Source: Burkholderiales bacterium
GTDB lineage: Bacteria > Pseudomonadota > Gammaproteobacteria > Burkholderiales > SG8-41
Direction of reading: 5' to 3'
DNA: 64,000 bases
Assembly (NCBI GenBank): GCA_019634975.1
Contig: JAHCAI010000005.1
Coordinates: 177,719 to 241,718 of the forward strand
Shown here piece after piece: positions 1-64,000 of the stretch. The position numbers were made by a program, and so were the translations under genes. The notes under the pieces were generated by a model. That model saw only the letters and a list, made by a program, of their open reading frames with translations. It ran no database searches and had not been told where the DNA came from. Numbering within the stretch: position 1 is the stretch's first letter; the number at the start of each line of letters is the position of its first letter.

Positions 1-485
1 GAATTGCTGATGCGTCTGTCCACCGCGAAGCCCGCGGCTTCGCAGGCCTTCGCCATCTCGATCGCGCGCTCGACCGGCATCTCCCAGGGATGGATCAGGT
101 CGAGATCGGGAAACTCGCGGGCCAGCGTGTCGGGGTCGGCAAGCCCGGCGCAGTCATCGGAAGCGGTGTATTTCGCGATCGCCAGCGCGGCGTCGACGGT
201 GTCGCGCACCGCCTGCGGCGAGAAGTCCGAGCTCGAGGCATGGCCGCGCTGCCTGCCGATGTAGACGCTGACGCCGATGCCCTTGTCGCGGTTGTACTCG
301 ATGGTTTCGACTTCACCCTGGCGCGCGGTGACGGTCTGGCCGAAGCCCTCGCTGGCCTCGGCGTCGGCAGCCGTCGCGCCGCGGCTGCGCGCGTAGGCGA
401 GTGCGTCGCTGACGAGCTGCTGCAGCGCCGCCTTGTCATGGGAAAAAGGCCGTGATGCCGGCTGGTTTTCGGGTCGTGATGCCAT
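1..485 (-). CDS. pmbA: PmbA/TldE metalloprotease, N-terminal ~161 codons (3' end runs off the window)
   Basis: Not in the ORF track (no stop in window). The reverse frame from ATG 485-483 reads MASRPENQPASRPFSHDKAALQQLVSDALAYARSRGATAADAEASEGFGQTVTARQGEVETIEYNRDKGIGVSVYIGRQRGHASSSDFSPQAV. This is colinear with the E. coli PmbA N-terminus. It is divergent from yjgA, as in enterics. Confidence 0.8.
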   Translation of the reverse strand, partial: MASRPENQPASRPFSHDKAALQQLVSDALAYARSRGATAADAEASEGFGQTVTARQGEVETIEYNRDKGIGVSVYIGRQRGHASSSDFSPQAVRDTVDAALAIAKYTASDDCAGLADPDTLAREFPDLDLIHPWEMPVERAIEMAKACEAAGFAVDRRISN

Positions 486-1086
486 GGCTCTGGAGAACGC
501 CGGAAAGGTCCGGCGCGGAAAGGGCGTTATCATAACAGCTTCATTTTTGGTGCCGCCCGCCGTGGAAGACAGCCCCGATTTCGACGATCTGCCGAGCAAG
601 AGCCAGCGCAAGCGCGACATGACCGCGCTGCAGGACATCGGCGCAGAACTGGTCGGGCTCAACGACCAGCAACTGGCCGCGATCGACCTGCCCGAGGGCC
701 TGCACGAGGCGGTCGCGGAGGCGCGCCGCCTGCGCAGCCACGAGGCGCGCCGCCGCCAGCTGCAGTACATCGGCAAGCTGATGCGCCAGGTCGACCCGGC
801 GCCGATCCGCGAGAAGCTCGACGGCTTCCGCTCGACCTCCGCCGCGGAGACCGCGCGCCTGCACCGCATCGAGCGCTGGCGCGAGCGCCTGCTCGACGAA
901 CCGGGCGCGCTCGCCGAGTTCATCGCCGCGCACCCCGGCACTGACAGCCAGCAGCTGCGCACGCTGATCCGCAACACCGCCGAGGAGCGCGCGCGCGGCA
1001 AGCCGCCGAAGCATTTCCGCGCGCTGTTCCAGATGATCAAGTCGGTGCTCGAGGCACGCGATCCCGCTGGCGACGCCGCAGCCTGA
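484..1086 (+). CDS. yjgA: DUF615 / YjgA (DarP) ribosome-associated protein
   Basis: ORF 433-1086. PSKSQRKRDMTALQDIGAELV...RRRQLQYIGKLMRQVD...QQLRTLIRNTAEERARGKPPKHFRALFQMIK is colinear with E. coli YjgA. Start uncertain (ATG 484 or in-frame GTG 550). Confidence 0.8.
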   Translation: MALENAGKVRRGKGVIITASFLVPPAVEDSPDFDDLPSKSQRKRDMTALQDIGAELVGLNDQQLAAIDLPEGLHEAVAEARRLRSHEARRRQLQYIGKLMRQVDPAPIREKLDGFRSTSAAETARLHRIERWRERLLDEPGALAEFIAAHPGTDSQQLRTLIRNTAEERARGKPPKHFRALFQMIKSVLEARDPAGDAAA

Positions 1087-1102
1087 GGCTATAATCCGCG
1101 CC

Positions 1103-1732
1103 ATGTCGAATCCCGCAGAACTGCTCATCGGTCTCGTCTCGATCAGCGATCGCGCCTCGCAGGGCGTGTACAAGGACGAAGGCCTGCCCGCGCTCGAGGA
1201 ATGGCTCAGGCAGGCGATCAGCGACCCGCCTTGGCGCCCGGTGACGCGGCTGATCCCGGACGAGCGCCCGGTCATCGAGGAAACGCTGACGGAACTCGTC
1301 GATCGCGAGGGTTGCCAGCTGGTGCTGACCACCGGCGGCACCGGCCCGGCGCTGCGCGATGTGACGCCGGAAGCGACACTCGCCGTCGGCGACAAGGAGA
1401 TGCCCGGCTTCGGCGAGCAAATGCGCCAGGTCAGCCTCAAGTTCGTGCCCACCGCGATCCTGTCGCGGCAGGTCGCGGTGATCCGCTATCGCCGCTCCAA
1501 CCTCGAGCCGAAAACCGGCGCACTGATCATCAACCTGCCCGGCCAGCCGAAGGCGATCAGGGAAACCCTCGAAGGCCTGAAAGACGAGGCCGGCAAGCCG
1601 CTGGTCCACGGCATCTTCGCCGCCGTGCCCTACTGCATCGACCTCATCGGCGGGCCGTACATCGAGACCAATGACGCGGTGTGCAAGGCGTTCCGGCCGA
1701 AGTCGGCATTGCGGGAAAAACCTAAAACCTAG
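1103..1732 (+). CDS. mog: Molybdopterin adenylyltransferase MogA
   Basis: LIGLVSISDRASQGVYKDEGLPALEEWL...LVLTTGGTGPALRDVTPEATLAVGDKEMPGFGEQMRQVSLKFVPTAILSRQ...NLPGQPKAIRETLEG...VPYCIDLIGGPYIET matches E. coli MogA almost motif for motif. Confidence 0.92.
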   Translation: MSNPAELLIGLVSISDRASQGVYKDEGLPALEEWLRQAISDPPWRPVTRLIPDERPVIEETLTELVDREGCQLVLTTGGTGPALRDVTPEATLAVGDKEMPGFGEQMRQVSLKFVPTAILSRQVAVIRYRRSNLEPKTGALIINLPGQPKAIRETLEGLKDEAGKPLVHGIFAAVPYCIDLIGGPYIETNDAVCKAFRPKSALREKPKT

Positions 1733-1733
1733 C

Positions 1734-1846
1734 CACAGGGCACACAGAAAAATCTTAACTTCAATTAACAGGATGGACAGGATATTCAGGATAAACCCCG
1801 CGCGGCGACCGCCCTCATCCTGCGAATCCTGTCCATCCTGTTAATT
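1734..1846. repeat. CACAGGGCACACAGAAAAA motif followed by a ~30-bp imperfect inverted repeat
   Basis: Arms are 1763-1792 (aattaacaggatggacaggatattcaggat) and 1817-1846 (atcctgcgaatcctgtccatcctgttaatt). The CACAG..CACAGA..AAAAA head (1734-1752) recurs at 15911 and 16137. It sits in the mog-esterase intergenic gap. Confidence 0.55.
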
Positions 1847-1856
1847 CGTTCTCCCC

Positions 1857-2534
1857 ATGACCACACTTCTCGAAACCATCGAACTCGAAACCGCCAAAAA
1901 CCCCACCGCCGCCGTGATCTGGATGCACGGCCTCGGCGCCGACGGCAATGACTTCGTGCCCATCGTCAACGAGCTCGACCTCGCCGGGGCACCGGGCATC
2001 CGCTTCGTGTTCCCGCATGCGCCGATGCGGCCGGTGACCATCAACAACGGCTACGTCATGCGCGCCTGGTACGACGTATCCTTCGGCGACCTCGAGGGAC
2101 GCTCGCGCAAGGCCGACGAAAAAGGTGTGCGCGAATCGCAGGCGCAGATCGGCGAGCTGATTGAACGCGAAATCGAGCGCGGCATCGCGGCGGACAAAAT
2201 CGTGCTTGCCGGTTTCTCGCAGGGCGGCGCGGTTGCGCTGCAGACCGGCCTGCGCCATCCGGAAAAACTCGCCGGGGTGATGGCGCTGTCCACCTACCTG
2301 CCGCTCGCCGAGAGCTTCGCGCAGGAGGCGGCGCCGGCCAATGCCAGGACCTCCGTGTTCATGGCCCACGGCACCCACGACCCGGTGGTTCCCTACGCGA
2401 TGGGCAGCGGTTCACGCGACCTGCTGGCGCGGTCCGGCTACGCCGTCGAGTGGCACGAGTATCCGATGCAGCACTCGGTGTGCATGGAGGAAGTCGCCGA
2501 CATCAGCCGCTGGCTGGTGCGGGTGCTGGGCTAA
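1857..2534 (+). CDS. Carboxylesterase / phospholipase family alpha/beta hydrolase
   Basis: 225 aa. Contains WMHGLGADGNDF, the nucleophile elbow GFSQGG, and a late HGTHDPVV...H pattern typical of carboxylesterase II-type enzymes. Confidence 0.85.
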   Translation: MTTLLETIELETAKNPTAAVIWMHGLGADGNDFVPIVNELDLAGAPGIRFVFPHAPMRPVTINNGYVMRAWYDVSFGDLEGRSRKADEKGVRESQAQIGELIEREIERGIAADKIVLAGFSQGGAVALQTGLRHPEKLAGVMALSTYLPLAESFAQEAAPANARTSVFMAHGTHDPVVPYAMGSGSRDLLARSGYAVEWHEYPMQHSVCMEEVADISRWLVRVLG

Positions 2535-2558
2535 GGCGCCCTTTCATCCCCGGGCTTA

Positions 2559-3323
2559 CTAGAACGAGAACTTCAGCTTCGGGCCCATGTTGACCTGGGG
2601 CTGCGGCTTGGGCTGCTCGACCTGCCTGACGTAGATGTCGTAGAGCAGCAGCCAGCGACGGGTGTCGGGATCGGCCACCGGCTCCACGCCGTGGAAGGAA
2701 TTGTCGGTCTTGAAAAACGCAAACAGCGAGTTCGGCATGAACGGCATGGTACGCAGCCGGGAGAACTGGTCGCGCTGGTGATGCGGGCCGCCCGGACACC
2801 TGAAATCGAGGTCGTTCGGCACGTAAATCGAAGTGCCCAGGTGTTTTTGCGATTCATCAGGCGGCAGATAGAACAGCATGGTCACCACCTTGCGCGGCGC
2901 ATCGGTGTGCGGCCCCAGCTTGTAATTGGTAACGTCCTGAACCAGCAGCAATTCGTCGTTGAATTGCACCGACTGCCCGTTGAAACGCTCCTGGATGAAA
3001 GGCTGGAACTTGTGCAGCACGAGGGATGAAAACCTTCCGGCGGTCATCCAGTCACGGAAATCGCTCCAGAATCTCCGCTTTGATTCAGGCAGCGTTTCCA
3101 GGTGCTTGTCCTCGAAGCCGAGAACGAAACGTTCCTTGTAGCCCTTGACCGGACGCGCCTGCTCGATCGGAACCATCGCTTCCGGGTCGGGCATGTTGTG
3201 CTGGAGCTCGCGGTAAAAATCCCCGGGGAACACTTCGGGTATGAAAAAGTGGGGAAACGGAAACATGTTGAACTGCTCATTGCCCACTTTGTATGCCAAC
3301 TGAAGTTCAGCGTCGGAAAACAT
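2559..3323 (-). CDS. Hypothetical protein, 2OG-Fe(II) oxygenase-like
   Basis: ORF 2559-3404. The likely start is ATG 3323 (MFSDAELQ), overlapping the upstream gene stop by 17 nt. There is an HxD...H pattern (LGPHTDAP ... NSFHGVEP) in a beta-rich context. Function is not established. Confidence 0.55.
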   Translation of the reverse strand: MFSDAELQLAYKVGNEQFNMFPFPHFFIPEVFPGDFYRELQHNMPDPEAMVPIEQARPVKGYKERFVLGFEDKHLETLPESKRRFWSDFRDWMTAGRFSSLVLHKFQPFIQERFNGQSVQFNDELLLVQDVTNYKLGPHTDAPRKVVTMLFYLPPDESQKHLGTSIYVPNDLDFRCPGGPHHQRDQFSRLRTMPFMPNSLFAFFKTDNSFHGVEPVADPDTRRWLLLYDIYVRQVEQPKPQPQVNMGPKLKFSF

Positions 3324-4071
3324 GCTCTGCAACTCCCTTGAAATCTCCTGACTTGCGTTCGGCGCGCGCAACTTGAGCCGGATCGTGCCTGAGACCCATC
3401 GCATTGAGCTCCCGCACCATCGCGCGGTGCTCCTCCAGATTCAGGTTGGTCTCGATCAATACCGACCGTACCGCAGGGTTCGCCAGCGTCTTGCGCGCAC
3501 CGGCAACAACCTTGTGCTCGAAGCCGTCAACGTCGATCTTGAAATGGTTTGGCACCGGAATAGCCCCCTCCGCGACCAGTTCGTCGAGCGTGCGGGCAAT
3601 ACATCCCTGCGTGAACAGCGCCTTCAGCGGCCGCAGATGGGCGTCCAGCGGTTCGTCCACGGCATGGCAGGAACCGCCGACGCGCATGTCCGCCATGTGC
3701 AGGTCGAACAGACCCGATTTGTCGGAAAGCCCCATGCAATAGGCTTTCACGCGGTCGGCAAGCCCGTTCATGAGGATGTTGCGATTGAGCAGGGCGTAAT
3801 TCTGGGCCTCGGGTTCAAGCGCATAGACGCGGGTGCCCCGGGTTGCGGCCGCCCAGATCGTGTACATGCCGACATTGGCGCCGCAATCGAGCAGGATGTC
3901 GTCCTGCCGGAAGGTCTCGATCCATTCCAGCGTCCAGGGTTCCTTCTGGTAGATCGACTCGACCCTCCACAGGGTCAGGGTGCTCGGCGTCGCGAACTTC
4001 ATGACCTTGCCCGCGTGCTCGATTTCGCAGCTTGGATTCAGGCGTTCGTATTCCTGCAGCGTCAGGCTCAT
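3307..4071 (-). CDS. FkbM-family SAM-dependent methyltransferase
   Basis: 254 aa. Has the SAM-binding LLDCGANVGMYT...VYALEP motif and the C-terminal FKIDVDGFE motif typical of the FkbM family. Confidence 0.75.
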   Translation of the reverse strand: MSLTLQEYERLNPSCEIEHAGKVMKFATPSTLTLWRVESIYQKEPWTLEWIETFRQDDILLDCGANVGMYTIWAAATRGTRVYALEPEAQNYALLNRNILMNGLADRVKAYCMGLSDKSGLFDLHMADMRVGGSCHAVDEPLDAHLRPLKALFTQGCIARTLDELVAEGAIPVPNHFKIDVDGFEHKVVAGARKTLANPAVRSVLIETNLNLEEHRAMVRELNAMGLRHDPAQVARAERKSGDFKGVAEHVFRR

Positions 4072-4238
4072 GTGCTCCGGATTTTCAGGTTGCCCCGCCC
4101 TTAGGCGGTCGCGGGAATTCTATACCAAGGCCCCTCATCCGCCATCAATTACCCAGCAAACGACGGCAATTTTGTAAAATTGCCGGGTTTTGGCCAATGA
4201 CTGCCGTCGCAGCCGCGACTTTTTTGCTGGAGACCCGG

Positions 4239-5438
4239 ATGACCCAACCCCTGGATGGCGTGCGCATCATCGACCTGAGCTCGGTGGTGATGGGACCGTT
4301 TGCGACGCAGCTGCTCGGCGACCTTGGCGCCGACGTGGTGAAGGTCGAGCCGCCCGACGGCGACATCCTGCGCCACATCGCGCCGATGAAGCATCCGGCC
4401 ATGGGCCACATCTACCTGCACCACAACCGCAACAAGCGCTCGATCGTGCTCGACCTGAAGAAACCCGAGGGCCTCGAAGCGCTGCACAAGCTGCTGAAGA
4501 CCGCCGACGTGCTGTTCTACAACGTGCGGCCGCAGGCGATGAAGCGGCTGAAGCTCTCCTACGAGGAAGTCGCCGCGATCAATCCGCAGATCATCTATGT
4601 CGGCGCCTACGGCTTCAGCCAGCGCGGACCCTATGCCGCCCAGCCGGCCTACGACGACCTGATCCAGGGCATGTCGGCGATGCCGGCGCTGTTCCACGAG
4701 GCCGGCGCCTCGGCGCCGCGCTACGCGCCGCTGGCGATCGCCGACCGCATCACCGGGCTTGCCGCGGTCAATGCCGTCACCACCGCGCTCTTCGCGCGCT
4801 GCCGCACCGGCAAGGGACAGGCGGTCGAGGTGCCGATGTTCGAGACCGTGACCCAGATGGTGCTTGCCGACCACATGGGCGGCTTCACCTTTGATCCGCC
4901 CGAGGGCGGCTACGGCTACGCGCGCATGCTCGCCGAGCACCGCGCGCCGTACCAGACGAGGGACGGCTACATGTGCGTGCTGATCTACAACGACAAGCAC
5001 TGGCGCGCCTTCCTGAAGCTGGTCGGCCGCCCGGAGATGTTCGAGCAGGATCCGCGCTTCGGCAGCCACGAGGCGCGCTCGCGCAACATCGCCGAGGTCT
5101 ACGCCTTCGCCGCCGAACAGCTGAAGCAGCGCACGAATGCCGAGTGGGAAAAGCTGCTGCGCGAGGCGGACATCCCGTCGGCGCCGATGAAGACCGTGGG
5201 CGACGTGCTCAACGATCCGCACCTTGCTGCCACCGGCTTCTTCAAGACCTCGGAGCATCCGAGCGAGGGCCGGCTGCGCGAAATGACCCTCGCCAGCCAC
5301 TGGTCCGGCGCCGACCCGATGCCCCACCGCCCGGCACCGCGGCTCGGCGAACACAGCGCGGAAATCCTGCGCGAGGCGGGTTACGGCGACGCCGACATCC
5401 GGCGCATGGCTGCGGCGGGAGTTACCAAGCTGGCCTGA
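4239..5438 (+). CDS. Family III CoA-transferase (CaiB/BaiF)
   Basis: ORF 4032-5438. The sensible start is ATG 4239 (MTQPLDGVRIIDLSSVVMGPFATQLLGDLGADVVKVEPP). Family III hallmarks run throughout (GYDDLIQ, IADRITG). Confidence 0.88.
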   Translation: MTQPLDGVRIIDLSSVVMGPFATQLLGDLGADVVKVEPPDGDILRHIAPMKHPAMGHIYLHHNRNKRSIVLDLKKPEGLEALHKLLKTADVLFYNVRPQAMKRLKLSYEEVAAINPQIIYVGAYGFSQRGPYAAQPAYDDLIQGMSAMPALFHEAGASAPRYAPLAIADRITGLAAVNAVTTALFARCRTGKGQAVEVPMFETVTQMVLADHMGGFTFDPPEGGYGYARMLAEHRAPYQTRDGYMCVLIYNDKHWRAFLKLVGRPEMFEQDPRFGSHEARSRNIAEVYAFAAEQLKQRTNAEWEKLLREADIPSAPMKTVGDVLNDPHLAATGFFKTSEHPSEGRLREMTLASHWSGADPMPHRPAPRLGEHSAEILREAGYGDADIRRMAAAGVTKLA

Positions 5439-5455
5439 AGCCTGCCCCAGGCTTC

Positions 5456-5615
5456 TAGCCCTGATGGAGCGCAGCGGAATCCGGGGAAGTCCTTGAAGTA
5501 GGCCACCACAGTCCCGGACTCCGGCCTGCGGCCCTCCTCCGGGCTACTCAACCGAGATATCCCCGGGGTTGCAGCCCGGATGCGCCCGCAAGGAAGTCTT
5601 CCCGGGAAAGAGCAC
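5456..5615. repeat. REP-like palindromic unit cluster (GTAGCCCGGATG..GGAATCCGGGG family)
   Basis: Units lie in opposite orientation at 5456-5486 (tagccctgatggagcgcagcggaatccgggg) and 5510-5548 (reverse: agtagcccggaggagggccgcaggccggagtccgggact), with a third degenerate unit at 5562-5615. The same family occurs at 15983-16075. Confidence 0.6.
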
Positions 5616-5645
5616 AGCGAAATCCAGGGAGTGGCCCCACTCGAC

Positions 5646-6095
5646 TCACAACTGGCGGCGATACTGGATGAACCCGGAGCGCTCGGCGACCTGGTCGTAG
5701 AGCCTGCGCGCCGTGGCATTCGACTCCTGCGTCATCCAGTACACCCGCGGCGAACCGGCCTCCTGCGCACGTTCATAGACCGCTTCGATCAGCGCACGTC
5801 CGACGCCCTGCCCGCGCATCTCCGCCGCGGTATACAGATCCTGCAGGTAACACACCGGCGCCAGCATCGCGGTATTGCGGTGGAACAGGTAATGAACCAG
5901 GCCCACCAGCCTGCCGTCGCGCTCGGCGACCACGGCATGCATCGGCTCGTAGACATCGAAGAAACGCGCCCAGGTGATACGCGTGACCTCTCCCGGCACC
6001 CTGCGTTCATAGAAGCTGTTGTAACCCTCCCACAACGGCAGCCATTGTTCGAAATCCGCGGGCATCGCAGAACGGATGACGGGTTTAACGGGCAC
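5646..6095 (-). CDS. GNAT-family N-acetyltransferase
   Basis: 149 aa. Has the acetyl-CoA binding motif LQDLYTAAEMRGQGVGRALIEAV and a C-terminal NATARRLYD. Confidence 0.85.
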   Translation of the reverse strand: MPVKPVIRSAMPADFEQWLPLWEGYNSFYERRVPGEVTRITWARFFDVYEPMHAVVAERDGRLVGLVHYLFHRNTAMLAPVCYLQDLYTAAEMRGQGVGRALIEAVYERAQEAGSPRVYWMTQESNATARRLYDQVAERSGFIQYRRQL

Positions 6096-6143
6096 GACGG
6101 CTCCTCATTGCGGGGTACACGGCAACGCTCATGGTAACAAGTC

Positions 6144-6989
6144 TCAGGTTCGGCGCGACGGCGTGCTGATCACCAGCGCAACGCCGCCCAGCACCGCCAC
6201 CGACGCCAGCACCAGGCGCAGCGTCAGCTGTTCGTCAAGAAAGACAATGGCGCCGAAGGTGGCGATCAGCGGCACGCTAAGCTGCAGCGTGGCGGCGGTG
6301 GCAGCCTTCAGCCCCGGCAGCGCGGCATACCAGATCGCATAACCGAGGCCGGAGGCCAGCGCGCCGGAGGCCACGGCATGCAGCGCTCCGGTCGCATCCC
6401 AGCTCGCGGCATCGATCAGCAGCAGGCTGCAGGCGAGCGCCAGAGGCACGGTTCGCAAAAAATTTCCGGCGGTGGCGCTGACCGGATCGCCGCTGCCGCG
6501 GCCGCGCAGCGAGTAGACGCCCCAGGACATGCCGGCGAAGATCATCAGCAGGGCGCCGCCCGGCGGCGGCGCGGACAGCCCCGGCAGCAGCAGCCCGCCA
6601 AGGCCGGCGAGCGCTACCGCAAGGCCCAGCCACTGCAGCCCGCGCATGCGTTCGCCGCGCCACAGTCCCCAGCCGGTCATCGTCATCTGCACCGCGCCGA
6701 ACAGCAGCAGTGCGCCGGCGGCTGCGGTCAGGCTGCGGTAGGCGAGCGAAAACGCGATGGCATAGGCAAACAGTGCCGCCGCGGAGCGCCAGTCGCCGGC
6801 CAGTGCCGGGCCGCCGCGGCGCAGCACGACGATCAGCCACAGTGTCAGCGCGCCCGAAACCAGCCGGATGGTGGTGAAGCTTGCCGCGTCGATCGCGGTG
6901 TCGCGCAGCGCGGCGCGGCAGAACAGGGAATTGGCTGCGAAGGCGAGCAGCGCCAGCGCGGTCAGCATCACCACGCGTGCGCGTGTCAC
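6144..6989 (-). CDS. DMT-superfamily (EamA-like) transporter
   Basis: 281 aa. About 10 hydrophobic helices with an internally duplicated EamA-like organisation, Ala/Leu/Gly rich. Confidence 0.8.
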   Translation of the reverse strand: MTRARVVMLTALALLAFAANSLFCRAALRDTAIDAASFTTIRLVSGALTLWLIVVLRRGGPALAGDWRSAAALFAYAIAFSLAYRSLTAAAGALLLFGAVQMTMTGWGLWRGERMRGLQWLGLAVALAGLGGLLLPGLSAPPPGGALLMIFAGMSWGVYSLRGRGSGDPVSATAGNFLRTVPLALACSLLLIDAASWDATGALHAVASGALASGLGYAIWYAALPGLKAATAATLQLSVPLIATFGAIVFLDEQLTLRLVLASVAVLGGVALVISTPSRRT

Positions 6990-7018
6990 CGTGCAGTCGC
7001 CGCCGTCATGCCGGCGAC

Positions 7019-8572
7019 TCAGCTGCTGCGCGCCATGACCTTGAACATCGCCCAGTCGAAGTCCTCACCGCCCTCCGCAAGCCGCGAAGGCATCAGCAGG
7101 TACGGCTTGTGGTTGACCGTCATGTCCAGGCTGTCGCGGGAATTGTAGGTGCTCTCGCGCAGCACCAGGCCGATCTCGCCGTTTCTGTCCGGCGTCGTCG
7201 ACAGCAGCAGCGCGGAGTCCGTGGGCTCCGCCGGTGCCGAAGCAAAAGCGCCGCCGGACTTGCCGATGCGCACCGGGATCGCGATTTTCGACAGCAGCTG
7301 CACTCCGACGCGGCGCTGCTGGTGCTCATCGCGGGTGACGCGGCGGATGATGCCCACGCCCCAGTGCTTCGCGATCTCGGTTTTCACGCCGACCAGAGCG
7401 CCGACGCGCACCCAGTCGCTTTTCGCCGCGGGGATGATCGCGCCATAGCCGCCGTCGCTGACATTCTCGACGATCCAGCTCTCGGCGGTGCTCTCCGCAG
7501 CGGCCGGCGCGCTGAAGTCGAGGTCATCGCTGTTCTCGGGATCGAGCACGCGCAGGATTTCCGCCATGCCGTGCAGCACCGTCATGCGCGTTGCGGTGTG
7601 CCGGCGCTCGGCACCGCGCGCCGGCGCATCATCCGACCAGTACAGGCCGAGATGGGCCAGCACCGGCAGCACCACGGCCTTGTCGTAGCTGCCGCCGAGG
7701 TGCACGCCGGTGGGAACCGCCCCGGTCTCGCGGACCGCCGCCTCGACCTTCCGCAACTGCGCCAGCGCCTCGCCGGCGCCGAAAAAGCGCACCGTGGCCG
7801 GCAACGGCTTGCCGCCGATCACGCGGAACGGCGGCCTGCCGCCGGCGATGTCGAAGGCGTAACCGCAGCCGGGTCCGGGCGCGCGCGCGATGCGGAAATC
7901 CGGAGAGAAATGCGCCACCGCGCGCTCGGCAATTTCCTGGCGCAGCGGACTCAGGCCGTCGGTCGAGGACACGCTGAGCATCAGTCCCTTCAGCAATTCC
8001 TGGCGCACCGAGCCGCCGCCATGCGATCCGGGATAGATCTGGATCGCCGCATCGGCAAACCCGGCCGCCTCCGCCACCTGGTAGAGGCGCCCCATGTCCG
8101 ACCACACCCGCGGCTCCACCGGACCGTAGCGCACGAGGATCCATTTCAGCTGCAGCGTCATCGCGCGCAGCGTGCGCGCGACGATCACCGGCAGGCTCTT
8201 GCGGATCGCGGTGCCGGTCTGTCCGGATTCAAAGCGGGCGACGCATTCGAGGTAAGCCTCGCTGAGCGCCTTCCAGAATCCGTAGCTGCCGGTCCACAGC
8301 CGGTGTTCCTGGAATTTCTGCTGGCGCGCGGTGCCGAAATAATCCTGCGCCAGCCGGCGCTGGTGGTTCTTCGCGGCCGCATCGAGCAGGTCGACGTTCT
8401 CGAACAGGCGCTCGGCGCGGAACGCCTTGGTGTCGCGCAGCGTCTCCAGCCAATGGGTGATTTCCGCCAGCGCCTTCAGCGGATCGACCGGCAGTTCCTC
8501 GATGATCTCCCGCGCGCGCCTTGCGTCCGCCATCGGGTGATCGATTTTTTCGCCCTTCAGGAAGCCGAGCAT
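7019..8572 (-). CDS. Hypothetical 517-aa protein with possible C-terminal PilZ-like domain
   Basis: Long ORF with non-repetitive composition. The C-terminal third contains ERRHTATRMTV, then ~35 aa later ENVSDGGYG, resembling the PilZ RxxxR ... (D/N)xSxxG pattern (the first motif is not canonical). Confidence 0.6.
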   Translation of the reverse strand: MLGFLKGEKIDHPMADARRAREIIEELPVDPLKALAEITHWLETLRDTKAFRAERLFENVDLLDAAAKNHQRRLAQDYFGTARQQKFQEHRLWTGSYGFWKALSEAYLECVARFESGQTGTAIRKSLPVIVARTLRAMTLQLKWILVRYGPVEPRVWSDMGRLYQVAEAAGFADAAIQIYPGSHGGGSVRQELLKGLMLSVSSTDGLSPLRQEIAERAVAHFSPDFRIARAPGPGCGYAFDIAGGRPPFRVIGGKPLPATVRFFGAGEALAQLRKVEAAVRETGAVPTGVHLGGSYDKAVVLPVLAHLGLYWSDDAPARGAERRHTATRMTVLHGMAEILRVLDPENSDDLDFSAPAAAESTAESWIVENVSDGGYGAIIPAAKSDWVRVGALVGVKTEIAKHWGVGIIRRVTRDEHQQRRVGVQLLSKIAIPVRIGKSGGAFASAPAEPTDSALLLSTTPDRNGEIGLVLRESTYNSRDSLDMTVNHKPYLLMPSRLAEGGEDFDWAMFKVMARSS

Positions 8573-8650
8573 CCCCTGTTCCCCTGTTGCCGCATCCCAA
8601 GCTGCGTCCGCCGGTCGGCCGGCGGCCGCCGCGGATCGTTTGAGCCCATT

Positions 8651-9973
8651 TTATCCCGATCGGCCGGCTTCCCCGCCGCCGGTCGCGGCACGGCTGGCGG
8701 CGCGCCCCCGCGCCGCATCGACGCCGGCAACGATGGCCATGCCGATCAGGAAATAGCTGCCGGTGATCAGGATCGCCAGGCGGTGGTCGCCGCCGGACGC
8801 CCAGGTCACCGCGCCGTAGGTCAGCGGGCCGAGGATCGATGACAGCTTCACCGCCAGCCCCCACAGCCCGAAGAATTCGGCCTGGCGTCCCGGCGGGCTG
8901 AGGTAGCCGACCAGCGCGCGCCCGGCCGACTGGCTGGAGCCGAGGCAGAGCCCGACCAGGTTCGCCGCCACCCAGAACAGCGCGGCCCCCTCGGCCATCC
9001 AGGCCAGCAGCACGGTGAGCACCCAGCCCGCGAGGGTAAGCATGATCGTCGGCACATGGCCGAGGCGGTCCTGCACATGGCCGAAAGCGAAAGCGCCGAT
9101 CGCCGCGGTGACATTGACCACGAGAATCAGCAGCAGCGTGTCGCGGGTGCTGAAGCCCATCGCCTGCTGCGCATAGATCGCGGCCAGCGCAATCACCGTC
9201 TGGATGCCCGCCTGGTAGAACACCAGGCATACCAGGAAGCGGCGCAGATCGCGGTAGCGCCGCGCGGTGCGCAGGGTCTCGCCGAGGCGCGCGAAGGCCG
9301 CGCGCACCGCGGTGCCGGCATCGGCCTGGGGCCGGGCGCGTTCGCGCAGGAACAGGAAAGTCGGCAGGCTGGCAAGCGCGAATATCGCCGCAGTGATCAG
9401 CATGGTCACCGGCACGAATTCCGCGGCGCCCGCGCCCTGCCCCTGGGCATGGGTCACGTAGGCGAGGCAGATGCCCAGCGCCACCAGGCCGCCGAAATAG
9501 CCCAGGCTCCAGCCCCAGCCGGACACGCGCCCCAGCGCCTCGCCCTCGGCGATCTCCGGCAGGAAGGCGGCAATCAGGTTTTCGCCGGAGCCGAAGAAAA
9601 AATTGGACAGCACGATCAGCACGATGCCGGCAGCGACATCACCGCGGCCGATGCAGGCCAGTGCCGCAGTGAAGGTGATGCAGCCCAGCGTCGTCGCCGC
9701 CAGCAGGCGCTTCTTCGCGGCACGCGCGTCGGCCCAGGCGCCGATCAGCGGCGCGCTGACCATGATCAGCGCATAGGACAGCGCCAGTGCCGCGGTCCAG
9801 GCGAACGTGGCCCAGGGCGCGTTGCCGGCGACCTCCGCAACGAAATAGGCACTGAACACCGCAGTGATGACCACCGTGGTATAGCCGGAATTGGCGAAGT
9901 CATACATCGCCCAGGACCAGACCTCGCGCGGGCGCACGCCGGGGGCGAGGCTGCTGCGGGCAGCTTCAGTCAC
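8651..9973 (-). CDS. MFS transporter, UMF1 (Atg22-like) family
   Basis: ORF 8651-10090. The family-typical N-terminus EVWSWAMYDFANSGYTTVV is followed by ~12 TM helices. The probable start is GTG 9973, overlapping the upstream small ORF stop (GTGACTGA). Confidence 0.8.
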   Translation of the reverse strand: MTEAARSSLAPGVRPREVWSWAMYDFANSGYTTVVITAVFSAYFVAEVAGNAPWATFAWTAALALSYALIMVSAPLIGAWADARAAKKRLLAATTLGCITFTAALACIGRGDVAAGIVLIVLSNFFFGSGENLIAAFLPEIAEGEALGRVSGWGWSLGYFGGLVALGICLAYVTHAQGQGAGAAEFVPVTMLITAAIFALASLPTFLFLRERARPQADAGTAVRAAFARLGETLRTARRYRDLRRFLVCLVFYQAGIQTVIALAAIYAQQAMGFSTRDTLLLILVVNVTAAIGAFAFGHVQDRLGHVPTIMLTLAGWVLTVLLAWMAEGAALFWVAANLVGLCLGSSQSAGRALVGYLSPPGRQAEFFGLWGLAVKLSSILGPLTYGAVTWASGGDHRLAILITGSYFLIGMAIVAGVDAARGRAASRAATGGGEAGRSG

Positions 9974-10148
9974 GACGGGATATGCGGCGCGGCGGCATGG
10001 TGGCTTCGATGGTAACAGCGCCGCGGGCCGGCCCGGCCTCGGCGAAGGTCTGGCGCAAACGCGCGCACAGCGTGCGGCCCAGCCGCGCACCCGCCCACAG
10101 CGCGACGATGCCGAAGTAAACCAGCAGCAGGACCAGCAGGATGCTCAT
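9966..10148 (-). CDS. Small (60-aa) single-pass membrane protein, translationally coupled to the MFS gene
   Basis: ATG 10148 is preceded by a strong SD (ggaaAGGAGGtgtcag). MSILLVLLLVYFGIVALWAGARLG forms one TM helix followed by a basic tail. Its stop overlaps the MFS GTG start. Confidence 0.5.
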   Translation of the reverse strand: MSILLVLLLVYFGIVALWAGARLGRTLCARLRQTFAEAGPARGAVTIEATMPPRRISRRD

Positions 10149-10400
10149 CTGACACCTCCTTTCCATTCTCGGATGTTGCAGTAGCCAGGAATGCACAAGG
10201 CGTGCCTGCGGCGGCACCGACCGGCGCGGCAGGCCGCCCGACCGGCGGTTGCTGCGGCCGCGATGAACGTCGAAGTCCGGACAGCCGCGGCGAGTTCGCG
10301 GCAGCGAAAAAAGTCACAGCCCGTCGGCCGGCACAGCGTCTCCGCCGGGAGACAAAAAAATATTCAATAAAATCATATAGTTATTGAAATATTGCCGTCC

Positions 10401-10422
10401 CCTGTCGTCAGCTGACGACAGG
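10401..10422. promoter_or_regulatory. Perfect 22-bp palindrome, candidate enhancer/operator site
   Basis: cctgtcgtcagctgacgacagg lies 52 nt upstream of the sigma-54-like element, in an AT-rich intergenic region. No gene end is nearby that it could terminate. Confidence 0.35.
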
Positions 10423-10473
10423 ATGCGCCCGAAAATTCATTACAACCTGTTGTTTTTATTGATTTTTATGACC

Positions 10474-10489
10474 TGGCACGGAGCCTGCA
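10474..10489 (+). promoter_or_regulatory. Sigma-54 (-24/-12) type promoter
   Basis: TGGCACGgagcCTGCA compares with the consensus TGGCACG-N4-TTGCW. GG (10475-76) and GC (10487-88) have the canonical spacing. It lies ~38 nt upstream of ATG 10527. Confidence 0.5.
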
Positions 10490-10526
10490 TTTATCCCGCT
10501 GCAAGTTCAACAACCCGAGGAAGGAC

Positions 10527-10742
10527 ATGAACAAACGTCTGATCATTGCAGTGTTGGCTACCGGCGCGCTGGCGCTCGGTGGTTGTTCCACCACGCCGAC
10601 CAATGCCCAGGTGGGCGCAACCGCAGGCGCGGTGGTCGGTGGCGTGATGGGCTCTGCGCTGACCGGAAGCACCGCGGGCACCGTGATCGGCGCAGGCGCC
10701 GGCGCTGCCGTCGGTCACGAAATCGGCAAGCGGATCAAGTAG
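10527..10742 (+). CDS. Glycine-zipper (OsmB-like) small lipoprotein
   Basis: 71 aa. Signal peptide with lipobox LALGGC, then Gly/Ala/Val zipper repeats (GATAGAVVGGVMGSALTGSTAGTVIGAGAGAAVG). RBS gaggaagga. Confidence 0.75.
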   Translation: MNKRLIIAVLATGALALGGCSTTPTNAQVGATAGAVVGGVMGSALTGSTAGTVIGAGAGAAVGHEIGKRIK

Positions 10743-10827
10743 CCCGACAAGGCGGATTCCGCACAACTCCGACAACCCTGTTTCTGCAGTACTCCTCCGG
10801 CAGGGTAGCGAAAAGAACCCCTGTTTT

Positions 10828-10852
10828 CCCCGGCGCAAGCCGGGGTTTTTTT
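10828..10852 (+). terminator. Rho-independent terminator
   Basis: ccccggc-gcaa-gccgggg followed by T7. Confidence 0.75.
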
Positions 10853-10869
10853 GTACGCCTGCTCCCCGC

Positions 10870-12504
10870 TCAGGGCGCCGCCGCCAGTTTGACCCGGTCG
10901 CGGCCGCCCTGCTTCGCCTCGTACATCGCGTGGTCCGCGGCGCGCACCAGGTCCTCGGCTGTGGCGGTGCCGTCGCGGCTGCACACGACACCGACCGACA
11001 CCGTGATCGTGCCCAGCGCCTCGCCGCCGAAGGTCAGGCTCAAGGCCGAGATCTCGCGGCGCAACGCCTCCGCGCGCGCGAGCGCAATGTCCTCTCCGGC
11101 ATCGGGCAGCACGATCACGAATTCCTCGCCGCCGTGGCGGGCGACGATGTCGGAACCGCGCACCACCCGGCGGATCGCGTGCGCGACATTGCGCAGCACC
11201 AGATCGCCGGCCTCGTGCCCCCAGCGGTCGTTGAAGGCCTTGAAATAATCGATGTCGAACAGCAGCACCGACAGCGGTGCCCCCCGGCGCCGCGCACGCA
11301 TCAGCTCGGCGCCCAGGCGGTCCCAGAGATAACGGCGGTTGGGCAGTCCGGTCAGCTGGTCGGTGATCGCCTGCTCGTTAAGCTGCCGGATTGCCTGCTG
11401 CAGCTGCCCGTCGCGCGCCTGCAGTTCCGCGGCCATCGCATCGATGGCCGATCCCAGCAGCGCCAGCTCTTCGCGCCCGTCGCCGAATCCGGCGCGCGCG
11501 CTGTAGTCGCCGGCGCGGATGCGCCCCGCCACATCCAGCAATGCGCGGACACGCCTCAGCACGAAAACTTCCGAGGCATACCAGGCCACGAGCAGCACCA
11601 GCAGCGCCACGCCGATGACACCGGACGCCGTGCGCAGCAAGGCACCGTTGGCATCGGACAACACCACGTCCACCGGTTTGCTGACAACGACCCGGATAGG
11701 CGAAATGCCGTCGGGATTGAGGCCGACATGCTCGACTGCATAAAAACGCTGCACACCGCCGCTGTCGGTCGCCGTGAACACCCCTTTTTGGTGCCGCTTC
11801 AGGACTTTCAGCAAAAAGGGGTTGGGTCCCTCTTTGCCCAGCATGTATTTCTCGCTGGGCGGGTAGCGCGCCAACACCAGGCCACCACTGTCATAAATCG
11901 TGGTCACCAGCCCTTCCCCGGGCCGCCCAGGATGGTCAAGGTGCGATTCCCCCTGCTCGATGAATTTCTCGAGATTGAGCCCGGCAAACAGCACTGCTCG
12001 GACGCGGCCTTCGGCATCGAACACCGGTAAGCCGAAATTGATGCCGGACCGGCCCGACGTACGGCCGACCTGGAACTCTCCGACAACGAACTGCCCGCTC
12101 TCCAGCGCCAGCCGGAAGTAGGGACGGTCGCCGACATTGACTATTACCGTATCCGGCAATGCCGAATTGCAGTACAGCTCGCCATCGGGAAGGATCACGC
12201 CGAGCGAGCGGAAAACACCTTCGGCCTCGAGGGCCATTCTGCGGAAGTAATCCCTGCAAGAACTGCGGTCGCGCAGCAACTCGTCGCTGTTGGCGGCAAT
12301 CGCCTGCAGCAACTGGCGCGCATGAAACAGCAGCTGTTCGGGACGTTTGGCGGTCAGTTCCGCGACGAGACTCAGTTTTTCACGCTCGGCTTCCTCCGCC
12401 GCCGCGCGTTCACGCAAGCCGTTATAAAGTGTCAGCGCCAGAATCGGCAGTATCGCCGCCAATACCAGCAGTACGATGCGTACGCGCGCGCCGAGATTAT
12501 TCAA
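10870..12504 (-). CDS. Sensor diguanylate cyclase (periplasmic sensor - HAMP - GGDEF)
   Basis: 544 aa. N-terminal TM helix, ~270-aa periplasmic-type region, second TM helix, HAMP-like linker, then a GGDEF domain with RHGGEEF and DIDYFKAFNDRWGH. Confidence 0.85.
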   Translation of the reverse strand: MNNLGARVRIVLLVLAAILPILALTLYNGLRERAAAEEAEREKLSLVAELTAKRPEQLLFHARQLLQAIAANSDELLRDRSSCRDYFRRMALEAEGVFRSLGVILPDGELYCNSALPDTVIVNVGDRPYFRLALESGQFVVGEFQVGRTSGRSGINFGLPVFDAEGRVRAVLFAGLNLEKFIEQGESHLDHPGRPGEGLVTTIYDSGGLVLARYPPSEKYMLGKEGPNPFLLKVLKRHQKGVFTATDSGGVQRFYAVEHVGLNPDGISPIRVVVSKPVDVVLSDANGALLRTASGVIGVALLVLLVAWYASEVFVLRRVRALLDVAGRIRAGDYSARAGFGDGREELALLGSAIDAMAAELQARDGQLQQAIRQLNEQAITDQLTGLPNRRYLWDRLGAELMRARRRGAPLSVLLFDIDYFKAFNDRWGHEAGDLVLRNVAHAIRRVVRGSDIVARHGGEEFVIVLPDAGEDIALARAEALRREISALSLTFGGEALGTITVSVGVVCSRDGTATAEDLVRAADHAMYEAKQGGRDRVKLAAAP

Positions 12505-12632
12505 GGTGATAGTGATGCGCCATGAAGGGGCATCTGAATTCTATGCCGGAGAAATATGGCCCGGATACGGGAAATGAGCCGACGGCTTGACATGAATCAA
12601 TGACAGGCCATATCCCCGCGATCAACCGGCCT

Positions 12633-14048
12633 TCAGCGCGGATCCAGCGGCGTCAGGCGGGCCAGCCCGAGCAGGCTCTCCAGCCATGCCCCCTGTGCAA
12701 ACAGCGCCGCCTCCCCGCGCTGCGCACCGACCACCTGGAGCCCGAGCGGCAGGCCGCCGGCGGTGAATCCGCCGGGCAGCGCCAGCACCGGGCAGGCGGT
12801 CATCGTCACCGCGCAGGTCAGCGCCAGCCAGCCCATGTAACCGTCGAAGGCGACACCGTCCCAGCGCTCGGGATAACGCAGTTCCACCGGGAAGGGCGGG
12901 CACAGCGTCGCCGGGCAGATCAGCAGGTCGTATTTTTCGAAAAACGCCGCGGCGCGGCGGATGATTTCGCCCTGCGCAATCTCGGCGGCGACCACGTCTT
13001 CCAGCTTCAGGCCGAGGCCAAAGTCGGTGTTTTCGATGACCTCCGGTTTCAGCAAGTGGCGGTTCTGCGCCAGCAACGGCGCAATGCGCGCGATGTAAAC
13101 CGCGCCGCGCAAAGTCAGGAAATGGCGGGTCGCGTCGCGCAGATCGGGACAGGCTTCCTCGACGATGATGCCCTCGCCCGCAAGCCGGCCGGCAAGCGCT
13201 TCGATCATTGCACGCACTTCGCGGTCAACGACCGGCGCGACACCGCAGAGGTCGGCGCTGACGGCAACGCGCAGCGGTCTGCGCGGCTGCGCCGCGCACT
13301 GCGCAAACGAAGGCAGCGGAGCGCGCGGCGACAGCGGATCGCGGGCATCGAAACCGGCTTCGGCGTCAAACATCAGCGCGACGTCGGCCACCGTGCGCGC
13401 CATCGGCCCCTCCACCGACAGCGGATTGAAAGGCTGCTTCTGCAATCGCGCCACCATGCCGGGGCTGGGCCGCAGGCCGCTGACCGAACAGAAGGCCGCC
13501 GGCGTGCGGATGCTGCCGCCGAAATCGTTGCCCGTCGCCAGCCACACCTGCCCCGCGGCGAGCGCAGCCGCACTGCCTCCGGATGAACCGCTGGCGCTCA
13601 TCCGCGTATCCCAGGGATTGCGCGTGGCGCCGAAGACGTCGTTGAAGGTGTTGCCGCCGGCGGCGAACTCCGGCAGGTTGGTCTTGCCGATGACGATCGC
13701 GCCATGGGCCTCCAGCCGCTTCACCACCGGGTCGGAACCGGGCGCGATGCGGTTTTCGAAAACCCTCGATCCCGAAGTGCAGCGCACGCCCTCGACGTCG
13801 GTGTTGTCCTTCACCGCGATCGGCAGGCCGTGCAGGAAGTTCGCCGCGCGATCCGCGCGCGGTTCGTTCATCAGCCGCCGCGCGTGTTCGCGTGCACGCT
13901 CGACACACAGCGTCACCATTGCATTGATCCGCGGATTGGTGTCGGCGATGCGCCGTTCCGCGGCGTCGATCAGCTCAAGCGGCGACACCTCGCCGCTGCG
14001 CAGGCGCGCGACGGCTTCGGTCGCAGTCCATTTTATGAATTCGTGCAT
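12633..14048 (-). CDS. Amidase-signature family amidase
   Basis: 471 aa. Has the AS signature GGSSGGSAAALAAG and KDN..V.G...T.GS. Confidence 0.9.
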   Translation of the reverse strand: MHEFIKWTATEAVARLRSGEVSPLELIDAAERRIADTNPRINAMVTLCVERAREHARRLMNEPRADRAANFLHGLPIAVKDNTDVEGVRCTSGSRVFENRIAPGSDPVVKRLEAHGAIVIGKTNLPEFAAGGNTFNDVFGATRNPWDTRMSASGSSGGSAAALAAGQVWLATGNDFGGSIRTPAAFCSVSGLRPSPGMVARLQKQPFNPLSVEGPMARTVADVALMFDAEAGFDARDPLSPRAPLPSFAQCAAQPRRPLRVAVSADLCGVAPVVDREVRAMIEALAGRLAGEGIIVEEACPDLRDATRHFLTLRGAVYIARIAPLLAQNRHLLKPEVIENTDFGLGLKLEDVVAAEIAQGEIIRRAAAFFEKYDLLICPATLCPPFPVELRYPERWDGVAFDGYMGWLALTCAVTMTACPVLALPGGFTAGGLPLGLQVVGAQRGEAALFAQGAWLESLLGLARLTPLDPR

Positions 14049-14182
14049 GGGCCCTCCTCCGCGTCGCAGTATAACGGCGGCGACAGGACGCGGCCGCGAG
14101 GCAAAAGCCGGGGCAAACGGGGGTCGTCCATGTTAGGCTTTCGCCCTCCGCAAAACCCCGATCCACACTCCAGGAACTCCAG

Positions 14183-15880
14183 ATGACGGCCAAATCCGCC
14201 ACTCGCCCGCTGATGCAGACCGGCGCGCAAATCCTCGTCGATTCGCTGATCACCCACGGCGCGAAGCTCGCCTTCGGCGTGCCCGGCGAGTCCTATCTCG
14301 CGGTGCTCGACGCGATCCATGAACGCGAGGACGAGTTCAAGTTCATCATCTGCCGCCAGGAAGGCGGCGTCACCAACATGGCCGACGCCTACGGCAAACT
14401 GACCGGCCAGCCCGGCATCGCCTTCGTCACCCGCGGCCCCGGCGCCACCAATGCCTCGATCGGCGTGCACACCGCCTTCCAGGATTCGACGCCGATGATC
14501 CTGTTCATCGGCCAGGTCGGCAACGACGTCGTCGAGCGCGAAGCCTTCCAGGAGATCGATTTCCGCCGCATGTTCGGCCCGATGACCAAGTGGGTCGCGC
14601 AGATCGACCGCGCCGACCGCGTCGCCGAGTACATCAGCCACGCCTTCCACGTCGCGACTGCAGGCCGCCCCGGCCCGGTGGTGCTGGCGCTGCCGGAAGA
14701 CATGCAGACCGAGATGGCACCGGCATCGAAGGCGGGCCGCTACCAGCGGGTCGCCGCCAACCCCGGTGAATTCGACATGCACCGGCTGCGCGACCTGCTG
14801 GGCAAAGCGAAAAAACCGCTGATGATGGTCGGCGGCGGCGGCTGGAACAAGCAGGCCAGCGAAGACATCCTCGCCTTTGCCCGCGCCTTCAAGCTGCCGG
14901 TCTGCGCCTCCTTCCGCTGCCAGGACCTCATCGACAACCGCGACCCGCATTATGTCGGCGATGTCGCCGTCGGCCTCAACCCGAAACTGGCCGAACGCAT
15001 CAAGGCCTGCGACCTGCTGCTGGTGGTCGGCGCGCGGCTCGGGGAATGGACCACCGCCAACTACACACTCGTCGACATCCCGAAACCGGCGCAGAAGCTG
15101 GTGCATGTGCATGCCGGCGCCGAGGAACTGGGCCGGGTTTACCAGGGGGAGTTGCTGATCAACAGCGGCATGCCGGAGTTCGCGGCTGCGGCGAAAAAGC
15201 TCGCGCCGGTGAAACCCGCCTGGGAAGCCTGGACCAGGGAAGCCCGCGCCGACCTCGAAGCCTGGCAGCAGCCGGTGAAGGTGCCGGGCAAGATGAACAT
15301 GAGCGAAGTCATGGCGCACCTCCGCAAGCGCCTGCCGGCGGAAACCATCGTCACCAACGGCGCCGGCAACTTCGCGATCTGGGTGCACCGCTTCTATCCC
15401 TACCCCGGCTTCCGCACCCAGTTGGCGCCGACCAGCGGCGCGATGGGTTACGGCGTGCCCTCCGGCGTCGCCGCGAAGATCGTGCATCCGGAACGGCCGG
15501 TGGTGTCCTTCTCCGGCGACGGCTGTTTCCTGATGAACGGCCAGGAACTCGCCACTGCCGCGCAGTACGACGCGAAGGTCATTTTCATCGTCGTCAACAA
15601 TGGCATGTACGGCACCATCCGCATGCACCAGGAAAAGAATTACCCGGGCAATGTCAGCGGCACCCAGCTGAAGAATCCGGATTTCGCCGCGCTCGCCCGC
15701 GCCTACGGCCTGCACGGCGAGACGGTCGAGAAAACCGAGGACTTCGCAGCCGCCTTCGAACGCGCCTGGTCGGCGAAGACCGCCGCGCTGATCGAATGCC
15801 GCGTCGACCCGGAAGCGATCACGCCGCGGACGACCCTGTCAGCGATCCGCGAAGAGGCTAAGAAAAGCAAAAAGGGCTGA
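14183..15880 (+). CDS. Thiamine-diphosphate enzyme, acetolactate-synthase-like large subunit family
   Basis: 565 aa. N-terminal Pyr domain (GVPGESYLAVLDA), ThDP-binding GDGCFLMNGQELATA...NNGMYGTI motif. Confidence 0.9.
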   Translation: MTAKSATRPLMQTGAQILVDSLITHGAKLAFGVPGESYLAVLDAIHEREDEFKFIICRQEGGVTNMADAYGKLTGQPGIAFVTRGPGATNASIGVHTAFQDSTPMILFIGQVGNDVVEREAFQEIDFRRMFGPMTKWVAQIDRADRVAEYISHAFHVATAGRPGPVVLALPEDMQTEMAPASKAGRYQRVAANPGEFDMHRLRDLLGKAKKPLMMVGGGGWNKQASEDILAFARAFKLPVCASFRCQDLIDNRDPHYVGDVAVGLNPKLAERIKACDLLLVVGARLGEWTTANYTLVDIPKPAQKLVHVHAGAEELGRVYQGELLINSGMPEFAAAAKKLAPVKPAWEAWTREARADLEAWQQPVKVPGKMNMSEVMAHLRKRLPAETIVTNGAGNFAIWVHRFYPYPGFRTQLAPTSGAMGYGVPSGVAAKIVHPERPVVSFSGDGCFLMNGQELATAAQYDAKVIFIVVNNGMYGTIRMHQEKNYPGNVSGTQLKNPDFAALARAYGLHGETVEKTEDFAAAFERAWSAKTAALIECRVDPEAITPRTTLSAIREEAKKSKKG

Positions 15881-15910
15881 ACAGCGATAAAGCTGAAATC
15901 AAAAGCCAGC

Positions 15911-15977
15911 CACAGAGGACACAGAAATCACAGAGAAAAACCCGTGGATGAGCTGACTGAAAAAGTCATCGGTGCAG
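15911..15977 (+). repeat. Gene stub / repeat: CACAGAGGACACAGAAATCACAGAGAAAAA + (V)DELTEKVIGA
   Basis: Paralogous to 16137-16220. The short reading frame resembles the N-terminus of GxxExxY-type small proteins (recollection) and is cut off by the REP pair at 15983. Confidence 0.4.
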
Positions 15978-15982
15978 AGCCC

Positions 15983-16075
15983 GTAGCCCGGATGGAGGCC
16001 GCAGGCCGGAGTCCGGGGAGGCGGTGGCTAATTGCGACGACTACCCCGGATTCCACTTCGTTGCATCCGGGCTAC
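15983..16075. repeat. Inverted pair of REP-like units (same family as 5456-5615)
   Basis: gtagcccggatggaggccgcaggccggagtccgggg (15983-16018) faces ccccggattccacttcgttgcatccgggctac (16044-16075). Confidence 0.6.
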
Positions 16076-16136
16076 AGCCCCGTGATGCGCTTACCTTGAC
16101 GGTAGATGGGGATTACATTTTGTCAGGCGGTCTGAG

Positions 16137-16220
16137 TCACAGAGGGCACAGAGAACATAGAAAAAAAGCGTCATGAATAAGCTCGTTGAAAAGGTCATTG
16201 GCGCGGCATTGTCGATATAA
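16137..16220 (+). repeat. Second gene stub / repeat: TCACAGAGGGCACAGAGAACATAGAAAAAAA + MNKLVEKVIGAALSI*
   Basis: Shares the CACAGAGG(A/G)CACAGA...AAAAA...GAAAA(A/G)GTCAT(C/T)GG core with 15911-15977. It is a 15-codon truncated frame. Confidence 0.4.
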
Positions 16221-16249
16221 CATAACCATTTGATTTTATTTATAAATTC

Positions 16250-17161
16250 ATGAACCCTTCGACTGACATCATCGGCTTTGCCGGCATCGGCGCCATGGGC
16301 ACTCCCATGGCCGGCAACCTGGTCCGCGCGGGTTACAAACTCGTCGTGTTCGACCTCGATGCCGCGCGCACGGCAGCCTTCGCGCGCGAACATCCGGCAG
16401 CCACTGTCGCCGGGAGCCTTGCCGACCTCGGCGCGCAGTCGAACATCGTCATCACGATGCTGCCCGACGGCAAGGCGGTGCGCACTGCGCTGTGCGGCGC
16501 AAACGATTCGTTCAGGGACTGCATCCTCGAACGCGCGGCGAAGGACACGCTGGTGATCGACATGAGTTCGTCCTCGCCGGTAGGCACGCGCGAGCTCGGC
16601 AAGCTGCTCGCCGCGCGCGGCACGCCCTTCATCGACGCGCCGGTCTCGGGCGGTGTCAAGGGCGCGGTCGCGGCGACGCTGGCGATCATGGCCGGGGGTG
16701 ACGCCGCGATTTTCGAGCGCGTGAAGCCGATGCTGGCGAAAATGGGCAGCCAGCTGTTCCACTGCGGCCCGCTGGGTGCCGGCCACGCAATCAAGGCGCT
16801 GAACAACTACGTGTCAGCAGCGGGACTGGTCGCCGCCTGCGAGGCGCTGATCGCCGCCGAACGTTTCGGCCTCGATCCCGCGGTGGCCACCGACATCATC
16901 AACGCCTCCAGCGGCATGAACAACACGACCAAAAACAAGGTCAAGCAGCAGATGCTCAACGGCGCCTTCGGCGCCGGCTTCGCCACCAGCCTGATGGCCA
17001 AGGACGTGCGCACCGCGCTGGAAGTGGTCGAGTCCACCGGCACCACGCCCGACCTCGCCCGCCACTGCGCGGCCTTCTGGAGCGCCGCCGAGCGTGAACT
17101 CCCGGCAGGCACTGACCACACCGGCGTCTACAAACTGATCAAGGACAAGAAGTCAGCGTGA
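16250..17161 (+). CDS. NAD(P)-dependent 3-hydroxyisobutyrate dehydrogenase-family oxidoreductase
   Basis: 303 aa. Rossmann motif GFAGIGAMGTPMAGNL and the family motif DAPVSGG..GA..ATLAIMAGG. Confidence 0.9.
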   Translation: MNPSTDIIGFAGIGAMGTPMAGNLVRAGYKLVVFDLDAARTAAFAREHPAATVAGSLADLGAQSNIVITMLPDGKAVRTALCGANDSFRDCILERAAKDTLVIDMSSSSPVGTRELGKLLAARGTPFIDAPVSGGVKGAVAATLAIMAGGDAAIFERVKPMLAKMGSQLFHCGPLGAGHAIKALNNYVSAAGLVAACEALIAAERFGLDPAVATDIINASSGMNNTTKNKVKQQMLNGAFGAGFATSLMAKDVRTALEVVESTGTTPDLARHCAAFWSAAERELPAGTDHTGVYKLIKDKKSA

Positions 17162-18384
17162 TGCGCAAACCGCTGACGGGCCTGCGCGTGCTCGACATGA
17201 GCCGCATCCTCGCCGGCCCCTGGTGCGGCCAGGTGCTGGCCGACCTCGGCGCCGAGGTGATCAAGATCGAGCGTCCCGGCAAGGGCGACGACACCCGCGG
17301 CTGGGGGCCACCCTTCCTGAAAGACCGCGAAGGTCGCGACACTGCGGAATCCGCGTACTACCTCTGCGCCAACCGCGGCAAGCAGTCGGTGACGCTGGAC
17401 ATTGCCAAGCCCGAAGGCCAGGCCATCGCGCGTGAGCTCGCGCAGCGGGCCGACATCCTGCTCGAGAACTACAAGGTCGGCGACCTCAAGCGTTACAGCC
17501 TCGGCTACGACACCCTGTCCGCACTCAATCCGCGGCTGATCTACTGCTCGATCACCGGCTTCGGCCAGGACGGGCCGCTGAAAGACCGCGCCGGCTACGA
17601 TTTCATGGTGCAGGGCATGGGCGGACTGATGAGCATCACCGGCGAACGCGACGACCTGCCCGGCGGCGGCCCGCAAAAGGCCGGCGTCGCCATCGCCGAC
17701 CTGATGACCGGCATGTATTCGACTGTTGCCATACTGGCGGCGCTCGAGGAACGCCACAACAGCGGCCGCGGCCAGTACATCGACATGGCGCTGCTCGACA
17801 CCCAGGTCGCCTGGCTCGCCAACCAGAACACCAACTACCTGATCGGCGGCGAGGTGCCCGTGCGCATGGGCAATGCGCACCCCAATGTCGTGCCCTACCA
17901 GACTTTCGCCACGCAGGACGGCAGCATCATTCTCGCCGTCGGCAATGACGGCCAGTTCAAGCGCTTCTGCGAGGCCGCAGGCATCCCGGACACAGGCAGC
18001 GATCCGCGCTTCGCGAGCAACGCGCTGCGCATCGCCAACCGCGAAGCCTGCATCGCGACCATCACGCCAGCGATGAAACGCAAAACCACCGCGGAATGGA
18101 TCGCCGTGCTCGAACCGCTGGGCGTGCCCTGCGGCCCGGTCCATCGCCTCGACGAAGTTTTCGCCAATCCGCAGATCCGGCACCGGAACATGAAGGTGAA
18201 CGTGCCGCACCCGCTGTCGGGCACGGTGCCGCTGGTGGCGAATCCGATCAAGTACTCGCGGACGCCGCTGTCCTATGAAACGCCGCCGCCGCTGCTGTCG
18301 CAGCACACCGAAGACGTGCTGCGCGGCCTGCTCGGCAAAAGCGACGCCGAGATCGCGGCGCTGCGTGCCGCCGGCATCATCTGA
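17158..18384 (+). CDS. Family III CoA-transferase (CaiB/BaiF)
   Basis: 408 aa. GLRVLDMSRILAGPWCGQVLADLGAEVIKIERP, GYDFMVQGMGGLMSITG. The ATG overlaps the upstream stop (GTGATG). Confidence 0.9.
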   Translation: MMRKPLTGLRVLDMSRILAGPWCGQVLADLGAEVIKIERPGKGDDTRGWGPPFLKDREGRDTAESAYYLCANRGKQSVTLDIAKPEGQAIARELAQRADILLENYKVGDLKRYSLGYDTLSALNPRLIYCSITGFGQDGPLKDRAGYDFMVQGMGGLMSITGERDDLPGGGPQKAGVAIADLMTGMYSTVAILAALEERHNSGRGQYIDMALLDTQVAWLANQNTNYLIGGEVPVRMGNAHPNVVPYQTFATQDGSIILAVGNDGQFKRFCEAAGIPDTGSDPRFASNALRIANREACIATITPAMKRKTTAEWIAVLEPLGVPCGPVHRLDEVFANPQIRHRNMKVNVPHPLSGTVPLVANPIKYSRTPLSYETPPPLLSQHTEDVLRGLLGKSDAEIAALRAAGII

Positions 18385-18441
18385 ACGAAAGAATACAGGC
18401 GGATCAGTCTGATGGCCGTATTTTGCCGGTTGCGTTCCGGC

Positions 18442-19413
18442 TTACTGCCGCGAGGCTTTTTTCAGTCCGGATCTTCCGGATGACCCGGAGTTGGGCCGCG
18501 GCTGATATCGCGGTGATGCACCATCCGCGGAATTCCCTGCAGCCCGCCCCTCTGCGGCAAGCCAGTCGCAGAACTCCCTGACTTTCGCTTCCGATTCCCG
18601 CCCCCTCCTGCAAATCACGTAGTAGCCGGGCGTGGCCACAACCAGCCTCGGGAAAGGCATTTGCAGTTTGCCCGAGCGCAGTTCTCCACCAATCATCGAA
18701 AGGGGTCCCATCGCAACCCCCATGCCATCCCCCGCCGCCTCCAGAGCCAGTGCGCTGTGATCAAATCGCAGCAGCTGCTTGGGCGCAAGGCCCGAGGCCC
18801 CAGCAGCGTCGAGCCACGCGTTCCAGTCGGCAGGACGCGCCTCCGCATGCAGCCAGACTTGCTGGCGCAGGTCGGACACCTGGCGCAGCCGGGCACTCAG
18901 TCTCGGATGGCAAACCGGGGTTATGGCCTCCTGCAGCACGAGGCGGCTGTAAACGCCCTTCCAGGTGTCGGGGCCGCGCCGGATCACGACATCTGCGCCG
19001 CGCAAGGCAAGGTTCACACTCTCGCGGCGGGTGCTGAGCCGGGTTTCGAGCAGGGGAAAACGGATCTGGAACCGGGACAAGCGGGGCACCAGCCACTGGA
19101 TGGTGAACGTCGGCGGCGCGCTGATGTCCAGAACGTCCGGAAATCCCTGCCGGGAAACCTTGGTCGTCGCCGCGGCAATGCGGTCCAGTGCGTCCGAGAT
19201 TTCGGTCTGGTAGGCCTTGCCCGCCGCGGTCAACACAACGCCGCCCGGACTCCTGCGAAACAACTCCAGTCCCAATCGGTCCTCAAGCAGGCTGACCTGC
19301 TTGCTGACCGCGCCGTGCGTCACCGACAGTTCCGCAGCGGCACGAGAAAAACTCTCGTGCCGGGCGGCGGCCTCGAAGGCGCGCAAGGCGTTTAGTGGCG
19401 GCAGGCGGCGCAT
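18442..19413 (-). CDS. LysR-family transcriptional regulator (GcvA-like)
   Basis: 323 aa. N-terminal wHTH LPPLNALRAFEAAARHESFSRAAAELSVTHGAVSKQV. Divergent from the Bug/dehydrogenase genes. Confidence 0.9.
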   Translation of the reverse strand: MRRLPPLNALRAFEAAARHESFSRAAAELSVTHGAVSKQVSLLEDRLGLELFRRSPGGVVLTAAGKAYQTEISDALDRIAAATTKVSRQGFPDVLDISAPPTFTIQWLVPRLSRFQIRFPLLETRLSTRRESVNLALRGADVVIRRGPDTWKGVYSRLVLQEAITPVCHPRLSARLRQVSDLRQQVWLHAEARPADWNAWLDAAGASGLAPKQLLRFDHSALALEAAGDGMGVAMGPLSMIGGELRSGKLQMPFPRLVVATPGYYVICRRGRESEAKVREFCDWLAAEGRAAGNSADGASPRYQPRPNSGSSGRSGLKKASRQ

Positions 19414-19419
19414 GCTTGC

Positions 19420-19434
19420 GTGAGTTTATCTCAC
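19420..19434. promoter_or_regulatory. Candidate LysR box (T-N11-A within an inverted repeat)
   Basis: GTGAGtttatCTCAC lies 7 nt upstream of the LysR start codon, in the divergent intergenic region. Confidence 0.35.
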
Positions 19435-19542
19435 ATCATTCCCCACCGATACTCGCTTGCCGCGCCTCTCCCACGGACCGATCATGCCGGACGCAGCCAT
19501 CGCACAAACGAGAGGGGCCTGACAGGCTCCGGAGGAGAATCC

Positions 19543-20523
19543 ATGAACCTGCAATTGCCTTCGCTTTCACTGGCCCGGCGCATAACCGCCTGCCTCCTGA
19601 TCACGGTCATGCCAGGAATCCTGCATGCCGCACAACCCTATCCGACCAAGCCGGTGCGGCTGATCGTGCCGTTTGCGCCGGGCGGCGGCACCGACATCAT
19701 GGCGCGCACCCTGAGCCAGAAGCTGGTCGAACTCTGGCGCCAGCAGATCGTCGTCGACAACCGCGGCGGCGCAGGAACGGTGATCGGCACCGAACTGACC
19801 GTACGGTCGCCGGCCGATGGCTACACGCTCATGCTGGCCAACATCGCGATGGCGCTGAATCCGGGGCTGCGCGAGAAACTGCCGTACGATGCGCTGCGCG
19901 ATCTGGCGCCCGTGATCCTCATCGCCTCACAACCCAGCGCAGTTGCGGTCAATCCGACAGTGCCTGCAAAAACCGTCAAGGAACTGATCAAACTGGCAAA
20001 AGCCGACAAACTGAGCTTCGCGTCATCCGGCATCGGCGGCGTAGGGCACATCGGCGGGGAAATGTTCCGGATTGCCATCGGCGCCGACATGGTGCACGTG
20101 CCCTACAAGGGCGGCGGGCCGGCCGCAGTTGACCTGATGGCCGGTCAGGTGCCGGTTGCATTCATCAGCCTGCCGACCGTCACCCCTCATGCGCGAAACG
20201 GCAGACTCCGGATTGTCGCCATCACGGACAGCGCCCGCTCGGCGGCTGCCCCGGACATCCCCACGGTTTCAGAAACTGTCAAAGGCTACGCCGTCGACAA
20301 CTGGATCGGCATGCTTGCGCCGGCCAAGGTGCCCGGGGAAATCATCACCCGCCTCAACGGCGATGTGCTGAAGCTGATCGGCCAGGCGGACATGAAGCAG
20401 CGCCTCACCGACCAGGGCTTCGACGTGCGCGGCAGCTCGCCCGGGGAATTTGGCGAGGTGATCCGGAGCGACATCGAGAAATATACGAAAGTCATCCGTC
20501 AGGCCGGCATCAAGGCCAACTGA
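19543..20523 (+). CDS. Bug-family (TctC) tripartite tricarboxylate transporter substrate-binding protein
   Basis: ORF 19420-20523. ATG 19543 follows GGAGGAG. Signal peptide, then YPTKPVRLIVPFAPGGGTDIMAR, the family hallmark. Confidence 0.9.
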   Translation: MNLQLPSLSLARRITACLLITVMPGILHAAQPYPTKPVRLIVPFAPGGGTDIMARTLSQKLVELWRQQIVVDNRGGAGTVIGTELTVRSPADGYTLMLANIAMALNPGLREKLPYDALRDLAPVILIASQPSAVAVNPTVPAKTVKELIKLAKADKLSFASSGIGGVGHIGGEMFRIAIGADMVHVPYKGGGPAAVDLMAGQVPVAFISLPTVTPHARNGRLRIVAITDSARSAAAPDIPTVSETVKGYAVDNWIGMLAPAKVPGEIITRLNGDVLKLIGQADMKQRLTDQGFDVRGSSPGEFGEVIRSDIEKYTKVIRQAGIKAN

Positions 20524-20555
20524 AAGCCCTACCGCAAAACGAAAGGAACGGCAGC

Positions 20556-21626
20556 ATGGCACTCAACATCGGCATTCTCGAAGGCGACGACATCGGTCTG
20601 GAGGTCGTACCGGAATGCATCAAGGTCATGAAAGAAGCGGCATCACGCACCGGGCTGGACATCACATGGAAGCCGGTGCCCATCGCACGCAGCGCGCACG
20701 AGCAGTTCGGACACACCGTTCCCCCAGGCACGCTTGAGACCCTTTCGGCACTCGACGGCTGGGTGCTCGGCCCGATCGGCCATCGCGAGTATCCGCGCAA
20801 CGATCCCACCTGGCTCAACGCGCATCCGCTGTTCCGCACCCACTTCGGGCTCTATGCCAACTACAAGCCTTTCAAGTCCTATCCGAACCTGCCGTCGGTG
20901 CACAAGAACGTCGACATGCTGTTCCTGCGGGAAACCACCGAGGGCTTCAAGGTCGATGCCAACCTGTTCAAGGGTTACGGCGAATTCATGCCGACCGATG
21001 AACTCGCCATCGGCATTTGCGTCACCACGCGCACCAAGAGCCGCCTGATCGCCGAAGCCGCCTTCGAGGCCGCGCGCCACCGCCGGAAAAAGGTCAGCGC
21101 CGTGCACAAGAACACCGTTTACCGCATGGGTGACGGCCTGTTTGCCGAGGAATGCCGCAAGGTCGCAGCGCGCTACCCGGACATCGAGTTCGAGGAAGTG
21201 ATCGTCGATACCTGCGCGCTGCGGCTGGTGATGAAGCCGCAGCAGTACGACGTGCTGGTCACCACCAACCTCTACGGTGACATCCTCACCGACGAGGCGG
21301 CGGGACTGGTCGGCGGACTCGGCATGGCGCCCGGCGTCAATGCCAGCGGCACGCATGCGATGGCACAGGCGACCCACGGCTCCGCCCCCGACATCGCCGG
21401 CAAGGGCATCGCCAACCCCTACGCGATGATCATGTCGGGCAAGCTGCTGTTCGACTGGCTGGGCATGAAGAAAAACGAACCGAAGGCGCTCGAAGCCGGC
21501 AGGCTGGTGGAACGTGCGGTGGAAAAGGTGATCGCCGAGGGCCGCTTCCTGACCGCGGATCTGGGCGGCAACGCAAGGACCGCGGACATGGGGGATGCCG
21601 TGGCGCGTGCGGTCGGCATCACCTGA
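20556..21626 (+). CDS. Isocitrate/isopropylmalate dehydrogenase-family oxidative decarboxylase (tartrate/IPM dehydrogenase-like)
   Basis: 356 aa. Contains LFLRETTEG, NLYGDILTDEAAGLVGGLGMAPG and HGSAPDIAGKGIANP. Confidence 0.85.
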   Translation: MALNIGILEGDDIGLEVVPECIKVMKEAASRTGLDITWKPVPIARSAHEQFGHTVPPGTLETLSALDGWVLGPIGHREYPRNDPTWLNAHPLFRTHFGLYANYKPFKSYPNLPSVHKNVDMLFLRETTEGFKVDANLFKGYGEFMPTDELAIGICVTTRTKSRLIAEAAFEAARHRRKKVSAVHKNTVYRMGDGLFAEECRKVAARYPDIEFEEVIVDTCALRLVMKPQQYDVLVTTNLYGDILTDEAAGLVGGLGMAPGVNASGTHAMAQATHGSAPDIAGKGIANPYAMIMSGKLLFDWLGMKKNEPKALEAGRLVERAVEKVIAEGRFLTADLGGNARTADMGDAVARAVGIT

Positions 21627-21656
21627 CAACGCGCCGGCGCAGGAACACCCCTCACG

Positions 21657-22820
21657 TCAGAGCAGCTTGCGCATTTCCGCATACAGCGCATTCTGCGCCT
21701 CGAAGCCGATGCCCGGCCGGTCGGGCAGCTTCAGCCAGCCATCCTCGACCTGCGCATCGTCGGCGAAGCCGGCAAACATGCCGAACACGCCGGGATAGGC
21801 CTCGCAGCCGCCGAGACCGAAGCCGCCGACGATGTGCAGTGTCATCTGGTTGCCGCCGTGGGGAAACACCGACTGCGGCGACCAGCCGCGCTCCTGCATC
21901 ATTGCCAGCGTTTTCCCGAACTGCGCGATGCCGTAGGACTGGGGCACGTCGGTCTGGATGATGTCGCGGTCGGCGCGCAGGCCGCCGAAGGTGATCAGGT
22001 TCTTCACGTCCTGGGTCGAGAACAGGTTCTCGCCGGTGCCGATGGGCGCTTCATAAATGGCAGCGACTTCGGCAAGCAGCGCGTAGTCGAGCGGATCGGT
22101 CGGCTCCTCGAACCAGCGCAGCCGGTATGGCGCCAGTGCCTTCGCATAGGCCAGCGCGCGTTCGCGGTCGAAACCGGCATTGGCGTCGACCGCCAGCCGC
22201 GCGCTGTCGCCAATGAGTTTCAGCGCGGCCTCGACACGCGCGACATCCTCGGGAATCGACATCCCGCCGACCTTGATTTTCATCGTGCGGTAACCCTGGT
22301 CGAACTTTTCGCGGATCTCCGCCAGCAGTTCCGGGATGCCCTTGCCCGGCGCATACCAGCCGCCGCCGACATAGCAGGGAACCTTGCTTAAGTATTTGTT
22401 TTTATTATATTTTTTTGCAATCAGCGCATGCAGCGGCAAACCCGCGATCTTGGCCGCGGCGTCCCAGCAGGCGACTTCGATGGTGCCGATGGCGACCGAA
22501 CGCTCGGTGTGTCCACCGGGTTTTTCCCGCTGCATCATGCAGGCGAGGATTTTTTCGGGATCGAGGTTGCTGCCCGCGACGTCGAGCAATGACTCCGGCG
22601 GCGCCTTGAGGATGCGCGGGATGAAACGCGCGCGCATCTGCGCGCCGCAGGCATAACGGCCGGTGGAATTGAAGGCGAATCCCGCGACGGGTTTGCCGTC
22701 GCGGATGACGTCGGTGATCACGGCGACCACCGAGGTGGTCATTTCGCTGAAATCGAAAACGGCGTTGCGCAGATCCGATTTCAGCGCGATCGACGTTTCG
22801 CGGATGTCAACGATGCGCAT
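21657..22820 (-). CDS. Enolase-superfamily enzyme (mandelate racemase/muconate lactonizing family)
   Basis: 387 aa. Contains KIKVGG, LAVDANAGF and WFEEP metal-ligand motifs. Confidence 0.85.
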   Translation of the reverse strand: MRIVDIRETSIALKSDLRNAVFDFSEMTTSVVAVITDVIRDGKPVAGFAFNSTGRYACGAQMRARFIPRILKAPPESLLDVAGSNLDPEKILACMMQREKPGGHTERSVAIGTIEVACWDAAAKIAGLPLHALIAKKYNKNKYLSKVPCYVGGGWYAPGKGIPELLAEIREKFDQGYRTMKIKVGGMSIPEDVARVEAALKLIGDSARLAVDANAGFDRERALAYAKALAPYRLRWFEEPTDPLDYALLAEVAAIYEAPIGTGENLFSTQDVKNLITFGGLRADRDIIQTDVPQSYGIAQFGKTLAMMQERGWSPQSVFPHGGNQMTLHIVGGFGLGGCEAYPGVFGMFAGFADDAQVEDGWLKLPDRPGIGFEAQNALYAEMRKLL

Positions 22821-22853
22821 GGCAATCCGTCCCGCGCATCGCGCCCTGGCGCA

Positions 22854-23825
22854 TCAGTTGACCTTGATGCCGGCGGCCTTCACCACCTTGGTCCACTTCT
22901 CCACTTCGACCTTCACCTGCGCGGCGAACTCGGCGGGCGAGCTGGCGATGATGTCGAAACCCAGGCCTTCGATGCGCGAGCGCACGTCCGGCTGCGCCAT
23001 CATCTTGACCACCTGTCCATGCAGCCGGTCGACCACCGCCTTCGGCGTACCGGCCGGCACCAGCAGGCCCTGCAGCGTGTCGGCTTCCTGCCCCTTGAAG
23101 CCCACCTCCACCAGGGTCGGCACTTCGGGGATGGCGCCGACGCGTTTGGCGCTGGTCACCGCGATCGCGCGCAGCCGCCCGCCCTGGATGTGCGGTGTGG
23201 TCGGCGGCAGCGCGGTGCAGCCGATCGGCACCTGGTTGGCGACCACCGCCCCCACCGCGGGACCGGCGCCGCCGAAGGGCACGGTGATGAAATCGAGCTT
23301 GGTCGTCAGCTTCAGCAGCTGCGCCGACAGGTCCGGCGTGGTGCCGACGCCGGGGGTGGCCACCGAGAATTTCTTCGGATCGGCGGACACCAGCGTCAGC
23401 AGCTCCTTCATCGACTTGGCCGGTATCGTCGGGTGGATGGTGAACACGTTGGGCGAGGCCGCCATGTTCGACACCGGGATGAAGCTCTTGTAAGGATCGT
23501 AGGGAATGCTGGAATACAGGCCCGGATTCACCACGAAGCTGGAGCTGACGACGATCACGGTATGGCCGTCGGGGGATGCCGCCGCCGCCAGCCCCATGCC
23601 GATGTTGCCGCCGGCACCGGCACGATTGTCGACAACGACCTGCTGGCCGAGGCCTTCGGTCAGCTTCATCGCGACGATGCGGGCGATGACATCGGTCGGC
23701 CCGCCCGCCGCGAAGGGCACGATCATGCGCACCGGACGGTTGGGGTAATCCTGCGCGGCGGCAACCGTGGCGCCCAGGCCTGTCAGCGCCGCCATCACGG
23801 CGGCAATCATCATTCTGCGTTTCAT
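22854..23825 (-). CDS. Bug-family substrate-binding protein
   Basis: ORF 22854-23978. ATG 23825 follows GGGAGGA. MKRRMMIAAVMAALTGLGATVAAAQDYPNRPVRMIVPFAAGGPTD. Confidence 0.9.
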   Translation of the reverse strand: MKRRMMIAAVMAALTGLGATVAAAQDYPNRPVRMIVPFAAGGPTDVIARIVAMKLTEGLGQQVVVDNRAGAGGNIGMGLAAAASPDGHTVIVVSSSFVVNPGLYSSIPYDPYKSFIPVSNMAASPNVFTIHPTIPAKSMKELLTLVSADPKKFSVATPGVGTTPDLSAQLLKLTTKLDFITVPFGGAGPAVGAVVANQVPIGCTALPPTTPHIQGGRLRAIAVTSAKRVGAIPEVPTLVEVGFKGQEADTLQGLLVPAGTPKAVVDRLHGQVVKMMAQPDVRSRIEGLGFDIIASSPAEFAAQVKVEVEKWTKVVKAAGIKVN

Positions 23826-23859
23826 CGGTTCATCCTCCCGGTTTGTCGTGTGCACCCGC

Positions 23860-24837
23860 TCAGTTCGCCGTCGCACCGGAGGCGCGCACCACGCGCCCCC
23901 AGCGTTCCGTTTCGCTGGCGATGAATTTGGCGAATTCCTCCGGCGTGCTGGTCCGCGCCTCGGTGCCGCGCGCGGCAAGCTGCTTGCGCATTGCCGGATC
24001 GTTGAGCATCTTGACGAACTCGCCGTTCAGACGGTTGATGATGTCGCGCGGCGTGCCGGTCGGCGCGAGCACCCCGTACCAGGTGTCGACCGTGAACCAG
24101 GGCATGCCCGCCTCGGCGACCGTCGGCACCTCGGGCACCGCCGGATCACGGTCCTTGCCCAGAGCCGCCAGTGCGCGCAGCCTGCCCGCCTTCACATGCG
24201 GTGCGGCCGCCGCGGTGCCGATCACCAGCATGTCGACCTCGCCGGAGAGCAGCGCGATCTGCGCCTGGTTCGCACCCTTGTGCGGAATCATTTCGATCTT
24301 GAGCTTGTTCTCGGCGATGAAATAACGGGCGCCGAGGTCATTCGTGGTGCCGGGTCCGCCGGAGCCGAAGTTGAGCTTGCCGGGATTCTTGCGGGCCAGC
24401 GCGACGATCTCCTTCAGCGACCGCGCCGGAACCGAAGGGTGCACCACCATCAGGTTGGGAATCGAGGCCACCAGAGAAATCGGGGTCAGATCCTTTGCCG
24501 GATCGTAGTTGAGCTTCTTGTAGAGGCTGGGACTGATCGCGATCGACGGTGAACAGAGCACGATGGAATATCCGTCAGGCGCCTGGCGCGAGGCATATTC
24601 CGCGCCGACATTGCCGCCGGCGCCGGGCCGGTTCTCGGCGATGACCTGCTGGCCGAGGTTCTCGCCGAGCTTCTGCGCCAGCATGCGGCCGAGAATGTCA
24701 GTGCCGCCACCGGGCGGGAAAGGCAGGATCATGCGCACCGGTTTGGCAGGATAGGCCTGCGCATGCACGGATGACGCGGCAAAAACCAACGACAGCGCGG
24801 CCGCTGCAACGGCCGCGACGCTCTGAAACTTTTTCAT
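23860..24837 (-). CDS. Bug-family substrate-binding protein
   Basis: ORF 23860-24918. ATG 24837 follows GAGGAG. MKKFQSVAAVAAAALSLVFAASSVHAQAYPAKPVRMILPFPPGGGTD. Confidence 0.9.
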   Translation of the reverse strand: MKKFQSVAAVAAAALSLVFAASSVHAQAYPAKPVRMILPFPPGGGTDILGRMLAQKLGENLGQQVIAENRPGAGGNVGAEYASRQAPDGYSIVLCSPSIAISPSLYKKLNYDPAKDLTPISLVASIPNLMVVHPSVPARSLKEIVALARKNPGKLNFGSGGPGTTNDLGARYFIAENKLKIEMIPHKGANQAQIALLSGEVDMLVIGTAAAAPHVKAGRLRALAALGKDRDPAVPEVPTVAEAGMPWFTVDTWYGVLAPTGTPRDIINRLNGEFVKMLNDPAMRKQLAARGTEARTSTPEEFAKFIASETERWGRVVRASGATAN

Positions 24838-25002
24838 TTTTTTGCTCCTCGACATTACAGACACTGCGCCGGGTGGCTTGCCATTGTTCGGATTCTTGGC
24901 GCACGGCCGATTGTCCACGCGGAGCCCTGTTTGTCAAACCCGGGAAGGACGGCATGGCCAAAACGGTTAGAATGTCGACCTCCGCATTCACCGTTTTCCG
25001 CC

Positions 25003-25662
25003 ATGAAATCCCCGCGCATCGCACTGATACACGCGACGCCGCTCGCGATCGAGCCCATCGTAGCCGCCTTCGGCCGCCTGTGGCCCGAAGCACGCATCAC
25101 CAACCTGCTCGATGACTCTCTGTCGGCCGACCTCGCCGCCGAGGGCCGGCTCAGCGAAGCGATGATCGGACGCTTCCTGACACTGGGGCGCTACGTCCAT
25201 GGCAGCGGCGCCGACGCCATCCTGTTCACCTGCTCCGCCTTCGGCCCGGCGATCGAGGCCACTGCCGCCGCGCTGCCGATCCCCGTGCTCAAACCCAACG
25301 AGGCCATGCTCGACGAGGCGCTCGCCGCCGGCAGCCGTGTCGGCCTGATCGCAACCTTCGGCCCCAGCATTCCGGCGCTGAAAACCGAACTCGAGGACAT
25401 GGCCCGCGCCAAAAAGCAGGCTGTGCAGGTAGCCACCCGCACCCTGCCGGACGCCCTCGCCGCCCTGCAGCAGGGTGATGGCGCAACCCACGACCGCCTG
25501 ATCGCCGCAGCCGCCGAGACGCTGATGCCCTGCGACGCGCTGGTACTGGGCCAGTTTTCGATGGCCACGGCCGCGCGGCTGATCCCGGCAAAACCCGGCT
25601 GCCGCGTGCTGACCAGCCCGGATTCGGCGGTGATGCGGCTGAAGGACACTCTGCGCGGCTGA
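25003..25662 (+). CDS. Asp/Glu/hydantoin racemase-family protein (arylmalonate decarboxylase / maleate isomerase-like)
   Basis: ORF 24931-25662, start ATG 25003 (MKSPRIALIHATP). Two pseudo-symmetric halves with ILFTCSAFG and ALVLGQFSM. Confidence 0.7.
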   Translation: MKSPRIALIHATPLAIEPIVAAFGRLWPEARITNLLDDSLSADLAAEGRLSEAMIGRFLTLGRYVHGSGADAILFTCSAFGPAIEATAAALPIPVLKPNEAMLDEALAAGSRVGLIATFGPSIPALKTELEDMARAKKQAVQVATRTLPDALAALQQGDGATHDRLIAAAAETLMPCDALVLGQFSMATAARLIPAKPGCRVLTSPDSAVMRLKDTLRG

Positions 25663-25678
25663 GTTTTCGGCGGCGCAG

Positions 25679-25708
25679 AAAAAGCGCGGCCGCGGCCGCG
25701 CTTTTTTT
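25679..25708. terminator. Bidirectional rho-independent terminator between convergent genes
   Basis: A5-gcgcggccgcggccgcgc-T7. Confidence 0.8.
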
Positions 25709-25728
25709 CGGACTGCCAGGCAGCCGAA

Positions 25729-26721
25729 CTATGGTTCGCCCAGCAGCGACTTCGCCGTGCGCTCGCACAGCCAGGCCTTCTCCTCGGCCGTCAGCCCCGG
25801 AATGCCGTCCACCGCGGCAGGGACGTCCAGCGGCGCCATGTCGAAGGGATGGTCGGTGCCGATCACCACGCGGTCCGCGCCGACCTGGTCGATCAGGTAC
25901 TTCGCGGCCTTGGGATCGTGGGTCAGGCAGTCGAAGTAGAAGCGCTTGAACAGCTCGCGCGGCGGCGTGACATTGTTGACCTTGGGTTCGTTGCGCACCT
26001 GGTGGCCGTGGCGGAAACGCCCGATCTGGTACGGAATGAAGCCGCCGCCATGCGGCAGCACCACGCGCAGCTTGGGCATCTCGTCCATCGCGCCGCTGAA
26101 CATCAGGTGCGCGACCATCAGCGTAGTGTCCAGCGGAAAACCGACGAAGTTCGACAGGTAATAGTCCTCCATGCCGCCCTTGGCGAGGCATTGGTAGGGA
26201 TGGGCGAAGATGAAACAGCCCAGCTGCTCGATGGTCTTCAGCACCTTGCGGAACTTCGGCGCGGCGAGCGGCGTGCCCTCGATCGAGGTCGCCAGCTCCA
26301 CCGCCTTGAAGCCGTGCTCCTTCACCACGCGTTCGAGCTCGGCGATCGCCGCATCCGGATCCTGCATCGGCAGGTGGGCCATGCCGCGCAGCCGCGACGG
26401 GTGTTTCGCCACCATCTGCGCGATGCCGTCGTTGGCCAGCTGCGCCGCGTAGAGCCCAGCGTCCGCTGGCAGCCAGTAGAAATAGATCGGCGGCCCGACC
26501 GAGATCGCCGATACATCGAGCCTGTTGCGGCTCATCCACTCGACCTTGGCGTCGGCGTCATAGAAATCCGGGCTCAGCACCGCCGGCCGGCCGTGCACGT
26601 CGAAGTATTTCTTGCCGTCCTTCTCCCAGATGCTGGTCTGGAAACGCTTGGGATCCTTCTCCATCGCCGCGATGATGGTCGGCGGGATGACATGGCTGTG
26701 CAGGTCGTAACGCTGGGTCAT
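25729..26721 (-). CDS. Amidohydrolase-2 family protein (ACMSD/LigW-type decarboxylase or hydrolase)
   Basis: 330 aa. DLHSHVIP at the N-terminus, later HGGG and GTDHPFD metal-ligand motifs. Confidence 0.85.
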   Translation of the reverse strand: MTQRYDLHSHVIPPTIIAAMEKDPKRFQTSIWEKDGKKYFDVHGRPAVLSPDFYDADAKVEWMSRNRLDVSAISVGPPIYFYWLPADAGLYAAQLANDGIAQMVAKHPSRLRGMAHLPMQDPDAAIAELERVVKEHGFKAVELATSIEGTPLAAPKFRKVLKTIEQLGCFIFAHPYQCLAKGGMEDYYLSNFVGFPLDTTLMVAHLMFSGAMDEMPKLRVVLPHGGGFIPYQIGRFRHGHQVRNEPKVNNVTPPRELFKRFYFDCLTHDPKAAKYLIDQVGADRVVIGTDHPFDMAPLDVPAAVDGIPGLTAEEKAWLCERTAKSLLGEP

Positions 26722-26743
26722 GCGAATCCTCCCAATGGGCGAG

Positions 26744-28123
26744 TCATTTCAAGGCGAGCAGCGGCCGCAGCGCGCGCGCATCGCGCAAGGCTTCGATTTT
26801 CCAAACGGCATCGATCAGTTTTTCGCTGCGGCGCGCGCCGAGCAGCGGCACGAGCAGGTCGCGCGCCTTGGCCGCCACCTCCTCCCGCGGCATCGGGTTG
26901 GCGGCGGTGCCGCGCACGGCTTTCGTGTGGTGGCGCAGCCGGCGGCCGTCGCGGGTTTCGATCTCGACAACGGCCTGGGTGGTCTTCGCCCGGCCCAGCG
27001 CGGCGCTGCCCTTCAGTTCGATTTTTTCCTTCAGCTTCAGCACCTTCGGATTGCGCACGCGGCGGTCGTCATGCGCCGAGGCAAAGCTGATGTCGCCATC
27101 GAGCAGCATCACCGCCACCAGGTGCTGGATGTTGATGCTGGCCATCGTGCGCTGGTTGACCGTGCGCGCGCCCTGCTCGTCGATGGTGATGGTCACGCGC
27201 CCGACGTCGGCTGCGCCAATGCGGTGTTTCTCCAGAATGTTCATCACCGCATCCAGCGGCGCCTGGATCGGGTAACCGACGGCCCAGCGCTTGATCGAGG
27301 TGTTCATGATCTCGTAGCGGCGGCCGAGGTCCGCCACCAGTTTTTCCGGGCTCGCGGTCAGGCCGTGGGCATGAAAAAAGCCGCGGTCGCCGTCGAACAC
27401 GTCCTCGACGCCGGTGAACCTCATCGACGCCATCAGCGCCGCGGTGACGCCGTTGCGCGCCGGCATGCCGCCGAAATCGAAGGCCTTTTCGATGTGCTCT
27501 ATGTCGCGCGCCCAGCAGGACAACCCTGAGGCCTGCTGCGCGGTGTACGACAGCAGGTAACGCGTCTGGTCGTAGTTCAACTTCAGTATCGCCGCGGCAG
27601 CGGCCGCCGCACCGAACATGTGGCCGAAGCTGTGCGTGGAATGGCCGCGCTCGCGGAAACGCTCGATGCCGAGCGCGATCGACATCCGCGCGCAGACGTC
27701 ATAACCGAGCACCATGGCGCGCAGCAGCGCCGTGCCGCTCGCGCGCTCGCGTTCGGCCACGGCCAGCGCCGCCGGCACCACGGCGCAGCCGGGGTGCACC
27801 AGCGCGAGGTAATAGGTGTCGTCAGTCTCGTCGGCATGGGCATGCATGCCGTTGGCCAGCGCCGCATTGATTGCGGTGGTACGGAGTTCCGAGCCGATCA
27901 CGGTGGCCTCGGGCGTGCCGCCCTGAGTCGCGACGAACTCGATCGCGCGGCGGCCCGGCAGCAGCTGCGAACCCGAAAGCATTGCCGCCAGCGTGTCAAG
28001 CAGGTGGTGCTTGGCGCGCTCGGCGACTTTGGCGGGCAGCGCGCGGCGCGGCGCGGCGGTGATGTAACTCGCCAGCCGCTGCATCAATGGCGAAATTTTC
28101 GCCGCGGTTTTCCTCGAAGCCAT
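26744..28123 (-). CDS. MmgE/PrpD-family protein
   Basis: 459 aa. Family-typical LLDTLAAMLSG, HADETDD and GHSTHSFG motifs. More distant from PrpD proper than 38190-39629. Confidence 0.85.
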   Translation of the reverse strand: MASRKTAAKISPLMQRLASYITAAPRRALPAKVAERAKHHLLDTLAAMLSGSQLLPGRRAIEFVATQGGTPEATVIGSELRTTAINAALANGMHAHADETDDTYYLALVHPGCAVVPAALAVAERERASGTALLRAMVLGYDVCARMSIALGIERFRERGHSTHSFGHMFGAAAAAAAILKLNYDQTRYLLSYTAQQASGLSCWARDIEHIEKAFDFGGMPARNGVTAALMASMRFTGVEDVFDGDRGFFHAHGLTASPEKLVADLGRRYEIMNTSIKRWAVGYPIQAPLDAVMNILEKHRIGAADVGRVTITIDEQGARTVNQRTMASINIQHLVAVMLLDGDISFASAHDDRRVRNPKVLKLKEKIELKGSAALGRAKTTQAVVEIETRDGRRLRHHTKAVRGTAANPMPREEVAAKARDLLVPLLGARRSEKLIDAVWKIEALRDARALRPLLALK

Positions 28124-28127
28124 TCGT

Positions 28128-29093
28128 TTACTCCGGCTTGATGCCCGCCGCCTGGATCACCTTCGCCCACTTCGCCGTTTCGCTGCGCAGGTAGGCCGCG
28201 AATTCCTCGGGGCTGCTGCCCACCGGCTCGGCGCCGTCGTTCAGCAGGCGCTGGCGCACTTCCGGGTTCTGCAGCGCGCGCACGACGCCGGTGTGCAGTT
28301 TGCTGATGATGTCGCGCGGCGTACCGGCCGGTGCGAGCAGGCCGTACCACTGCACCGCCTCGTAGCCCGGCACGCCGGCCTCGGCGATGGTCGGGATGTC
28401 ATCGGCGCCCGGCGCGCGCTTCGCGCCGGTGACGCCCAGCGCGCGCAGCCGCCCCGACTGGATGTGCGGCTTCGCCGACAGCATGTTGGGCATCATCGCC
28501 GGAACGTGACCGGCAACAAGGTCGGTGACCCCGGGCCCCGAGCCCTTGTACGGCACGTGCAGCATTTTCAGGCCGGTCATCACCAGGAACAGCTCCATCG
28601 ACAGGTGCGGGCTGGTGCCGACGCCGGCCGAGGCGAAATTGATCTGCCCGGGACGCGGCTTCACCAGCGCGATGAACTCTTTCACGTTTTTCGCCGGCAG
28701 CGAGGGATGCACCACCAGCACGTTCGACAGCGAAACCGCCTGCGAAATCGGCGCAAAATCCTTCAGCGCGTCGTACGGTACTTTTTTGTACATCGCCGGA
28801 TTGATTGCCAGCGTGCTGATGCCCATCAGCAGCGTGTAGCCGTCGGGCGCGGCGCGTGCCACCGCCTCGCCGCCGATCATCGTGCCGGCGCCGGCGCGGT
28901 TCTCGACGACCACCTGCTGGCCGAGAAACTGGCTCAGCTGCGGCGCGAGGATGCGCGCCGAAATGTCGGTGCCGCCGCCCGGCGCCGAGGGCACGACGAT
29001 GCGCACTGCACGCGTCGGATAGTTCTGCGCTGCCACCGGCAGCACCAGCATGGACAGCGCGATGATTGATGATAAGTATTTGATTTTATTCAT
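28128..29093 (-). CDS. Bug-family substrate-binding protein
   Basis: The track start 29111 is TTG. ATG 29093 follows GAGGAGG. MNKIKYLSSIIALSMLVLPVAAQNYPTRAVRIVVPSAPGGGTD. Confidence 0.9.
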   Translation of the reverse strand: MNKIKYLSSIIALSMLVLPVAAQNYPTRAVRIVVPSAPGGGTDISARILAPQLSQFLGQQVVVENRAGAGTMIGGEAVARAAPDGYTLLMGISTLAINPAMYKKVPYDALKDFAPISQAVSLSNVLVVHPSLPAKNVKEFIALVKPRPGQINFASAGVGTSPHLSMELFLVMTGLKMLHVPYKGSGPGVTDLVAGHVPAMMPNMLSAKPHIQSGRLRALGVTGAKRAPGADDIPTIAEAGVPGYEAVQWYGLLAPAGTPRDIISKLHTGVVRALQNPEVRQRLLNDGAEPVGSSPEEFAAYLRSETAKWAKVIQAAGIKPE

Positions 29094-29107
29094 TATTTTA
29101 AACCTCC

Positions 29108-30028
29108 TCAAAGATGCGAGTACAGCACTTTGCCCGCCACCGGCATCTTCGCCGCGAGGATCTCGCCGCGATAGGAATCGCAGATGTAGAGCGTCTTGCG
29201 GTCGGCGCCGCCGTAGGCCATGTTGGTCATGCGCGCGCCCTTGTTGCGGCTCTGCACCCGCGCCAGCGGTTCGCCCATCGGCCCGAACAGCCAGATGATG
29301 CCGGGCCGCGCATGCGCTGCCGACAGGTTGCCGGCCTCGTCCATCGCCAGTCCGTCAGGGCCGTGGATGCCCGGCAGAACGCAGAACACGCCTGCCTTGT
29401 TCACCGCGCCGCCCTTCAGCGGGCAATGCCACATGCAGTTGGCGCGGGTCATCGCGACGTACATCACCTTGTCCTGCGGATCGAGCACGATGCCGTTGGG
29501 GCTGGGCCCGTTCGTGATCAGGCAGTCGAGCCGCCCCTCGGTGCTGTAGCGGTAGACGCGGCCCGTGGGATCGTGGATGCCGGTCTGGCCCTGATCGGTG
29601 AAGTAAAGATCGCCGTTCCTGGCGAAGGTCAGATCGTTGACGCCCTTGAAACCCTCGGACTGGTTGTGGGTCAGGAAATCCTCGACGCGGCCCGTCTTCG
29701 GATCGCAGCGCAGGATGCCGCGGCGATAGTCGGCGATGAACAGCGAACCGTCCCGGTGCACCGCCAGCCCGTTGGGCCAGCCTTCATACTCGGCCGCGAC
29801 ATCGAACTCCCCCTTGGGCGACATCCTGAGGATGCGGCCATAGGGAATGTCAACCATGTAGAGATTGCCCTCGCGGTCGAAGGCCGGTCCCTCGAGAAAA
29901 CAGTCGAGCTTCGAACCCGGATGGTTGGCGTCGATCCAGCTCGACGGCGCCCCGCCCTTGCGCAGGCGCGCGGGCACGGATGCGAAGACTTCCGCCTCGA
30001 TCAGCGGCGGCGGTTCAAAAAAAGACAT
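29108..30028 (-). CDS. SMP-30/gluconolactonase/LRE-family protein
   Basis: 306 aa. LEGPAFDREGNLYMVDI, PNGLAVHRDG, NDLTFARNGDLYFTD, PDGLAMDEAGNL beta-propeller repeats. Confidence 0.88.
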   Translation of the reverse strand: MSFFEPPPLIEAEVFASVPARLRKGGAPSSWIDANHPGSKLDCFLEGPAFDREGNLYMVDIPYGRILRMSPKGEFDVAAEYEGWPNGLAVHRDGSLFIADYRRGILRCDPKTGRVEDFLTHNQSEGFKGVNDLTFARNGDLYFTDQGQTGIHDPTGRVYRYSTEGRLDCLITNGPSPNGIVLDPQDKVMYVAMTRANCMWHCPLKGGAVNKAGVFCVLPGIHGPDGLAMDEAGNLSAAHARPGIIWLFGPMGEPLARVQSRNKGARMTNMAYGGADRKTLYICDSYRGEILAAKMPVAGKVLYSHL

Positions 30029-30061
30029 CGGATCTCCTCCGTGTTATCGGTGGCCATGCGG

Positions 30062-31024
30062 TCACTCCGCCGGAATGCCGGCATCCTTGATGACCTTGGC
30101 CCATTTGGCGATCTCGGACTTGATGTAGGCCGCGAAAGCGGCCGGCGTGCCGCCGTCCGGCTCAAAACCCTGCGCTTCGAGGCGCTGCCGGGCCGGGCCT
30201 GCAAGAATTTTCACCACATCCGCATGCAGCCGGTCGACAATCGGCTTCGGTGTGCCCGCCGGCGCGAGCAGGCCGTACCAGGTCGCCGCGTCATAGCCCT
30301 TGACGCCCGCCTCCGCGACGGTCGGCAAATCCGGCATCGCCTGTGAACGCTTGGCAGTGGTCACCGCCACCGGCCGCACCTTGCCCGATTTCACATGCGG
30401 CATCGCCGCCGGCATGGTTGCGAACATGATCTGCACCTCTCCCGAAATCGTCGCCACCATGGCAGGACCGCCACCCTTGAAGGGGACGTGGACCATGTCG
30501 ATGCCGGCAAGCGATTTCAGCAGCTCGCCCGCGAGATGCGAGGAACTGCCAACACCGGCCGAGGGAAAGTTGAGTGCGCCGGGTTTCGCCTTGGCCAGCG
30601 AGATCAGATCACCAATGCTTTTCACCGGTACCGAAGGATGCGCGACAAGTATGTTGGGGGTGATCGCCACCAGGCTCACCGGTGAAAAATCCTTCACCGG
30701 GTCGAAAGGAAGTTTTTTGAACAGGCTCACATTGACCGCGTTGGGCGCGACATTGCCCATCAACAACGTGTGGCCGTCGGGCACCGCGCGCGCGGCGAGT
30801 TCGGTGCCGATGTTGCCGGTTGCGCCGCCCCGGTTGTCGACGACGACCTGCTGGCCCAGCGTCTGGCTCAGCTGCTCGGCCATCACGCGCCCCACCTGGT
30901 CGGTACCGCCACCCGGCGGATAGGCCACGATCATGCGGATCGGCCGCTGGGGATAGCTGTCGGCGGCCTGCACCACGCCGGCGACCGCACACAGCACTGC
31001 CAGCAGCGCAGATTGCATTTTCAT
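30062..31024 (-). CDS. Bug-family substrate-binding protein
   Basis: MKMQSALLAVLCAVAGVVQAADSYPQRPIRMIVAYPPGGGTD. RBS GAGGAG. Confidence 0.9.
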   Translation of the reverse strand: MKMQSALLAVLCAVAGVVQAADSYPQRPIRMIVAYPPGGGTDQVGRVMAEQLSQTLGQQVVVDNRGGATGNIGTELAARAVPDGHTLLMGNVAPNAVNVSLFKKLPFDPVKDFSPVSLVAITPNILVAHPSVPVKSIGDLISLAKAKPGALNFPSAGVGSSSHLAGELLKSLAGIDMVHVPFKGGGPAMVATISGEVQIMFATMPAAMPHVKSGKVRPVAVTTAKRSQAMPDLPTVAEAGVKGYDAATWYGLLAPAGTPKPIVDRLHADVVKILAGPARQRLEAQGFEPDGGTPAAFAAYIKSEIAKWAKVIKDAGIPAE

Positions 31025-31045
31025 CAGGATCTCCTCGTGAGATTG

Positions 31046-32161
31046 TTATTGCGCCAGCGGCAGCGTCACCGCGCGGCCGGTGGCCATCGAATGCTCGATT
31101 GCCAGCGTCACCTCGAGGTTCAGCCGCGCCTCGCCCGGCTTGGCCAGGGTGCAGGGCTTGCCCATTGCCAGGTGATCGAGCCAGGCCCGCGTCTCGTTGG
31201 CAATCGGCCCCCAGAACTCGCCCAGCGCCCAGTCGCCGGGCGTGCCGCTCTGCAGGAACACCATGTTGACCGTGTGATCCGGCAGATAGACGTGGGGAAT
31301 GCCCTTCTCGGTGTACATCAGCTGGTCGGTGTGGTCGTCGTCGAGGATCATCACGCCGTCGGTGCCGACCAGTTCGACGCGGGCGGCATGGCCCAGCGCC
31401 GGGTATTTCGCCGGCAGCGCATAGCTGATGCCGAGATTCATCACCGCACCGTCCTCGTAGGTCAGGATCGCGTAGCTGATGTCCTCGACATGGTCGTAGC
31501 CGGCCTCCCGCAGCACGCCCTTCTGCCCGCGCGCATAGACCTCGACCAGCCGCCTGCCCTCATGGAACCAGTTCATCAGGTCGACGTAGTAGGTCAGCGC
31601 GTCAACCACCGGCGTCGCATGCGGGTTGCGCTGGAGCATGCCCAGCGCCTGGGAGCGCGAGTTGAACACCCGCGCCGCGCCGCCGGTCAACCGGCCGACG
31701 CGCCCCTGCACGATCTGCTCCTTGGCGATCTGGTAGCGCTCCTTGTAGCGGCGGCTGTAGCCGACATGCACCGGCACTCCGGATTTCTCGATGGTCCGGA
31801 TCACCTGGTCGGCATCGGCCAGCGACAGTGCGATGGGCTTCTCCACCAGCACCGGCTTGCCGAGTTCGAGCGCCTTCAGGATCGGCGCCAGGTGTTCACC
31901 CTCGCTGGTCGAGACGATGACCGCGTTGACTTCCGGGTGGGCGATGATCGCGTCGTTGTCGCCGGAATGCAGGGCGGCGCCGACCCTCTTCGCCAGGGCT
32001 TCCGCTTTTTTCGGATCCTGGTCGGAGGTGGCGATGAAGCGCACTGCGGGATGCCCGGCCGCGAGCTGCGCGCGCAGCCCGCCGATGCGGCCGGAGCCGA
32101 TCACGGCCAGGCCCAAGCTCTTGCGTTCGATGATGTTCTCCCCCGGATGCACTGCGTGCAT
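31046..32161 (-). CDS. Gfo/Idh/MocA-family oxidoreductase
   Basis: 371 aa. N-terminal Rossmann LGLAVIGSGRIG, plus VLVEKPIALS. Confidence 0.88.
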   Translation of the reverse strand: MHAVHPGENIIERKSLGLAVIGSGRIGGLRAQLAAGHPAVRFIATSDQDPKKAEALAKRVGAALHSGDNDAIIAHPEVNAVIVSTSEGEHLAPILKALELGKPVLVEKPIALSLADADQVIRTIEKSGVPVHVGYSRRYKERYQIAKEQIVQGRVGRLTGGAARVFNSRSQALGMLQRNPHATPVVDALTYYVDLMNWFHEGRRLVEVYARGQKGVLREAGYDHVEDISYAILTYEDGAVMNLGISYALPAKYPALGHAARVELVGTDGVMILDDDHTDQLMYTEKGIPHVYLPDHTVNMVFLQSGTPGDWALGEFWGPIANETRAWLDHLAMGKPCTLAKPGEARLNLEVTLAIEHSMATGRAVTLPLAQ

Positions 32162-32381
32162 GGCGCAGCGACGGTCTGTCGGTGGTGTCGCGGGCCTTCA
32201 CCGCACGACACGCATGACCGTGGAGTCTAGCCAAGGGGCACGGGCATCACAAGCCGGAGGCGGGCATTCCACATGCTGTGGCATGCCCGCCGCTTCATCG
32301 CAGTGAAGAAAAACGCGCCGCGCGGAGAGGGGTGGGGGAAGAACGGCGCAGCGCTAAAACCGCAACTCCGGTATCCGGCAA

Positions 32382-33371
32382 CTACTGCTTCTGTATGCCC
32401 GCGGCATTGACCACCTGCTGCCAGCGCGCCACTTCCCCGGACAGATACTTCGAGAACTCCTGCGGCGCGCTGACGCGCACGGTCAGGCCCTGGCTGGAAA
32501 AGCGCTGGGCGACCTGCGGATCGCGGGACTGCTTCGCAAGGTCGCCGTGGAACCGCTGAACCACCGCGGCCGGTGAGCCCGCTGGCACCAGCATTCCGTA
32601 CCAGGTGGTATAGGCGAACCCCGGCAACCCGGCCTCGCTCGCGGTCGGGATCTCCGGCGCCGCATCGACGCGCTTCTCGCTGGTCACCGCAACACCGGTC
32701 AGACGCCCCGAGCGCACCTGCGGCAGCGCCGTGGCCATGTTGGTGACCATGTACTGAATCTCGCCGGAGAGCAGGCCCGTGGTTGCCAGGCCGGCGCTCT
32801 TGTACGGCACATGGATGGTGTCAACCTTGGCCGAGAGCTTGAACAGTTCATTGGCAAGGTGGCTCGCGGTACCGTTGCCCGCTGAACCAAAGGCGTACTT
32901 GCCCGGCTCCTTTTTGAACAGCGCGATCAGCTCCGGCAGCGTCTTCGCCGGCACCTTGGGATTGACGGCGATGATGCTGGGCTGGTCGGCGATCAGTGTC
33001 ACCGGCGCAAAATCCTTGAGCACATCAAACCCGATGTTCCTGAACAGCGCCGGTCCGATCGCCATGGTCGAGCTCGACACCAGCGCGGTGTAGCCGTCAG
33101 CCGGCGCCTTGGCAACAATCGCGGTGCCGATGGTGCCGCCCGCCCCGGGCCGGTTGTCGATGACCAGCGACTGGCCCCAGGCATCCGACAGCGCCTGCGC
33201 GGCGATCCGGGCCACGATGTCGCTGCCGCCGCCGGGCGCCAGAGGCACGACCACGCGCACCGGCTTGGCGGGATAGGCCTGCGTTTGGGCGGCCAGCGGC
33301 GCGGCACCCAGCACGAGGCCGGCTCCGGCCAGTACAGCGACAGCCGGCTTCAGGGGCGATCGGTTCAGCAT
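32382..33371 (-). CDS. Bug-family substrate-binding protein
   Basis: Signal peptide, then YPAKPVRVVVPLAPGGGSD. Confidence 0.9.
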   Translation of the reverse strand: MLNRSPLKPAVAVLAGAGLVLGAAPLAAQTQAYPAKPVRVVVPLAPGGGSDIVARIAAQALSDAWGQSLVIDNRPGAGGTIGTAIVAKAPADGYTALVSSSTMAIGPALFRNIGFDVLKDFAPVTLIADQPSIIAVNPKVPAKTLPELIALFKKEPGKYAFGSAGNGTASHLANELFKLSAKVDTIHVPYKSAGLATTGLLSGEIQYMVTNMATALPQVRSGRLTGVAVTSEKRVDAAPEIPTASEAGLPGFAYTTWYGMLVPAGSPAAVVQRFHGDLAKQSRDPQVAQRFSSQGLTVRVSAPQEFSKYLSGEVARWQQVVNAAGIQKQ

Positions 33372-33501
33372 GGTGGAATCCTCGTCAGTCGCGGCCGTGC
33401 CGCCTACGCGCAGACATTAATCCGTTTGCATTACAGGCTTGTGACAGGGCGCGCTGGCGGTGACATGCGGCGCGGCCGGCCGGCGGCGCGGGGATATGCC
33501 G

Positions 33502-33530
33502 TTGACAAACCCCGGGGCATTGCATAGAAA
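33502..33530 (+). promoter_or_regulatory. Sigma-70 type promoter
   Basis: TTGACA (33502-07), 17-nt spacer, TAGAAA (33525-30). It lies inside the track's extended ORF 33460-, which argues for the downstream GTG 33565 start. Confidence 0.45.
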
Positions 33531-33564
33531 CAAGGGGCCAAACAAAAAAACAAGGACCCATGCC

Positions 33565-34419
33565 GTGATCCATGCACAACCCGGGCTGTTCCTGCGATTC
33601 GAGCCCGCCGGCAGCCCCACTCCCCTGGTCGTCGATGTCTCCCGCAGCGGCCGCGAATACCCGAAGGAATACCGCTCGCCGCTGCCTTTCACGACCGTGC
33701 ATGACAACGTGTCGATGTACGTCGAGGACCTGTGGGCCGGCGCGCCGGCCGCCGGCGGCACCCTGCTCTACTGCTGCTTCCCCAACACCTGGGTCGACGT
33801 CAACCGCAGCGAGGCCGACATGGATCCGGCCGTCGTCGACGGCGAGTGGCCGAAACCGCTGAAGCCGACGGCACGCACGCTGGAGGGCCTGGGGCTGATC
33901 AAGACCAAATCGCGCTACGGCGAACCCTTCCAGGAACGTCCGCTGACAGTGGCGGAAATTGAGGAGCGTCTTGATCGTTACTACCGCCCCTACCACGCCG
34001 AGCTGAAACGCCTGGTGGACGACACTTACCGGCGCTTCGGCGTTCTGCGGCAGATATCCTGCCACTGCATGTCGGCGGTCGGCGCGCCGACGCACCCCGA
34101 TGCCGGAAAACCGCGTGCCGATTTCTGCATCAGCGACCTGAACGGAAAAACCTCGTCACCGCAGACGATGGACCTGATCGTCGACACGCTGAAAAGCCGA
34201 GGCTACAGCGTATCGGTGAACGACCCCTATGTCGGCAACGAACTGATTGGCCGCCACGGCGACCCGTCACGCGGCATCGACTCGGTGCAGGTCGAGATCA
34301 ACAAGAAGCTGTTCATGGATACCAAGACCTTCCGCGCCACTGCAGGCCTGCCCGAACTGAGGGCCGACCTCGACCACCTGCTGCAGGTGGTCGCCGACGA
34401 CGCGCTGAAGCGCGCCTGA
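33565..34419 (+). CDS. N-formylglutamate amidohydrolase-family protein
   Basis: ORF 33460-34419, probable start GTG 33565 after aagga. LVVDVSRSGREYP...VDVNRSE...YYRPYH...ISCHCM...DPYVG pattern of the FGase family. Confidence 0.75.
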   Translation: MIHAQPGLFLRFEPAGSPTPLVVDVSRSGREYPKEYRSPLPFTTVHDNVSMYVEDLWAGAPAAGGTLLYCCFPNTWVDVNRSEADMDPAVVDGEWPKPLKPTARTLEGLGLIKTKSRYGEPFQERPLTVAEIEERLDRYYRPYHAELKRLVDDTYRRFGVLRQISCHCMSAVGAPTHPDAGKPRADFCISDLNGKTSSPQTMDLIVDTLKSRGYSVSVNDPYVGNELIGRHGDPSRGIDSVQVEINKKLFMDTKTFRATAGLPELRADLDHLLQVVADDALKRA

Positions 34420-34425
34420 TCGGGA

Positions 34426-35400
34426 TCAGTCGGCCTTGGCGCCCGACGCCTTCACCACCTTCGCCCATTTGGCGACGTCGCTCTGCACGACCTTCGCGAA
34501 CTCCTCCGGAGTGGTCGCGTACGACTCGGCGCCCTGCTTGAGGAACAGCTCGCGCACCTCCGGCGAGTTGACGATGCGCACGATGTCGGTGTTCAGCTGC
34601 TGCACGATCTCGCGCGGCGTGCCGGCCGGCGCGAACACGCCATACCAGGCCACTGCCTCGTAGCCGGGCAGGCCGGATTCCGCGACCGTGGGGTAACTCA
34701 TCGCGCTGGGGAAGCGCTTGGCGCTGGTCACCGCGAGGCCGCGCAGCTTGCCGGCCTCGACCAGCGGCAACGAGGACACGATGGTCGCGAACGAGAGGCC
34801 GACCTCGCCGGACACCACTGCCGGCATCGCCTGCGCGCCGCCCTTGAAGGGCACGTGCAGCATCTTGACTTTCGCCATGCTCGTGAACAGCGCGCCGCTC
34901 AGGTAAAGGAAATTGCCTGACGAGGCATAGGACAGGTCGCCAGGCCTTGCCCGCGCGAGGGCAATCAGTTCGCGCACGTTTTTCACCGGAACCGACGGGT
35001 GCGCGACCAGCATGTTCGGCAGCAATGCGGCCGGCGTGATGGCGACGAAGTCCTTGACCGGGTCGTAGGACGGCTTGGCATACAGGCTGGCATTGATGGC
35101 ATGGGTGCCGGTGGTCCCCATCACCAGCGTATAGCCGTCGGCGGCGGCACGCGCCGCGATCTCCGAGCCGACCACGCCGCCCGCGCCGGCGCGGTTGTCG
35201 ACCATGGCAACCTGCCGCTTGTACTGGTCATTCATTTTCTGGGCGACCACGCGGGTCACCACGTCCGTCGCACCACCCGGAGGAAAAGGCACGATGAAGC
35301 GGATCTGGCGGGCGGGATAGTCCTTCACCTGGGCCACTGCCAGCCCGGAAAAGGCCAGGGGCAGAACAGCGGATGCCAGTACGGCGCGAACAGCATTCAT
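34426..35400 (-). CDS. Bug-family substrate-binding protein
   Basis: ORF 34426-35442. ATG 35400 follows AAGGAGA. MNAVRAVLASAVLPLAFSGLAVAQVKDYPARQIRFIVPFPPGGATD. Confidence 0.9.
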   Translation of the reverse strand: MNAVRAVLASAVLPLAFSGLAVAQVKDYPARQIRFIVPFPPGGATDVVTRVVAQKMNDQYKRQVAMVDNRAGAGGVVGSEIAARAAADGYTLVMGTTGTHAINASLYAKPSYDPVKDFVAITPAALLPNMLVAHPSVPVKNVRELIALARARPGDLSYASSGNFLYLSGALFTSMAKVKMLHVPFKGGAQAMPAVVSGEVGLSFATIVSSLPLVEAGKLRGLAVTSAKRFPSAMSYPTVAESGLPGYEAVAWYGVFAPAGTPREIVQQLNTDIVRIVNSPEVRELFLKQGAESYATTPEEFAKVVQSDVAKWAKVVKASGAKAD

Positions 35401-35481
35401 GGCATATCTCCTTCGCATCATTTCCAGTTTGCAGCTTAACAAGATTCGGGCCTCATACGTCGAAGATGTACCGGCCGGGAT

Positions 35482-37086
35482 TCAACGACCGGGTCCACCC
35501 TGCAGGTCCACCGCCCGCTCCCGCAGCGCCTTGTCCTCGCGCAACTGGGCCTTGGCGATCTTGTGCGTGGGCGTGTGCGGCAGTTCGTCGACGAAGGCGA
35601 CGAAACGCGGCACCTTCTGCGGCGCAAGCCGCGCGCGGCACCAGTCGGCGATCTCCTGCGCCGTGACGCTGGCTCCCGGCTTCAGCGCACAGACCACGAA
35701 TATCTCGTCCTCGCCCAGCTCCGAAGGCACCGCGATGGTGCCGGCCTCGGCCACCGCCGGATGCTCGCCGATCACGCGATCGAGCTCGGCGGCGGCAATG
35801 TTCTCGCCGCGGCGGCGGATGATGTCGCGCTTGCGCGAAATGAAGTAGTAATACCCGTCGCTGTCGCGCTTCACGAGGTCGCCGGTCTTGAACCAGCCGT
35901 CATGGAAGGCATTCGCCGTCTGTTCGGGATCGCGGAAATAGCCCTGCATGATGATAGGCGTTTTTACCCACAGCTCGCCCGGCTCGCCGTCGGGCACGTC
36001 GCGGCCCTCGTCGTCGACGACGCGGCACTGCGCCCAGGGGCGCGCGGGATCGGGATGGCGGCCGATCGGCCCCATGCTGCCGAGTTTTTGCGGCCCCTCG
36101 AAGGGATTGCAGGTCACACCGGGAATCTCGGTCATGCCGTAGCCGCCGATGCGGTGCGCGATGTGGAACTCGTCGCGGAAGGTCGCATCCATGCTGGCGC
36201 GCACGCCGTAGACCTTGGAAATCCTGTGCTCCGGCCGGAACTCGCTGCGCGGCCGCGCGCGCAGGATGCTGCCGATGGCTTCGATGATGTTGACCTGGGT
36301 GGCGCCGGTGTCAACCGCGGTCTGCCAGAAGGTCGAGGCCGAGAACTTCGGCACGATGATCATGCAGGCGCCGGCGGCGAGCGTACCCGCCACCGAGTAG
36401 AACATCGCGTTGATGTGGAACAGCGGCAGCACCACCATCACGCGGTCGTCATCCTGCAGGTGGACACGCTGCACGAAGGCCTCGCCGCCGGTGACGAAAC
36501 TCCTCTGGCTGTGCATCGCGCCCTTCGGAAATCCGGTGGTGCCCGAGGTGTAGACGATCAGGCAGGTGTCGTCTCCGGTGACGCCGGCAGGCAGCGCCGC
36601 GTCGGGCGCCGCCTTCAGCAGATCTCCGAGCAGCGGCACATCAGCGCTCGCCGCGTCGAGCATCACGAACCAGGCCGGCGTCTTCAGGCCGGCTGCGGCC
36701 TTGCGCGCCACCTCCAGCGTATCCTGCGTCGCCGCCACCGCGCTGACCCCGGCATGGTGCAGCACGTATTTCGCCTCCTCGACACCGAACTCGGGGTTCA
36801 CCGGCACCATGATCGCCCCCAGCCGCGCCAGCGCGCACAGCATCAGCACGTGGCCGTCGCAGTTGCGCGCCATCACCGCCATGCGGTCGCCCTTGCGAAT
36901 GCCGCGGGCGGCCAGCACACGGGCGGCAGCGTCGACGGCCTCGCTGAAATCACCCCAGGACCAGCTGCGGTCACGGAACAGGATGAAGGGGCGCGCGGGA
37001 TCACGCTTGATGCGGCTTTTGAGCACGCCGTTCAGCGTGTAATCGTGATCGGGATAAAGACGCAGGACCTCAAGCGGTTTTTTCAT
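35482..37086 (-). CDS. AMP-dependent acyl-CoA synthetase/ligase
   Basis: ORF 35482-37338, sensible start ATG 37086 (MKKPLEVLRLYPD). AMP-binding motif IVYTSGTTGFPKGAMH, plus YGMTE and GWFKTGD. Confidence 0.88.
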   Translation of the reverse strand: MKKPLEVLRLYPDHDYTLNGVLKSRIKRDPARPFILFRDRSWSWGDFSEAVDAAARVLAARGIRKGDRMAVMARNCDGHVLMLCALARLGAIMVPVNPEFGVEEAKYVLHHAGVSAVAATQDTLEVARKAAAGLKTPAWFVMLDAASADVPLLGDLLKAAPDAALPAGVTGDDTCLIVYTSGTTGFPKGAMHSQRSFVTGGEAFVQRVHLQDDDRVMVVLPLFHINAMFYSVAGTLAAGACMIIVPKFSASTFWQTAVDTGATQVNIIEAIGSILRARPRSEFRPEHRISKVYGVRASMDATFRDEFHIAHRIGGYGMTEIPGVTCNPFEGPQKLGSMGPIGRHPDPARPWAQCRVVDDEGRDVPDGEPGELWVKTPIIMQGYFRDPEQTANAFHDGWFKTGDLVKRDSDGYYYFISRKRDIIRRRGENIAAAELDRVIGEHPAVAEAGTIAVPSELGEDEIFVVCALKPGASVTAQEIADWCRARLAPQKVPRFVAFVDELPHTPTHKIAKAQLREDKALRERAVDLQGGPGR

Positions 37087-37174
37087 GGCGGATCGGCGGG
37101 ATGGATTCAGGGGAGTCCGCGGGATTCTGTCATACAATCCCCGCTCCTTCCGCAGCCCAGTCCATATTGAGACC

Positions 37175-38095
37175 ATGAGCTTCTTTGCCCCGCCTGAACG
37201 CATCACCGCCGACGTCTTCGCCGAACTGCCGAAGAAATTCCGCCGCACGAAAGTCTCCACCGAGCGCCTTGCAGCCGGCCGCCCCGCGCCGGAAGGCGGC
37301 TGCTTCCTCGAAGGTCCGTCCTTCGACCGCAAGGGCAATCTCTACGTCACCGACATTCCCTTTGGCCGCATTTTCCGCATCTCGCCGAAAGGCAACTGGG
37401 ATCTAGTCGTCGAATACGACGGTGAACCCAATGGCCTGAAGATTCACCGGGACGGCCGCATTTTCGTCACCGACCACAAGCGCGGGCTGATGCTGCTCGA
37501 CGCGAAACGCGGCCGCATTGAGACCCTCCTGAACCGCTACAACCTTGAAACCTTCAAGGGCCTGAACGACCTGGTGTTCGCGTCCAACGGCGACCTCTAC
37601 TTCACCGACCAGGGCCAGAGCGGCCTGCAGAACCCCAGCGGCGCGGTATACCGGCTGCGCTCGAACGGCAAACTCGAGCGCATCGCCGACAACATCCCCA
37701 GCCCCAACGGCCTGGTGCTCAACGCGGCGGAAAACACGCTGTTCGTCGCGGTGACCCGCGCCAACGCGGTGTGGCGCCTGCCGCTGCTGCCCGACGGCAC
37801 GGTGTCACGGATGGGCGTGTTCATCCAGATGTCGGGCGGCCGCGGCCCCGACGGCATGGCCATCGACGAGGACGACGGACTGGCCGTGGCGCATCCGGAC
37901 ATGGGCGCGGTGTGGGTGTTCAACCAGCGCGGCGAGCCGATGTACCGCATCGACTCGCCGGGCTCGGACGTGGTGACCAACTGCGCCTGGGGCGTGAAGG
38001 ACCCGCACACGCTGTACATCGTCGATTCCGAAGGCGGCGCCATCCTCAGCGCGGAACTGCCCACGCCGGGGCAGAAAATGTACGGGCTGTCATAA
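37175..38095 (+). CDS. SMP-30/gluconolactonase/LRE-family protein (paralog of 29108-30028)
   Basis: ORF 37085-38095, start ATG 37175 (MSFFAPPERI, the same N-terminus style as the paralog, MSFFEPPPLI). LEGPSFDRKGNLYVTDI, NDLVFASNGDLYFTDQ. Confidence 0.88.
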   Translation: MSFFAPPERITADVFAELPKKFRRTKVSTERLAAGRPAPEGGCFLEGPSFDRKGNLYVTDIPFGRIFRISPKGNWDLVVEYDGEPNGLKIHRDGRIFVTDHKRGLMLLDAKRGRIETLLNRYNLETFKGLNDLVFASNGDLYFTDQGQSGLQNPSGAVYRLRSNGKLERIADNIPSPNGLVLNAAENTLFVAVTRANAVWRLPLLPDGTVSRMGVFIQMSGGRGPDGMAIDEDDGLAVAHPDMGAVWVFNQRGEPMYRIDSPGSDVVTNCAWGVKDPHTLYIVDSEGGAILSAELPTPGQKMYGLS

Positions 38096-38103
38096 GCAGT
38101 TCA

Positions 38104-38181
38104 GTCATCCCGGCGCAAGCCGGGATCCAGTACTCACCGTCGCGAACAAAACGGCTGGATGCCGGCTTGCGCCGGCATGAC
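38104..38181. repeat. 27-bp inverted repeat pair, each arm itself a hairpin; likely bidirectional terminator / REP-type element
   Basis: gtcatcccggcgcaagccgggatccag (38104-38130) and ctggatgccggcttgcgccggcatgac (38155-38181). The arms differ at two positions that pair with each other inside the arm hairpin. It lies between convergent genes. Confidence 0.6.
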
Positions 38182-38189
38182 AATCTGGT

Positions 38190-39629
38190 CTAGCGAACGA
38201 GCAGGTCGACAAACTCGTTGACCGCCATCGCCTCCAGTTTTTTCTGATCCGTGCAGGCGGCAACGATCGCCGCCTTCTGCTTGGCCGCGAAGGCCATCGC
38301 GGTATTGGCGTTGAACTTTTTCATCACCGCCGGAATGCCTTCCTTGCGGCGCTTGCGGTGGCCCAGCGGGTAATTGACCTCGACCAGCGGCGTTTTCGTG
38401 CCGTCCTTGAAGAACACCTGGATCGAGTTGGCGTTGGTGCGCTTGGCCGGATCGTGGTACTCGCGCTCGTAGCGCTCGTATTCGGTGAGGCGGATTTTCG
38501 CGCGCAGCTTGTCGATGCGCGGATCGGCGGCGATCTCGTCTTCGTAGTGCCTGGCGGTCATCTCGCCGAAGATCAGGCCGATGGCCATCATGTACTGCAT
38601 GCAGTGGTCGCGGTCGGCGAAGTTCGCGAGCGGCCCGGTCTTGTCGAGGATCACCATCGTCGAATTGTGTGCACGCGCCTCGATGTGGCTGACCTCGTCG
38701 AGCCGGTCTTTCACCAGCGGGTGCAGCTTGATCGCCGCCTCGACGCCGGTCTGGCCGTGGAAAGCGGTCGGGTACGGGATCTTGAACAGCGTGTTCTCGA
38801 TGACGTAGCTGCCCAGCGGGCGCTGGAACTTGAAGGGCTTGCCCTTGAACAGCACGTCGTAGAAGCCCCACTTGGGCGCGGTCAGCGCCGAGGGGTAGCC
38901 CATCTCGCCCTTTTTCGCGAGCAGCGACAGCCACACCGCGCGCGCCGAGGCGTCACCCGCGGCCCATGACTTGCGCGCGCCGGTGTTGGGCTTGCGGCGG
39001 TAGGTCGCCAGCGCGTGGCCGTCGACCCAGGCATTCGACAGCGCGTTGATGGTTTCCTCGAACGTGCAGCCGAGTACCGAGGTCACCGCGGCGGTGCTGG
39101 CGATCTTCACCAGGATCGTGTGGTCAAGGCCGGCAGCGGTGAAGCCGTTCTCCAGCGCAAGCCCGCCCTGCACTTCGTAGGCCTTGATGATCGCCGTCAG
39201 CACTTCGCGCATGGCGAGCGGCTTTTTACCCGCGGCCACGCGGGTGCGCGACAGCCAGTCCGCGGTCATCAGGATCGCGCCGATATTGTCCGAGGGATGG
39301 ATCACCGTCCGGCCGTAGAAGGCATCGTTGAAATCGAGCCAGCGGATCAGCGCGCCGGCGTTGAAAGCCGCAGTCACCGGGTCGAGCACGTAGTTCGTGC
39401 CCGGCACGCGCGCGCCGTTGGGCACGACGGTACCGGGCACGACGGGCCCGAGCAGCTTGGTGCAGTCCGGATAGGCCAGCGCCTCGAAGGCGCAGGCCAG
39501 GCTGTCGATCAGCGTCAGCCGCGCGGTTTCATAGGCGAGCTTGCTCGCAGGCTTGTAGCCATGCGCGTACTGCGCGAGATCGACAATGACCTTGTCCGGC
39601 TGCGGACGCTTGTTGGTGACTGCGGACAT
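38190..39629 (-). CDS. prpD: 2-methylcitrate dehydratase (PrpD-type)
   Basis: 479 aa. Colinear with E. coli PrpD over the whole length as I recall it (LLGPVVPGTVVPNGARVPGT, IRWLDFND, SDNIGAILMTADWLS, TGEMGYPSALTAPKWGFYDV, ADRDHCMQYMMAI, GIPAVMKKF). No prpB/prpC next to it. Confidence 0.75.
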   Translation of the reverse strand: MSAVTNKRPQPDKVIVDLAQYAHGYKPASKLAYETARLTLIDSLACAFEALAYPDCTKLLGPVVPGTVVPNGARVPGTNYVLDPVTAAFNAGALIRWLDFNDAFYGRTVIHPSDNIGAILMTADWLSRTRVAAGKKPLAMREVLTAIIKAYEVQGGLALENGFTAAGLDHTILVKIASTAAVTSVLGCTFEETINALSNAWVDGHALATYRRKPNTGARKSWAAGDASARAVWLSLLAKKGEMGYPSALTAPKWGFYDVLFKGKPFKFQRPLGSYVIENTLFKIPYPTAFHGQTGVEAAIKLHPLVKDRLDEVSHIEARAHNSTMVILDKTGPLANFADRDHCMQYMMAIGLIFGEMTARHYEDEIAADPRIDKLRAKIRLTEYERYEREYHDPAKRTNANSIQVFFKDGTKTPLVEVNYPLGHRKRRKEGIPAVMKKFNANTAMAFAAKQKAAIVAACTDQKKLEAMAVNEFVDLLVR

Positions 39630-39665
39630 TCCTCATAACTCCTTGATTATATTGATATTTTTAAA

Positions 39666-40634
39666 TCACTCGGCCTTGATGCCCGCCGCCTTGACCAGCT
39701 TGCCCCACTTCGCCGCCTCGGCCTTGAGGTATTGCGCGAACTCCGCCGGGCTGTCGCCCACCGGTTCCAGTCCGGCCTTGGTCAAACGATCGGCGATTGC
39801 CGGTTCCTGCAACGTGGCGACGATTTCCTTGTTCAGGCGCTGGATCACCGCGCGCGGCGTGCCGGCCGGCGCCACCAAGCCGTTCCAGTTGTTGGCCTCG
39901 TAACCCTTCACGCCCGCCTCGGCGATGGTCGGCATCTCCGGGAACAGCGGCGTGCGCTTGGCCTTGCCCACGCCAAGGCCGCGCAACTTGCCGGCGCGGA
40001 TATGGGGCTGGGCCGTGGTCAGGTTGGCCATCATCATGTTCAGGCGTCCGGCCACCAGGTCCGCCACCGCGGGTGCGCCGCCCTTGTACGGCACGTGCAG
40101 CGCTTCGACCTCGGCCATGCTGGTGAACAGCGCCATGGCAAGGTGTCCCGCGCCGCCGACGCCGCTGGAACCGTAGTTGTACTTGCCCGGACTGGCCTTC
40201 AGCAGCGCGACCAGTTCCTTCACCGAATTCGCGGGCATCGAGGGATGCACCACCAGCAGGTTGCTCGATGCGGCGATGTTGGTGACCGCGACGAAATCGC
40301 GCTCCAGCACATAAGGCACCTTCGCGTACAGCGAAGGATTGACGGCCAGCGGCGGCGTCGCCATCAGCAGCACATGGCCATCGGGGGTCGCGTTCTTGAC
40401 GATTTCGGTGCCGATGATCGTGCCGGCACCGGTGCGGTTGTCGACCACGACCTGCTGGCCCAGGCGCTCCGACAGCCGCGCGCTGGTCACGCGCGCGACG
40501 GTATCAGTCGATCCGCCGGCGGAATACGGCACCACCAGGCGCACCGGGCGCTGCGGATACTCGGCGGCCTGCACCGGCATCGCGGCCAGCGCGGCAAACA
40601 TGACGGGAAAAAGGCTGCTGTGAAATGGCTTCAT
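39666..40634 (-). CDS. Bug-family substrate-binding protein
   Basis: ORF 39666-40823, start ATG 40634. MKPFHSSLFPVMFAALAAMPVQAAEYPQRPVRLVVPYSAGGSTD. Confidence 0.9.
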   Translation of the reverse strand: MKPFHSSLFPVMFAALAAMPVQAAEYPQRPVRLVVPYSAGGSTDTVARVTSARLSERLGQQVVVDNRTGAGTIIGTEIVKNATPDGHVLLMATPPLAVNPSLYAKVPYVLERDFVAVTNIAASSNLLVVHPSMPANSVKELVALLKASPGKYNYGSSGVGGAGHLAMALFTSMAEVEALHVPYKGGAPAVADLVAGRLNMMMANLTTAQPHIRAGKLRGLGVGKAKRTPLFPEMPTIAEAGVKGYEANNWNGLVAPAGTPRAVIQRLNKEIVATLQEPAIADRLTKAGLEPVGDSPAEFAQYLKAEAAKWGKLVKAAGIKAE

Positions 40635-40701
40635 GGTGTTCCTCGCTGAGGGATGGTTGTCCTCCGTTGCACGACATTTTCTTGTTGTGTGATTCCCGGA
40701 T

Positions 40702-41328
40702 TCATTCGCCGGCCGCACCGCCCTCATAGGGAATGCGCGGCATTTCGAAACGGTCGGTGATGCGCGTATAGCCGCCCTTGCCGGCCAGGCGCCCGATCGG
40801 GTTGATGCGTCCGGCATCGACATGGAAGCGTTCGTTGACGATGCCTTCGTGGTAATGGAAGTAGACGACCTCGCCGAACACGACGTGATAGGGCTTGCGG
40901 CCGAGGTCGACGATCTGCATCAGCCGGCATTCCATCGCCACCGGCGCCTCGACGATCCGCGGCGGCCTGACCCTGCGCGAGGGCGCGGTCGTAAAGCCTG
41001 CCTTTTCGATCTCGTTGACGCCGAGCGGATAGTCGACGGCGCAGATGTTCATCTGCTCCTTGATCGCATCGCTGACGATATGCACGACGAATTCCGGCGT
41101 CTCGCGGATGTTGCGCACGGTGTCCTTGTCCGAACCGGAGCGGTCGCCGACCGAAAACATCAGCATCGCCGGATCCGAGCCCACGGCATTGAAGAAGCTG
41201 AAGGGCGCCGCATTGGCACCGTGCCGGCCGAGGGTGGTCACCAGCGCAATGGGGCGCGGCGTCACCGAGCCGACCATCAGCTTGTACTGGTCCTGCCAGG
41301 AGACTTTTGCAGCATCGATTTCGGTCAT
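40702..41328 (-). CDS. Flavin reductase-like (FMN-binding split-barrel) protein
   Basis: ORF 40702-41463, start ATG 41328 (MTEIDAAKVS). VTPRPIALVTT...NAAPFSFFNAV motif of the flavin reductase domain family. Confidence 0.8.
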   Translation of the reverse strand: MTEIDAAKVSWQDQYKLMVGSVTPRPIALVTTLGRHGANAAPFSFFNAVGSDPAMLMFSVGDRSGSDKDTVRNIRETPEFVVHIVSDAIKEQMNICAVDYPLGVNEIEKAGFTTAPSRRVRPPRIVEAPVAMECRLMQIVDLGRKPYHVVFGEVVYFHYHEGIVNERFHVDAGRINPIGRLAGKGGYTRITDRFEMPRIPYEGGAAGE

Positions 41329-41475
41329 GTCGGGAAAATCCGGGACGGGAAAATATGGATTTGATTCTAGCAGGGACACCCCGCCACCAGACTGCCGGTT
41401 CCGCATGATGTGCGCGGCTGCAGGGGCGCAAAAAACGCCTCCCGCAGGAGGCGTGCTTGCCACAGCCGGAAGCGT

Positions 41476-42444
41476 TCAGCGCAAACGGATCTTGCCGTCG
41501 GTGATGATTTTGCGGTACTTGGCAATCTCCCGCTGCATCATTTCGGTCAATTCCACCGGCGTGCTGCCCACGGGATCGAGCCCCTCGCGCGCGTAAAACC
41601 TGCTGACTTCCTCCGCGCTCAGCGCCTTCTTCACCTCGCTGTTGATCCTGTCGATCGCCGCCTTCGGCGATCCTTTGGGCATGAACATCGCGTACCAGTT
41701 GTCCGAGGTGAATCCCGGATACATCGAGTTCATCGTGGGCAGTTCGGGCAGCGCCGAGGCAGGCTTCGCCGTGGTCACCGCCAGCGCGCGCAGCCGGCCC
41801 GCCTTGATGTGGGGCATCGAGGATGGCGCCGTGGCGAACAGCAGGTCGATTTCCCCGGTTGCCACGCCCAGGGTCGCGGGTCCGCCGCCCTTGTACAGCA
41901 CCGTCACCCCCTTGGCTTTCGCGAACTGCTTGAACATCTCCGCCGACAGGTGGCTGGTGCTGCCGGGCGTATTGCCGCCCATGTTCAGTCCCTGCGGGAC
42001 GCGGCTGGACAGCGCCACCAGTTCCTTGACATTTTTTGCAGGCACACTGGGGTGGACCACCAGCACCAGCGGAGCCGATGAGACCCAGACCACGGGGTCC
42101 AGGTCCTTCAGCGGATCGAATTTCATGCGGTCCTTCTGCAGGGTGACGTTCACTGCAATGGTCGCCGTGGTGAACAACACGGTATAGCCGTCGGGCGGCG
42201 ATTCGACCGTGATCTGCGCGCCGATCAGGCCGCCCGCGCCCGTACGGTTGTCGACCAGCACCTGCTGCCCGAGGCCCGAGCGCATTTTTTCGCCCAGCAA
42301 CCTTCCCTGGATGTCAGTGCCCCCCCCGGTACTGAAGGGAACGATCAATCGCACCGGCTTTTCCGGATAGGCGGCCGGAGTCGATACCGGGATCAAAAAC
42401 GCAAGACCCAGACTCATTCGTAGCACAGACTGGAAAATATGCAT
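41476..42444 (-). CDS. Bug-family substrate-binding protein
   Basis: MHIFQSVLRMSLGLAFLIPVSTPAAYPEKPVRLIVPFSTGGGTD. RBS GAGGAGG. Confidence 0.9.
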   Translation of the reverse strand: MHIFQSVLRMSLGLAFLIPVSTPAAYPEKPVRLIVPFSTGGGTDIQGRLLGEKMRSGLGQQVLVDNRTGAGGLIGAQITVESPPDGYTVLFTTATIAVNVTLQKDRMKFDPLKDLDPVVWVSSAPLVLVVHPSVPAKNVKELVALSSRVPQGLNMGGNTPGSTSHLSAEMFKQFAKAKGVTVLYKGGGPATLGVATGEIDLLFATAPSSMPHIKAGRLRALAVTTAKPASALPELPTMNSMYPGFTSDNWYAMFMPKGSPKAAIDRINSEVKKALSAEEVSRFYAREGLDPVGSTPVELTEMMQREIAKYRKIITDGKIRLR

Positions 42445-42491
42445 GAAAACCTCCTCGTATATAACTTATTGATTTATAACAATATTTTATA

Positions 42492-42523
42492 TTCCACCAA
42501 GTGGAACCCACATTGTGTCACAA
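42492..42523. promoter_or_regulatory. Two short palindromes in the AT-rich leader of Bug gene 41476-42444 (candidate operators)
   Basis: TTCCACcaaGTGGAA (42492-42506) and TTGTGtCACAA (42513-42523). A tandem direct repeat (a/g)ttttgtgcgt(t/c)cc follows further upstream at ~42553-42580. Confidence 0.25.
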
Positions 42524-42685
42524 GATAGACTGAGATGTAACCCTAAATTGACATTTTGTGCGTTCCGTTTTGTGCGTCCCGATACGATCGCTCACGAGTC
42601 CGGTCCGCCCGATCCGGGCAAGGGATGGCATGCACCCGATCTCGCCCGCCCGGTTTCGGCGACAGGACGTCGCCGCCAGTCGCCG

Positions 42686-43675
42686 CTAGAGCACGAGGCC
42701 GGCGCGCCGGATCATCGCGGCGTAACGGGCCATGTCCTGGCGCAGCAATGCGCCCAGTGCCGCCGGATCATCACTTCCCGGCACCAGCGCGCGGTCGGAA
42801 AAAAAGGAAACAACGGATTCGGCGCGCAGCGTCTGGCGGACCCGGGCATGAACATCTGCCACGACCTCATCCGCCGTCCCGGCCGGGACAAATAATCCGT
42901 ACCACTGATTGCCGACAAAATCACGGGAAGGATTCGCGAGGGTAGGAAGCGCTGCCAGCACCGGATGTCGGCTTGCCGCAGTGGTCGCGAGCGGGCGCAG
43001 ACGACCTGCCGCGACGTGTGCAACAGCCAGCGGGGCTGCCACGAACATCGCATCAACCTGCCCGCCTGTCAGGGCCCGCAGGGCCGCGGACTCGCCCCGG
43101 CGTATCGAGATGCGTGCAGCCGCCACGGGTGGCAGCAGCATGGCGGCCGCCAGACCGTCCAGACCTGCCGCAGAAGAGGCCGCCACTTCGAGCCGATACT
43201 TCTGCCCCCGTGCAAGCGCCAGCAGCTGCTCCAGCGAAGTCACGGGCACCGCCGGATGCACCGCCAGGACCAGGGGCGTCGACGACAAGTGGATGACCGG
43301 CTTCAGTTCGCGCGTCGGATCGAATCCGGATCCCGTCGGCGGCGAAGCCGCACGGACGGCCAGCGACGCCGAAGCCAGGAGCAGCGTTTGGCCATCCGCC
43401 GGCGAACGGGCCACCACAGCCTCCCCCGCCTCGCGTCCGAAGCCGCTGCGGTGGTCGACGATCCAGGCCTGACCGCCTGGCCGCCACATCGCTTCAGCCA
43501 GGTATTCCGCCTGCAGGGAAGCCGCCCCTCCGGGAGTGGTGGGCACCACCACACGTGCCGGCGGGCCACCGGATGCCAATGCCGTTTCATGAACGGGCAG
43601 TAGCAGGGAAAACAGGCAAAAAAACGCCCGCACGAGGCGGGCGCCAGTCGATGCCTTTTGCACAGGCTCAGTCAA
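42686..43675 (-). CDS. Highly divergent Bug-family paralog
   Basis: 329 aa, colinear with neighbouring Bug proteins (ARSPADGQTLLL, LKPVIHLSSTPLVLAVHPAVPV, GQVDAMFVAAP, GRLRPLATT, WYGLFVPAGT). The hallmark PF.PGGGTD reads PTTPGGAAS. The track start is TTG, so the true start is uncertain. Confidence 0.65.
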   Translation of the reverse strand: MTEPVQKASTGARLVRAFFCLFSLLLPVHETALASGGPPARVVVPTTPGGAASLQAEYLAEAMWRPGGQAWIVDHRSGFGREAGEAVVARSPADGQTLLLASASLAVRAASPPTGSGFDPTRELKPVIHLSSTPLVLAVHPAVPVTSLEQLLALARGQKYRLEVAASSAAGLDGLAAAMLLPPVAAARISIRRGESAALRALTGGQVDAMFVAAPLAVAHVAAGRLRPLATTAASRHPVLAALPTLANPSRDFVGNQWYGLFVPAGTADEVVADVHARVRQTLRAESVVSFFSDRALVPGSDDPAALGALLRQDMARYAAMIRRAGLVL

Positions 43676-44646
43676 GAACGATCTTCGCAGCGTTGATGAC
43701 CTTGGTGTACTTCTCGGCTTCGCGCTTGAAGTAATCCGCCAGTGCCTCGGGAGTGCTGCCCACCGGCTCGCCGCCTTCCTTGCGGATGAACCCCTCGACG
43801 TCCGGTGACTTCAGCGCCTTGATGATCTCGGCGTTGAGCTTGGCCACGATGTCCTTGGGCGTGCCCTTCGGGAAGAACATCGCGTACCAGTTGTCAGCCT
43901 CGAAATCCGGGAACATGGAATTCATCGTCGGCAGGTCGGGGAAAGTCGAGGAGCGCTTGGCGGTGGTCACGGCGAGGCCGCGCACCTTGCCCGACTTGAT
44001 GAAGGGCTGGGCCGCCAGCGCGGTGCCGAAGTGGAAGTCCGATTCGCCGCTGATCTGGGCCACCATGGCGGGGCCGCCGCCCTTGTACGGCACCGGCGTC
44101 ACGCGGGCGCCGGCGAACAGCTTGAGCATTTCCACCGACAGGTGGCTGGTGGTGCCGGCGCCGTTGTGCGCGGCGATCAGGTTGCTGTTGGGGGCGCTTG
44201 GCCAGCGCGACGAACTCCTTCAGGTTCTTCGCCGGCACGCTGGGGTGCACGACCAGCACCAGCGGCACCGAGGACACCCAGCTCACCGGGTCGAGGTCGG
44301 TCAGCGGGTTGAACTTCAGGCGCTTGGCATAGAGCACCGTGTTCACAGCCATCGACGCGGTCGTGAACAGGATGTTGTAGCCGTCGGGCGCGGAGCGCGC
44401 GACGAACTCCGCCCCGATCAGGCCGGATGCGCCGGAGCGGTTTTCGACCAGGAAGTTCTGGCCCATGCTCTGCTGGAACTTCTGCCCGAGCAGCCGCCCC
44501 TGGATGTCGGTGCCGCCGCCGGCGCCGAAGGGCACGACGAGGCGCACCGGCTTGACCGGCCATTGTTGCGCCTGGGCGGGGATGCCGAGTGCAAGGGTCG
44601 CCGCAGCGACGACCGCTCCCGCCAGTTTCAGTTTCTGCTGTTTCAT
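43668..44646 (-). pseudogene. Bug-family gene interrupted by a frameshift in a G5/C5 run
   Basis: The N-terminal frame (44646 downward: MKQQKLKLAGAVVAAATLALGIPAQAQQWPVKPVRLVVPFGAGGGTD...NLKEFVALAK) goes out of family after 44190-44194 (ggggg). The C-terminal frame (ORF 43668-44135: ...EMLKLFAGARVTPVPYKGGGPAM) continues the homology in another frame. Confidence 0.75.
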
Positions 44647-44700
44647 GCTGTTCCTCCTGTTATGAACTGCTCGATTGATTGCCGCGATGAATATCTGGAC

Positions 44701-45624
44701 TCAGCCCCGGTAGATCGGCTCCGGCTGGGTGAAGAACGAATGCAGGATGTGGTACACCATACGGTAATTGATCTGCTGGAAGCTGGCATGGGAGATGCCA
44801 GCCATCACCGCGAACTGCTTGTCGGGATTGGGCAGGCGGTTGAAAAACTCGACCAGGTCCTCGACGCTGGCGATGCCGTCGAACTGCCCGCGCATGATGA
44901 TCGTCGGCACGGTGATCTTGGCCGGGTCGACGACCGGCAGGTTGGCGCACATGTCGAGATAAGTCCCGGTCGGGACGGAATCGTCAAGCGCGAGTATCGC
45001 GTCGGCGAAGGCCTCGACCACCTTCTCCTCGGCGCAGCCGGGATGGTCACGGTTGAAAATCGAATGGACAAAGGCGCGGTCGATGGGCCGGCGTTTCATC
45101 GCCTTCCACTGGTCCAGTTTTTTCGCGCGCTCTTCCAGGGTCGGGCTGCCCTTGCCGGTCCAGACAAAGGCATCCAGCGCGAGGCGGGCCACGCGCTCCG
45201 GGTGGCGCTCGGCAAACATCGCGGCGCGCAAGGCGCCGGAGGAAATGCCGTAGACCATGAACTTTTTCGCGCCCGTGGTCTTCATGATGTAGTCGCTGGC
45301 CGCTGCCAGGTCGTCGGCGCCGTTGGCGATGTCGAAATACAGGTCGCGCGACTTGTCCGAGCGGCCGTAGCCTTCCATGTCCACGCACCAGGTATTGAAG
45401 CCGCGCTGCGCGAACCAGTCCATGACCGACGAGTCGGCGCGGCCGGGCACCTGCAGGTCGAAGGTCGGCTGCGAGGCCATCGAGGAGCCGTGCACGAACA
45501 GCACCGTGCCCTTCTCGCCCTTGCCGTCGGCGGCCTTCTTCTCCCACAGGAAAAGCTTGACGTCGCCCTTGCGGGTCCAGTGTTCCTTGCCGACGATCGC
45601 GGCGCTTGCTGCGGTTTGATCCAT
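44701..45624 (-). CDS. Alpha/beta-fold hydrolase
   Basis: ORF 44701-45702, start ATG 45624 (MDQTAASAAIVGKEHW). VLFVHGSSMAS, GYGRSD and nucleophile elbow GISSGA. Confidence 0.8.
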   Translation of the reverse strand: MDQTAASAAIVGKEHWTRKGDVKLFLWEKKAADGKGEKGTVLFVHGSSMASQPTFDLQVPGRADSSVMDWFAQRGFNTWCVDMEGYGRSDKSRDLYFDIANGADDLAAASDYIMKTTGAKKFMVYGISSGALRAAMFAERHPERVARLALDAFVWTGKGSPTLEERAKKLDQWKAMKRRPIDRAFVHSIFNRDHPGCAEEKVVEAFADAILALDDSVPTGTYLDMCANLPVVDPAKITVPTIIMRGQFDGIASVEDLVEFFNRLPNPDKQFAVMAGISHASFQQINYRMVYHILHSFFTQPEPIYRG

Positions 45625-45810
45625 TTTGTTCCGTAGGCGGGTGATGTTTGCCGGGGGCGAGACGCACTGCCAGGAGGCGGCGCTCGCAGGCGGAAGCGGC
45701 AAGTCTAGGATACGGAACCGCCCCAGTCAAACGGTGGAGACGCCTTATATAATCCCGCGTCAACCAGATCATTCTGTCGTCCATGACAGACCAGACGCCC
45801 CCCCGGAAAA

Positions 45811-46608
45811 ATGACCGCCAACTACTCCACCCGATTCCGCTGCATCCGCGACGAAGTCAGTCCCGAGGAGTGGGAAACCCGGGTCAACCTCGCCGCCTGC
45901 TACCGGCTGACCGACAGCTTCGGCATGACCGACCTGATCTACAACCACATCACCGCGCGCATTCCCGGTGACGACGAGCACCTGCTGATCAACCTCTACG
46001 GCCTGCTTTACAAGGAAATCACCGCCTCCAGCCTGGTCAAGATCGACCTCGAGGGCAACATCCTGTGGAAACCCGACACCGACTACGGCATCAACAAGTC
46101 CGGCTACGTGATCCACGGCGCGATCCACCGCGCCCGGCCCGAGGTGAAGTGCGTGATGCACACCCATACCCGCGCCGGCATGGCGGTGAGTTCGATGAAA
46201 TGCGGCCTGCTGCCGATGACCCAGACCGCGATGCGCTTCGTCGGCCACCACGGTTACCACGACTACGAGGGCCCGGCGATCGACCTCGCCGAACGCGAAC
46301 GCCTGGTGCGCGACCTCGGCCCGCACGACACGCTGATCCTGCGCAACCACGGCCTGCTGACCTGCGGTGCCACGATCCAGCAGGCCTTCAACACCATGTA
46401 CCAGCTGGAGCTGTCCTGCCGCGCCCAGGTCGACGCGATGGCTGGCGGCCAGGAAATCGTGCTGCCGGCACAGGAAGTCATCGAACACACGGCCAACCTG
46501 TACCAGCCCGGCACGCGCCGCCCGTACGGCGTGCTGGAATGGCACGCGATGCTGCGGCTGCTCGATGCGGAATCGAAAAACTCCGGCTATCCGCCATACT
46601 GGCATTGA
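45811..46608 (+). CDS. Class II aldolase/adducin-domain protein
   Basis: 265 aa. GYVIHGAIHRARPEVKCVMHTHT and ILRNHGLLTCG motifs. Confidence 0.85.
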   Translation: MTANYSTRFRCIRDEVSPEEWETRVNLAACYRLTDSFGMTDLIYNHITARIPGDDEHLLINLYGLLYKEITASSLVKIDLEGNILWKPDTDYGINKSGYVIHGAIHRARPEVKCVMHTHTRAGMAVSSMKCGLLPMTQTAMRFVGHHGYHDYEGPAIDLAERERLVRDLGPHDTLILRNHGLLTCGATIQQAFNTMYQLELSCRAQVDAMAGGQEIVLPAQEVIEHTANLYQPGTRRPYGVLEWHAMLRLLDAESKNSGYPPYWH

Positions 46609-46665
46609 CCCCCGCCTCGCCTCACCCCCCCACTCCTCACCCCTCACACCTCACGGATGTAAAAC

Positions 46666-47832
46666 ATGGATTTCAGGATTTCCGAAGAACAACGCGCCTT
46701 CGTCGACACCGTGCGCCGGGTCTGCCAGGAGGAATTTGCGCCGCGTGCGATCAAGTACCTCGACGGCACCTGGCCGGCGGAGAACATGAAGCGGCTCGGC
46801 GAAATCGGCGTGCTCGGCATGGCGGTGCCCGAGGAATACGGCGGCTCCGGCCTGTCGATCCTCGACACCGTGCTGGTGCTCGAGGAGATCGGCAAGGTCT
46901 GCTACGTCACCGCGATGGGCGCGCTCGGCGAAGTCGGCACCCAGACGCGCGTCATATCGACGTTTGCGCCGGAAGAGATAAAGCGCCGCATCCTGCCCCG
47001 CGTCGCCAGCGGCGAAGCCATGCTCGCGATCTGCATGACCGAGCCCGACGCCGGCACCGACGTGCCGAACTACAGGACCAACTGCACGATCAAGGGCGAC
47101 CGCGTGATCCTGCGCGGCGCCAAGACACTGATTTCGCGCGCCGACATCGCCGAGATGTTCGTCGTGTTCACCCGCGTCGACAACAAGCCCGGGGCCGAAG
47201 GCATCGGCTGCGTGCTGGTGCCGGGAGGGAGCAAGGGCCTGATCGCCAGGGCGAGCTACCACACGATGGGCGGCGAATACCTGTCGGACGTGGTATTCGA
47301 CGACATCGAACTGCCGATCGAGAACCTGGTGATCCGCGACAACGGCATGAAGAAACTATTGTCGGCCTTCAACACCCAGCGCGTGCTGAACCCGGCGATC
47401 TGCCTCGGCCTCGCTGAAGGCGCGCTGGAGGAAGCGGTGAAATACATGCGCAACCGCTCCGCCTTTGGCAAAAAAATCGGCGATTTCCAGGGCATGCGCT
47501 GGAAAGTCGCCGACATGTACATCGAGATCGAGGCCGCGCGCGGCCTGCTCTACCGCGCCGCGGTGTCAGGCGACAAATTCCCGGACCCGACGCTGGCGGC
47601 AATGGCCAAGATATACACCAACGAAATGTCCATCCGCGTCACCAGCGAGGCCGTTCAGGTGCACGGCGGCTACGGTTTCACCGACGAGTTCCCGGTGTCG
47701 CGCTTTTTCCGGGGCACGCGCTACGGCAGCCTCGGCGGCGGCACCACCGAAACCCTGCGCAACATGGTCGGCCGCAAGCTGGTCGAACAGATGGATCTCG
47801 CGTCGGGCTGCCTGGGGATGGACTATTTTTAG
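46666..47832 (+). CDS. Acyl-CoA dehydrogenase
   Basis: 388 aa. CMTEPDAGTD, QVHGGYGFTDEFPVSRFFR, GGGTTETLRN. Confidence 0.9.
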   Translation: MDFRISEEQRAFVDTVRRVCQEEFAPRAIKYLDGTWPAENMKRLGEIGVLGMAVPEEYGGSGLSILDTVLVLEEIGKVCYVTAMGALGEVGTQTRVISTFAPEEIKRRILPRVASGEAMLAICMTEPDAGTDVPNYRTNCTIKGDRVILRGAKTLISRADIAEMFVVFTRVDNKPGAEGIGCVLVPGGSKGLIARASYHTMGGEYLSDVVFDDIELPIENLVIRDNGMKKLLSAFNTQRVLNPAICLGLAEGALEEAVKYMRNRSAFGKKIGDFQGMRWKVADMYIEIEAARGLLYRAAVSGDKFPDPTLAAMAKIYTNEMSIRVTSEAVQVHGGYGFTDEFPVSRFFRGTRYGSLGGGTTETLRNMVGRKLVEQMDLASGCLGMDYF

Positions 47833-47890
47833 CGATGGACGATGAGCTGCAGAATCGCTCATCGTCCATCACTTCGCGTTCACCACTGCA

Positions 47891-48895
47891 TCAATACACC
47901 GGCCGGGAGCGGAAATGGCGCTCGCGGGCGATTGATTTGACCTTCACCGCCTCGACCCGGTTGCCCTTCAGCACATCCAGCGTGACCTCGACTCCGGCCT
48001 CGCCGGTTTTCCACAGGCGGGTGTAGAAGTCGGCCTGCCCCTGGAGCGGCTGCCCGCCGAGGCCGACGATGATGTCGCCGGCCTGCAGTCCCGCCTCCTC
48101 GGCGGGGCCTTCCGCGGTCACCCGTGTGACGATCACCTTGCCCTGCACCTCCTGCGAGGTGATGCCGAGCCAGGGCCTCGGCTTGGACGTCGCCCGGCCG
48201 TTGGCGATGAAATCACCGAGCACCGGCTTCAGGGTGTCGATCGGCACGAACATGTTGCCGGGAACGCCGCTCTGGCCGATGGCATCTCCCACAGCGAGCG
48301 AGCCGATGCCCAGCAGCTTGCCCTCGCGCGACAGCAGTGCTGCGCCCTGCCAGTTGACGGTCGCCGGCGCAGTATAGATAGCCTCGTCGAGCAGGTATTC
48401 CCAGTAGCCGACGAACGGCCGCTTGGACACGATATAAGCCGGCGCCACGCCATCGAAACCGACGATCAGCACCATGTCGCGCGGGCTGGCGGCCGCCGAC
48501 TGGCCGAAATCGACCGGCTTCACCGGCAGGGGCTGCAGTGATTTCACCAGCCCGAGGCCGGTGGCATTGTCATAACCGACGACATTCGCCGCGAACTTGC
48601 GCCCGTCAGCCGTCGCCAGCTCGACGGTGTCGGCCTCGGTCACCAGGTAGCCGATGGTCATCACCAGTCCGCTCGAGTCGATGACCACGCCGGTGCCTTC
48701 GCGCTGGGCGCCCAGCGTGCGTGCGCTGCGCGCATCGGGAACCGCCTTGACCGTCAGCTTGACCACCGAAAAATGGTCCAGCGTCAGCTGGCTTTCGGCG
48801 GCCAGGGCCGGCACCGGGAACAGCAGGACAGCGAGGACCGGCAAAGCCCGGGCCAGGCGCTGCAGCCCGGTGATGATGGAGTGGAATGGATACAT
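47891..48895 (-). CDS. HtrA/DegS-like trypsin-fold + PDZ protein, catalytic triad apparently replaced (pseudoprotease)
   Basis: 334 aa with signal peptide. Colinear with DegS-type proteases, but TIGYLV stands where TNxHV is expected, NATGLGLVK where SDLAVLK is, and VNWQGAALL where GNSGGAL is. C-terminal PDZ (GLQAGDIIVGLGGQPL). Confidence 0.7.
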   Translation of the reverse strand: MYPFHSIITGLQRLARALPVLAVLLFPVPALAAESQLTLDHFSVVKLTVKAVPDARSARTLGAQREGTGVVIDSSGLVMTIGYLVTEADTVELATADGRKFAANVVGYDNATGLGLVKSLQPLPVKPVDFGQSAAASPRDMVLIVGFDGVAPAYIVSKRPFVGYWEYLLDEAIYTAPATVNWQGAALLSREGKLLGIGSLAVGDAIGQSGVPGNMFVPIDTLKPVLGDFIANGRATSKPRPWLGITSQEVQGKVIVTRVTAEGPAEEAGLQAGDIIVGLGGQPLQGQADFYTRLWKTGEAGVEVTLDVLKGNRVEAVKVKSIARERHFRSRPVY

Positions 48896-49042
48896 GAGTG
48901 TCTCCGAGGAAATGCACCCGCAGCGCGATCGCCGCGGACACCTTCCGGATATCCTACGACTAATGCGGGCGCTCCAAAAGGTCCGGGCGGGGAATGGCGA
49001 TACAATGCGGCTCTTTTACCGGAATTGTGGAGGACAAACGGC

Positions 49043-49816
49043 ATGGAATTCGGACTCAAGGGCAAGGTTGCCGTGGTAACCGGCGGCACCGAGGGCATCG
49101 GCAAGGCAACCGCGCTGACCCTGGCGCGTGAGGGCGCAAAAGTGGCGATCTGCGCAAGGCGCCAGCCGCTGCTGGATGCGGTGGCCGCGGAAATCACCAA
49201 GGCCGGCGGAGAAGTGCTGGCCCTGTCCGCGGACATGGGCAAAGCGGCGGATGTCGAGCGCTTCATCAACGAGGTGGTCAAGCGTTTCGGCGGCATCGAC
49301 ATCCTGGTCAACAACGCCGGAACCTCGAAGCGCGGCAAGTTCCTCGAACTGTCCGACGACGAGTGGGCCGCCGATCTCGAACTCAAGGTGTTCGGCGCGA
49401 TTCGCTGCTCGCGACTGGCGATCCCGCACATGAAAAAGCGCGGCGGCGGTCGCATCATCAACATCACCATCTCCGGCGCCAAGCAGCCGGGCGCGGAATC
49501 CTATCCGACCTCGGTTTCGCGCGCCGCCGGCCTGGCGATGACCAAGGCCCTGTCGAAGGAGTTCGCCGCGGACAACATCCTCGTGAATACGATCTGCATC
49601 GGCAAGATCAAGTCGGGCCAGCATGAACGCCGCTACACCAAGGACGGCATCAGCGCCGATGATTACTACGCCAAGCTCGGCAAGGACATCCCGCTCAAGC
49701 GCGCGGGCGAGGCGCAGGAAGTTGCCAACGTCATCACCTTCCTCGCCTCGGATGCCGCCAGCTATGTCACCGGCACCAGCATCAACCTGGACGGCGGGAT
49801 TTCCGGGGTGCTCTGA
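49043..49816 (+). CDS. Short-chain dehydrogenase/reductase (SDR)
   Basis: ORF 48773-49816. ATG 49043 follows ggagga. KVAVVTGGTEGIGKA, NNAG, S...Y..SK-type active-site region. Confidence 0.88.
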   Translation: MEFGLKGKVAVVTGGTEGIGKATALTLAREGAKVAICARRQPLLDAVAAEITKAGGEVLALSADMGKAADVERFINEVVKRFGGIDILVNNAGTSKRGKFLELSDDEWAADLELKVFGAIRCSRLAIPHMKKRGGGRIINITISGAKQPGAESYPTSVSRAAGLAMTKALSKEFAADNILVNTICIGKIKSGQHERRYTKDGISADDYYAKLGKDIPLKRAGEAQEVANVITFLASDAASYVTGTSINLDGGISGVL

Positions 49817-49837
49817 AAACCGCCGCGAGGCCCGCGC

Positions 49838-50836
49838 CTAATCCTCGCGAACGACGCGGAAGCCGCGCGTGTAGACCCGGATGACGACCGGACTGCCGAC
49901 GCGGTAAGCGGCGCGCAGGCCTGCCGGACCTTCGTCCCAGGCCCCGCCGCGCACCGCGCGCATGCCGCAGTCCCCGTCGCTGCGGCTGCTCCCGTCGGCA
50001 GGCGCGCCCCGATAATCGGGATTCCAGCAATCGGCCGTCCATTCGGCCGCGTTGCCGAGCATGTCATGCAGCCCGAAGGCGTTGGCAAGAAAACTGCCGG
50101 CGGGCGCGGTGTGAACATGGCCGTCGTCGCAGTCGGCGGCGTCCCAGTCCGCGGCCAAGGGAAGCGCCGCGCGCAGGCGGGCGTCCGCCCCGTTGGCATG
50201 CGCGCAGGCGGCGTGGCCGTCCGTTCCCCAGAAGCGCGGCGTGACCGAACCCGCGCGTGCCGCGTACTCCCACTCGGCCTCGCTGGGCAGGCGGTAGCGC
50301 CTGCCCGTCAACTGGCTCAGCCAGCGCACATAGGCCTCGGCATCCTCCCAGCTCACACAGGTTGCCGGATGGCGGTCGTCCTGCGGGTAACCCGGGCTGT
50401 GCCAGCCCGTTGCACTGTCGAGCCGGTGCTCGCCGCCGGCCCAGACGAAGCACGCGCCCGCGGCATGGCCGCTTGCCTCGGCGAACCGGCGAAACTCGCC
50501 GCGCGTGACCTCGAATTGGCCGATAGCGAAAGCCGCAATGCGCACACGCCGTTGCGGCAGGCTGCGGTTGCGGAAGGACTCGCCGAGGCGTTCGCGGTCC
50601 TCCTCTCCCGTTCCCGCCCCCATCAGGAACTCGCCCGGCGGAATGCGCACCATCTGCGGACAGGCCTCGCAGTCGCGAAACACTTCCGGCGATGACGCCG
50701 CACCGGTCGGACCTTCCCTCGCGCCTGCGATGCCCGCTGAGAGCAACAAGACGAGGAACAGCAGCCTGAAGGCAACGGTCTCCGGAGCGGAGACCCTGGA
50801 CCTGAAACCGGGAGCAGATTCGGATGCACGCTGCAT
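49838..50836 (-). CDS. Formylglycine-generating-enzyme (SUMF1) domain protein, secreted
   Basis: 332 aa. Signal peptide. RLPSEAEWEYAARAG, GLHDMLGNAAEWTADCW and RGGAWD motifs of the FGE-sulfatase fold. Confidence 0.8.
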   Translation of the reverse strand: MQRASESAPGFRSRVSAPETVAFRLLFLVLLLSAGIAGAREGPTGAASSPEVFRDCEACPQMVRIPPGEFLMGAGTGEEDRERLGESFRNRSLPQRRVRIAAFAIGQFEVTRGEFRRFAEASGHAAGACFVWAGGEHRLDSATGWHSPGYPQDDRHPATCVSWEDAEAYVRWLSQLTGRRYRLPSEAEWEYAARAGSVTPRFWGTDGHAACAHANGADARLRAALPLAADWDAADCDDGHVHTAPAGSFLANAFGLHDMLGNAAEWTADCWNPDYRGAPADGSSRSDGDCGMRAVRGGAWDEGPAGLRAAYRVGSPVVIRVYTRGFRVVRED

Positions 50837-50884
50837 CGGACGGAATCCCGCGAAGCCGCCGGGATCGAAAAGGCCCGGAGGAAG

Positions 50885-50930
50885 TGGTGCTGACGAGAGG
50901 AGTCGAACCTCCGACCTACTGATTACGAAT
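50885..50930 (-). pseudogene. 3' half (positions 31-76) of host tRNA-Thr(CGU), displaced by the island
   Basis: The reverse strand reads ATTCGTAATCAGTAGGTCGGAGGTTCGACTCCTCTCGTCAGCACCA. Its acceptor 3' strand CGTCAGC and anticodon-stem strand TCAGT pair perfectly with the 5' half at 59564-59602. Confidence 0.85.
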
Positions 50931-50974
50931 TAATTTTTAAGGACAAAAAGAATTCTTAGAAATCAATGGCTCGT

Positions 50975-51235
50975 AATGCTATAGGGGGCAGTATTTGTCA
51001 AATAAAATCAATCGGTTAATTGCATTATTCGGTTCACAAACGACTCCCAATGTCTTCGGGCTACATCACCCCATTTGCCTACTATTTGCCTACTACACAG
51101 CATGAATTCTCATGGTTAACTGCCGTAAGTAACTGGCTATCAACCGTGTTGGTCGCCGATACCCCCATTTGGGTACTGCGACGATGGCCAGTTCCGGTCT
51201 GGCGAAACACGGATGCCTGAAATTGTTTGAAGCCC
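50975..51235 (+). pseudogene. Integrase-proximal arm plus truncated, frame-disrupted integrase 5' remnant
   Basis: 50975-51235 aligns by eye with 54767-~55010 (the upstream region and first ~40 codons of integrase 54891-56129). Both start AATGCTATAGGGG...TGTCAAATAAA...TGCATT...CTATTTGCC, and the ATGs (51102 / 54891) sit at equivalent distances. In the remnant TTAACTGCCGTAAG aligns with TTAACAGCCGCGAG and CCGATACCCCC with CCGATACCGGT. No intact frame remains. Confidence 0.65.
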
Positions 51236-51248
51236 GGTAGTGCGTTGG

Positions 51249-52661
51249 CTACATGAAGCTCCGGAAATCATAAACCGTATCGACCATGTCTGGATTCTGC
51301 TGAATGATTCTGGCAAATCGGCTTGAATACACCAGTGTAACCGGCAACTTCTTGTAAAGCGTATTGTTGTTCCAGTCCATTTTCGTCAAGCCGAGAATGC
51401 CCGCACAGGTGTCGTGCCACCCCCCAGCACCACTAAAACGCCTTACAAGTATCGGGGACGGAGTTGGTTTTAGAGGGCCTTCTTTGTATACGTTGTAGTG
51501 CGCGGCCTGCATGTGTACGCCTACAACACTCCCTTGCGTCCACAACAAGACCTCGCTCCCCTTCAGCGGCATATAGGTCCCCCGTGGCACAGGATATCGG
51601 TGGGGCTGTGGCGGATTTTTATTGTCGTAACGCATGGCTTTCCAGTCAGTCTCCCGGACGATTTGCACAAGTTCAACTTCGGTAGCATCGTTGAAGCTGT
51701 CGAGTGCCCCAAGTATCTCTTCCTCCTTGAACTCAGTGTTCTTGTGAATGGTGATCTTGGAGGGGAGCCTGCCAGCGTGTCCGTGTTGATAGATTCGGAG
51801 GCTGCGGGAGAGCACGGATTGCATTTCATAGTAAGAGAGATATGGATTATGACTGCGGTCTTTCGTGAACTCCTTCGCATCGTAAGCAACGAACTGGAAG
51901 CCAGTTCCATCAGGATCAAACACCTGACTGCAGCAAGTGCTGTATTGATTTCCGTCCTTGTTAGATTTAATTGCGTAGCCAATGCCGATATAAGCTTCCT
52001 TGGGTGCGAGGCCAGTCAATTTCCAAGGTAGGCCGTTCGCCTTTGCATACAAAGCAACGCTTAAACCCCACATTACGTTCGCTCTGCATGTTCTCTCCAG
52101 ACTTTGCTGTCGAATAATCTGGAGGGGAATTCCCAATGGTGCAGTGAACGCCTTCAGGTAATCGTGAAAGTCAAAATTTTCACCCTCGAAGCACGCCTCC
52201 CAGCTCTGAGGAAGATAAAGCATCGCCACATCAAATTGACCGCGCGACGGCAAGAGTTGAGAAATGTTCTGAAGCAATTCATTTGCGAGCGAAAATTTGT
52301 CGGCATTGCCCGCATAACGCTCCAATTGATCGGATAAGGGCACGGTGATCGCGCTATCGACATCAGAGACCGGAATTCGGAACAGCTTTTCAAATCCGGG
52401 GTACTCTGGGTAGTAGTTAGTTGCCTCTCGCGGCTTTGCGGTTTTTCCGAGTTCTTTGATCAAGCCCTGTATCGCGCGTACATGCTGACGCGGCGCAAGA
52501 ATTGCGAGTCGAATTTTCGACGGCACGCCAAACTTTAGACCATATGGTCCGTGCTCGATCAAGCCGCGGAGAGGGTGAGTGTCCACCTTCTTAGCGTGGA
52601 ACATCAGCTCCGGCTCCGGCAGCGTGGTATAGCTAGTGAGTTCACCGGCACGATTAGTCAT
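51249..52661 (-). CDS. Short prokaryotic Argonaute (MID-PIWI only, catalytically degenerate)
   Basis: 470 aa. MID pocket-like HDYLK...LQIIRQ...[17 protein letters not shown]-like half with [13 protein letters not shown] and [13 protein letters not shown] at the positions of the DEDX residues. Its ATG overlaps the upstream SIR2 gene stop (ATGA). Confidence 0.85.
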
Positions 52662-54418
52662 TGACGCGCCCGCCTGCAGAAAGCAGTTTCAGTCCCAACA
52701 GTGAAGGCGGGGTTCTCTAGTTCGTCCCCCCTATCGAATGGCCGCAATTGGACTGTATTGGTCTGATCGGCGGTCCCGAGCAAAATTTGACACCATGCTG
52801 ACAGGAGCTTATCTGTCTTGGCGTTAAAACGATCTGACCGGCGCTCGTCGAGTAGCGCTGTTGCGTCCTGCCGGGCCCACTTGGGCCATATCCAGATATC
52901 TGGCGTGACCATAAGCCAGCATCGGCCATCCTTCTCTTCGATTGCTATCTGCGCTGCTTCCGCCCATCCAACCTGTTCTTGCTCTGGATGCTCCGGCGTG
53001 GCTTTCGTAAAAAGTCCCGGAACGCTGCCATGTACCTTGCCGAGAACCTGAGACAATGGTTGCAGGTCCGACTGATCTTCGGCGTTTCGGTCTGCGATAA
53101 GAAATACACGGTGATGCGCGGAGCGAAGTAATAGTGACTTCCCGCGAGCAAGAGTGCGTCCCAGCGCCTTTTCAAGAAAGGCTTTTAGATATAGGTGATC
53201 TTTGAGATTTTGCGTTGCCACTGAAATATCATACGGCTGTACGCCAGCGTAACGATCACCGAACACCTGCTTCGCCACGTCCCTGCCGCCCCACATAAGA
53301 ACTGCTTCGCCTTTCGTAAGGATTAGCTGGTTTTTCGCTATCCTCTCAGCCTCATTAAGTTCGTTCCATTCCGGAATTACTGAAAACTTAGCTTCAAGAC
53401 ACTTATCCGGCAGTATTAGAGGTAGCGCATTTACACGCACTATCGGCCCACTGTTTCCGGGCGTGGGCATCGCAATGCTCACTTGGGAGTGCTGGGTCTT
53501 TTGCACCTTGGCGATGAATCTCGGATCCTTGTCAGGAATGTTTCGCCAGAGCCGCAAAAGCAATGTGTCGAACGTTTCAATTGAAATGTACTCAGCCTTA
53601 ACGCCCCGGGCTTTAGCAGCATCAAGCAGTCGCTGAACTGACGCAGGTGCTGAGCTGCCAATCCCGGTCCAGTAAAGGCCGTGGGGAAACGGATTGCTCG
53701 TCTGAAGCACGGATTGCAGCAAGGTCATGACGATGCTATCTCGGCCGCTGTATCCAGTTACGATCAGCCCAAATCTGTTGCAAGCATTGACAAAGCAGCG
53801 ACCCAACTCAGCATCATGTGAACGAAGGTCATCTGTTAGATTTTTGATGCTCTCGTACCGAAAATCGCCATGTAGCTTGCAATAAATTGGGTAGTTTTCG
53901 TTGTCCAGTGCGGCGTTTGCTGCGTATGAGCCTTCCAGATGGAATGCGGATAGGGACAACCCTGCAACTTCAGCAACGGATTTCTCAACAACGCTGTCAA
54001 AGTTCGTCGTGAATACCACTCGCGCATGGCCCATCGCCATAAGCGCTCCAAGTACGCGGTTTCCAACTGACAAAGCAACGCGATCCTCAGATAGCATCGC
54101 TCGTAAGTAAGCACTTTGTCTTTCATGATCTGAGCCGAATATGCGTTCAAAATAAGTTGAATATTCGTCGTCGGCCCAAGCATCAGGAAAGCCTTTGGAC
54201 AGCATGTATGACTGAATCTTGCTTTTTACTGCATCGTTCTGAATATCCTGTTGCGTGACCTCTTGATTTTCTTCCCTGCAGTAATGGCGCCGCTTCAGGT
54301 CCCAGATGATGTCCGTCGCAGTCGGCAGACCGGAGGACCGTGACGACCCTGCTCCAAGAAACCACGCAAAACGTTGAGGGCGCTCCGTGATAATTGATAT
54401 TAGCTCACTGTAGTCCAT
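52658..54418 (-). CDS. SIR2-APAZ protein (NADase effector partner of short pAgo)
   Basis: 586 aa. SIR2-type motifs [13 protein letters not shown] (aa 20-32), VVFTTNFD (aa 134-141), CKLHGD (aa 180-185) and GYSGRD, then a ~330-aa non-SIR2 C-terminal region of APAZ size. Confidence 0.85.
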
Positions 54419-54890
54419 GGCTCTGCAGATTTCCCTCAGTCAAGCGGTAGCAATAATACGGCAACCAAAGCACTGTAGCAGATGCCGGCAAAGATCACTG
54501 TCAGGTTGCAATCGCACAATTCCCTCTCGCAATCAAAACTTGTTGATTACGCGTAAGTTGGGTTGGATTAAAAATCGCCCAGTCATAACTCAATAAATCA
54601 CTGCTGCAAATTACGCTTACCGCAGATCGCGGCCCTCCATCATCCCGCCACGGCATTGCTTGCCGCCCGCTTTAAGCAAACACCGCTAAAAAATATGAAC
54701 GAAATGCGAATTGCATATTTAGTCTGGTCATCGACCACATAAGTATTGTTATAAACAACATTTTCCAATGCTATAGGGGTTATGGATTGTCAAATAAATC
54801 AAGAACTTAACTGCATTTTTTGCTTGACCCCTGACTACTAACGTCTTAGGATAACTATTCACTTCGCTCACTATTTGCCAGTATTTTCGG

Positions 54891-56129
54891 ATGTCGGTAT
54901 TCAAATTAACAGCCGCGAGAATTGCCGCCCTACCGATACCGGTATTAGGTCAGGACTTTTATCGCGACTCCAAGCAACCGGGCTTCGGCGTCCGGGTTAG
55001 CCCGGGCGGAACCATTTCCTTTTTCGCCGAAGGTCGCGTTAACGGCAAAACCAGACGCATCACAATTGGCCCTTGGCCTCAACTGACGGTTGAGGAGGCA
55101 AGGAGAATCGCCAAGGTCATCCTCAGCGAACTCATACGAGGGATTGACCGAAAAGCCGAGGAAAGAAACGCGCTGGTCAAAACCGTAACGCTTGCGGAAG
55201 CATTCAAGCAGTTCAAAGAAACACGAAAATCTCTCGCAGACCGCACAAAAGCCGATTACACCTACATGTTCAACCGGCTAATTCCAGATTGGATGAAATT
55301 GCCGTGGGTATCGATCACTCGGGAAATGGTACTCAAGCGCCACGCTGAGGTGGGCAAGGTAAACGGCTGGGCAACCGCGAACCACCTGATGCGGGCGCTG
55401 GGGTCAGTGTTCCGCTCCTCAATGAAATACTACCGGGCACCAGATGGCTCGATGTTCGTCCAAGAGTGCCCGACATCAATCCTGAGCGATGCCCACGCAT
55501 GGTTTCCAAAAAACACCAAGGATTCCTATATCAAGCCTCATCAGCTCAAGGCTTGGTTCGATGCAGTGCAATTAATTGCAAACAAAGTCGCCGCCGACTA
55601 TCTGATATTTCTGGTCCTGACCGGCCTGAGGCGATCTGAGGGCGCCAGTCTGCGGTGGGATTGTGTTGATCTGATAAGCCGCACACTCACCATCGAGATT
55701 ACCAAGAACAAGCGGAAACACGTGATTCCAATTTCGGATTACCTCCTTACCATGCTGACCCGTCTCAAGGAAAACGCGATCAACGATTTCGTATTCCCCG
55801 GCAATGGCAAGACCGAGCATATCGTGGAAATAAAGAAAAACGTTGCTTCTGTAGTCAAGGCATCGCAGGTGAGTTTCACCCTTCATGACCTGAGAAGGAC
55901 GTTTATTACCATCGCAGAAAGCCTCGACATCTCCGCCTACGCGGTAAAGCGTCTAGCGAATCACTCCATGGGCGGTGATGTAACTGCAACGCATTACATT
56001 GTTTTCGATATCGAACGCCTGCGCGACCCGATGGAAAAGATCAACCGCTACATCCTTCGAAACGCCGGGATACTGCCCACCGCCGAAGTTGTTCCGCTAA
56101 CCGCTCAAGCCTCGCAGGTCGCGGCCTAA
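54891..56129 (+). CDS. Tyrosine recombinase, P4-like integrase with N-terminal arm-binding domain
   Basis: 412 aa. N-terminal FYRDSKQPGFGVRVSPGGTISFF (DUF4102-type). Catalytic R (TGLRRSE), HxxR (LHDLRRTF) and H...Y (ANHSMGGDVTATHY). Confidence 0.9.
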   Translation: MSVFKLTAARIAALPIPVLGQDFYRDSKQPGFGVRVSPGGTISFFAEGRVNGKTRRITIGPWPQLTVEEARRIAKVILSELIRGIDRKAEERNALVKTVTLAEAFKQFKETRKSLADRTKADYTYMFNRLIPDWMKLPWVSITREMVLKRHAEVGKVNGWATANHLMRALGSVFRSSMKYYRAPDGSMFVQECPTSILSDAHAWFPKNTKDSYIKPHQLKAWFDAVQLIANKVAADYLIFLVLTGLRRSEGASLRWDCVDLISRTLTIEITKNKRKHVIPISDYLLTMLTRLKENAINDFVFPGNGKTEHIVEIKKNVASVVKASQVSFTLHDLRRTFITIAESLDISAYAVKRLANHSMGGDVTATHYIVFDIERLRDPMEKINRYILRNAGILPTAEVVPLTAQASQVAA

Positions 56130-56218
56130 TTTTTTACCGAAATTTTGATGAGACGTGAGTAACAGACATGAATTGACATAGCTTTATCTCACCCCCCCCG
56201 TAAACAGGGGGAAATTCT

Positions 56219-56281
56219 GGGCCATCGCAAAGGAGTGCGGCACACCTCAAAGAGGTGAACTTCTTTGCGATGGCCCTTTTT
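56219..56281 (+). terminator. Long-stem rho-independent terminator after the integrase
   Basis: gggccatcgcaaag ... ctttgcgatggccc followed by T5. The inner loop holds a second small hairpin (cacctc-aaa-gaggtg). Confidence 0.65.
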
Positions 56282-56305
56282 GTTTGACACCTGAAGGAGA
56301 CGCAC

Positions 56306-56473
56306 ATGAATAGACCAGTAATTCAAAAGGAAATCCCCACGAAGTATCTGCGGGAGGCCGAGGCAACCGCCTACCTCGGATTCAAGTCGCCTCGCACGCT
56401 TCGGAACATGCGGTTCCGGGGTAATGGCCCGTCATTTCTAAAACAGGGAAGGCACGTCATCTACCCGACGTGA
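56306..56473 (+). pseudogene. AlpA/Xis-like small HTH gene, C-terminus replaced by the IS insertion
   Basis: RBS gaaggaga. MNRPVIQKEIPTKYLREAEATAYLGFKSPRTLRNMRFRGNGPSFLKQGRHVIYPT*. The TGA stop is the first 3 nt of the IS left inverted repeat. The same frame resumes after the IS (57661-57699: TSWASKQPREKH*) just before a terminator. Confidence 0.65.
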
Positions 56474-56534
56474 TCCCCAAGAACAGTAGCACTTGAAATT
56501 GGAGTCCGATCTATTATGCAACGGGAGGTCGGAC

Positions 56535-56798
56535 ATGAAGAAGCGGTTCACGGAAGAGCAGATCATCGGTTTCCTGCGGGAAGCTGAGGCCGGAGTGGCA
56601 GTTAAGGATCTGTGCCGGCGGCACGGGTTCTCGGAGGCGAGCTACTACTTGTGGAAGGCGAAGTTCGGCGGCATGAGCGTGCCGGAGGCAAAGCGGCTGA
56701 AGGCGCTGGAGGCCGAGAACGCGCGGCTGAAGAAGCTCCTGGCCGAGACGCTGCTGGAAGCGGAGATCACCAAGGAGGCCCTGCGCCGAAAGTGGTGA
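56535..56798 (+). CDS. IS3-family transposase OrfA (HTH)
   Basis: MKKRFTEEQIIGFLREAEAGVAVKDLCRRHGFSEASYYLWKAKFGGMSV...leucine zipper. RBS gggagg. Confidence 0.88.
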   Translation: MKKRFTEEQIIGFLREAEAGVAVKDLCRRHGFSEASYYLWKAKFGGMSVPEAKRLKALEAENARLKKLLAETLLEAEITKEALRRKW

Positions 56799-57649
56799 CC
56801 GTGCCAGCGCGGCGCGAGCTGGTGCGGTATGCGCAGTCGAAGGGTTTGAGCGAACGCCGGGCATTGCGGCTGGCGTGTTTGAGCCCGAGCGTGCTGCGCT
56901 ACGAGCGCAAGGATGACGGCAATGGGCCGCTCAGGGAGCGGATTGCTGCCCTGGCCCATCACCATCGGCGGCACGGCTACCGGATGATCCACTTGCGGCT
57001 CACCCAGGAGGGGTGGGCGGTGAACCTGAAGCGGGTGCGACGGCTGTATCGGGAGCAGAACCTGATGGTGCGGCGGCGCAAACGGAAGAAGGTTGGATCT
57101 GGAGAGCGGCAGCCGCTGGTGCGGCCGGCCCGGGCGAACGAGGTGTGGAGCATGGACTTCGTGTTTGACCGGCTGGCGAGCGGACGGTCGTTGAAGTGTT
57201 TGACGGTGGTGGACGATGCCACGCAGGAAGCGGTGGCGATTGCGCCGGACACGGCGATCTCGGGGATGGCGGTGGCGAGGATACTGGAGCAATTGAAGGT
57301 GAGCCGCGGATTGCCCAGGGTGATTCGCTCGGACAACGGACGGGAGTTCTGCGGACGGGCGATGGCAGTCTGGGCGCACGAGAACGGCGTGCAGTTGCGC
57401 TTCATCGAGCCGGGCAAGCCCAACCAGAACGCCTACGTCGAGTCCTTCAATGGGAGACTGCGCGACGAATGCCTGAACGAGCACTGGTTCACGACCCTGC
57501 CGCATGCACGGGCGGTGATCGAGGAATGGCGCCGGGATTACAACGAGCGGCGGCCGAAGAAGCAGTTGGGCGGGTTGCCGCCGGCGGTTTACGCCGCACG
57601 CATGGCAGCCCAATTGAACAGCGCGGACTATAATGCAAACTGCTACTAA
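56789..57649 (+). CDS. IS3-family transposase OrfB (DDE domain), expressed as OrfAB by -1 frameshift
   Basis: The -1 frame (track ORF 56612-57649) contains WSMDFVFD, VIRSDNGREF and YVESFNGRLRDECLN (DDE). The likely slip is at cgA AAG (56789-56792), just before the orfA stop. Confidence 0.85.
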   Translation, partial: KVVTVPARRELVRYAQSKGLSERRALRLACLSPSVLRYERKDDGNGPLRERIAALAHHHRRHGYRMIHLRLTQEGWAVNLKRVRRLYREQNLMVRRRKRKKVGSGERQPLVRPARANEVWSMDFVFDRLASGRSLKCLTVVDDATQEAVAIAPDTAISGMAVARILEQLKVSRGLPRVIRSDNGREFCGRAMAVWAHENGVQLRFIEPGKPNQNAYVESFNGRLRDECLNEHWFTTLPHARAVIEEWRRDYNERRPKKQLGGLPPAVYAARMAAQLNSADYNANCY

Positions 57650-57702
57650 AATTGGGGATCACGTCGTGGGCTTCAAAGCAGCCGCGAGAAAAGCATTGAA
57701 AT

Positions 57703-57737
57703 AAAAAAGGGCCGTCGTGTGACGGCCCTTCTTGTTT
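57703..57737. terminator. Bidirectional terminator hairpin
   Basis: A6-gggccgtc-gtgt-gacggccc-ttcttgttt. It serves minus-strand gene 57755-58252 (T-run on minus) and the original Xis-like gene end on plus. Confidence 0.7.
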
Positions 57738-57754
57738 GGTGCTGACGAAAATAA

Positions 57755-58252
57755 TTAGGAAGTCGCAAGCCGCTGATAGCCTTCTTGGCGATCCAGGTTT
57801 TTCAGGATATCTTGTTTTATTGTGTCGCTATTAGATTTACCAATTGAAATCCCTCTTTGCATAGCAAGGGCCTTTAATTCGGCTCGCGATAGTTTTTTTG
57901 ACAAAAGAGCCCGGATTTGCTCATTCGTGAGATTGGGCGGTATTTCGATTGGCTCTCTCTTTGCTTTGCGCGGCCCCTTCTTTCGTCCAGACGACAATAA
58001 GACACGGAGAACTGCATCTGAGGAGGCCGACTCGAGAAACGTAATTACGTGATCGAGATGCTGGATAGTTTCCGCCGTTCGCCCCCCAAAAGATGGGTTT
58101 GTTAGGCCAGCATGCAGATCTTGCAAGGAAGTTATTAACGCAGACAACCCGTTGATAGTTTCCTCTTTCAAATCGGGCTGATTTACCAAATAGAGATCGT
58201 CTCTAATCTGACTTAGCCGAGCGAGGAGATTTGGATTTTTATTGGATTTCAT
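57755..58252 (-). CDS. Hypothetical 165-aa protein; helical N-domain, basic linker, C-terminal SAP/HeH-like motif (putative DNA-binding partner of the ParA-like ATPase)
   Basis: The start lies 2 nt after the ParA-like stop. GRKKGPRKAKREP linker, then LTNEQIRALLSKKLSRAELKALAMQRGISIGKSNSDTIKQDILKNL, reminiscent of SAP/Rho-N/HeH helix-extended-helix motifs. Confidence 0.6.
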   Translation of the reverse strand: MKSNKNPNLLARLSQIRDDLYLVNQPDLKEETINGLSALITSLQDLHAGLTNPSFGGRTAETIQHLDHVITFLESASSDAVLRVLLSSGRKKGPRKAKREPIEIPPNLTNEQIRALLSKKLSRAELKALAMQRGISIGKSNSDTIKQDILKNLDRQEGYQRLATS

Positions 58253-58254
58253 CT

Positions 58255-59166
58255 TTAACCAAGCTTTTCACGAAATTCTTCGGCCATGCGGCGATAAAGC
58301 ACATCATTTTGCGAACCGGAGGAGTTGAGAAACACTGGTAACTGCTCTGTAGTCGCCTCTCGTATGTCTTTGTAATCCTCGGTATGCGTATCGAAACATT
58401 TATCCTTGAAGTTCGGCATTCCTCTGACAATCGCCATTTGCTCCCGCGCCACAATTTGCTGTCGCCCAGCAGTCACATTTACCTTCACAAAGCAGAGGTA
58501 CGAAGGTAGCCTCCTGGCACCCTCGCTATTAGGATCAACGATTTGCTCTGCCAAATTCCTTTCCTTTAATAACTGGCGGACTTTTCGATCTAAAAATGTT
58601 ACGCCAACCGTTGAGAAGTGGTCCGGCATAAGGGTCACCAAATAACCATCGCTCGCGTATAAGGCGTTTTGGGTCGCCAAATAAAGATTTGGCGGGCAAT
58701 CAATCAATACGTAGTCATATTGATCTGCAATTTCTTTTATGGCATTCAAAAGTATCGAGCGTTGATCAAGGTGTGTTTGCGCCACCTCTCGTATCGTTGT
58801 GGCCGCATGCGTCTTTGACTGCAGTCTCAAATCAATATCGAGCAACTCAATAGTAGACGGAACCAAATCGACATTCGATAACTCTGGACGAGCCATCGGT
58901 TTTTTCCAAATTATGTCTTCTAGCGGACTCGTCTTCTGATCGAGATACGCGCTGTAAACTGTCTCTAAAGAACCATTAACCTTGACTCTATGCTCCCAAC
59001 TTTTGAAATCACAGCACAAGAATGTCAGATTTGTTTGGGGATCAGCATCGATCAATAAAACCTTCTTTTTTGGCTCGAACATTGCAAGGGCACAGCCAAT
59101 ATGAAAAGTAGTTGTCGTCTTACCGACTCCCCCTTTGTAGTTAATGAACGAAATTACCTTTGCCAC
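58255..59166 (-). CDS. ParA/MinD-family (deviant Walker A) ATPase
   Basis: GTG start after GAGGAGG. VISFINYKGGVGKTTTT (KGGxxK[ST]), LLIDADPQ, YDYVLIDCPP. Confidence 0.85.
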   Translation of the reverse strand: MAKVISFINYKGGVGKTTTTFHIGCALAMFEPKKKVLLIDADPQTNLTFLCCDFKSWEHRVKVNGSLETVYSAYLDQKTSPLEDIIWKKPMARPELSNVDLVPSTIELLDIDLRLQSKTHAATTIREVAQTHLDQRSILLNAIKEIADQYDYVLIDCPPNLYLATQNALYASDGYLVTLMPDHFSTVGVTFLDRKVRQLLKERNLAEQIVDPNSEGARRLPSYLCFVKVNVTAGRQQIVAREQMAIVRGMPNFKDKCFDTHTEDYKDIREATTEQLPVFLNSSGSQNDVLYRRMAEEFREKLG

Positions 59167-59332
59167 TATATCCTCCTCGCTGGCCCAGAATAGAAAAGGC
59201 CTGTGGAATTGATATTAATTGCATAAAGCATGCCCTTCACCGAATGAGTTCTTCGATAATCGGTGACCTCATGTATTGAGGCGCCCTCAACAGGCGCAAC
59301 CCTGCTTACAGGATACTCTGCTCTATGCAGAT

Positions 59333-59362
59333 AAAAAAAATGACCGCCACAAGGGCCGTCAT
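59333..59362 (-). terminator. Rho-independent terminator after the island-borne tRNA
   Basis: The minus strand reads atgacggcc-cttgt-ggcggtcat (one mismatch) followed by T8. Confidence 0.65.
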
Positions 59363-59371
59363 TTTTAGGTT

Positions 59372-59447
59372 TGGTGCCGGAAATAGGAGTCGAACCTACG
59401 ACCTTCGCATTACGAATGCGCTGCTCTACCAACTGAGCTATTCCGGC
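59372..59447 (-). tRNA. tRNA-Thr (anticodon CGU), complete, island-borne
   Basis: GCCGGAATAGCTCAGTTGGTAGAGCAGCGCATTCGTAATGCGAAGGTCGTAGGTTCGACTCCTATTTCCGGCACCA. It forms a 76-nt cloverleaf with a perfect acceptor stem, a TTCGACT T-loop and an encoded CCA. Confidence 0.9.
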
Positions 59448-59563
59448 ATTTTCTGCTCTACCGCCTACTATCTGCCTACTTGAAAAGCAGGTTCTTTATA
59501 GAAGTCGCAAAAAAACCTTATCCTTCAATTCCTTATCTCAACCTGCAGGAGGGAGACGTTCTT

Positions 59564-59602
59564 ATTACGAATCAGTTGCTCTACCAACTGAGCTACGTCA
59601 GC
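59564..59602 (-). pseudogene. 5' half (positions 1-39) of host tRNA-Thr(CGU)
   Basis: The reverse strand reads GCTGACGTAGCTCAGTTGGTAGAGCAACTGATTCGTAAT, then non-tRNA sequence (AAGAACGTCTCC...). It complements the 3' half at 50885-50930. Confidence 0.85.
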
Positions 59603-59636
59603 CCGGGGACGCGAATTTTACCGCAAACACCCGTTT

Positions 59637-60053
59637 TCAGGGCGCGCGCACCCTGACGATGACGTCTATGCCCTCGGTTTTCGTGCCGGGCGGCAGGGCG
59701 GGCATGCCGCTGATGGTGAGGTCCCCGGCCGCGATATCGGTGATCTCGCCGGTATCGACGTTGTAGAGATGGTGGTGCGGTTCCGTATTGGGATCGTAAA
59801 ACACCCGTTTCGGATCGACGATCACTTCGCGGATCAGGCCGCGGTCGCGGAAAAGATTCAGCGTGTTGTAAACCGTCGCCTTGGAAGTTTCCGCAAAGCG
59901 CTCGTTGGCGAGCGCGAGAATCCGGTCAGCGGACAGATGCTCACAGCGGCTGAACAGCACATGGGCGATCTCCAGCCGCTGGTGGGTCGGCGAAATGCCG
60001 TGTTCGCGCAAACGCTCGACCAAGGCTTCCCGGCTATAAGACATTGCTTTCAT
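59637..60053 (-). CDS. Fur-family transcriptional regulator (Cys-poor, HHH motif)
   Basis: 138 aa. wHTH region SPTHQRLEIAHVL...SADRIL...SKATVYNTLNLFRDRGLI, then EPHHHLYNVDTGEI. No CxxC pairs. Confidence 0.8.
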   Translation of the reverse strand: MKAMSYSREALVERLREHGISPTHQRLEIAHVLFSRCEHLSADRILALANERFAETSKATVYNTLNLFRDRGLIREVIVDPKRVFYDPNTEPHHHLYNVDTGEITDIAAGDLTISGMPALPPGTKTEGIDVIVRVRAP

Positions 60054-60252
60054 TGGAAATTATTTTAAGGCAAAGATTGGACTTTGTCTAATTGGACATC
60101 TCCCCTGCATCCCGGCCCGCACCGCCACCGCGTCAAACGTGCGCCATTTCACGGGGAATACCGCTTATGCCGCCCGGATAACCACTCATCGGCGACCGGT
60201 GGTCAAGGCATACAATCCTCCCTAACCTTCCAACGTCCGAAAAGGAATTGCC

Positions 60253-60687
60253 ATGACACGACTTGCCCGAGGATTCACCCTGGTCGAACTGCTGATCGTG
60301 ATCGCCATCATTGGCGTCATCGCCGCCATCGCGGTCCCGCAATATGGCGACTACGTCACCCGCAGCAAGCTCACCGAGGCCTTCGCGACGCTTTCCGAGC
60401 ACCGGGTGAAAATGGAGCAGTTTTTCCAGGATAACCGCACCTACGTCGGCGCCTGCACCGCCGGCACCGTTGCTCCGCCGCCGACCGGGCGCTATTTCAC
60501 CTATGCCTGCTCGAACCTGACGGCCACGACTTTCACGGTCACGGCCACCGGCGTTACTGCACAGGGCACAGGCGGCTTCGTCTATACCGTCAACCAGGCC
60601 AACACCCGGGCCACCACCGGCGTCGCCACCGGCTGGAACGGCGCGGGCTCGAGCTGCTGGGTCACCAACAAGGCCGGCGGATGCTGA
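60253..60687 (+). CDS. Type IV pilin (PilE-like)
   Basis: Prepilin leader MTRLARG|FTLVELLIVIAIIGVIAAIAVP with Gly-1/Phe+1/Glu+5. C-terminal Cys pair. Confidence 0.8.
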   Translation: MTRLARGFTLVELLIVIAIIGVIAAIAVPQYGDYVTRSKLTEAFATLSEHRVKMEQFFQDNRTYVGACTAGTVAPPPTGRYFTYACSNLTATTFTVTATGVTAQGTGGFVYTVNQANTRATTGVATGWNGAGSSCWVTNKAGGC

Positions 60688-61283
60688 ACGCTCGCCACAG
60701 CGGCTTCAGCCTGGTCGAACTGATCGTCGGCCTGGCCGTCATTGCGCTGCTGATTTCGCTGGGCGTGCCGCAATACGCCACGTTCACGGCGAATGCGCGC
60801 ATCCGCGCCACTACCGAGGGCGTCAACGCCGGCCTCAACCTGGCGCGCGCCGAAGCCGTCAAGCGCAACGCGCGGGTGGAGATGGTGCTCACCGACGACC
60901 TCCCGGTCGAGGCGCTGGTCAACGCCGTGACGCCCTCGACCAGCGGCACCAACTGGATGGTTCGCGAGTGGGTGCCCAGCACCAATTCCTTCAATTTCAT
61001 CGAGGGCAAGGCCGGCGCCGAAGGATCCGGCCGCGAGGAGTCCGCCGTGATCGTCACGTCGTCAAGCACCGATGCCGGCTATGACGGACGGGTGATTTTC
61101 ACCGGTTTCGGCGCCATGGCGATCGGCCAGCCGGTGACCTTCCAGTTCACCTACCCGGCGGCCGGCGCCTGCGCTGCGGCCAGCGGGCCTTTGCGCTGCC
61201 TCAACATCAACATATCGCCCGGCGGACAGATTCGCGTCTGCGATCCCAAGGTCACCGACACCAAGGACACGCGGGCCTGCTGA
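60681..61283 (+). CDS. GspH/FimT-family minor pilin
   Basis: Leader MLNARHSG|FSLVELIVGLAVIALL. ARAEAVKRNARV motif of FimT/FimU-type proteins. Confidence 0.7.
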   Translation: MLNARHSGFSLVELIVGLAVIALLISLGVPQYATFTANARIRATTEGVNAGLNLARAEAVKRNARVEMVLTDDLPVEALVNAVTPSTSGTNWMVREWVPSTNSFNFIEGKAGAEGSGREESAVIVTSSSTDAGYDGRVIFTGFGAMAIGQPVTFQFTYPAAGACAAASGPLRCLNINISPGGQIRVCDPKVTDTKDTRAC

Positions 61284-61290
61284 GGAAACG

Positions 61291-61788
61291 ATGATCAAAC
61301 ATTCCCATGCACCGCGGCACCGGCAGAAGGGCGTCATGCTGCTCGAAGCCCTGATCGGCATCCTGATCTTCTCGATCGGCATCCTCGCCATGGTCGGCAT
61401 ACAGGCGGCCGCGTTCTCGGCCAGCGCGGATGCCAAGAACCGCGCCGATGCCGCCGCGTTTGCCAGCGAAATCATCTCGCAGATCTGGATGGGCGTGGAC
61501 CGCACCTCGGACGCCAGCATCATCACCTCGCTGAACAACTTCCAGCTGAACACGGGAGGCAGCGACTGCAATTTCACCGGCGGCCAGGCGGACAACACCA
61601 ACACCGCGGTGACGCAGTGGGTCAGCGCGGTCACCGACTCCGCCACCGGTCTGCTCGGCTCCACGGCGGGCATGCAGCAGATCGTCGTTTCCTCCGCCGA
61701 CCTCAACCGCGTCACGGTCACCGTCTGCTGGCAGACGCCCCAGGACGCGACCCGGCGCCGTCACCAGGTGATTTCCAATGTGTTCTGA
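61291..61788 (+). CDS. pilV: Type IV pilus minor pilin PilV
   Basis: Leader ...RQKG|VMLLEALIGILIFSIGILAM. Assigned by size and position in the operon. Confidence 0.65.
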   Translation: MIKHSHAPRHRQKGVMLLEALIGILIFSIGILAMVGIQAAAFSASADAKNRADAAAFASEIISQIWMGVDRTSDASIITSLNNFQLNTGGSDCNFTGGQADNTNTAVTQWVSAVTDSATGLLGSTAGMQQIVVSSADLNRVTVTVCWQTPQDATRRRHQVISNVF

Positions 61789-62959
61789 TCCCAGCAGGCG
61801 CAGCCTGTCAGCGCGCCGGACACAGTCCGGCCTCAGCCTCGTCGAAATCATGGTCGGCGTGCTGATCGGCATGATCGGCATCATCGTGATTTTCCAGATG
61901 CTGGCCACCACCGAGGAACGCAAGCGCACGGCCACCGCCGGCAGCGACGTGCAGGTCACCGGCATCATCGCCCTCAGCACGCTGGAACGCGATATCCGTG
62001 AAGCCGGCTACGGCTTCTCTTCCGCCGCCTACGATACCGGCATCACCCCGGTCATGGGCTGCACCGTCAACGCTTTCGACGCCGGGCGCCCGACCACCGC
62101 CTTCACCTACCGCCTGAGCCCGATCCAGATCATCCAGGGAACAGGCACGGCCTCCGATACGGTCATCGTGCTGCGCGGCAGCGGCGGCACCTTCCCCGCA
62201 GCCCATGTCTTCACCGAATCGACGGACACCTCGAAAAAAACCCGCGGCCGCGCCGGCATCTCCCCGCGGGATATCCTGCTGGTGGCGAGAACGACACCGA
62301 CGCTGGACTGCATGACGGTCGAAATCACCGATGTCACCGACGCCGATGCACTGACCATCCGCCACAACCAGGGCAGCTACAACTACACGGTTTACCTGCC
62401 TGACGGCAGCACATCCACCGAATCGCGCATCGCCCGCCACAACAATGCGGCGCCCCCGATCACCTTCAGTGCCGGCTACCTGTTCAACCTCGGCAACAGC
62501 CCCCGCCGCAACATCTGGACCGTGCAGAACGGCCGTTTGCAGGTGACCAACGACCTGCTTTACCAGGACACCGACGGCAACGGCGTCAACGATCCGGTGG
62601 AAGTGGCCGACAACGTCATCACGCTGCAGGCCGAATACGGCCTCGACGCCAACAACAACGGCCGCATCGAGGCCGGGGAATGGACAACCGCCGACCCGGC
62701 GACCACCGTCGCCTGGGCCAATCTGCTTGCCGTGCGCGTGGGCATGCTGGTGCGCTCCGGCCAGTTCGAACGCGATGCGGTCACCACCACCGTGCCGTCC
62801 TGGGCCGGCGGACAGTTCGTGATCACCAATCTTGACGGCAGCGCCAGCGGCACCACGCCGTCGGATCCCGCCAACAACTGGCGCCATTACCGCTACCGCG
62901 TCTACGAAACCGTGATTCCCCTGCGCAACATGCTGTGGGGCTCGCAGATCCGTCCCTGA
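61778..62959 (+). CDS. pilW: Type IV pilus assembly protein PilW
   Basis: Leader ...TQSG|LSLVEIMVGVLIGMIGII. ~390 aa and overlaps the pilV end. Confidence 0.65.
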   Translation: MCSDPSRRSLSARRTQSGLSLVEIMVGVLIGMIGIIVIFQMLATTEERKRTATAGSDVQVTGIIALSTLERDIREAGYGFSSAAYDTGITPVMGCTVNAFDAGRPTTAFTYRLSPIQIIQGTGTASDTVIVLRGSGGTFPAAHVFTESTDTSKKTRGRAGISPRDILLVARTTPTLDCMTVEITDVTDADALTIRHNQGSYNYTVYLPDGSTSTESRIARHNNAAPPITFSAGYLFNLGNSPRRNIWTVQNGRLQVTNDLLYQDTDGNGVNDPVEVADNVITLQAEYGLDANNNGRIEAGEWTTADPATTVAWANLLAVRVGMLVRSGQFERDAVTTTVPSWAGGQFVITNLDGSASGTTPSDPANNWRHYRYRVYETVIPLRNMLWGSQIRP

Positions 62960-62972
62960 TGGCGCAACAGCC

Positions 62973-63545
62973 ATGGAGCATTCCCCCATGAAAACCATCC
63001 GCAAGCAAAAAGGTGTCGTCCTGTTCATCGCGCTGATCGTGCTGGTCGCGATGTCGCTGGCCGGCGTCGCACTGTGGCGCTCGATCGGCACCGGGGTGCT
63101 GATCGCCGGCAACATCGCGATGCAGCGCGGCGCGGTCACCTCCTCGGACGTCGGCATCGAAAGCGCGCGCACCTGGCTGATGGCGCAGGGGCCGACCGTG
63201 CTCAACAACACCCAGCCAAGGGCTTACGTCTCCAGCTGGGACGAGCGCTTCGATGCCACCACGTTCAACTGGGATGCCCAGGGCAGCACGCCGCCGGTCA
63301 CCGATTCCGCCGGCTTCTCGGTGCAGTACGTGGTCCACCGCCTGTGCAGCGTCCCCAATGCCGGCCACAATGCACCGAACCAGCAATGCCTGACCGTCAA
63401 TGTGGCCGGCGGCAGCAGCGGCCGCGCCGCCGGCAGCTACGGCATCATGCCGCTGTCGGGCACCACCTACATCTATTACCGCATCACCGCGCGGGCGCTG
63501 GGCCCGCGCAATACCGTGTCCTATACCCAGTCAATCATGTACTGA
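62973..63545 (+). CDS. pilX: Type IV pilus minor pilin PilX
   Basis: KQKGVVLFIALIVLVAMSLAG (no Glu+5, typical for PilX). The start is ATG 62973 or 62988. Confidence 0.6.
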   Translation: MEHSPMKTIRKQKGVVLFIALIVLVAMSLAGVALWRSIGTGVLIAGNIAMQRGAVTSSDVGIESARTWLMAQGPTVLNNTQPRAYVSSWDERFDATTFNWDAQGSTPPVTDSAGFSVQYVVHRLCSVPNAGHNAPNQQCLTVNVAGGSSGRAAGSYGIMPLSGTTYIYYRITARALGPRNTVSYTQSIMY

Positions 63546-63576
63546 CCGCGGAATCCGTCCGCACCTGGAGCTCCTC

Positions 63577-64000
63577 ATGAACGCCCGAACCCTCTCGACC
63601 ACCGGCCTGTGCGCCCTTGCGCTGGCGGCCGGCCTCGCAGCCGCCCCCGTGGCAATGGCAGCGATGACGGATATTGCCAACGTGCCGCTCGCCAGCAGTT
63701 CGACCACGGTGGTCAAGCCGAACGTCCTGTTCACGCTCGACGACTCCGGCAGTATGGGCTGGGGCTACATGCCGGACAGCATCCGCGACCGCTACGACAG
63801 GACCGGCTACAAGAGCCATCTCTGCAATTCGATTTATTACAACCCGAACGTCGTCTACGTACCGCCGAAAAACGCCGACGGCACGGATTTTCCGAATGCC
63901 AGTTTCACCGCCGCGCGCTACGACGGCTTCAACTCCGGCTCGTCCACGGTCAACCTCAGCACCAGCTTTCGCTCTTACGACGACAACCTGAACTGGAACA
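63577..64000 (+). CDS. pilY1: PilY1-like tip adhesin, N-terminal part (runs off window)
   Basis: Not in the track (no stop). ATG 63577. Signal peptide, then IANVPLASSSTTVVKPNVLFTLDDSGSMGWGYMP (vWA/MIDAS-like DxSxS), as in the PilY1 N-terminus. Confidence 0.7.
   Translation, partial: MNARTLSTTGLCALALAAGLAAAPVAMAAMTDIANVPLASSSTTVVKPNVLFTLDDSGSMGWGYMPDSIRDRYDRTGYKSHLCNSIYYNPNVVYVPPKNADGTDFPNASFTAARYDGFNSGSSTVNLSTSFRSYDDNLNWN

Follow-up and report, generated by a model that had tools for sequence, protein, structure and literature searches.

We conclude, with a probability that we put at about 0.8, that a non-phage island in the window (the whole 64-kb stretch of DNA that was analyzed) has split the tRNA-Thr(CGU) gene of its host through a 9-bp core, and replaces that gene with a complete tRNA of its own. 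The island is now truncated, and probably immobilized at present.

An island within the anticodon loop of a host tRNA gene

Low in GC and 8.6 kb long, the island (50931–59563) interrupts the host tRNA-Thr(CGU) in its anticodon loop. The tRNA and attachment-site features are as follows.

59615–59620, minus strand: putative −10 element (TAAAAT) in the promoter of the host tRNA, with 12 nt separating it from the orphan 5′ half downstream
59564–59602, minus strand: orphan 5′ half of the host tRNA-Thr(CGU), positions 1–39, reading GCTGACG...ATTCGTAAT and ending in the core (attL side)
59564–59572, minus strand: common core ATTCGTAAT at attL, the anticodon loop plus closing pair
59448–59563, minus strand: P′ arm and leader between core and island tRNA, 116 nt, with arm-type repeats AGTAGGCAGATAGTAGGC at 59463–59480
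59372–59447, minus strand: complete island tRNA-Thr(CGU), thrW-like, with the core repeated inside it at 59409–59417
about 59328–59366, minus strand: terminator-like hairpin and T-run after the island tRNA, −14.6 kcal/mol
54767–54879, plus strand: diverged second copy (~75%) of a P-arm segment, immediately upstream of int
50931–51094, minus strand: P arm adjoining attR, with arm-type repeats GCCTACTATTTGCCTACT at 51077–51094
50885–50930, minus strand: orphan 3′ part of the host tRNA-Thr(CGU), positions 31–76, reading ATTCGTAATCAGT...CGTCAGCACCA and starting with the core at 50922–50930 (attR)

Every feature that the first-pass annotation had placed in this region was found at its position. The two parts of the host tRNA overlap solely in the 9-nt core ATTCGTAAT. 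In the 64 kb this core has exactly three copies, each on the minus strand, located at 50922, 59409 and 59564. The chance expectation is 0.16, and three copies were reached in none of 100 shuffles. When rejoined in silico the halves are identified as tRNA-Thr(cgt) by ARAGORN, while neither junction alone gives a tRNA call; the halves thus form one gene that neither junction rebuilds, as had been proposed from the sequence. What follows the orphan 5′ half (AAGAACGTCTCC...) is not tRNA sequence. The GC content changes sharply at both junctions, from 65–70% outside to 45–52% inside.

The tandem arm-type repeat AGTAGGCA(A/G)ATAGTAGGC is present in both arms, and the P arm beside attR is ~90% identical to that of L010, an element with a closely related integrase. 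The second P-arm copy upstream of int is found also in L009, L010 and L012. Judged by sequence, the attP-like layout is complete, with a 9-bp core, arm-type repeats on either side and a P4-type integrase.

Could this be a conventional tRNA island, the complete tRNA being the regenerated target or a native tandem copy and the halves incidental? Tandem intact tRNA-Thr genes of similar spacing do exist, making up 70 of the 119 matches in the genome scan described below, mainly in Prevotella. However, the order along the locus (5′ half, spacer, complete tRNA, island, 3′ half) is impossible from insertion beside a tandem pair, and both the spacer and the island tRNA fall on the low-GC side of the junction. 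Past the core there is no complement to the anticodon stem or T arm, and relatives have a single intact tRNA at the locus. We regard this reading as refuted by the order, the GC content, the junction sequence and the single tRNA of the relatives, and its probability as very small indeed.

It is just as improbable that the island is an element that normally rebuilds its cognate tRNA elsewhere and has here integrated off-target, at a secondary site, or that the locus is an assembly chimera. The window does belong to a metagenome-assembled genome, and L012, whose integrase is 49% identical, adjoins a CoA-transferase gene with no tRNA. Yet the attP-derived sequence at the window's junctions contains no tRNA 3′ portion at all. 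The same core within tRNA-Thr(CGU) is used in L010 (integrase 76% identical, different cargo and sample), in L014 (integrase 47% identical, with a host tRNA that differs in its acceptor stem) and in dozens of further genomes, some of them complete and some from isolates. Identical junctions were moreover assembled independently, in an ENA assembly and in several Logan runs. The recurrent use of the core and the independently assembled junctions largely refute both possibilities.

The empty site in relatives

Comparison with island-free relatives revealed the empty site, at the same fimT-fur locus. The rejoined tRNA was found intact (76 of 76 nucleotides) in 15 metagenome contigs, 12 of which have orthologous Fur (74–94% aa identity) and FimT-like genes upstream; relatives at this locus have a single intact tRNA. 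In L147 and L153 a 30-nt promoter region is identical to that of the window. The intact tRNA of the relatives, mostly at the fimT-fur locus, indicates that there was one intact gene ancestrally. This ancestral gene, the attP-like layout and the recurrence in many genomes (below) uphold the earlier proposal that the element replaces, and does not repair, its target.

The island tRNA and its transcription

The island tRNA-Thr(cgt) lies just inside the left junction and is the only tRNA in the window, with a score of 70.5 bits against the Rfam model. It is identical to the rejoined host tRNA at 60 of 76 positions; the two share the D arm, loops and variable region, and diverge in the acceptor, anticodon and T stems. 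The likeness to thrW that the first-pass annotation had suggested is borne out by a 72 of 76 match (94.7%) to E. coli thrW. The terminator expected after this tRNA is represented by the hairpin and T-run; a strict terminator scan missed it by virtue of one stem mismatch.

Relatives with the intact tRNA conserve the block GTTTGC(G/T)GTAAAAT upstream of it, and the window leader, which runs from the core to the island tRNA, shows no terminator. Since the host promoter is intact upstream with no terminator intervening, the island tRNA is probably made from a read-through precursor, which normal tRNA processing would then convert into the island tRNA. By a crude scoring, host promoters reach 9–11 out of 12 upstream of many orphan halves, against 7 or less out of 12 in the spacers. 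The data are consistent with capture of the host promoter by the island tRNA.

The spacer of the window holds the sequence TATAAA. The alphaproteobacterial spacers hold TATAGT, possibly a promoter of their own.

Gene content of the island

The remaining features of the island are listed below.

58255–59166, minus strand: ParA-like P-loop ATPase, first gene of a cargo cassette
57755–58252, minus strand: 165-aa protein, second gene of the cassette, always paired with the ParA-like gene
56466–57666, plus strand: IS3-family insertion sequence, OrfA/OrfB, with ~50-nt terminal inverted repeats and host-like GC content
56306–56473, plus strand: alpA-like (HTH_17) gene, cut after residue 53 by the IS3 element, the rest being absent
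54891–56129, plus strand: intact P4-type tyrosine integrase, Arm-DNA-bind_3 plus Phage_integrase (Pfam)
52658–54418, minus strand: SIR2-APAZ partner of short pAgo, defense cargo
51249–52661, minus strand: short prokaryotic Argonaute (MID-PIWI), class I, defense cargo

The integrase has the makeup of the P4-type (DUF4102) family, with N-terminal Arm-DNA-bind_3 and C-terminal Phage_integrase catalytic domains in about 400 aa; around 2000 homologues share the same two domains. Conventional tRNA-targeting genomic islands with P4-type integrases were reportedly described by Williams in 2002. No phage record matches the integrase at more than 34% identity, and no virion or lysis genes were found in the island. 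The truncated AlpA is 90.6% identical to residues 1–53 of that of L009. In relatives alpA is intact and follows int, and the parts of these elements that are seen comprise int, alpA, replication genes and defense cargo. An HTH_Tnp_1 OrfA and an rve OrfB assign the insertion sequence to the IS3 family; no target-site duplication was seen around it. The 165-aa cassette protein gave no family match.

The adjacent and overlapping SIR2-APAZ and MID-PIWI genes match PADLOC models over their full length (pAgo_I, 1.3e-193; Aga_SIR2-PNTD, 3.9e-179), and on this basis constitute a predicted short pAgo/SIR2-APAZ defense system. By the same models the cargo at 51249–54418 resembles SPARSA-type systems from end to end, a likeness that is confined to the cargo and has no bearing on the mechanism of integration.

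Recurrence across genomes

Species-representative genomes were scanned with a pattern in which the core had to be followed by a second D arm of the Thr type, so that only loci carrying a replacement are counted. Of the 119 matches, 49 consist of a complete tRNA-Thr(cgt) preceded by an orphan 5′ fragment. At least 32 loci in Alpha-, Beta- and Gammaproteobacteria have the layout of the window, with an orphan 5′ half, a spacer of 98–125 nt and a complete tRNA-Thr(CGU). These diverge directly past the core, and their spacers fall into at least five unrelated families. Isolates with this layout include Comamonas badia, C. faecalis, HdN1, Bordetella ansorpii, Achromobacter veterisilvae and Hoeflea alexandrii. 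This suggests that the layout is common in Proteobacteria, and not exceptional. Within the window's own subfamily, tRNA carriage is seen in the window itself and indicated by an arm-type resemblance in L041; L009, L010 and L014, the closest in integrase, contribute no left junction.

Two loci show what may follow integration. In L031, where the element measures 5.2 kb and is complete, the 3′ half matches but has decayed, and a remnant of the integrase adjoins attR. L023 is a nested stack, with two orphan halves and a third, complete tRNA; a second element has split the element-borne tRNA and brought another. By analogy this confirms the earlier suggestion that the island tRNA of the window, which contains the core, could act as a secondary att site.

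The element tRNAs are constrained. In 14 distinct sequences the cloverleaf is kept, with 96.6% of cells paired and double changes in 11 of 21 pairs, a level reached in none of 500 shuffles.

A model for tRNA replacement

We propose that the P4-type integrase recombines the 9-bp attP core with the anticodon loop of the host tRNA-Thr(CGU) gene. Because attP shares only the 9-bp core with the tRNA, integration would leave two dead tRNA halves, here 8.6 kb apart. The island's complete tRNA-Thr(CGU), situated directly past the P′ arm and 116 nt behind the crossover, most likely takes over the decoding of ACG, and may have become essential. The first-pass annotation had suggested an addiction-like stabilization of the island. 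This may hold where the island is lost imprecisely, or once decay has set in, as in L031; precise excision would, however, rebuild the host gene, since both halves are pristine. Once the halves or int and alpA decay, the foreign tRNA would be the resident gene, and such elements would thus drive the horizontal replacement of tRNA-Thr(CGU).

In hosts whose tRNA-Thr(UGU) reads ACG, tRNA-Thr(CGU) may not be needed, which would weaken the argument for compensation. The host genome may also have another gene for tRNA-Thr(CGU) outside the window. The host tRNA might be expendable and the island tRNA serve otherwise, in evading anticodon nucleases or in reading the codons of island genes, the match of isoacceptor reflecting the site preference of the integrase. 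The stems of element and host tRNAs do differ, and phage tRNAs have been proposed to counter tRNA-targeting defenses (discussed in PMC10865867). We nevertheless consider this unlikely. In all the proteobacterial loci examined, the element tRNA and the destroyed gene have one and the same anticodon, and the distance of the element tRNA from the crossover is held to 98–125 nt across the unrelated spacer families. The anticodon loop, which is the usual target of nucleases, is identical in host and element tRNAs, and mycobacterial integrants have been shown to need the phage tRNA for viability.

Comparison with known systems

The logic of replacing without repairing has already been published for phages, and is less unprecedented than the first-pass annotation implied. 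tRNA-dependent lysogeny has been described in the actinobacteriophages Fionnbharth/K4, Cluster L, CQ2, DL and Gaia (Guerrero-Bustamante and Hatfull, mBio 2024, PMC10865867), where the phage tRNA was shown experimentally to be necessary for viable integrants in mycobacteria. As there, we find a tyrosine integrase with an arm-binding domain, an attB overlapping a host tRNA gene, arm-type sites flanking a short core (8–17 bp in the phages, 9 bp here), no functional tRNA at either junction and an element tRNA of the same anticodon. By contrast, the carrier in the window is a small non-phage island, judged by its gene content of int, alpA and defense cargo, and so lies outside the temperate-phage part of the definition. 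The hosts are Proteobacteria, the target is tRNA-Thr(CGU), the core is the anticodon loop itself, and the host promoter is followed directly by the replacement tRNA, ~100–120 nt away from the crossover. The need of the phages for their tRNA was demonstrated by experiment, and a like need in the island is a prediction from sequence.

Comparable too are the Lo5R7ANS-like prophages of Sinorhizobium meliloti, which inactivate tRNA-Leu(UAG) and carry a replacement (PMC11476347); prophage Lj965 of Lactobacillus johnsonii is another such case (cited in PMC10865867). In these observational cases, one of them in Proteobacteria, integration likewise destroys a tRNA gene, in whose place the element supplies an isoacceptor of foreign origin. 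Unlike the window, however, they involve prophages and another tRNA, with only two strains described, and an element family, stacking and promoter arrangement are not reported there. Replacement without repair, documented mainly for a few phages and proven experimentally so far only in actinobacteriophages, would thus extend to non-phage defense islands in Proteobacteria.

P4-type-integrase islands (Islander, PMC4383910; e.g., P22/CP4-6 at thrW) share with the window the integrase family (Arm-DNA-bind_3 plus Phage_integrase), the anticodon-loop sublocation of the crossover, and an int that adjoins one att arm and is followed by alpA. Conventional tRNA islands bring the 3′ part of the tRNA, with ~40–50 bp of identity, and regenerate the gene (PMC4383910), whereas the window island has 9 bp of identity, does not regenerate its target and carries a separate whole gene; it is not an island as Islander defines one. 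Tools that seek a regenerated tRNA and a displaced 3′ fragment probably misplace or miss such islands, a blind spot in island mapping.

More tentatively, and with rather less than even confidence, we suggest that a large, so far uncatalogued guild of elements with P4-type integrases in Alpha-, Beta- and Gammaproteobacteria, including satellite-like and mobilizable defense-ferrying islands, obligatorily destroys tRNA-Thr(CGU). Each would bring its own copy ~100–120 nt behind the crossover, expressed from the captured host promoter only once integrated. The core in each tRNA would permit stacking and serial overwriting, and such elements, missed by regeneration-based finders, could be a main route of horizontal turnover of this gene.

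The model predicts that expression of the incoming tRNA is coupled to integration. It offers a concrete mechanism for the horizontal replacement of a core translation gene, and would explain why unrelated lineages possess thrW-like tRNA-Thr genes. Being compact, the int-attP-tRNA module could also be made into an integration vector, one that would itself select for being maintained.

The host tRNA gene is split and is not rebuilt

We have examined how the island is joined to the host tRNA-Thr(CGU) gene, the two parts of which are as follows.

59602-59564, minus strand: orphan 5′ half of the host tRNA-Thr(CGU), reading GCTGACGTAGCTCAGTTGGTAGAGCAACTGATTCGTAAT
50930-50885, minus strand: orphan 3′ part of the host tRNA-Thr(CGU), reading ATTCGTAATCAGTAGGTCGGAGGTTCGACTCCTCTCGTCAGCACCA, with ...CCTTAAAAATTA before it

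The 5′ half is followed on the minus strand by AAGAACGTCTCC..., which is not tRNA-like. The first-pass annotation had proposed a single host gene split between these positions; this is borne out both by reading of the sequence and by ARAGORN, which calls the joined halves as tRNA-Thr(cgt), while neither junction alone yields a tRNA with that program. The 9-nt core common to the two halves, ATTCGTAAT, occurs three times in the window, always on the minus strand, against an expectation of 0.16. The GC content falls from 65-70% to 45-52% exactly at both junctions.

The sole tRNA in the 64 kb is the separate, complete gene that had been placed within the island (59447-59372). It scores 70.5 bits in Rfam, lies 116 nt from the core, and has a terminator-like hairpin and T-run after it. 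It is identical to the rejoined host gene at 60 of 76 positions and to Escherichia coli thrW at 72 of 76, confirming a resemblance that had been proposed. In loci L159 and L160 the resident 5′ half (GCCGGAATAGCTCAGTTGGTAGAGCGGCGC...) is one base off the 5′ part of the window's island tRNA (59372-59447), which hints at the kind of host lineage that may have been its source.

The ancestral state and the integrity of the assembly

Fifteen metagenome contigs carry the rejoined 76-nt sequence whole and without a mismatch. A Fur orthologue (74-94% amino acid identity) lies immediately upstream of the intact tRNA in 12 of the 15, and a FimT-like gene lies beyond Fur in 9 of these 12, namely those with contigs that are long enough. 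Contigs L147 and L153 have identical 30 nt before the tRNA, including a conserved GTTTGC(G/T)GTAAAAT block. The empty site expected in relatives therefore exists, and since the gene is intact at a syntenic locus, we infer that the host lineage had one intact tRNA-Thr(CGU) here that was then interrupted by the island. Both halves in the window are pristine, indicating that the insertion is recent and that the gene would be whole again after precise excision.

Independent assemblies, namely ENA ERZ2606016 and several Logan runs, contain this island with identical junctions, and contig L142 spans fur, the orphan half, the spacer and the island tRNA. The junctions are not an assembly artefact. Some unitigs end at graph branch points, located either at the last base of the core at attL, the junction near 59564 (L140, from Logan SRR12908349), or within the island tRNA, some 10 nt beyond the core (L002, L003 and L005). 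These breaks could reflect co-existing empty sites, or merely the tRNAs of other species in the sample; L140 is equally compatible with both.

In contigs L147, L149, L152 and L153, AT-rich DNA with repeats such as TGTAGACAC lies directly downstream of the intact GCTGACG-type tRNA. This resembles conventional 3′-end islands at the same gene, so that the tRNA would be a hotspot for both styles of integration.

Island content and close relatives

Island gene order, right to left on the plus strand: P′ arm, island tRNA, ParA-like ATPase, 165-aa partner, IS3, truncated alpA, integrase, SIR2-APAZ, short Argonaute, P arm

The integrase is intact and of the P4 type (Arm-DNA-bind_3 and Phage_integrase). 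A tandem arm-type repeat, AGTAGGCA(A/G)ATAGTAGGC, is present in both arms, which is the look of a lambda/P4-style attP after integration.

In all relatives alpA follows int. The window's alpA stops after residue 53, where it is interrupted by IS3, a GC-rich element with inverted repeats of about 50 nt (56306-57666 for alpA and IS3 together). There is no continuation of alpA beyond IS3, and no target-site duplication. This suggests an IS-mediated adjacent deletion at alpA, perhaps immobilising the island; with alpA cut and no remainder, some of the backbone is gone from the window copy, and its excision is probably impaired. The replication genes of the relatives are absent from the window island, as is the rest of alpA.

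Locus L010, from another sample, has an integrase 76% identical and entirely different cargo; it opens with a tRNA 3′ fragment and a core that equal those of the window, and its P arm is about 90% identical. In L014 (integrase 47% identical) the same core lies in a tRNA-Thr(CGU) with another acceptor stem, and thus in a different host. The relatives encode int, alpA, replication proteins of HNH, helicase, primase and Rep types, and varied defence genes. No virion genes were found in the parts of the relatives examined, and integrase identity to phage records does not exceed 34%. A search of viral contigs for a free attP gave no excised form; the hits were two copies in the integrated state and an unrelated array of tRNAs. 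Loci L009-L014 offer right junctions only, or none, their islands outrunning the 10-kb flank, and right junctions cannot tell repair from replacement.

In L012 (5680-5860; integrase 49% identical) the homologous P arm adjoins a CoA-transferase gene at the junction ...GGCATAATTAATTTT..., with neither a tRNA nor the ATTCGTAAT core nearby. This reflects either another target or insertion at a secondary site.

A P-arm segment of about 110 nt (AATGCTATAGGGG...TTGTCAAATAAA...) occurs twice in the window, at 50975-51090 next to attR and at 54767-54879 just upstream of int. The same segment is found at 60-190 and 6900-6960 of L010, and in both cases variable defence cargo lies between the copies. L009, a contig without attR, has the int-upstream copy at 2140-2200, and L012 has a single copy without cargo. 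From their arrangement, the repeated arm/promoter segments look like the bounds of a cargo hotspot.

The ParA-like ATPase and its 165-aa partner (57755-59166, minus strand) form a conserved two-gene cassette, with 75-89% identity in loci L015-L019, that occurs in very different contexts and phyla, often amid defence or toxin genes. The 165-aa protein has no match in Pfam, PADLOC or PHROG, and the cassette could represent a defence or stabilisation module not yet characterised. The ParA-like gene was ruled out as a guide to the left junctions of relatives, because the pair travels independently with no tRNA nearby.

Recurrence of the left-junction layout

A scan of species-representative genomes, which required the 5′ half of a Thr(CGU) tRNA up to and including the core and a Thr-type D arm 105-135 nt beyond it, gave at least 119 loci. 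Among the matches listed, 70 of 119 are ordinary tandem genes, mostly from Prevotella, and in 49 of 119 a complete tRNA-Thr(cgt) comes after an orphan 5′ fragment. Divergence begins directly behind ATTCGTAAT in at least 32 Alpha-, Beta- and Gammaproteobacteria, with the complete tRNA 98-125 nt further on. By sequence, the proteobacterial spacers form at least five unrelated families. A family whose conserved spacer is about 115 nt long is found in Comamonas, Azoarcus, Thauera, Acidovorax, Bordetella, Achromobacter, Accumulibacter, a Lysobacteraceae MAG and HdN1, and in two IMG/VR contigs, where elements of about 11 kb have int at the end away from the tRNA, with small genes and then a P4-alpha-like primase in between.

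A whole 5.2-kb remnant element is present in Comamonas badia DSM 17552 (L031, 2406-7690). Its order is orphan 5′ half, 114-nt spacer, tRNA and terminator; the arm repeat TGTAGGCA then occurs four times ahead of the core and the matching, mutated 3′ half. Only a fragment of the integrase is left, beside attR, and the orphan 3′ half is mismatched in both its T stem and its anticodon stem, with ATCA in place of ACCA. The foreign tRNA has become the resident gene here.

Comamonas faecalis JCM 17561 (L023, 160-512) has a nested array, in which a 115-nt spacer separates the host 5′ half from the 5′ half of an element-type tRNA that is cut after ATTCGTAA; an 87-nt spacer from a different family then leads to a third, complete tRNA-Thr(CGU). 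This stack is direct evidence that further elements use element tRNAs as targets, in keeping with the earlier proposal that the island tRNA could act as an att site. Many resident halves are identical to element-type tRNAs of other genomes, a pattern that would fit serial replacement, or capture from such hosts.

The element tRNAs show structural constraint. Across 14 distinct sequences the cloverleaf is kept, with 96.6% of cells paired and changes on both sides in 11 of 21 pairs; none of 500 shuffles reached the observed values, and slid controls fell to 31-47% paired. The anticodon loop, which is also the core, is invariant.

Expression and dependence

At these loci crossover occurs at a short core in the anticodon loop, the gene is not regenerated, a cognate tRNA is aboard, the arrangement recurs and stacks, and orphan halves decay. 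By analogy with tRNA-dependent lysogeny in actinophages, which has been characterised by experiment (PMC10865867), the element tRNA would compensate for the destroyed host gene, and the anatomy suggests that it may be transcribed from the captured host promoter. With relaxed scoring that is indicative only, host promoters upstream of orphan halves often match at 9-11 of 12 positions, with TATAAT 10-14 nt before the tRNA, and spacer promoters match at no more than 7 of 12, often at positions unfit for a tRNA start. A strict promoter and terminator scan of 59150-59800 returned nothing, and neither a terminator nor an unusual fold (z = 0.16) is present in the 155-nt leader of the window. The alphaproteobacterial spacers, and a TATAAA in the window, leave room for promoters of the elements' own.

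The first-pass annotation had also seen an addiction-like logic. This holds in part: dependence on the foreign tRNA would arise on imprecise loss, or after decay of the halves or of excision functions, but precise excision restores attB. Decay is the route in L031, and perhaps in the alpA-truncated window copy.

Comparison with known systems

Conventional tRNA islands regenerate their target as a defining feature, whereas the window island does not. Of the six features that define tRNA-dependent lysogeny, it shows four. It is not a temperate phage, however, and so works like that system but is not lysogeny. Observational precedents are two Sinorhizobium meliloti prophages at tRNA-Leu(UAG) in Proteobacteria, called 'still poorly described' by the authors (PMC11476347), and, cited in PMC10865867, prophage Lj965 in Firmicutes. 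The principle is already published, and the finding is therefore not categorically new. In the literature searched we found no account of non-phage islands, a tRNA-Thr(CGU) target, a fixed attP-tRNA module, or stacking. What is new here is the non-phage carrier, the hosts, the target, and a tRNA wired beside the crossover. The split of the host gene and the island's own tRNA-Thr(CGU) are real, and the genome scan indicates a widespread, largely unrecognised guild of such elements.

In nine loci of Oscillospiraceae and other Clostridia (L051, L055, L068, L080, L085, L103, L109, L112 and L114, including the complete genome of Oscillibacter valericigenes) the orphan tRNA-Thr(CGU) fragment includes the anticodon stem and variable loop, and the divergence lies in the T arm, with a complete tRNA-Thr(CGU) about 100 nt later. 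These may be a Firmicutes counterpart with another crossover point.

Follow-up and report, generated by a model that had tools for sequence, protein, structure and literature searches.

With regard to the 64-kb stretch of Burkholderiales DNA analysed here, referred to as the window, the segment in which GC content drops from ~65 to ~51% (positions 51000-60000) raises the question of which system is encoded by the gene pair situated there, whether this system is still functional and how it arrived at its present place. A sequence-only reading had described the pair as a SPARSA-type defence module that is AT-richer than the host, and the drop in GC content agrees with the latter statement. The two co-oriented minus-strand reading frames are directly readable in the sequence: the gene for a 586-aa SIR2-APAZ effector (52658-54418, minus strand; PADLOC, Pfam and PDB matches) is located upstream of a gene for a 470-aa short prokaryotic Argonaute (51249-52661, minus strand; PADLOC and PDB matches), and the two separate genes are coupled into one operon by an ATGA stop/start overlap (52658-52661, minus strand; TCAT on the plus strand). 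The motifs listed in the earlier reading for the 586-aa protein are placed as stated (residues 20-32, VVFTTNFD at 134-141 and CKLHGD at 180-185), and those listed for the 470-aa protein were recovered as well (HDYLK at 166-170, LQIIRQ at 180-185, residues 203-213, YIGIGYA at 224-230, ITIHKN at 303-308, residues 438-450 and DFRSFM at 465-470).

Profile and structure searches assign both products over virtually their full lengths. The 586-aa protein matches Pfam SIR2_2 (E 1.7e-12, 48.1 bits, curated cut-off 24.5), the PADLOC model Aga_SIR2-PNTD1-PNTD2 (E 3.9e-179, aa 11-584, model positions 2-557 of 558) and PDB entries 8in8_B/8jl0_A (E 1.2e-145, aa 12-581, 43.9% identity). Its N-terminal SIR2 NADase domain (approximately aa 1-305; 53504-54418, minus strand) is followed by a remainder previously taken for APAZ (approximately aa 327-586; 52661-53440, minus strand), an assignment borne out by the end-to-end PADLOC match and by an alignment that continues through the APAZ region of GsSir2 (residues 331-580). 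The 470-aa protein matches PADLOC pAgo_I (E 1.3e-193, model positions 4-457 of 457) and PDB 8in8_C (E 8.6e-182, 55.1% identity), with its residues 3-470 corresponding to residues 3-473 of GsAgo, which leaves no space for N and PAZ domains, just as the sequence-only reading had held. Among the Pfam families named in that reading, SIR2_2 was thus significant and Piwi stayed under the cut-off with a weak match of 17.8 bits, yet pAgo_I and GsAgo match end to end. Following the domain limits of GsAgo (MID 1-218, PIWI 219-473; PMC10781750), MID comprises aa 1-218 (52008-52661, minus strand) and a catalytically dead PIWI aa 219-470 (51252-52007, minus strand). With regard to existing annotation, no NCBIfam model names either operon protein, and the public record of the Ago protein, MBX3662610.1, carries the name 'nuclease PIN', so short pAgos are still missed by automated annotation.

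The characterised orthologue of the pair is GsSir2/Ago from Geobacter sulfurreducens (PDB 8in8, 8jkz, 8jl0, 8k87, 8k88, 8y7z), in which sir2-apaz is likewise located upstream of ago. Protein lengths are nearly equal (586 aa in the window vs. 587 aa, and 470 vs. 473 aa) and the domain layout matches end to end, while identities reach only 43.9% for Sir2-APAZ and 55.1% for Ago and the host and genomic context differ. Judged from these alignments, the fold is fixed by the solved complex at 44-55% identity. SPARTA (short pAgo plus TIR-APAZ, clade S2A), a heterodimer with RNA guide and DNA target that depletes NAD(P)+ upon oligomerisation (PMC11370952), is also a short pAgo/APAZ system, but its effector is TIR whereas that of the window operon is SIR2; Pfam and PADLOC searches gave no TIR match. 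In addition, the window Ago is far less similar to SPARTA Agos (PDB E 1e-18 to 1e-21; 1e-182 with GsAgo). At least 133 relatives occur in species-representative genomes, and in 78 of the best 80 loci a Sir2-APAZ gene lies directly upstream of ago on the same strand. Compared with relatives in Pseudomonadota, Acidobacteriota and other phyla, identity is 57-71% for Ago and has a median of ~51% for Sir2-APAZ; uncharacterised SPARSA operons, e.g., in a Candidatus Thiodiazotropha metagenome-assembled genome and in Methylophilus rhizosphaerae, feature the same adjacent, co-oriented pair. Clade S1B is characterised by separate genes and clade S1A by fused ones (PMC11370952). In line with the class proposed earlier, the operon, cargo of an island at tRNA-Thr(CGT), is very probably a two-gene SPARSA system (short pAgo plus SIR2-APAZ, split-gene clade S1B), orthologous to GsSir2/Ago and acting by a Gs-like mechanism. 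It is an intact yet ordinary copy of a well-studied immune system.

The window proteins agree with GsSir2/Ago in the catalytic dyad, in the residues that bind NAD+, in the MID contacts with the guide 5'-phosphate and 5'-AU, at the tip of the sensor loop and in the C-terminal Met. In the SIR2 domain, the catalytic and ligand residues N139, H183, D227, S224 and R226 and the loop G22-A34 are kept relative to GsSir2, and Y165 corresponds to Y168 of GsSir2/Ago, a conserved residue at which mutation abolishes function. Mutation of N142 and H186 in GsSir2, the counterparts of N139 and H183, abolishes function (PMC10781750; PMC11452484), as does mutation of D230, the counterpart of D227 (bioRxiv 10.1101/2021.12.14.472599), and function is likewise abolished by mutation of S227, R229, A26 and A37 of GsSir2, equivalent to S224, R226, A23 and A34 here (PMC11452484). 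The Asn-His dyad is common to sirtuin deacetylases (PMC10781750), which would fit a Sir2 domain serving as an Ago-regulated protein deacetylase or ADP-ribosyltransferase and not as an NAD+-depleting enzyme; this is extremely unlikely, as helix alpha10 blocks the peptide-substrate channel in the 44%-identical orthologue, whose activity yields ADP-ribose and bulk NAD+ depletion (PMC11452484; bioRxiv 10.1101/2021.12.14.472599), and the top-scoring profiles are Argonaute-associated SIR2 models and not sirtuin models.

Turning to the Argonaute partner of this predicted NADase, the MID 5'-end pocket recognised in the sequence-only reading is intact: the H/Y-K-Q-K signature for the 5'-phosphate is represented by H166, K170, Q181 and K207, which are invariant among 27 relatives. 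Conserved contacts with the guide 5'-end comprise F158, D164, H166, Q181, I182, R190, N431 and M470 (N434 and M473 in GsAgo), and the PIWI sensor-loop tip N272/Y274 is the same as in GsAgo in the alignment. By this comparison, conservation extends to all residues that GsSir2/Ago has been shown to need in order to bind and hydrolyse NAD+, to hold the guide 5'-end and to sense the duplex. The slicer positions, on the other hand, are degenerate, as noticed before. TtAgo (plasmid pTT27; tetrad D478/E512/D546/D660) was used as reference, and the comparison is of marginal significance (BLASTP E 0.003, hhalign E 0.01); it places three non-acidic residues, G228, N308 and S447, at slicer positions. D546 corresponds to N308 and D660 to S447 in both BLASTP and hhalign, D478 (within GFD) reaches G228 (within GIG) when the adjoining hhalign block is extended without a gap, and E512 falls inside the sensor loop of the 470-aa Ago. 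Across the family, the tetrad columns are occupied by S/G, N/S and K/S/Q/G/H. Human AGO2, verified as a DEDX reference against PDB 4z4h/4ola, was dropped (hhalign probability 0.33; global alignment scoring under shuffled sequence, z = -1.2). A long catalytic pAgo was rejected on account of the length of 470 aa, the absence of N and PAZ domains and the non-acidic tetrad positions, and the protein is predicted to be incapable of cutting nucleic acid.

Several positions differ from GsSir2/Ago. Interface residues are changed in Sir2 (H158 to S155, N244 to S241, Q297 to N293) and in Ago (H104 to A104), and alanine mutants at GsSir2 H158, N244 and Q297 and at Ago H104 show lowered NADase activity; a further change at the GsSir2 dimer/tetramer interface is Q192E. 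Nucleic-acid contacts are altered at N184R, H310E and S358R in Ago and at Y530D in APAZ. Since several oligomer-interface residues are changed, the assembly geometry may differ from that of GsSir2/Ago.

The operon is cargo of an island whose insertion split the host gene for tRNA-Thr(CGT). The island extends from 50931 to 59572 (8.64 kb, 51% GC). At its left boundary lies the displaced 3' part of the host tRNA gene (50885-50930, minus strand), including one copy of a 9-bp core, ATTACGAAT (50922-50930), and at its right boundary a second copy of this core (59564-59572, minus strand) adjoins the 5' part (59573-59602, minus strand). In the present arrangement, neither junction is recognised as a tRNA by ARAGORN, while joining 50885-50930 to 59573-59602 yields a canonical, perfect 76-nt tRNA-Thr(CGT). 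The segment 50885-50930 is 100% identical to the matching part of the intact tRNAs of relatives, and close syntenic relatives possess an intact tRNA and lack the island. Horizontal acquisition, formerly deduced, is therefore demonstrated by the split tRNA-Thr gene and the empty site, and the locus represents a clean, fully delimited case in which an island that targets a tRNA gene has moved a defence system. The operon had been placed between a decayed and an intact integrase. The latter stands (412 aa, tyrosine integrase; 54891-56129, plus strand; Pfam Phage_integrase E 5.7e-17, Arm-DNA-bind_3 E 3.3e-13, PHROG 1 E 1e-49). The former does not: tblastn with the intact integrase against 50931-51300 left of the operon revealed no coding remnant (best E 0.59), and what is present instead is a non-coding duplicate of about 85 nt. 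Its left copy (50975-51059, plus strand) and the right copy immediately upstream of int (54767-54850, plus strand) share 72% identity over 85 nt (blastn, E 7e-8). Two TGCCTACT motifs follow the left copy (51076 and 51087) and are candidate integrase arm sites; this motif was observed three times, always at island ends, vs. 0.46 expected.

None of the best 80 SPARSA loci has the island backbone in common with the window, eight of them giving distant integrase matches (25-36% identity), and no conserved non-coding cassette boundaries or flanks were found across these 80 related loci. Because relatives occur without the backbone and without its non-coding flanks, the SPARSA module moves independently of the island. 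The island further comprises a 55-aa ORF with a weak, excisionase/AlpA-like HTH_17 match (56306-56473, plus strand; Pfam E 0.0012, under the curated cut-off), the 3' end of which overlaps the left inverted repeat, starting at 56466, of an IS3-family insertion sequence (56466-57666, plus strand). The latter is recognised by 50-nt imperfect inverted repeats and the transposase domains HTH_Tnp_1 (E 2.6e-25), rve (E 6.8e-21) and rve_3 (E 2.7e-30), and its GC content of 63.5% is host-like. A gene for a ParA-like ATPase (303 aa; 58255-59166, minus strand; Pfam AAA_31 E 6.6e-42, PHROG 164 E 4.6e-46) is followed downstream by one for a 165-aa protein of unknown family (57755-58252, minus strand). The two probably form an island maintenance or partition pair; a credible PADLOC match for the pair is absent, and neither protein has a match in the best 80 SPARSA loci. 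In agreement with the sequence-only reading, scans of the island with Pfam, PADLOC and PHROG found no effector-like gene besides the operon.

The integrity of the operon bears on whether it is merely a silent or decaying passenger that the island brought in and that has since lost expression or function in this host. The IS3 element abutting the possible excisionase ORF suggests that the island is partly immobilised, and the interface residues unlike those of GsSir2/Ago would be compatible with decay. The divergent genes sir2-apaz and int are separated by an intergenic region (54419-54890) that presumably contains both promoters, and a consensus scan of this region found no recognisable sigma-70 promoter facing the operon and a single sigma-70-like site facing int (54824-54852, plus strand), with shuffled sequences giving more; promoter and terminator matches were no commoner than in shuffled sequence, and the scan, a crude consensus tool, is uninformative. 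Against a silent passenger, both ORFs are full length without frameshifts or stops, start/stop coupling is intact, every catalytic and ligand-binding residue is kept, and the sequence is identical in independent assemblies from six samples, all of which renders this explanation improbable and upholds the earlier view of an intact module. Look-ups of the exact Ago and Fur proteins returned the same strain only. A 460-aa Sir2 in one assembly was rejected as a mutation, as the gene caller had picked another start; the sole mismatch was at 46651.

For the functional SPARSA system, a mechanism can be proposed from the characterised orthologue GsSir2/Ago. Both proteins would be made by coupled translation and would then associate into a heterodimer, as orthology and the conserved gene pairing suggest. 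A small guide RNA would be anchored by its 5'-phosphate in the MID pocket (H166, K170, Q181 and K207, together with the C-terminal M470 and a metal bound via N431), with a probable preference for 5'-AU via F158, D164 and R190. The guide would pair with complementary single-stranded DNA of an invader, the PIWI sensor loop (residues D261-S276 with N272/Y274 at the tip) would detect this pairing, and the sensed duplex would lead to oligomerisation and alignment of Sir2 N139 and H183. Hydrolysis of NAD+ by the Sir2 domain would then cause the infected or transformed cell to arrest growth or die. With this biochemistry unchanged, the main benefit of the operon to the island or the host might be defence against rival plasmids and further mobile elements, with phages not being the primary target. 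In Escherichia coli, GsSir2/Ago and CcSir2/Ago block CloDF13-origin plasmids only (bioRxiv 10.1101/2021.12.14.472599), SPARSA favours 5'-AU guides from ColE-like plasmids (PMC11452484), and the module resides on a mobile island beside the ParA-like maintenance pair; the sequence, however, holds nothing that separates a plasmid from a phage target, and we consider a mainly anti-plasmid role possible but rather unlikely.

Apart from its defence cargo, the island carries an intact tRNA-Thr(CGT) gene of its own (59372-59447, minus strand; ARAGORN; Rfam tRNA 70.5 bits), identical to the disrupted host tRNA at 60 of 76 positions. It is the only Rfam match on the island, and further tRNAs are absent from the 64-kb window. 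TRNA-dependent lysogeny has been described for actinobacteriophages with a common core of ~10 bp (Guerrero-Bustamante and Hatfull, 2024; PMC10865867). The island resembles these elements in its tyrosine integrase, a short core within a tRNA gene (9 bp here), a junction at which the tRNA is not rebuilt, and an element-borne tRNA with an isotype matching the target; unlike the actinobacteriophages, it is not a phage but an island of 8.6 kb, and its host belongs to the Burkholderiales. We tentatively suggest that this small non-phage defence island of a beta-proteobacterium uses the 9-bp core, located in the anticodon loop of tRNA-Thr(CGT), for its integration, destroys the host copy by doing so and makes up for the loss with a tRNA-Thr(CGT) of its own, a strategy so far described only for actinobacteriophages.

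Argonaute biology is little changed by one further uncharacterised orthologue in a family whose structures have been solved, whose mechanism is known and which counts more than 100 close relatives. The sole feature worth following up is that the island breaks its tRNA target and brings a replacement: should the host lack any further tRNA-Thr(CGT), the defence island would be protected from imprecise loss by the tRNA that it carries.

The two co-oriented minus-strand genes at 52658-54418 (586 aa) and 51249-52661 (470 aa), the stop codon of the former overlapping the start codon of the latter as ATGA, had been interpreted as a SIR2-APAZ and short Argonaute operon in a sequence-only reading, and all motifs quoted there for both proteins were found at the residue numbers indicated. 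The profile searches that it proposed confirm this assignment. The 586-aa protein contains a Pfam SIR2_2 domain (E 1.7e-12, exceeding the curated cut-off) and is covered almost entirely (residues 11-584, E 3.9e-179) by the PADLOC model for SIR2-APAZ proteins associated with Argonaute. The sole Pfam match of the 470-aa protein is a sub-threshold hit to Piwi (17.8 bits), and the PADLOC class I short-pAgo model is matched end to end (E 1.3e-193). In a search against solved structures, both proteins matched, over their full length, one chain each of a single complex (8in8, 8jkz, 8jl0, 8k87, 8k88, 8y7z), with E values of 1.2e-145 for Sir2-APAZ and 8.6e-182 for Ago. This complex is GsSir2/Ago (SPARSA) from Geobacter sulfurreducens: the papers describing that system cite 8JKZ and 8JL0, and the matched chains have the expected residues at the positions named there. 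Alignment yielded 43.9% (Sir2-APAZ) and 55.1% (Ago) identity to GsSir2/Ago.

Residues mutated or in contact in GsSir2/Ago were collected from four papers (among them PMC10781750, PMC11452484 and bioRxiv 10.1101/2021.12.14.472599) and mapped onto the two proteins via alignment. In Sir2-APAZ, the catalytic dyad (N142/H186 in GsSir2, N139/H183 here), the NAD+-binding residues (D230, S227 and R229, corresponding to D227, S224 and R226), the cofactor loop G25-A37 (G22-A34, with A26 and A37 as A23 and A34) and the tetramer-critical Y168 (Y165) are all conserved. The same applies in Ago to the 5'-end contacts F158, D164, H166, K170, Q181, I182, R190, N195 and K207 as well as the sensor-loop tip N272/Y274, all with identical numbering, and to the metal ligands N434 (N431) and the C-terminal M473 (M470) and the target-splaying Y359 (Y356). 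Among the MID-pocket residues, for which the earlier reading had asked for a check, H166, K170, Q181 and K207 are present, and none of them varies across 27 aligned relatives. Differences from GsSir2/Ago concern the oligomer interface of Sir2 (H158 to S155, N244 to S241, Q192 to E189, Q297 to N293) and of Ago (H104 to A104), and nucleic-acid contacts in Ago (N184 to R184, H310 to E310, S358 to R355) and APAZ (Y530 to D529). The changed interface residues leave room for another assembly geometry, not for another kind of system.

GsAgo is described as catalytically dead in the papers on GsSir2/Ago, and degenerate slicer positions had been proposed for the 470-aa protein. Direct comparison with human AGO2 (sequence verified) provided nothing usable for the register, and the active Ago encoded on Thermus thermophilus plasmid pTT27 served as reference instead, its tetrad D478/E512/D546/D660 being confirmed in the sequence. 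The same register results from BLASTP (E 0.003) and family-profile hhalign (E 0.01), the statistics being marginal. D546 (in LRDG) aligns to N308 (in HKNT) and D660 (in LAD) to S447 (in YSS), the D478 block (AVGFD) abuts YIGIG such that ungapped continuation places G228 at the aspartate position, and the E512 position falls within the sensor loop. On this marginal register, which gives G228, N308 and S447, the three proposed correspondences are right. Relatives carry S/G, N/S and K/S/Q/G/H in the columns of D478, D546 and D660, respectively.

By analogy with the orthologous GsSir2/Ago, from which the whole mechanism is taken, Sir2-APAZ and Ago would form a heterodimer holding in its MID pocket a small guide RNA that carries a 5'-phosphate and begins with 5'-AU. 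The guide would base-pair with invader ssDNA, the guide/target duplex would be read by the sensor loop, the complex would then oligomerise, and hydrolysis of NAD+ by the Sir2 domain would stop growth.

Scanning one genome per species revealed at least 133 relatives. The best 80 of these 133 are 57-71% identical and span Alpha-, Beta- and Gammaproteobacteria, Acidobacteriota, Nitrospinota and other phyla; a Sir2-APAZ gene is located directly upstream on the same strand in 78 of these loci, and no upstream sequence is present for the remaining two. None of the 80 loci shares the backbone of the island or the non-coding flanks of the operon. The 165-aa and ParA-like proteins of the island have no match in any of them, and distant integrase matches (25-36% identity) occur in only eight. 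NCBI contains the exact proteins under a Burkholderiales bacterium MAG, where Ago is named 'nuclease PIN' (MBX3662610.1) and its partner 'SIR2 family protein'. The same strain was found with 100% identity in six samples. No NCBIfam model reaches its cut-off for Ago and Pfam Piwi stays below the gathering score, so that, as the 'nuclease PIN' name also shows, short pAgos of this clade escape standard annotation.

Between 51000 and 60000, GC content falls from about 65% to about 50%. The island itself (50931-59572, 8,642 bp) has 51.1% GC vs 65.3% in the rest of the window, in agreement with the operon region having been described as AT-richer than the host. It splits a host tRNA-Thr(CGT) gene into parts of 46 nt (50885-50930) and 30 nt (59573-59602; 59564-59602 with the core), and a tRNA is recognised at neither junction as it stands. 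Joined in silico, the two parts restore a canonical 76-nt tRNA-Thr(CGT). The 9-bp core ATTACGAAT, from the anticodon loop, is found at both island ends. Metagenome contigs of close relatives carry an intact tRNA in the same neighbourhood, the order in contig L106 being acyl-CoA dehydrogenase (97% identical), PDZ protease (89%), SDR (96%), tRNA-Thr, Fur (88%) and pilin (88%). Integrase, Sir2-APAZ, Ago and the ParA-like gene are absent from these contigs, in which the site is thus empty. Horizontal acquisition of the operon, as originally suggested, is thereby demonstrated.

With regard to the host flanks, an FGE-sulfatase-family gene of host-like GC content (49838-50836, located between the genes for SDR and the tRNA) is missing from the syntenic empty-site contigs L106, L109 and L096 and constitutes a second, separate gene-content difference. 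To the right of the island, Fur is flanked by the host type IV pilus minor-pilin cluster (60253-64000), comprising a pilin with N_methyl/ComP_DUS domains, a GspH-like protein and PilW, with PilY1 following past the window end in the longer contig.

A decayed integrase proposed to lie left of the operon is not there; a non-coding duplicate was found instead. The stretch 50931-51095 resembles 54720-54885 as a diverged direct duplicate that takes in the end of the island and the region upstream of int (core 50975-51059 vs 54767-54850, 72% identity over 85 nt). The two copies bracket the SPARSA cassette, which may have been acquired through recombination between two related islands or by way of a collapsed tandem array. 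An intact tyrosine integrase gene follows at 54891-56129. An IS3-family element at 56466-57666 (GC 63.5%, host-like) contains in its left inverted repeat the 3' end of a 55-aa ORF (56306-56473) with a weak HTH_17 (excisionase/AlpA-like) match; the element may have impaired excision and left the island immobile. The ParA-like ATPase and its 165-aa partner, which has no family assignment (57755-59166), are probably a maintenance module. At 90% clustering, each of the three backbone proteins of the island is a singleton. None of the profile libraries used detected an effector or sensor among the other island genes, as the sequence-only reading had held. Three copies of the octamer TGCCTACT are present in the 64-kb window (51076-51083, 51087-51094, 59473-59480) vs 0.46 expected, each at most about 170 nt from an island end; these are candidate arm-type binding sites of the Arm-DNA-bind_3 integrase.

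Except for the integrase remnant, the sequence-only reading holds in both what it observed and how it interpreted the operon. Taken by itself, the operon is a further member of a known, widespread family whose structure is already solved. The sole unusual feature is that the tRNA target is broken and not rebuilt, while a same-anticodon replacement is carried: an intact tRNA-Thr(CGT) at 59372-59447, identical to the disrupted host gene at 60 of 76 positions. Failure to regenerate the target and carriage of such a replacement are shared with the tRNA-dependent lysogeny described in 2024 for actinobacteriophages (PMC10865867), whereas the island is a non-phage element in a Burkholderiales bacterium.
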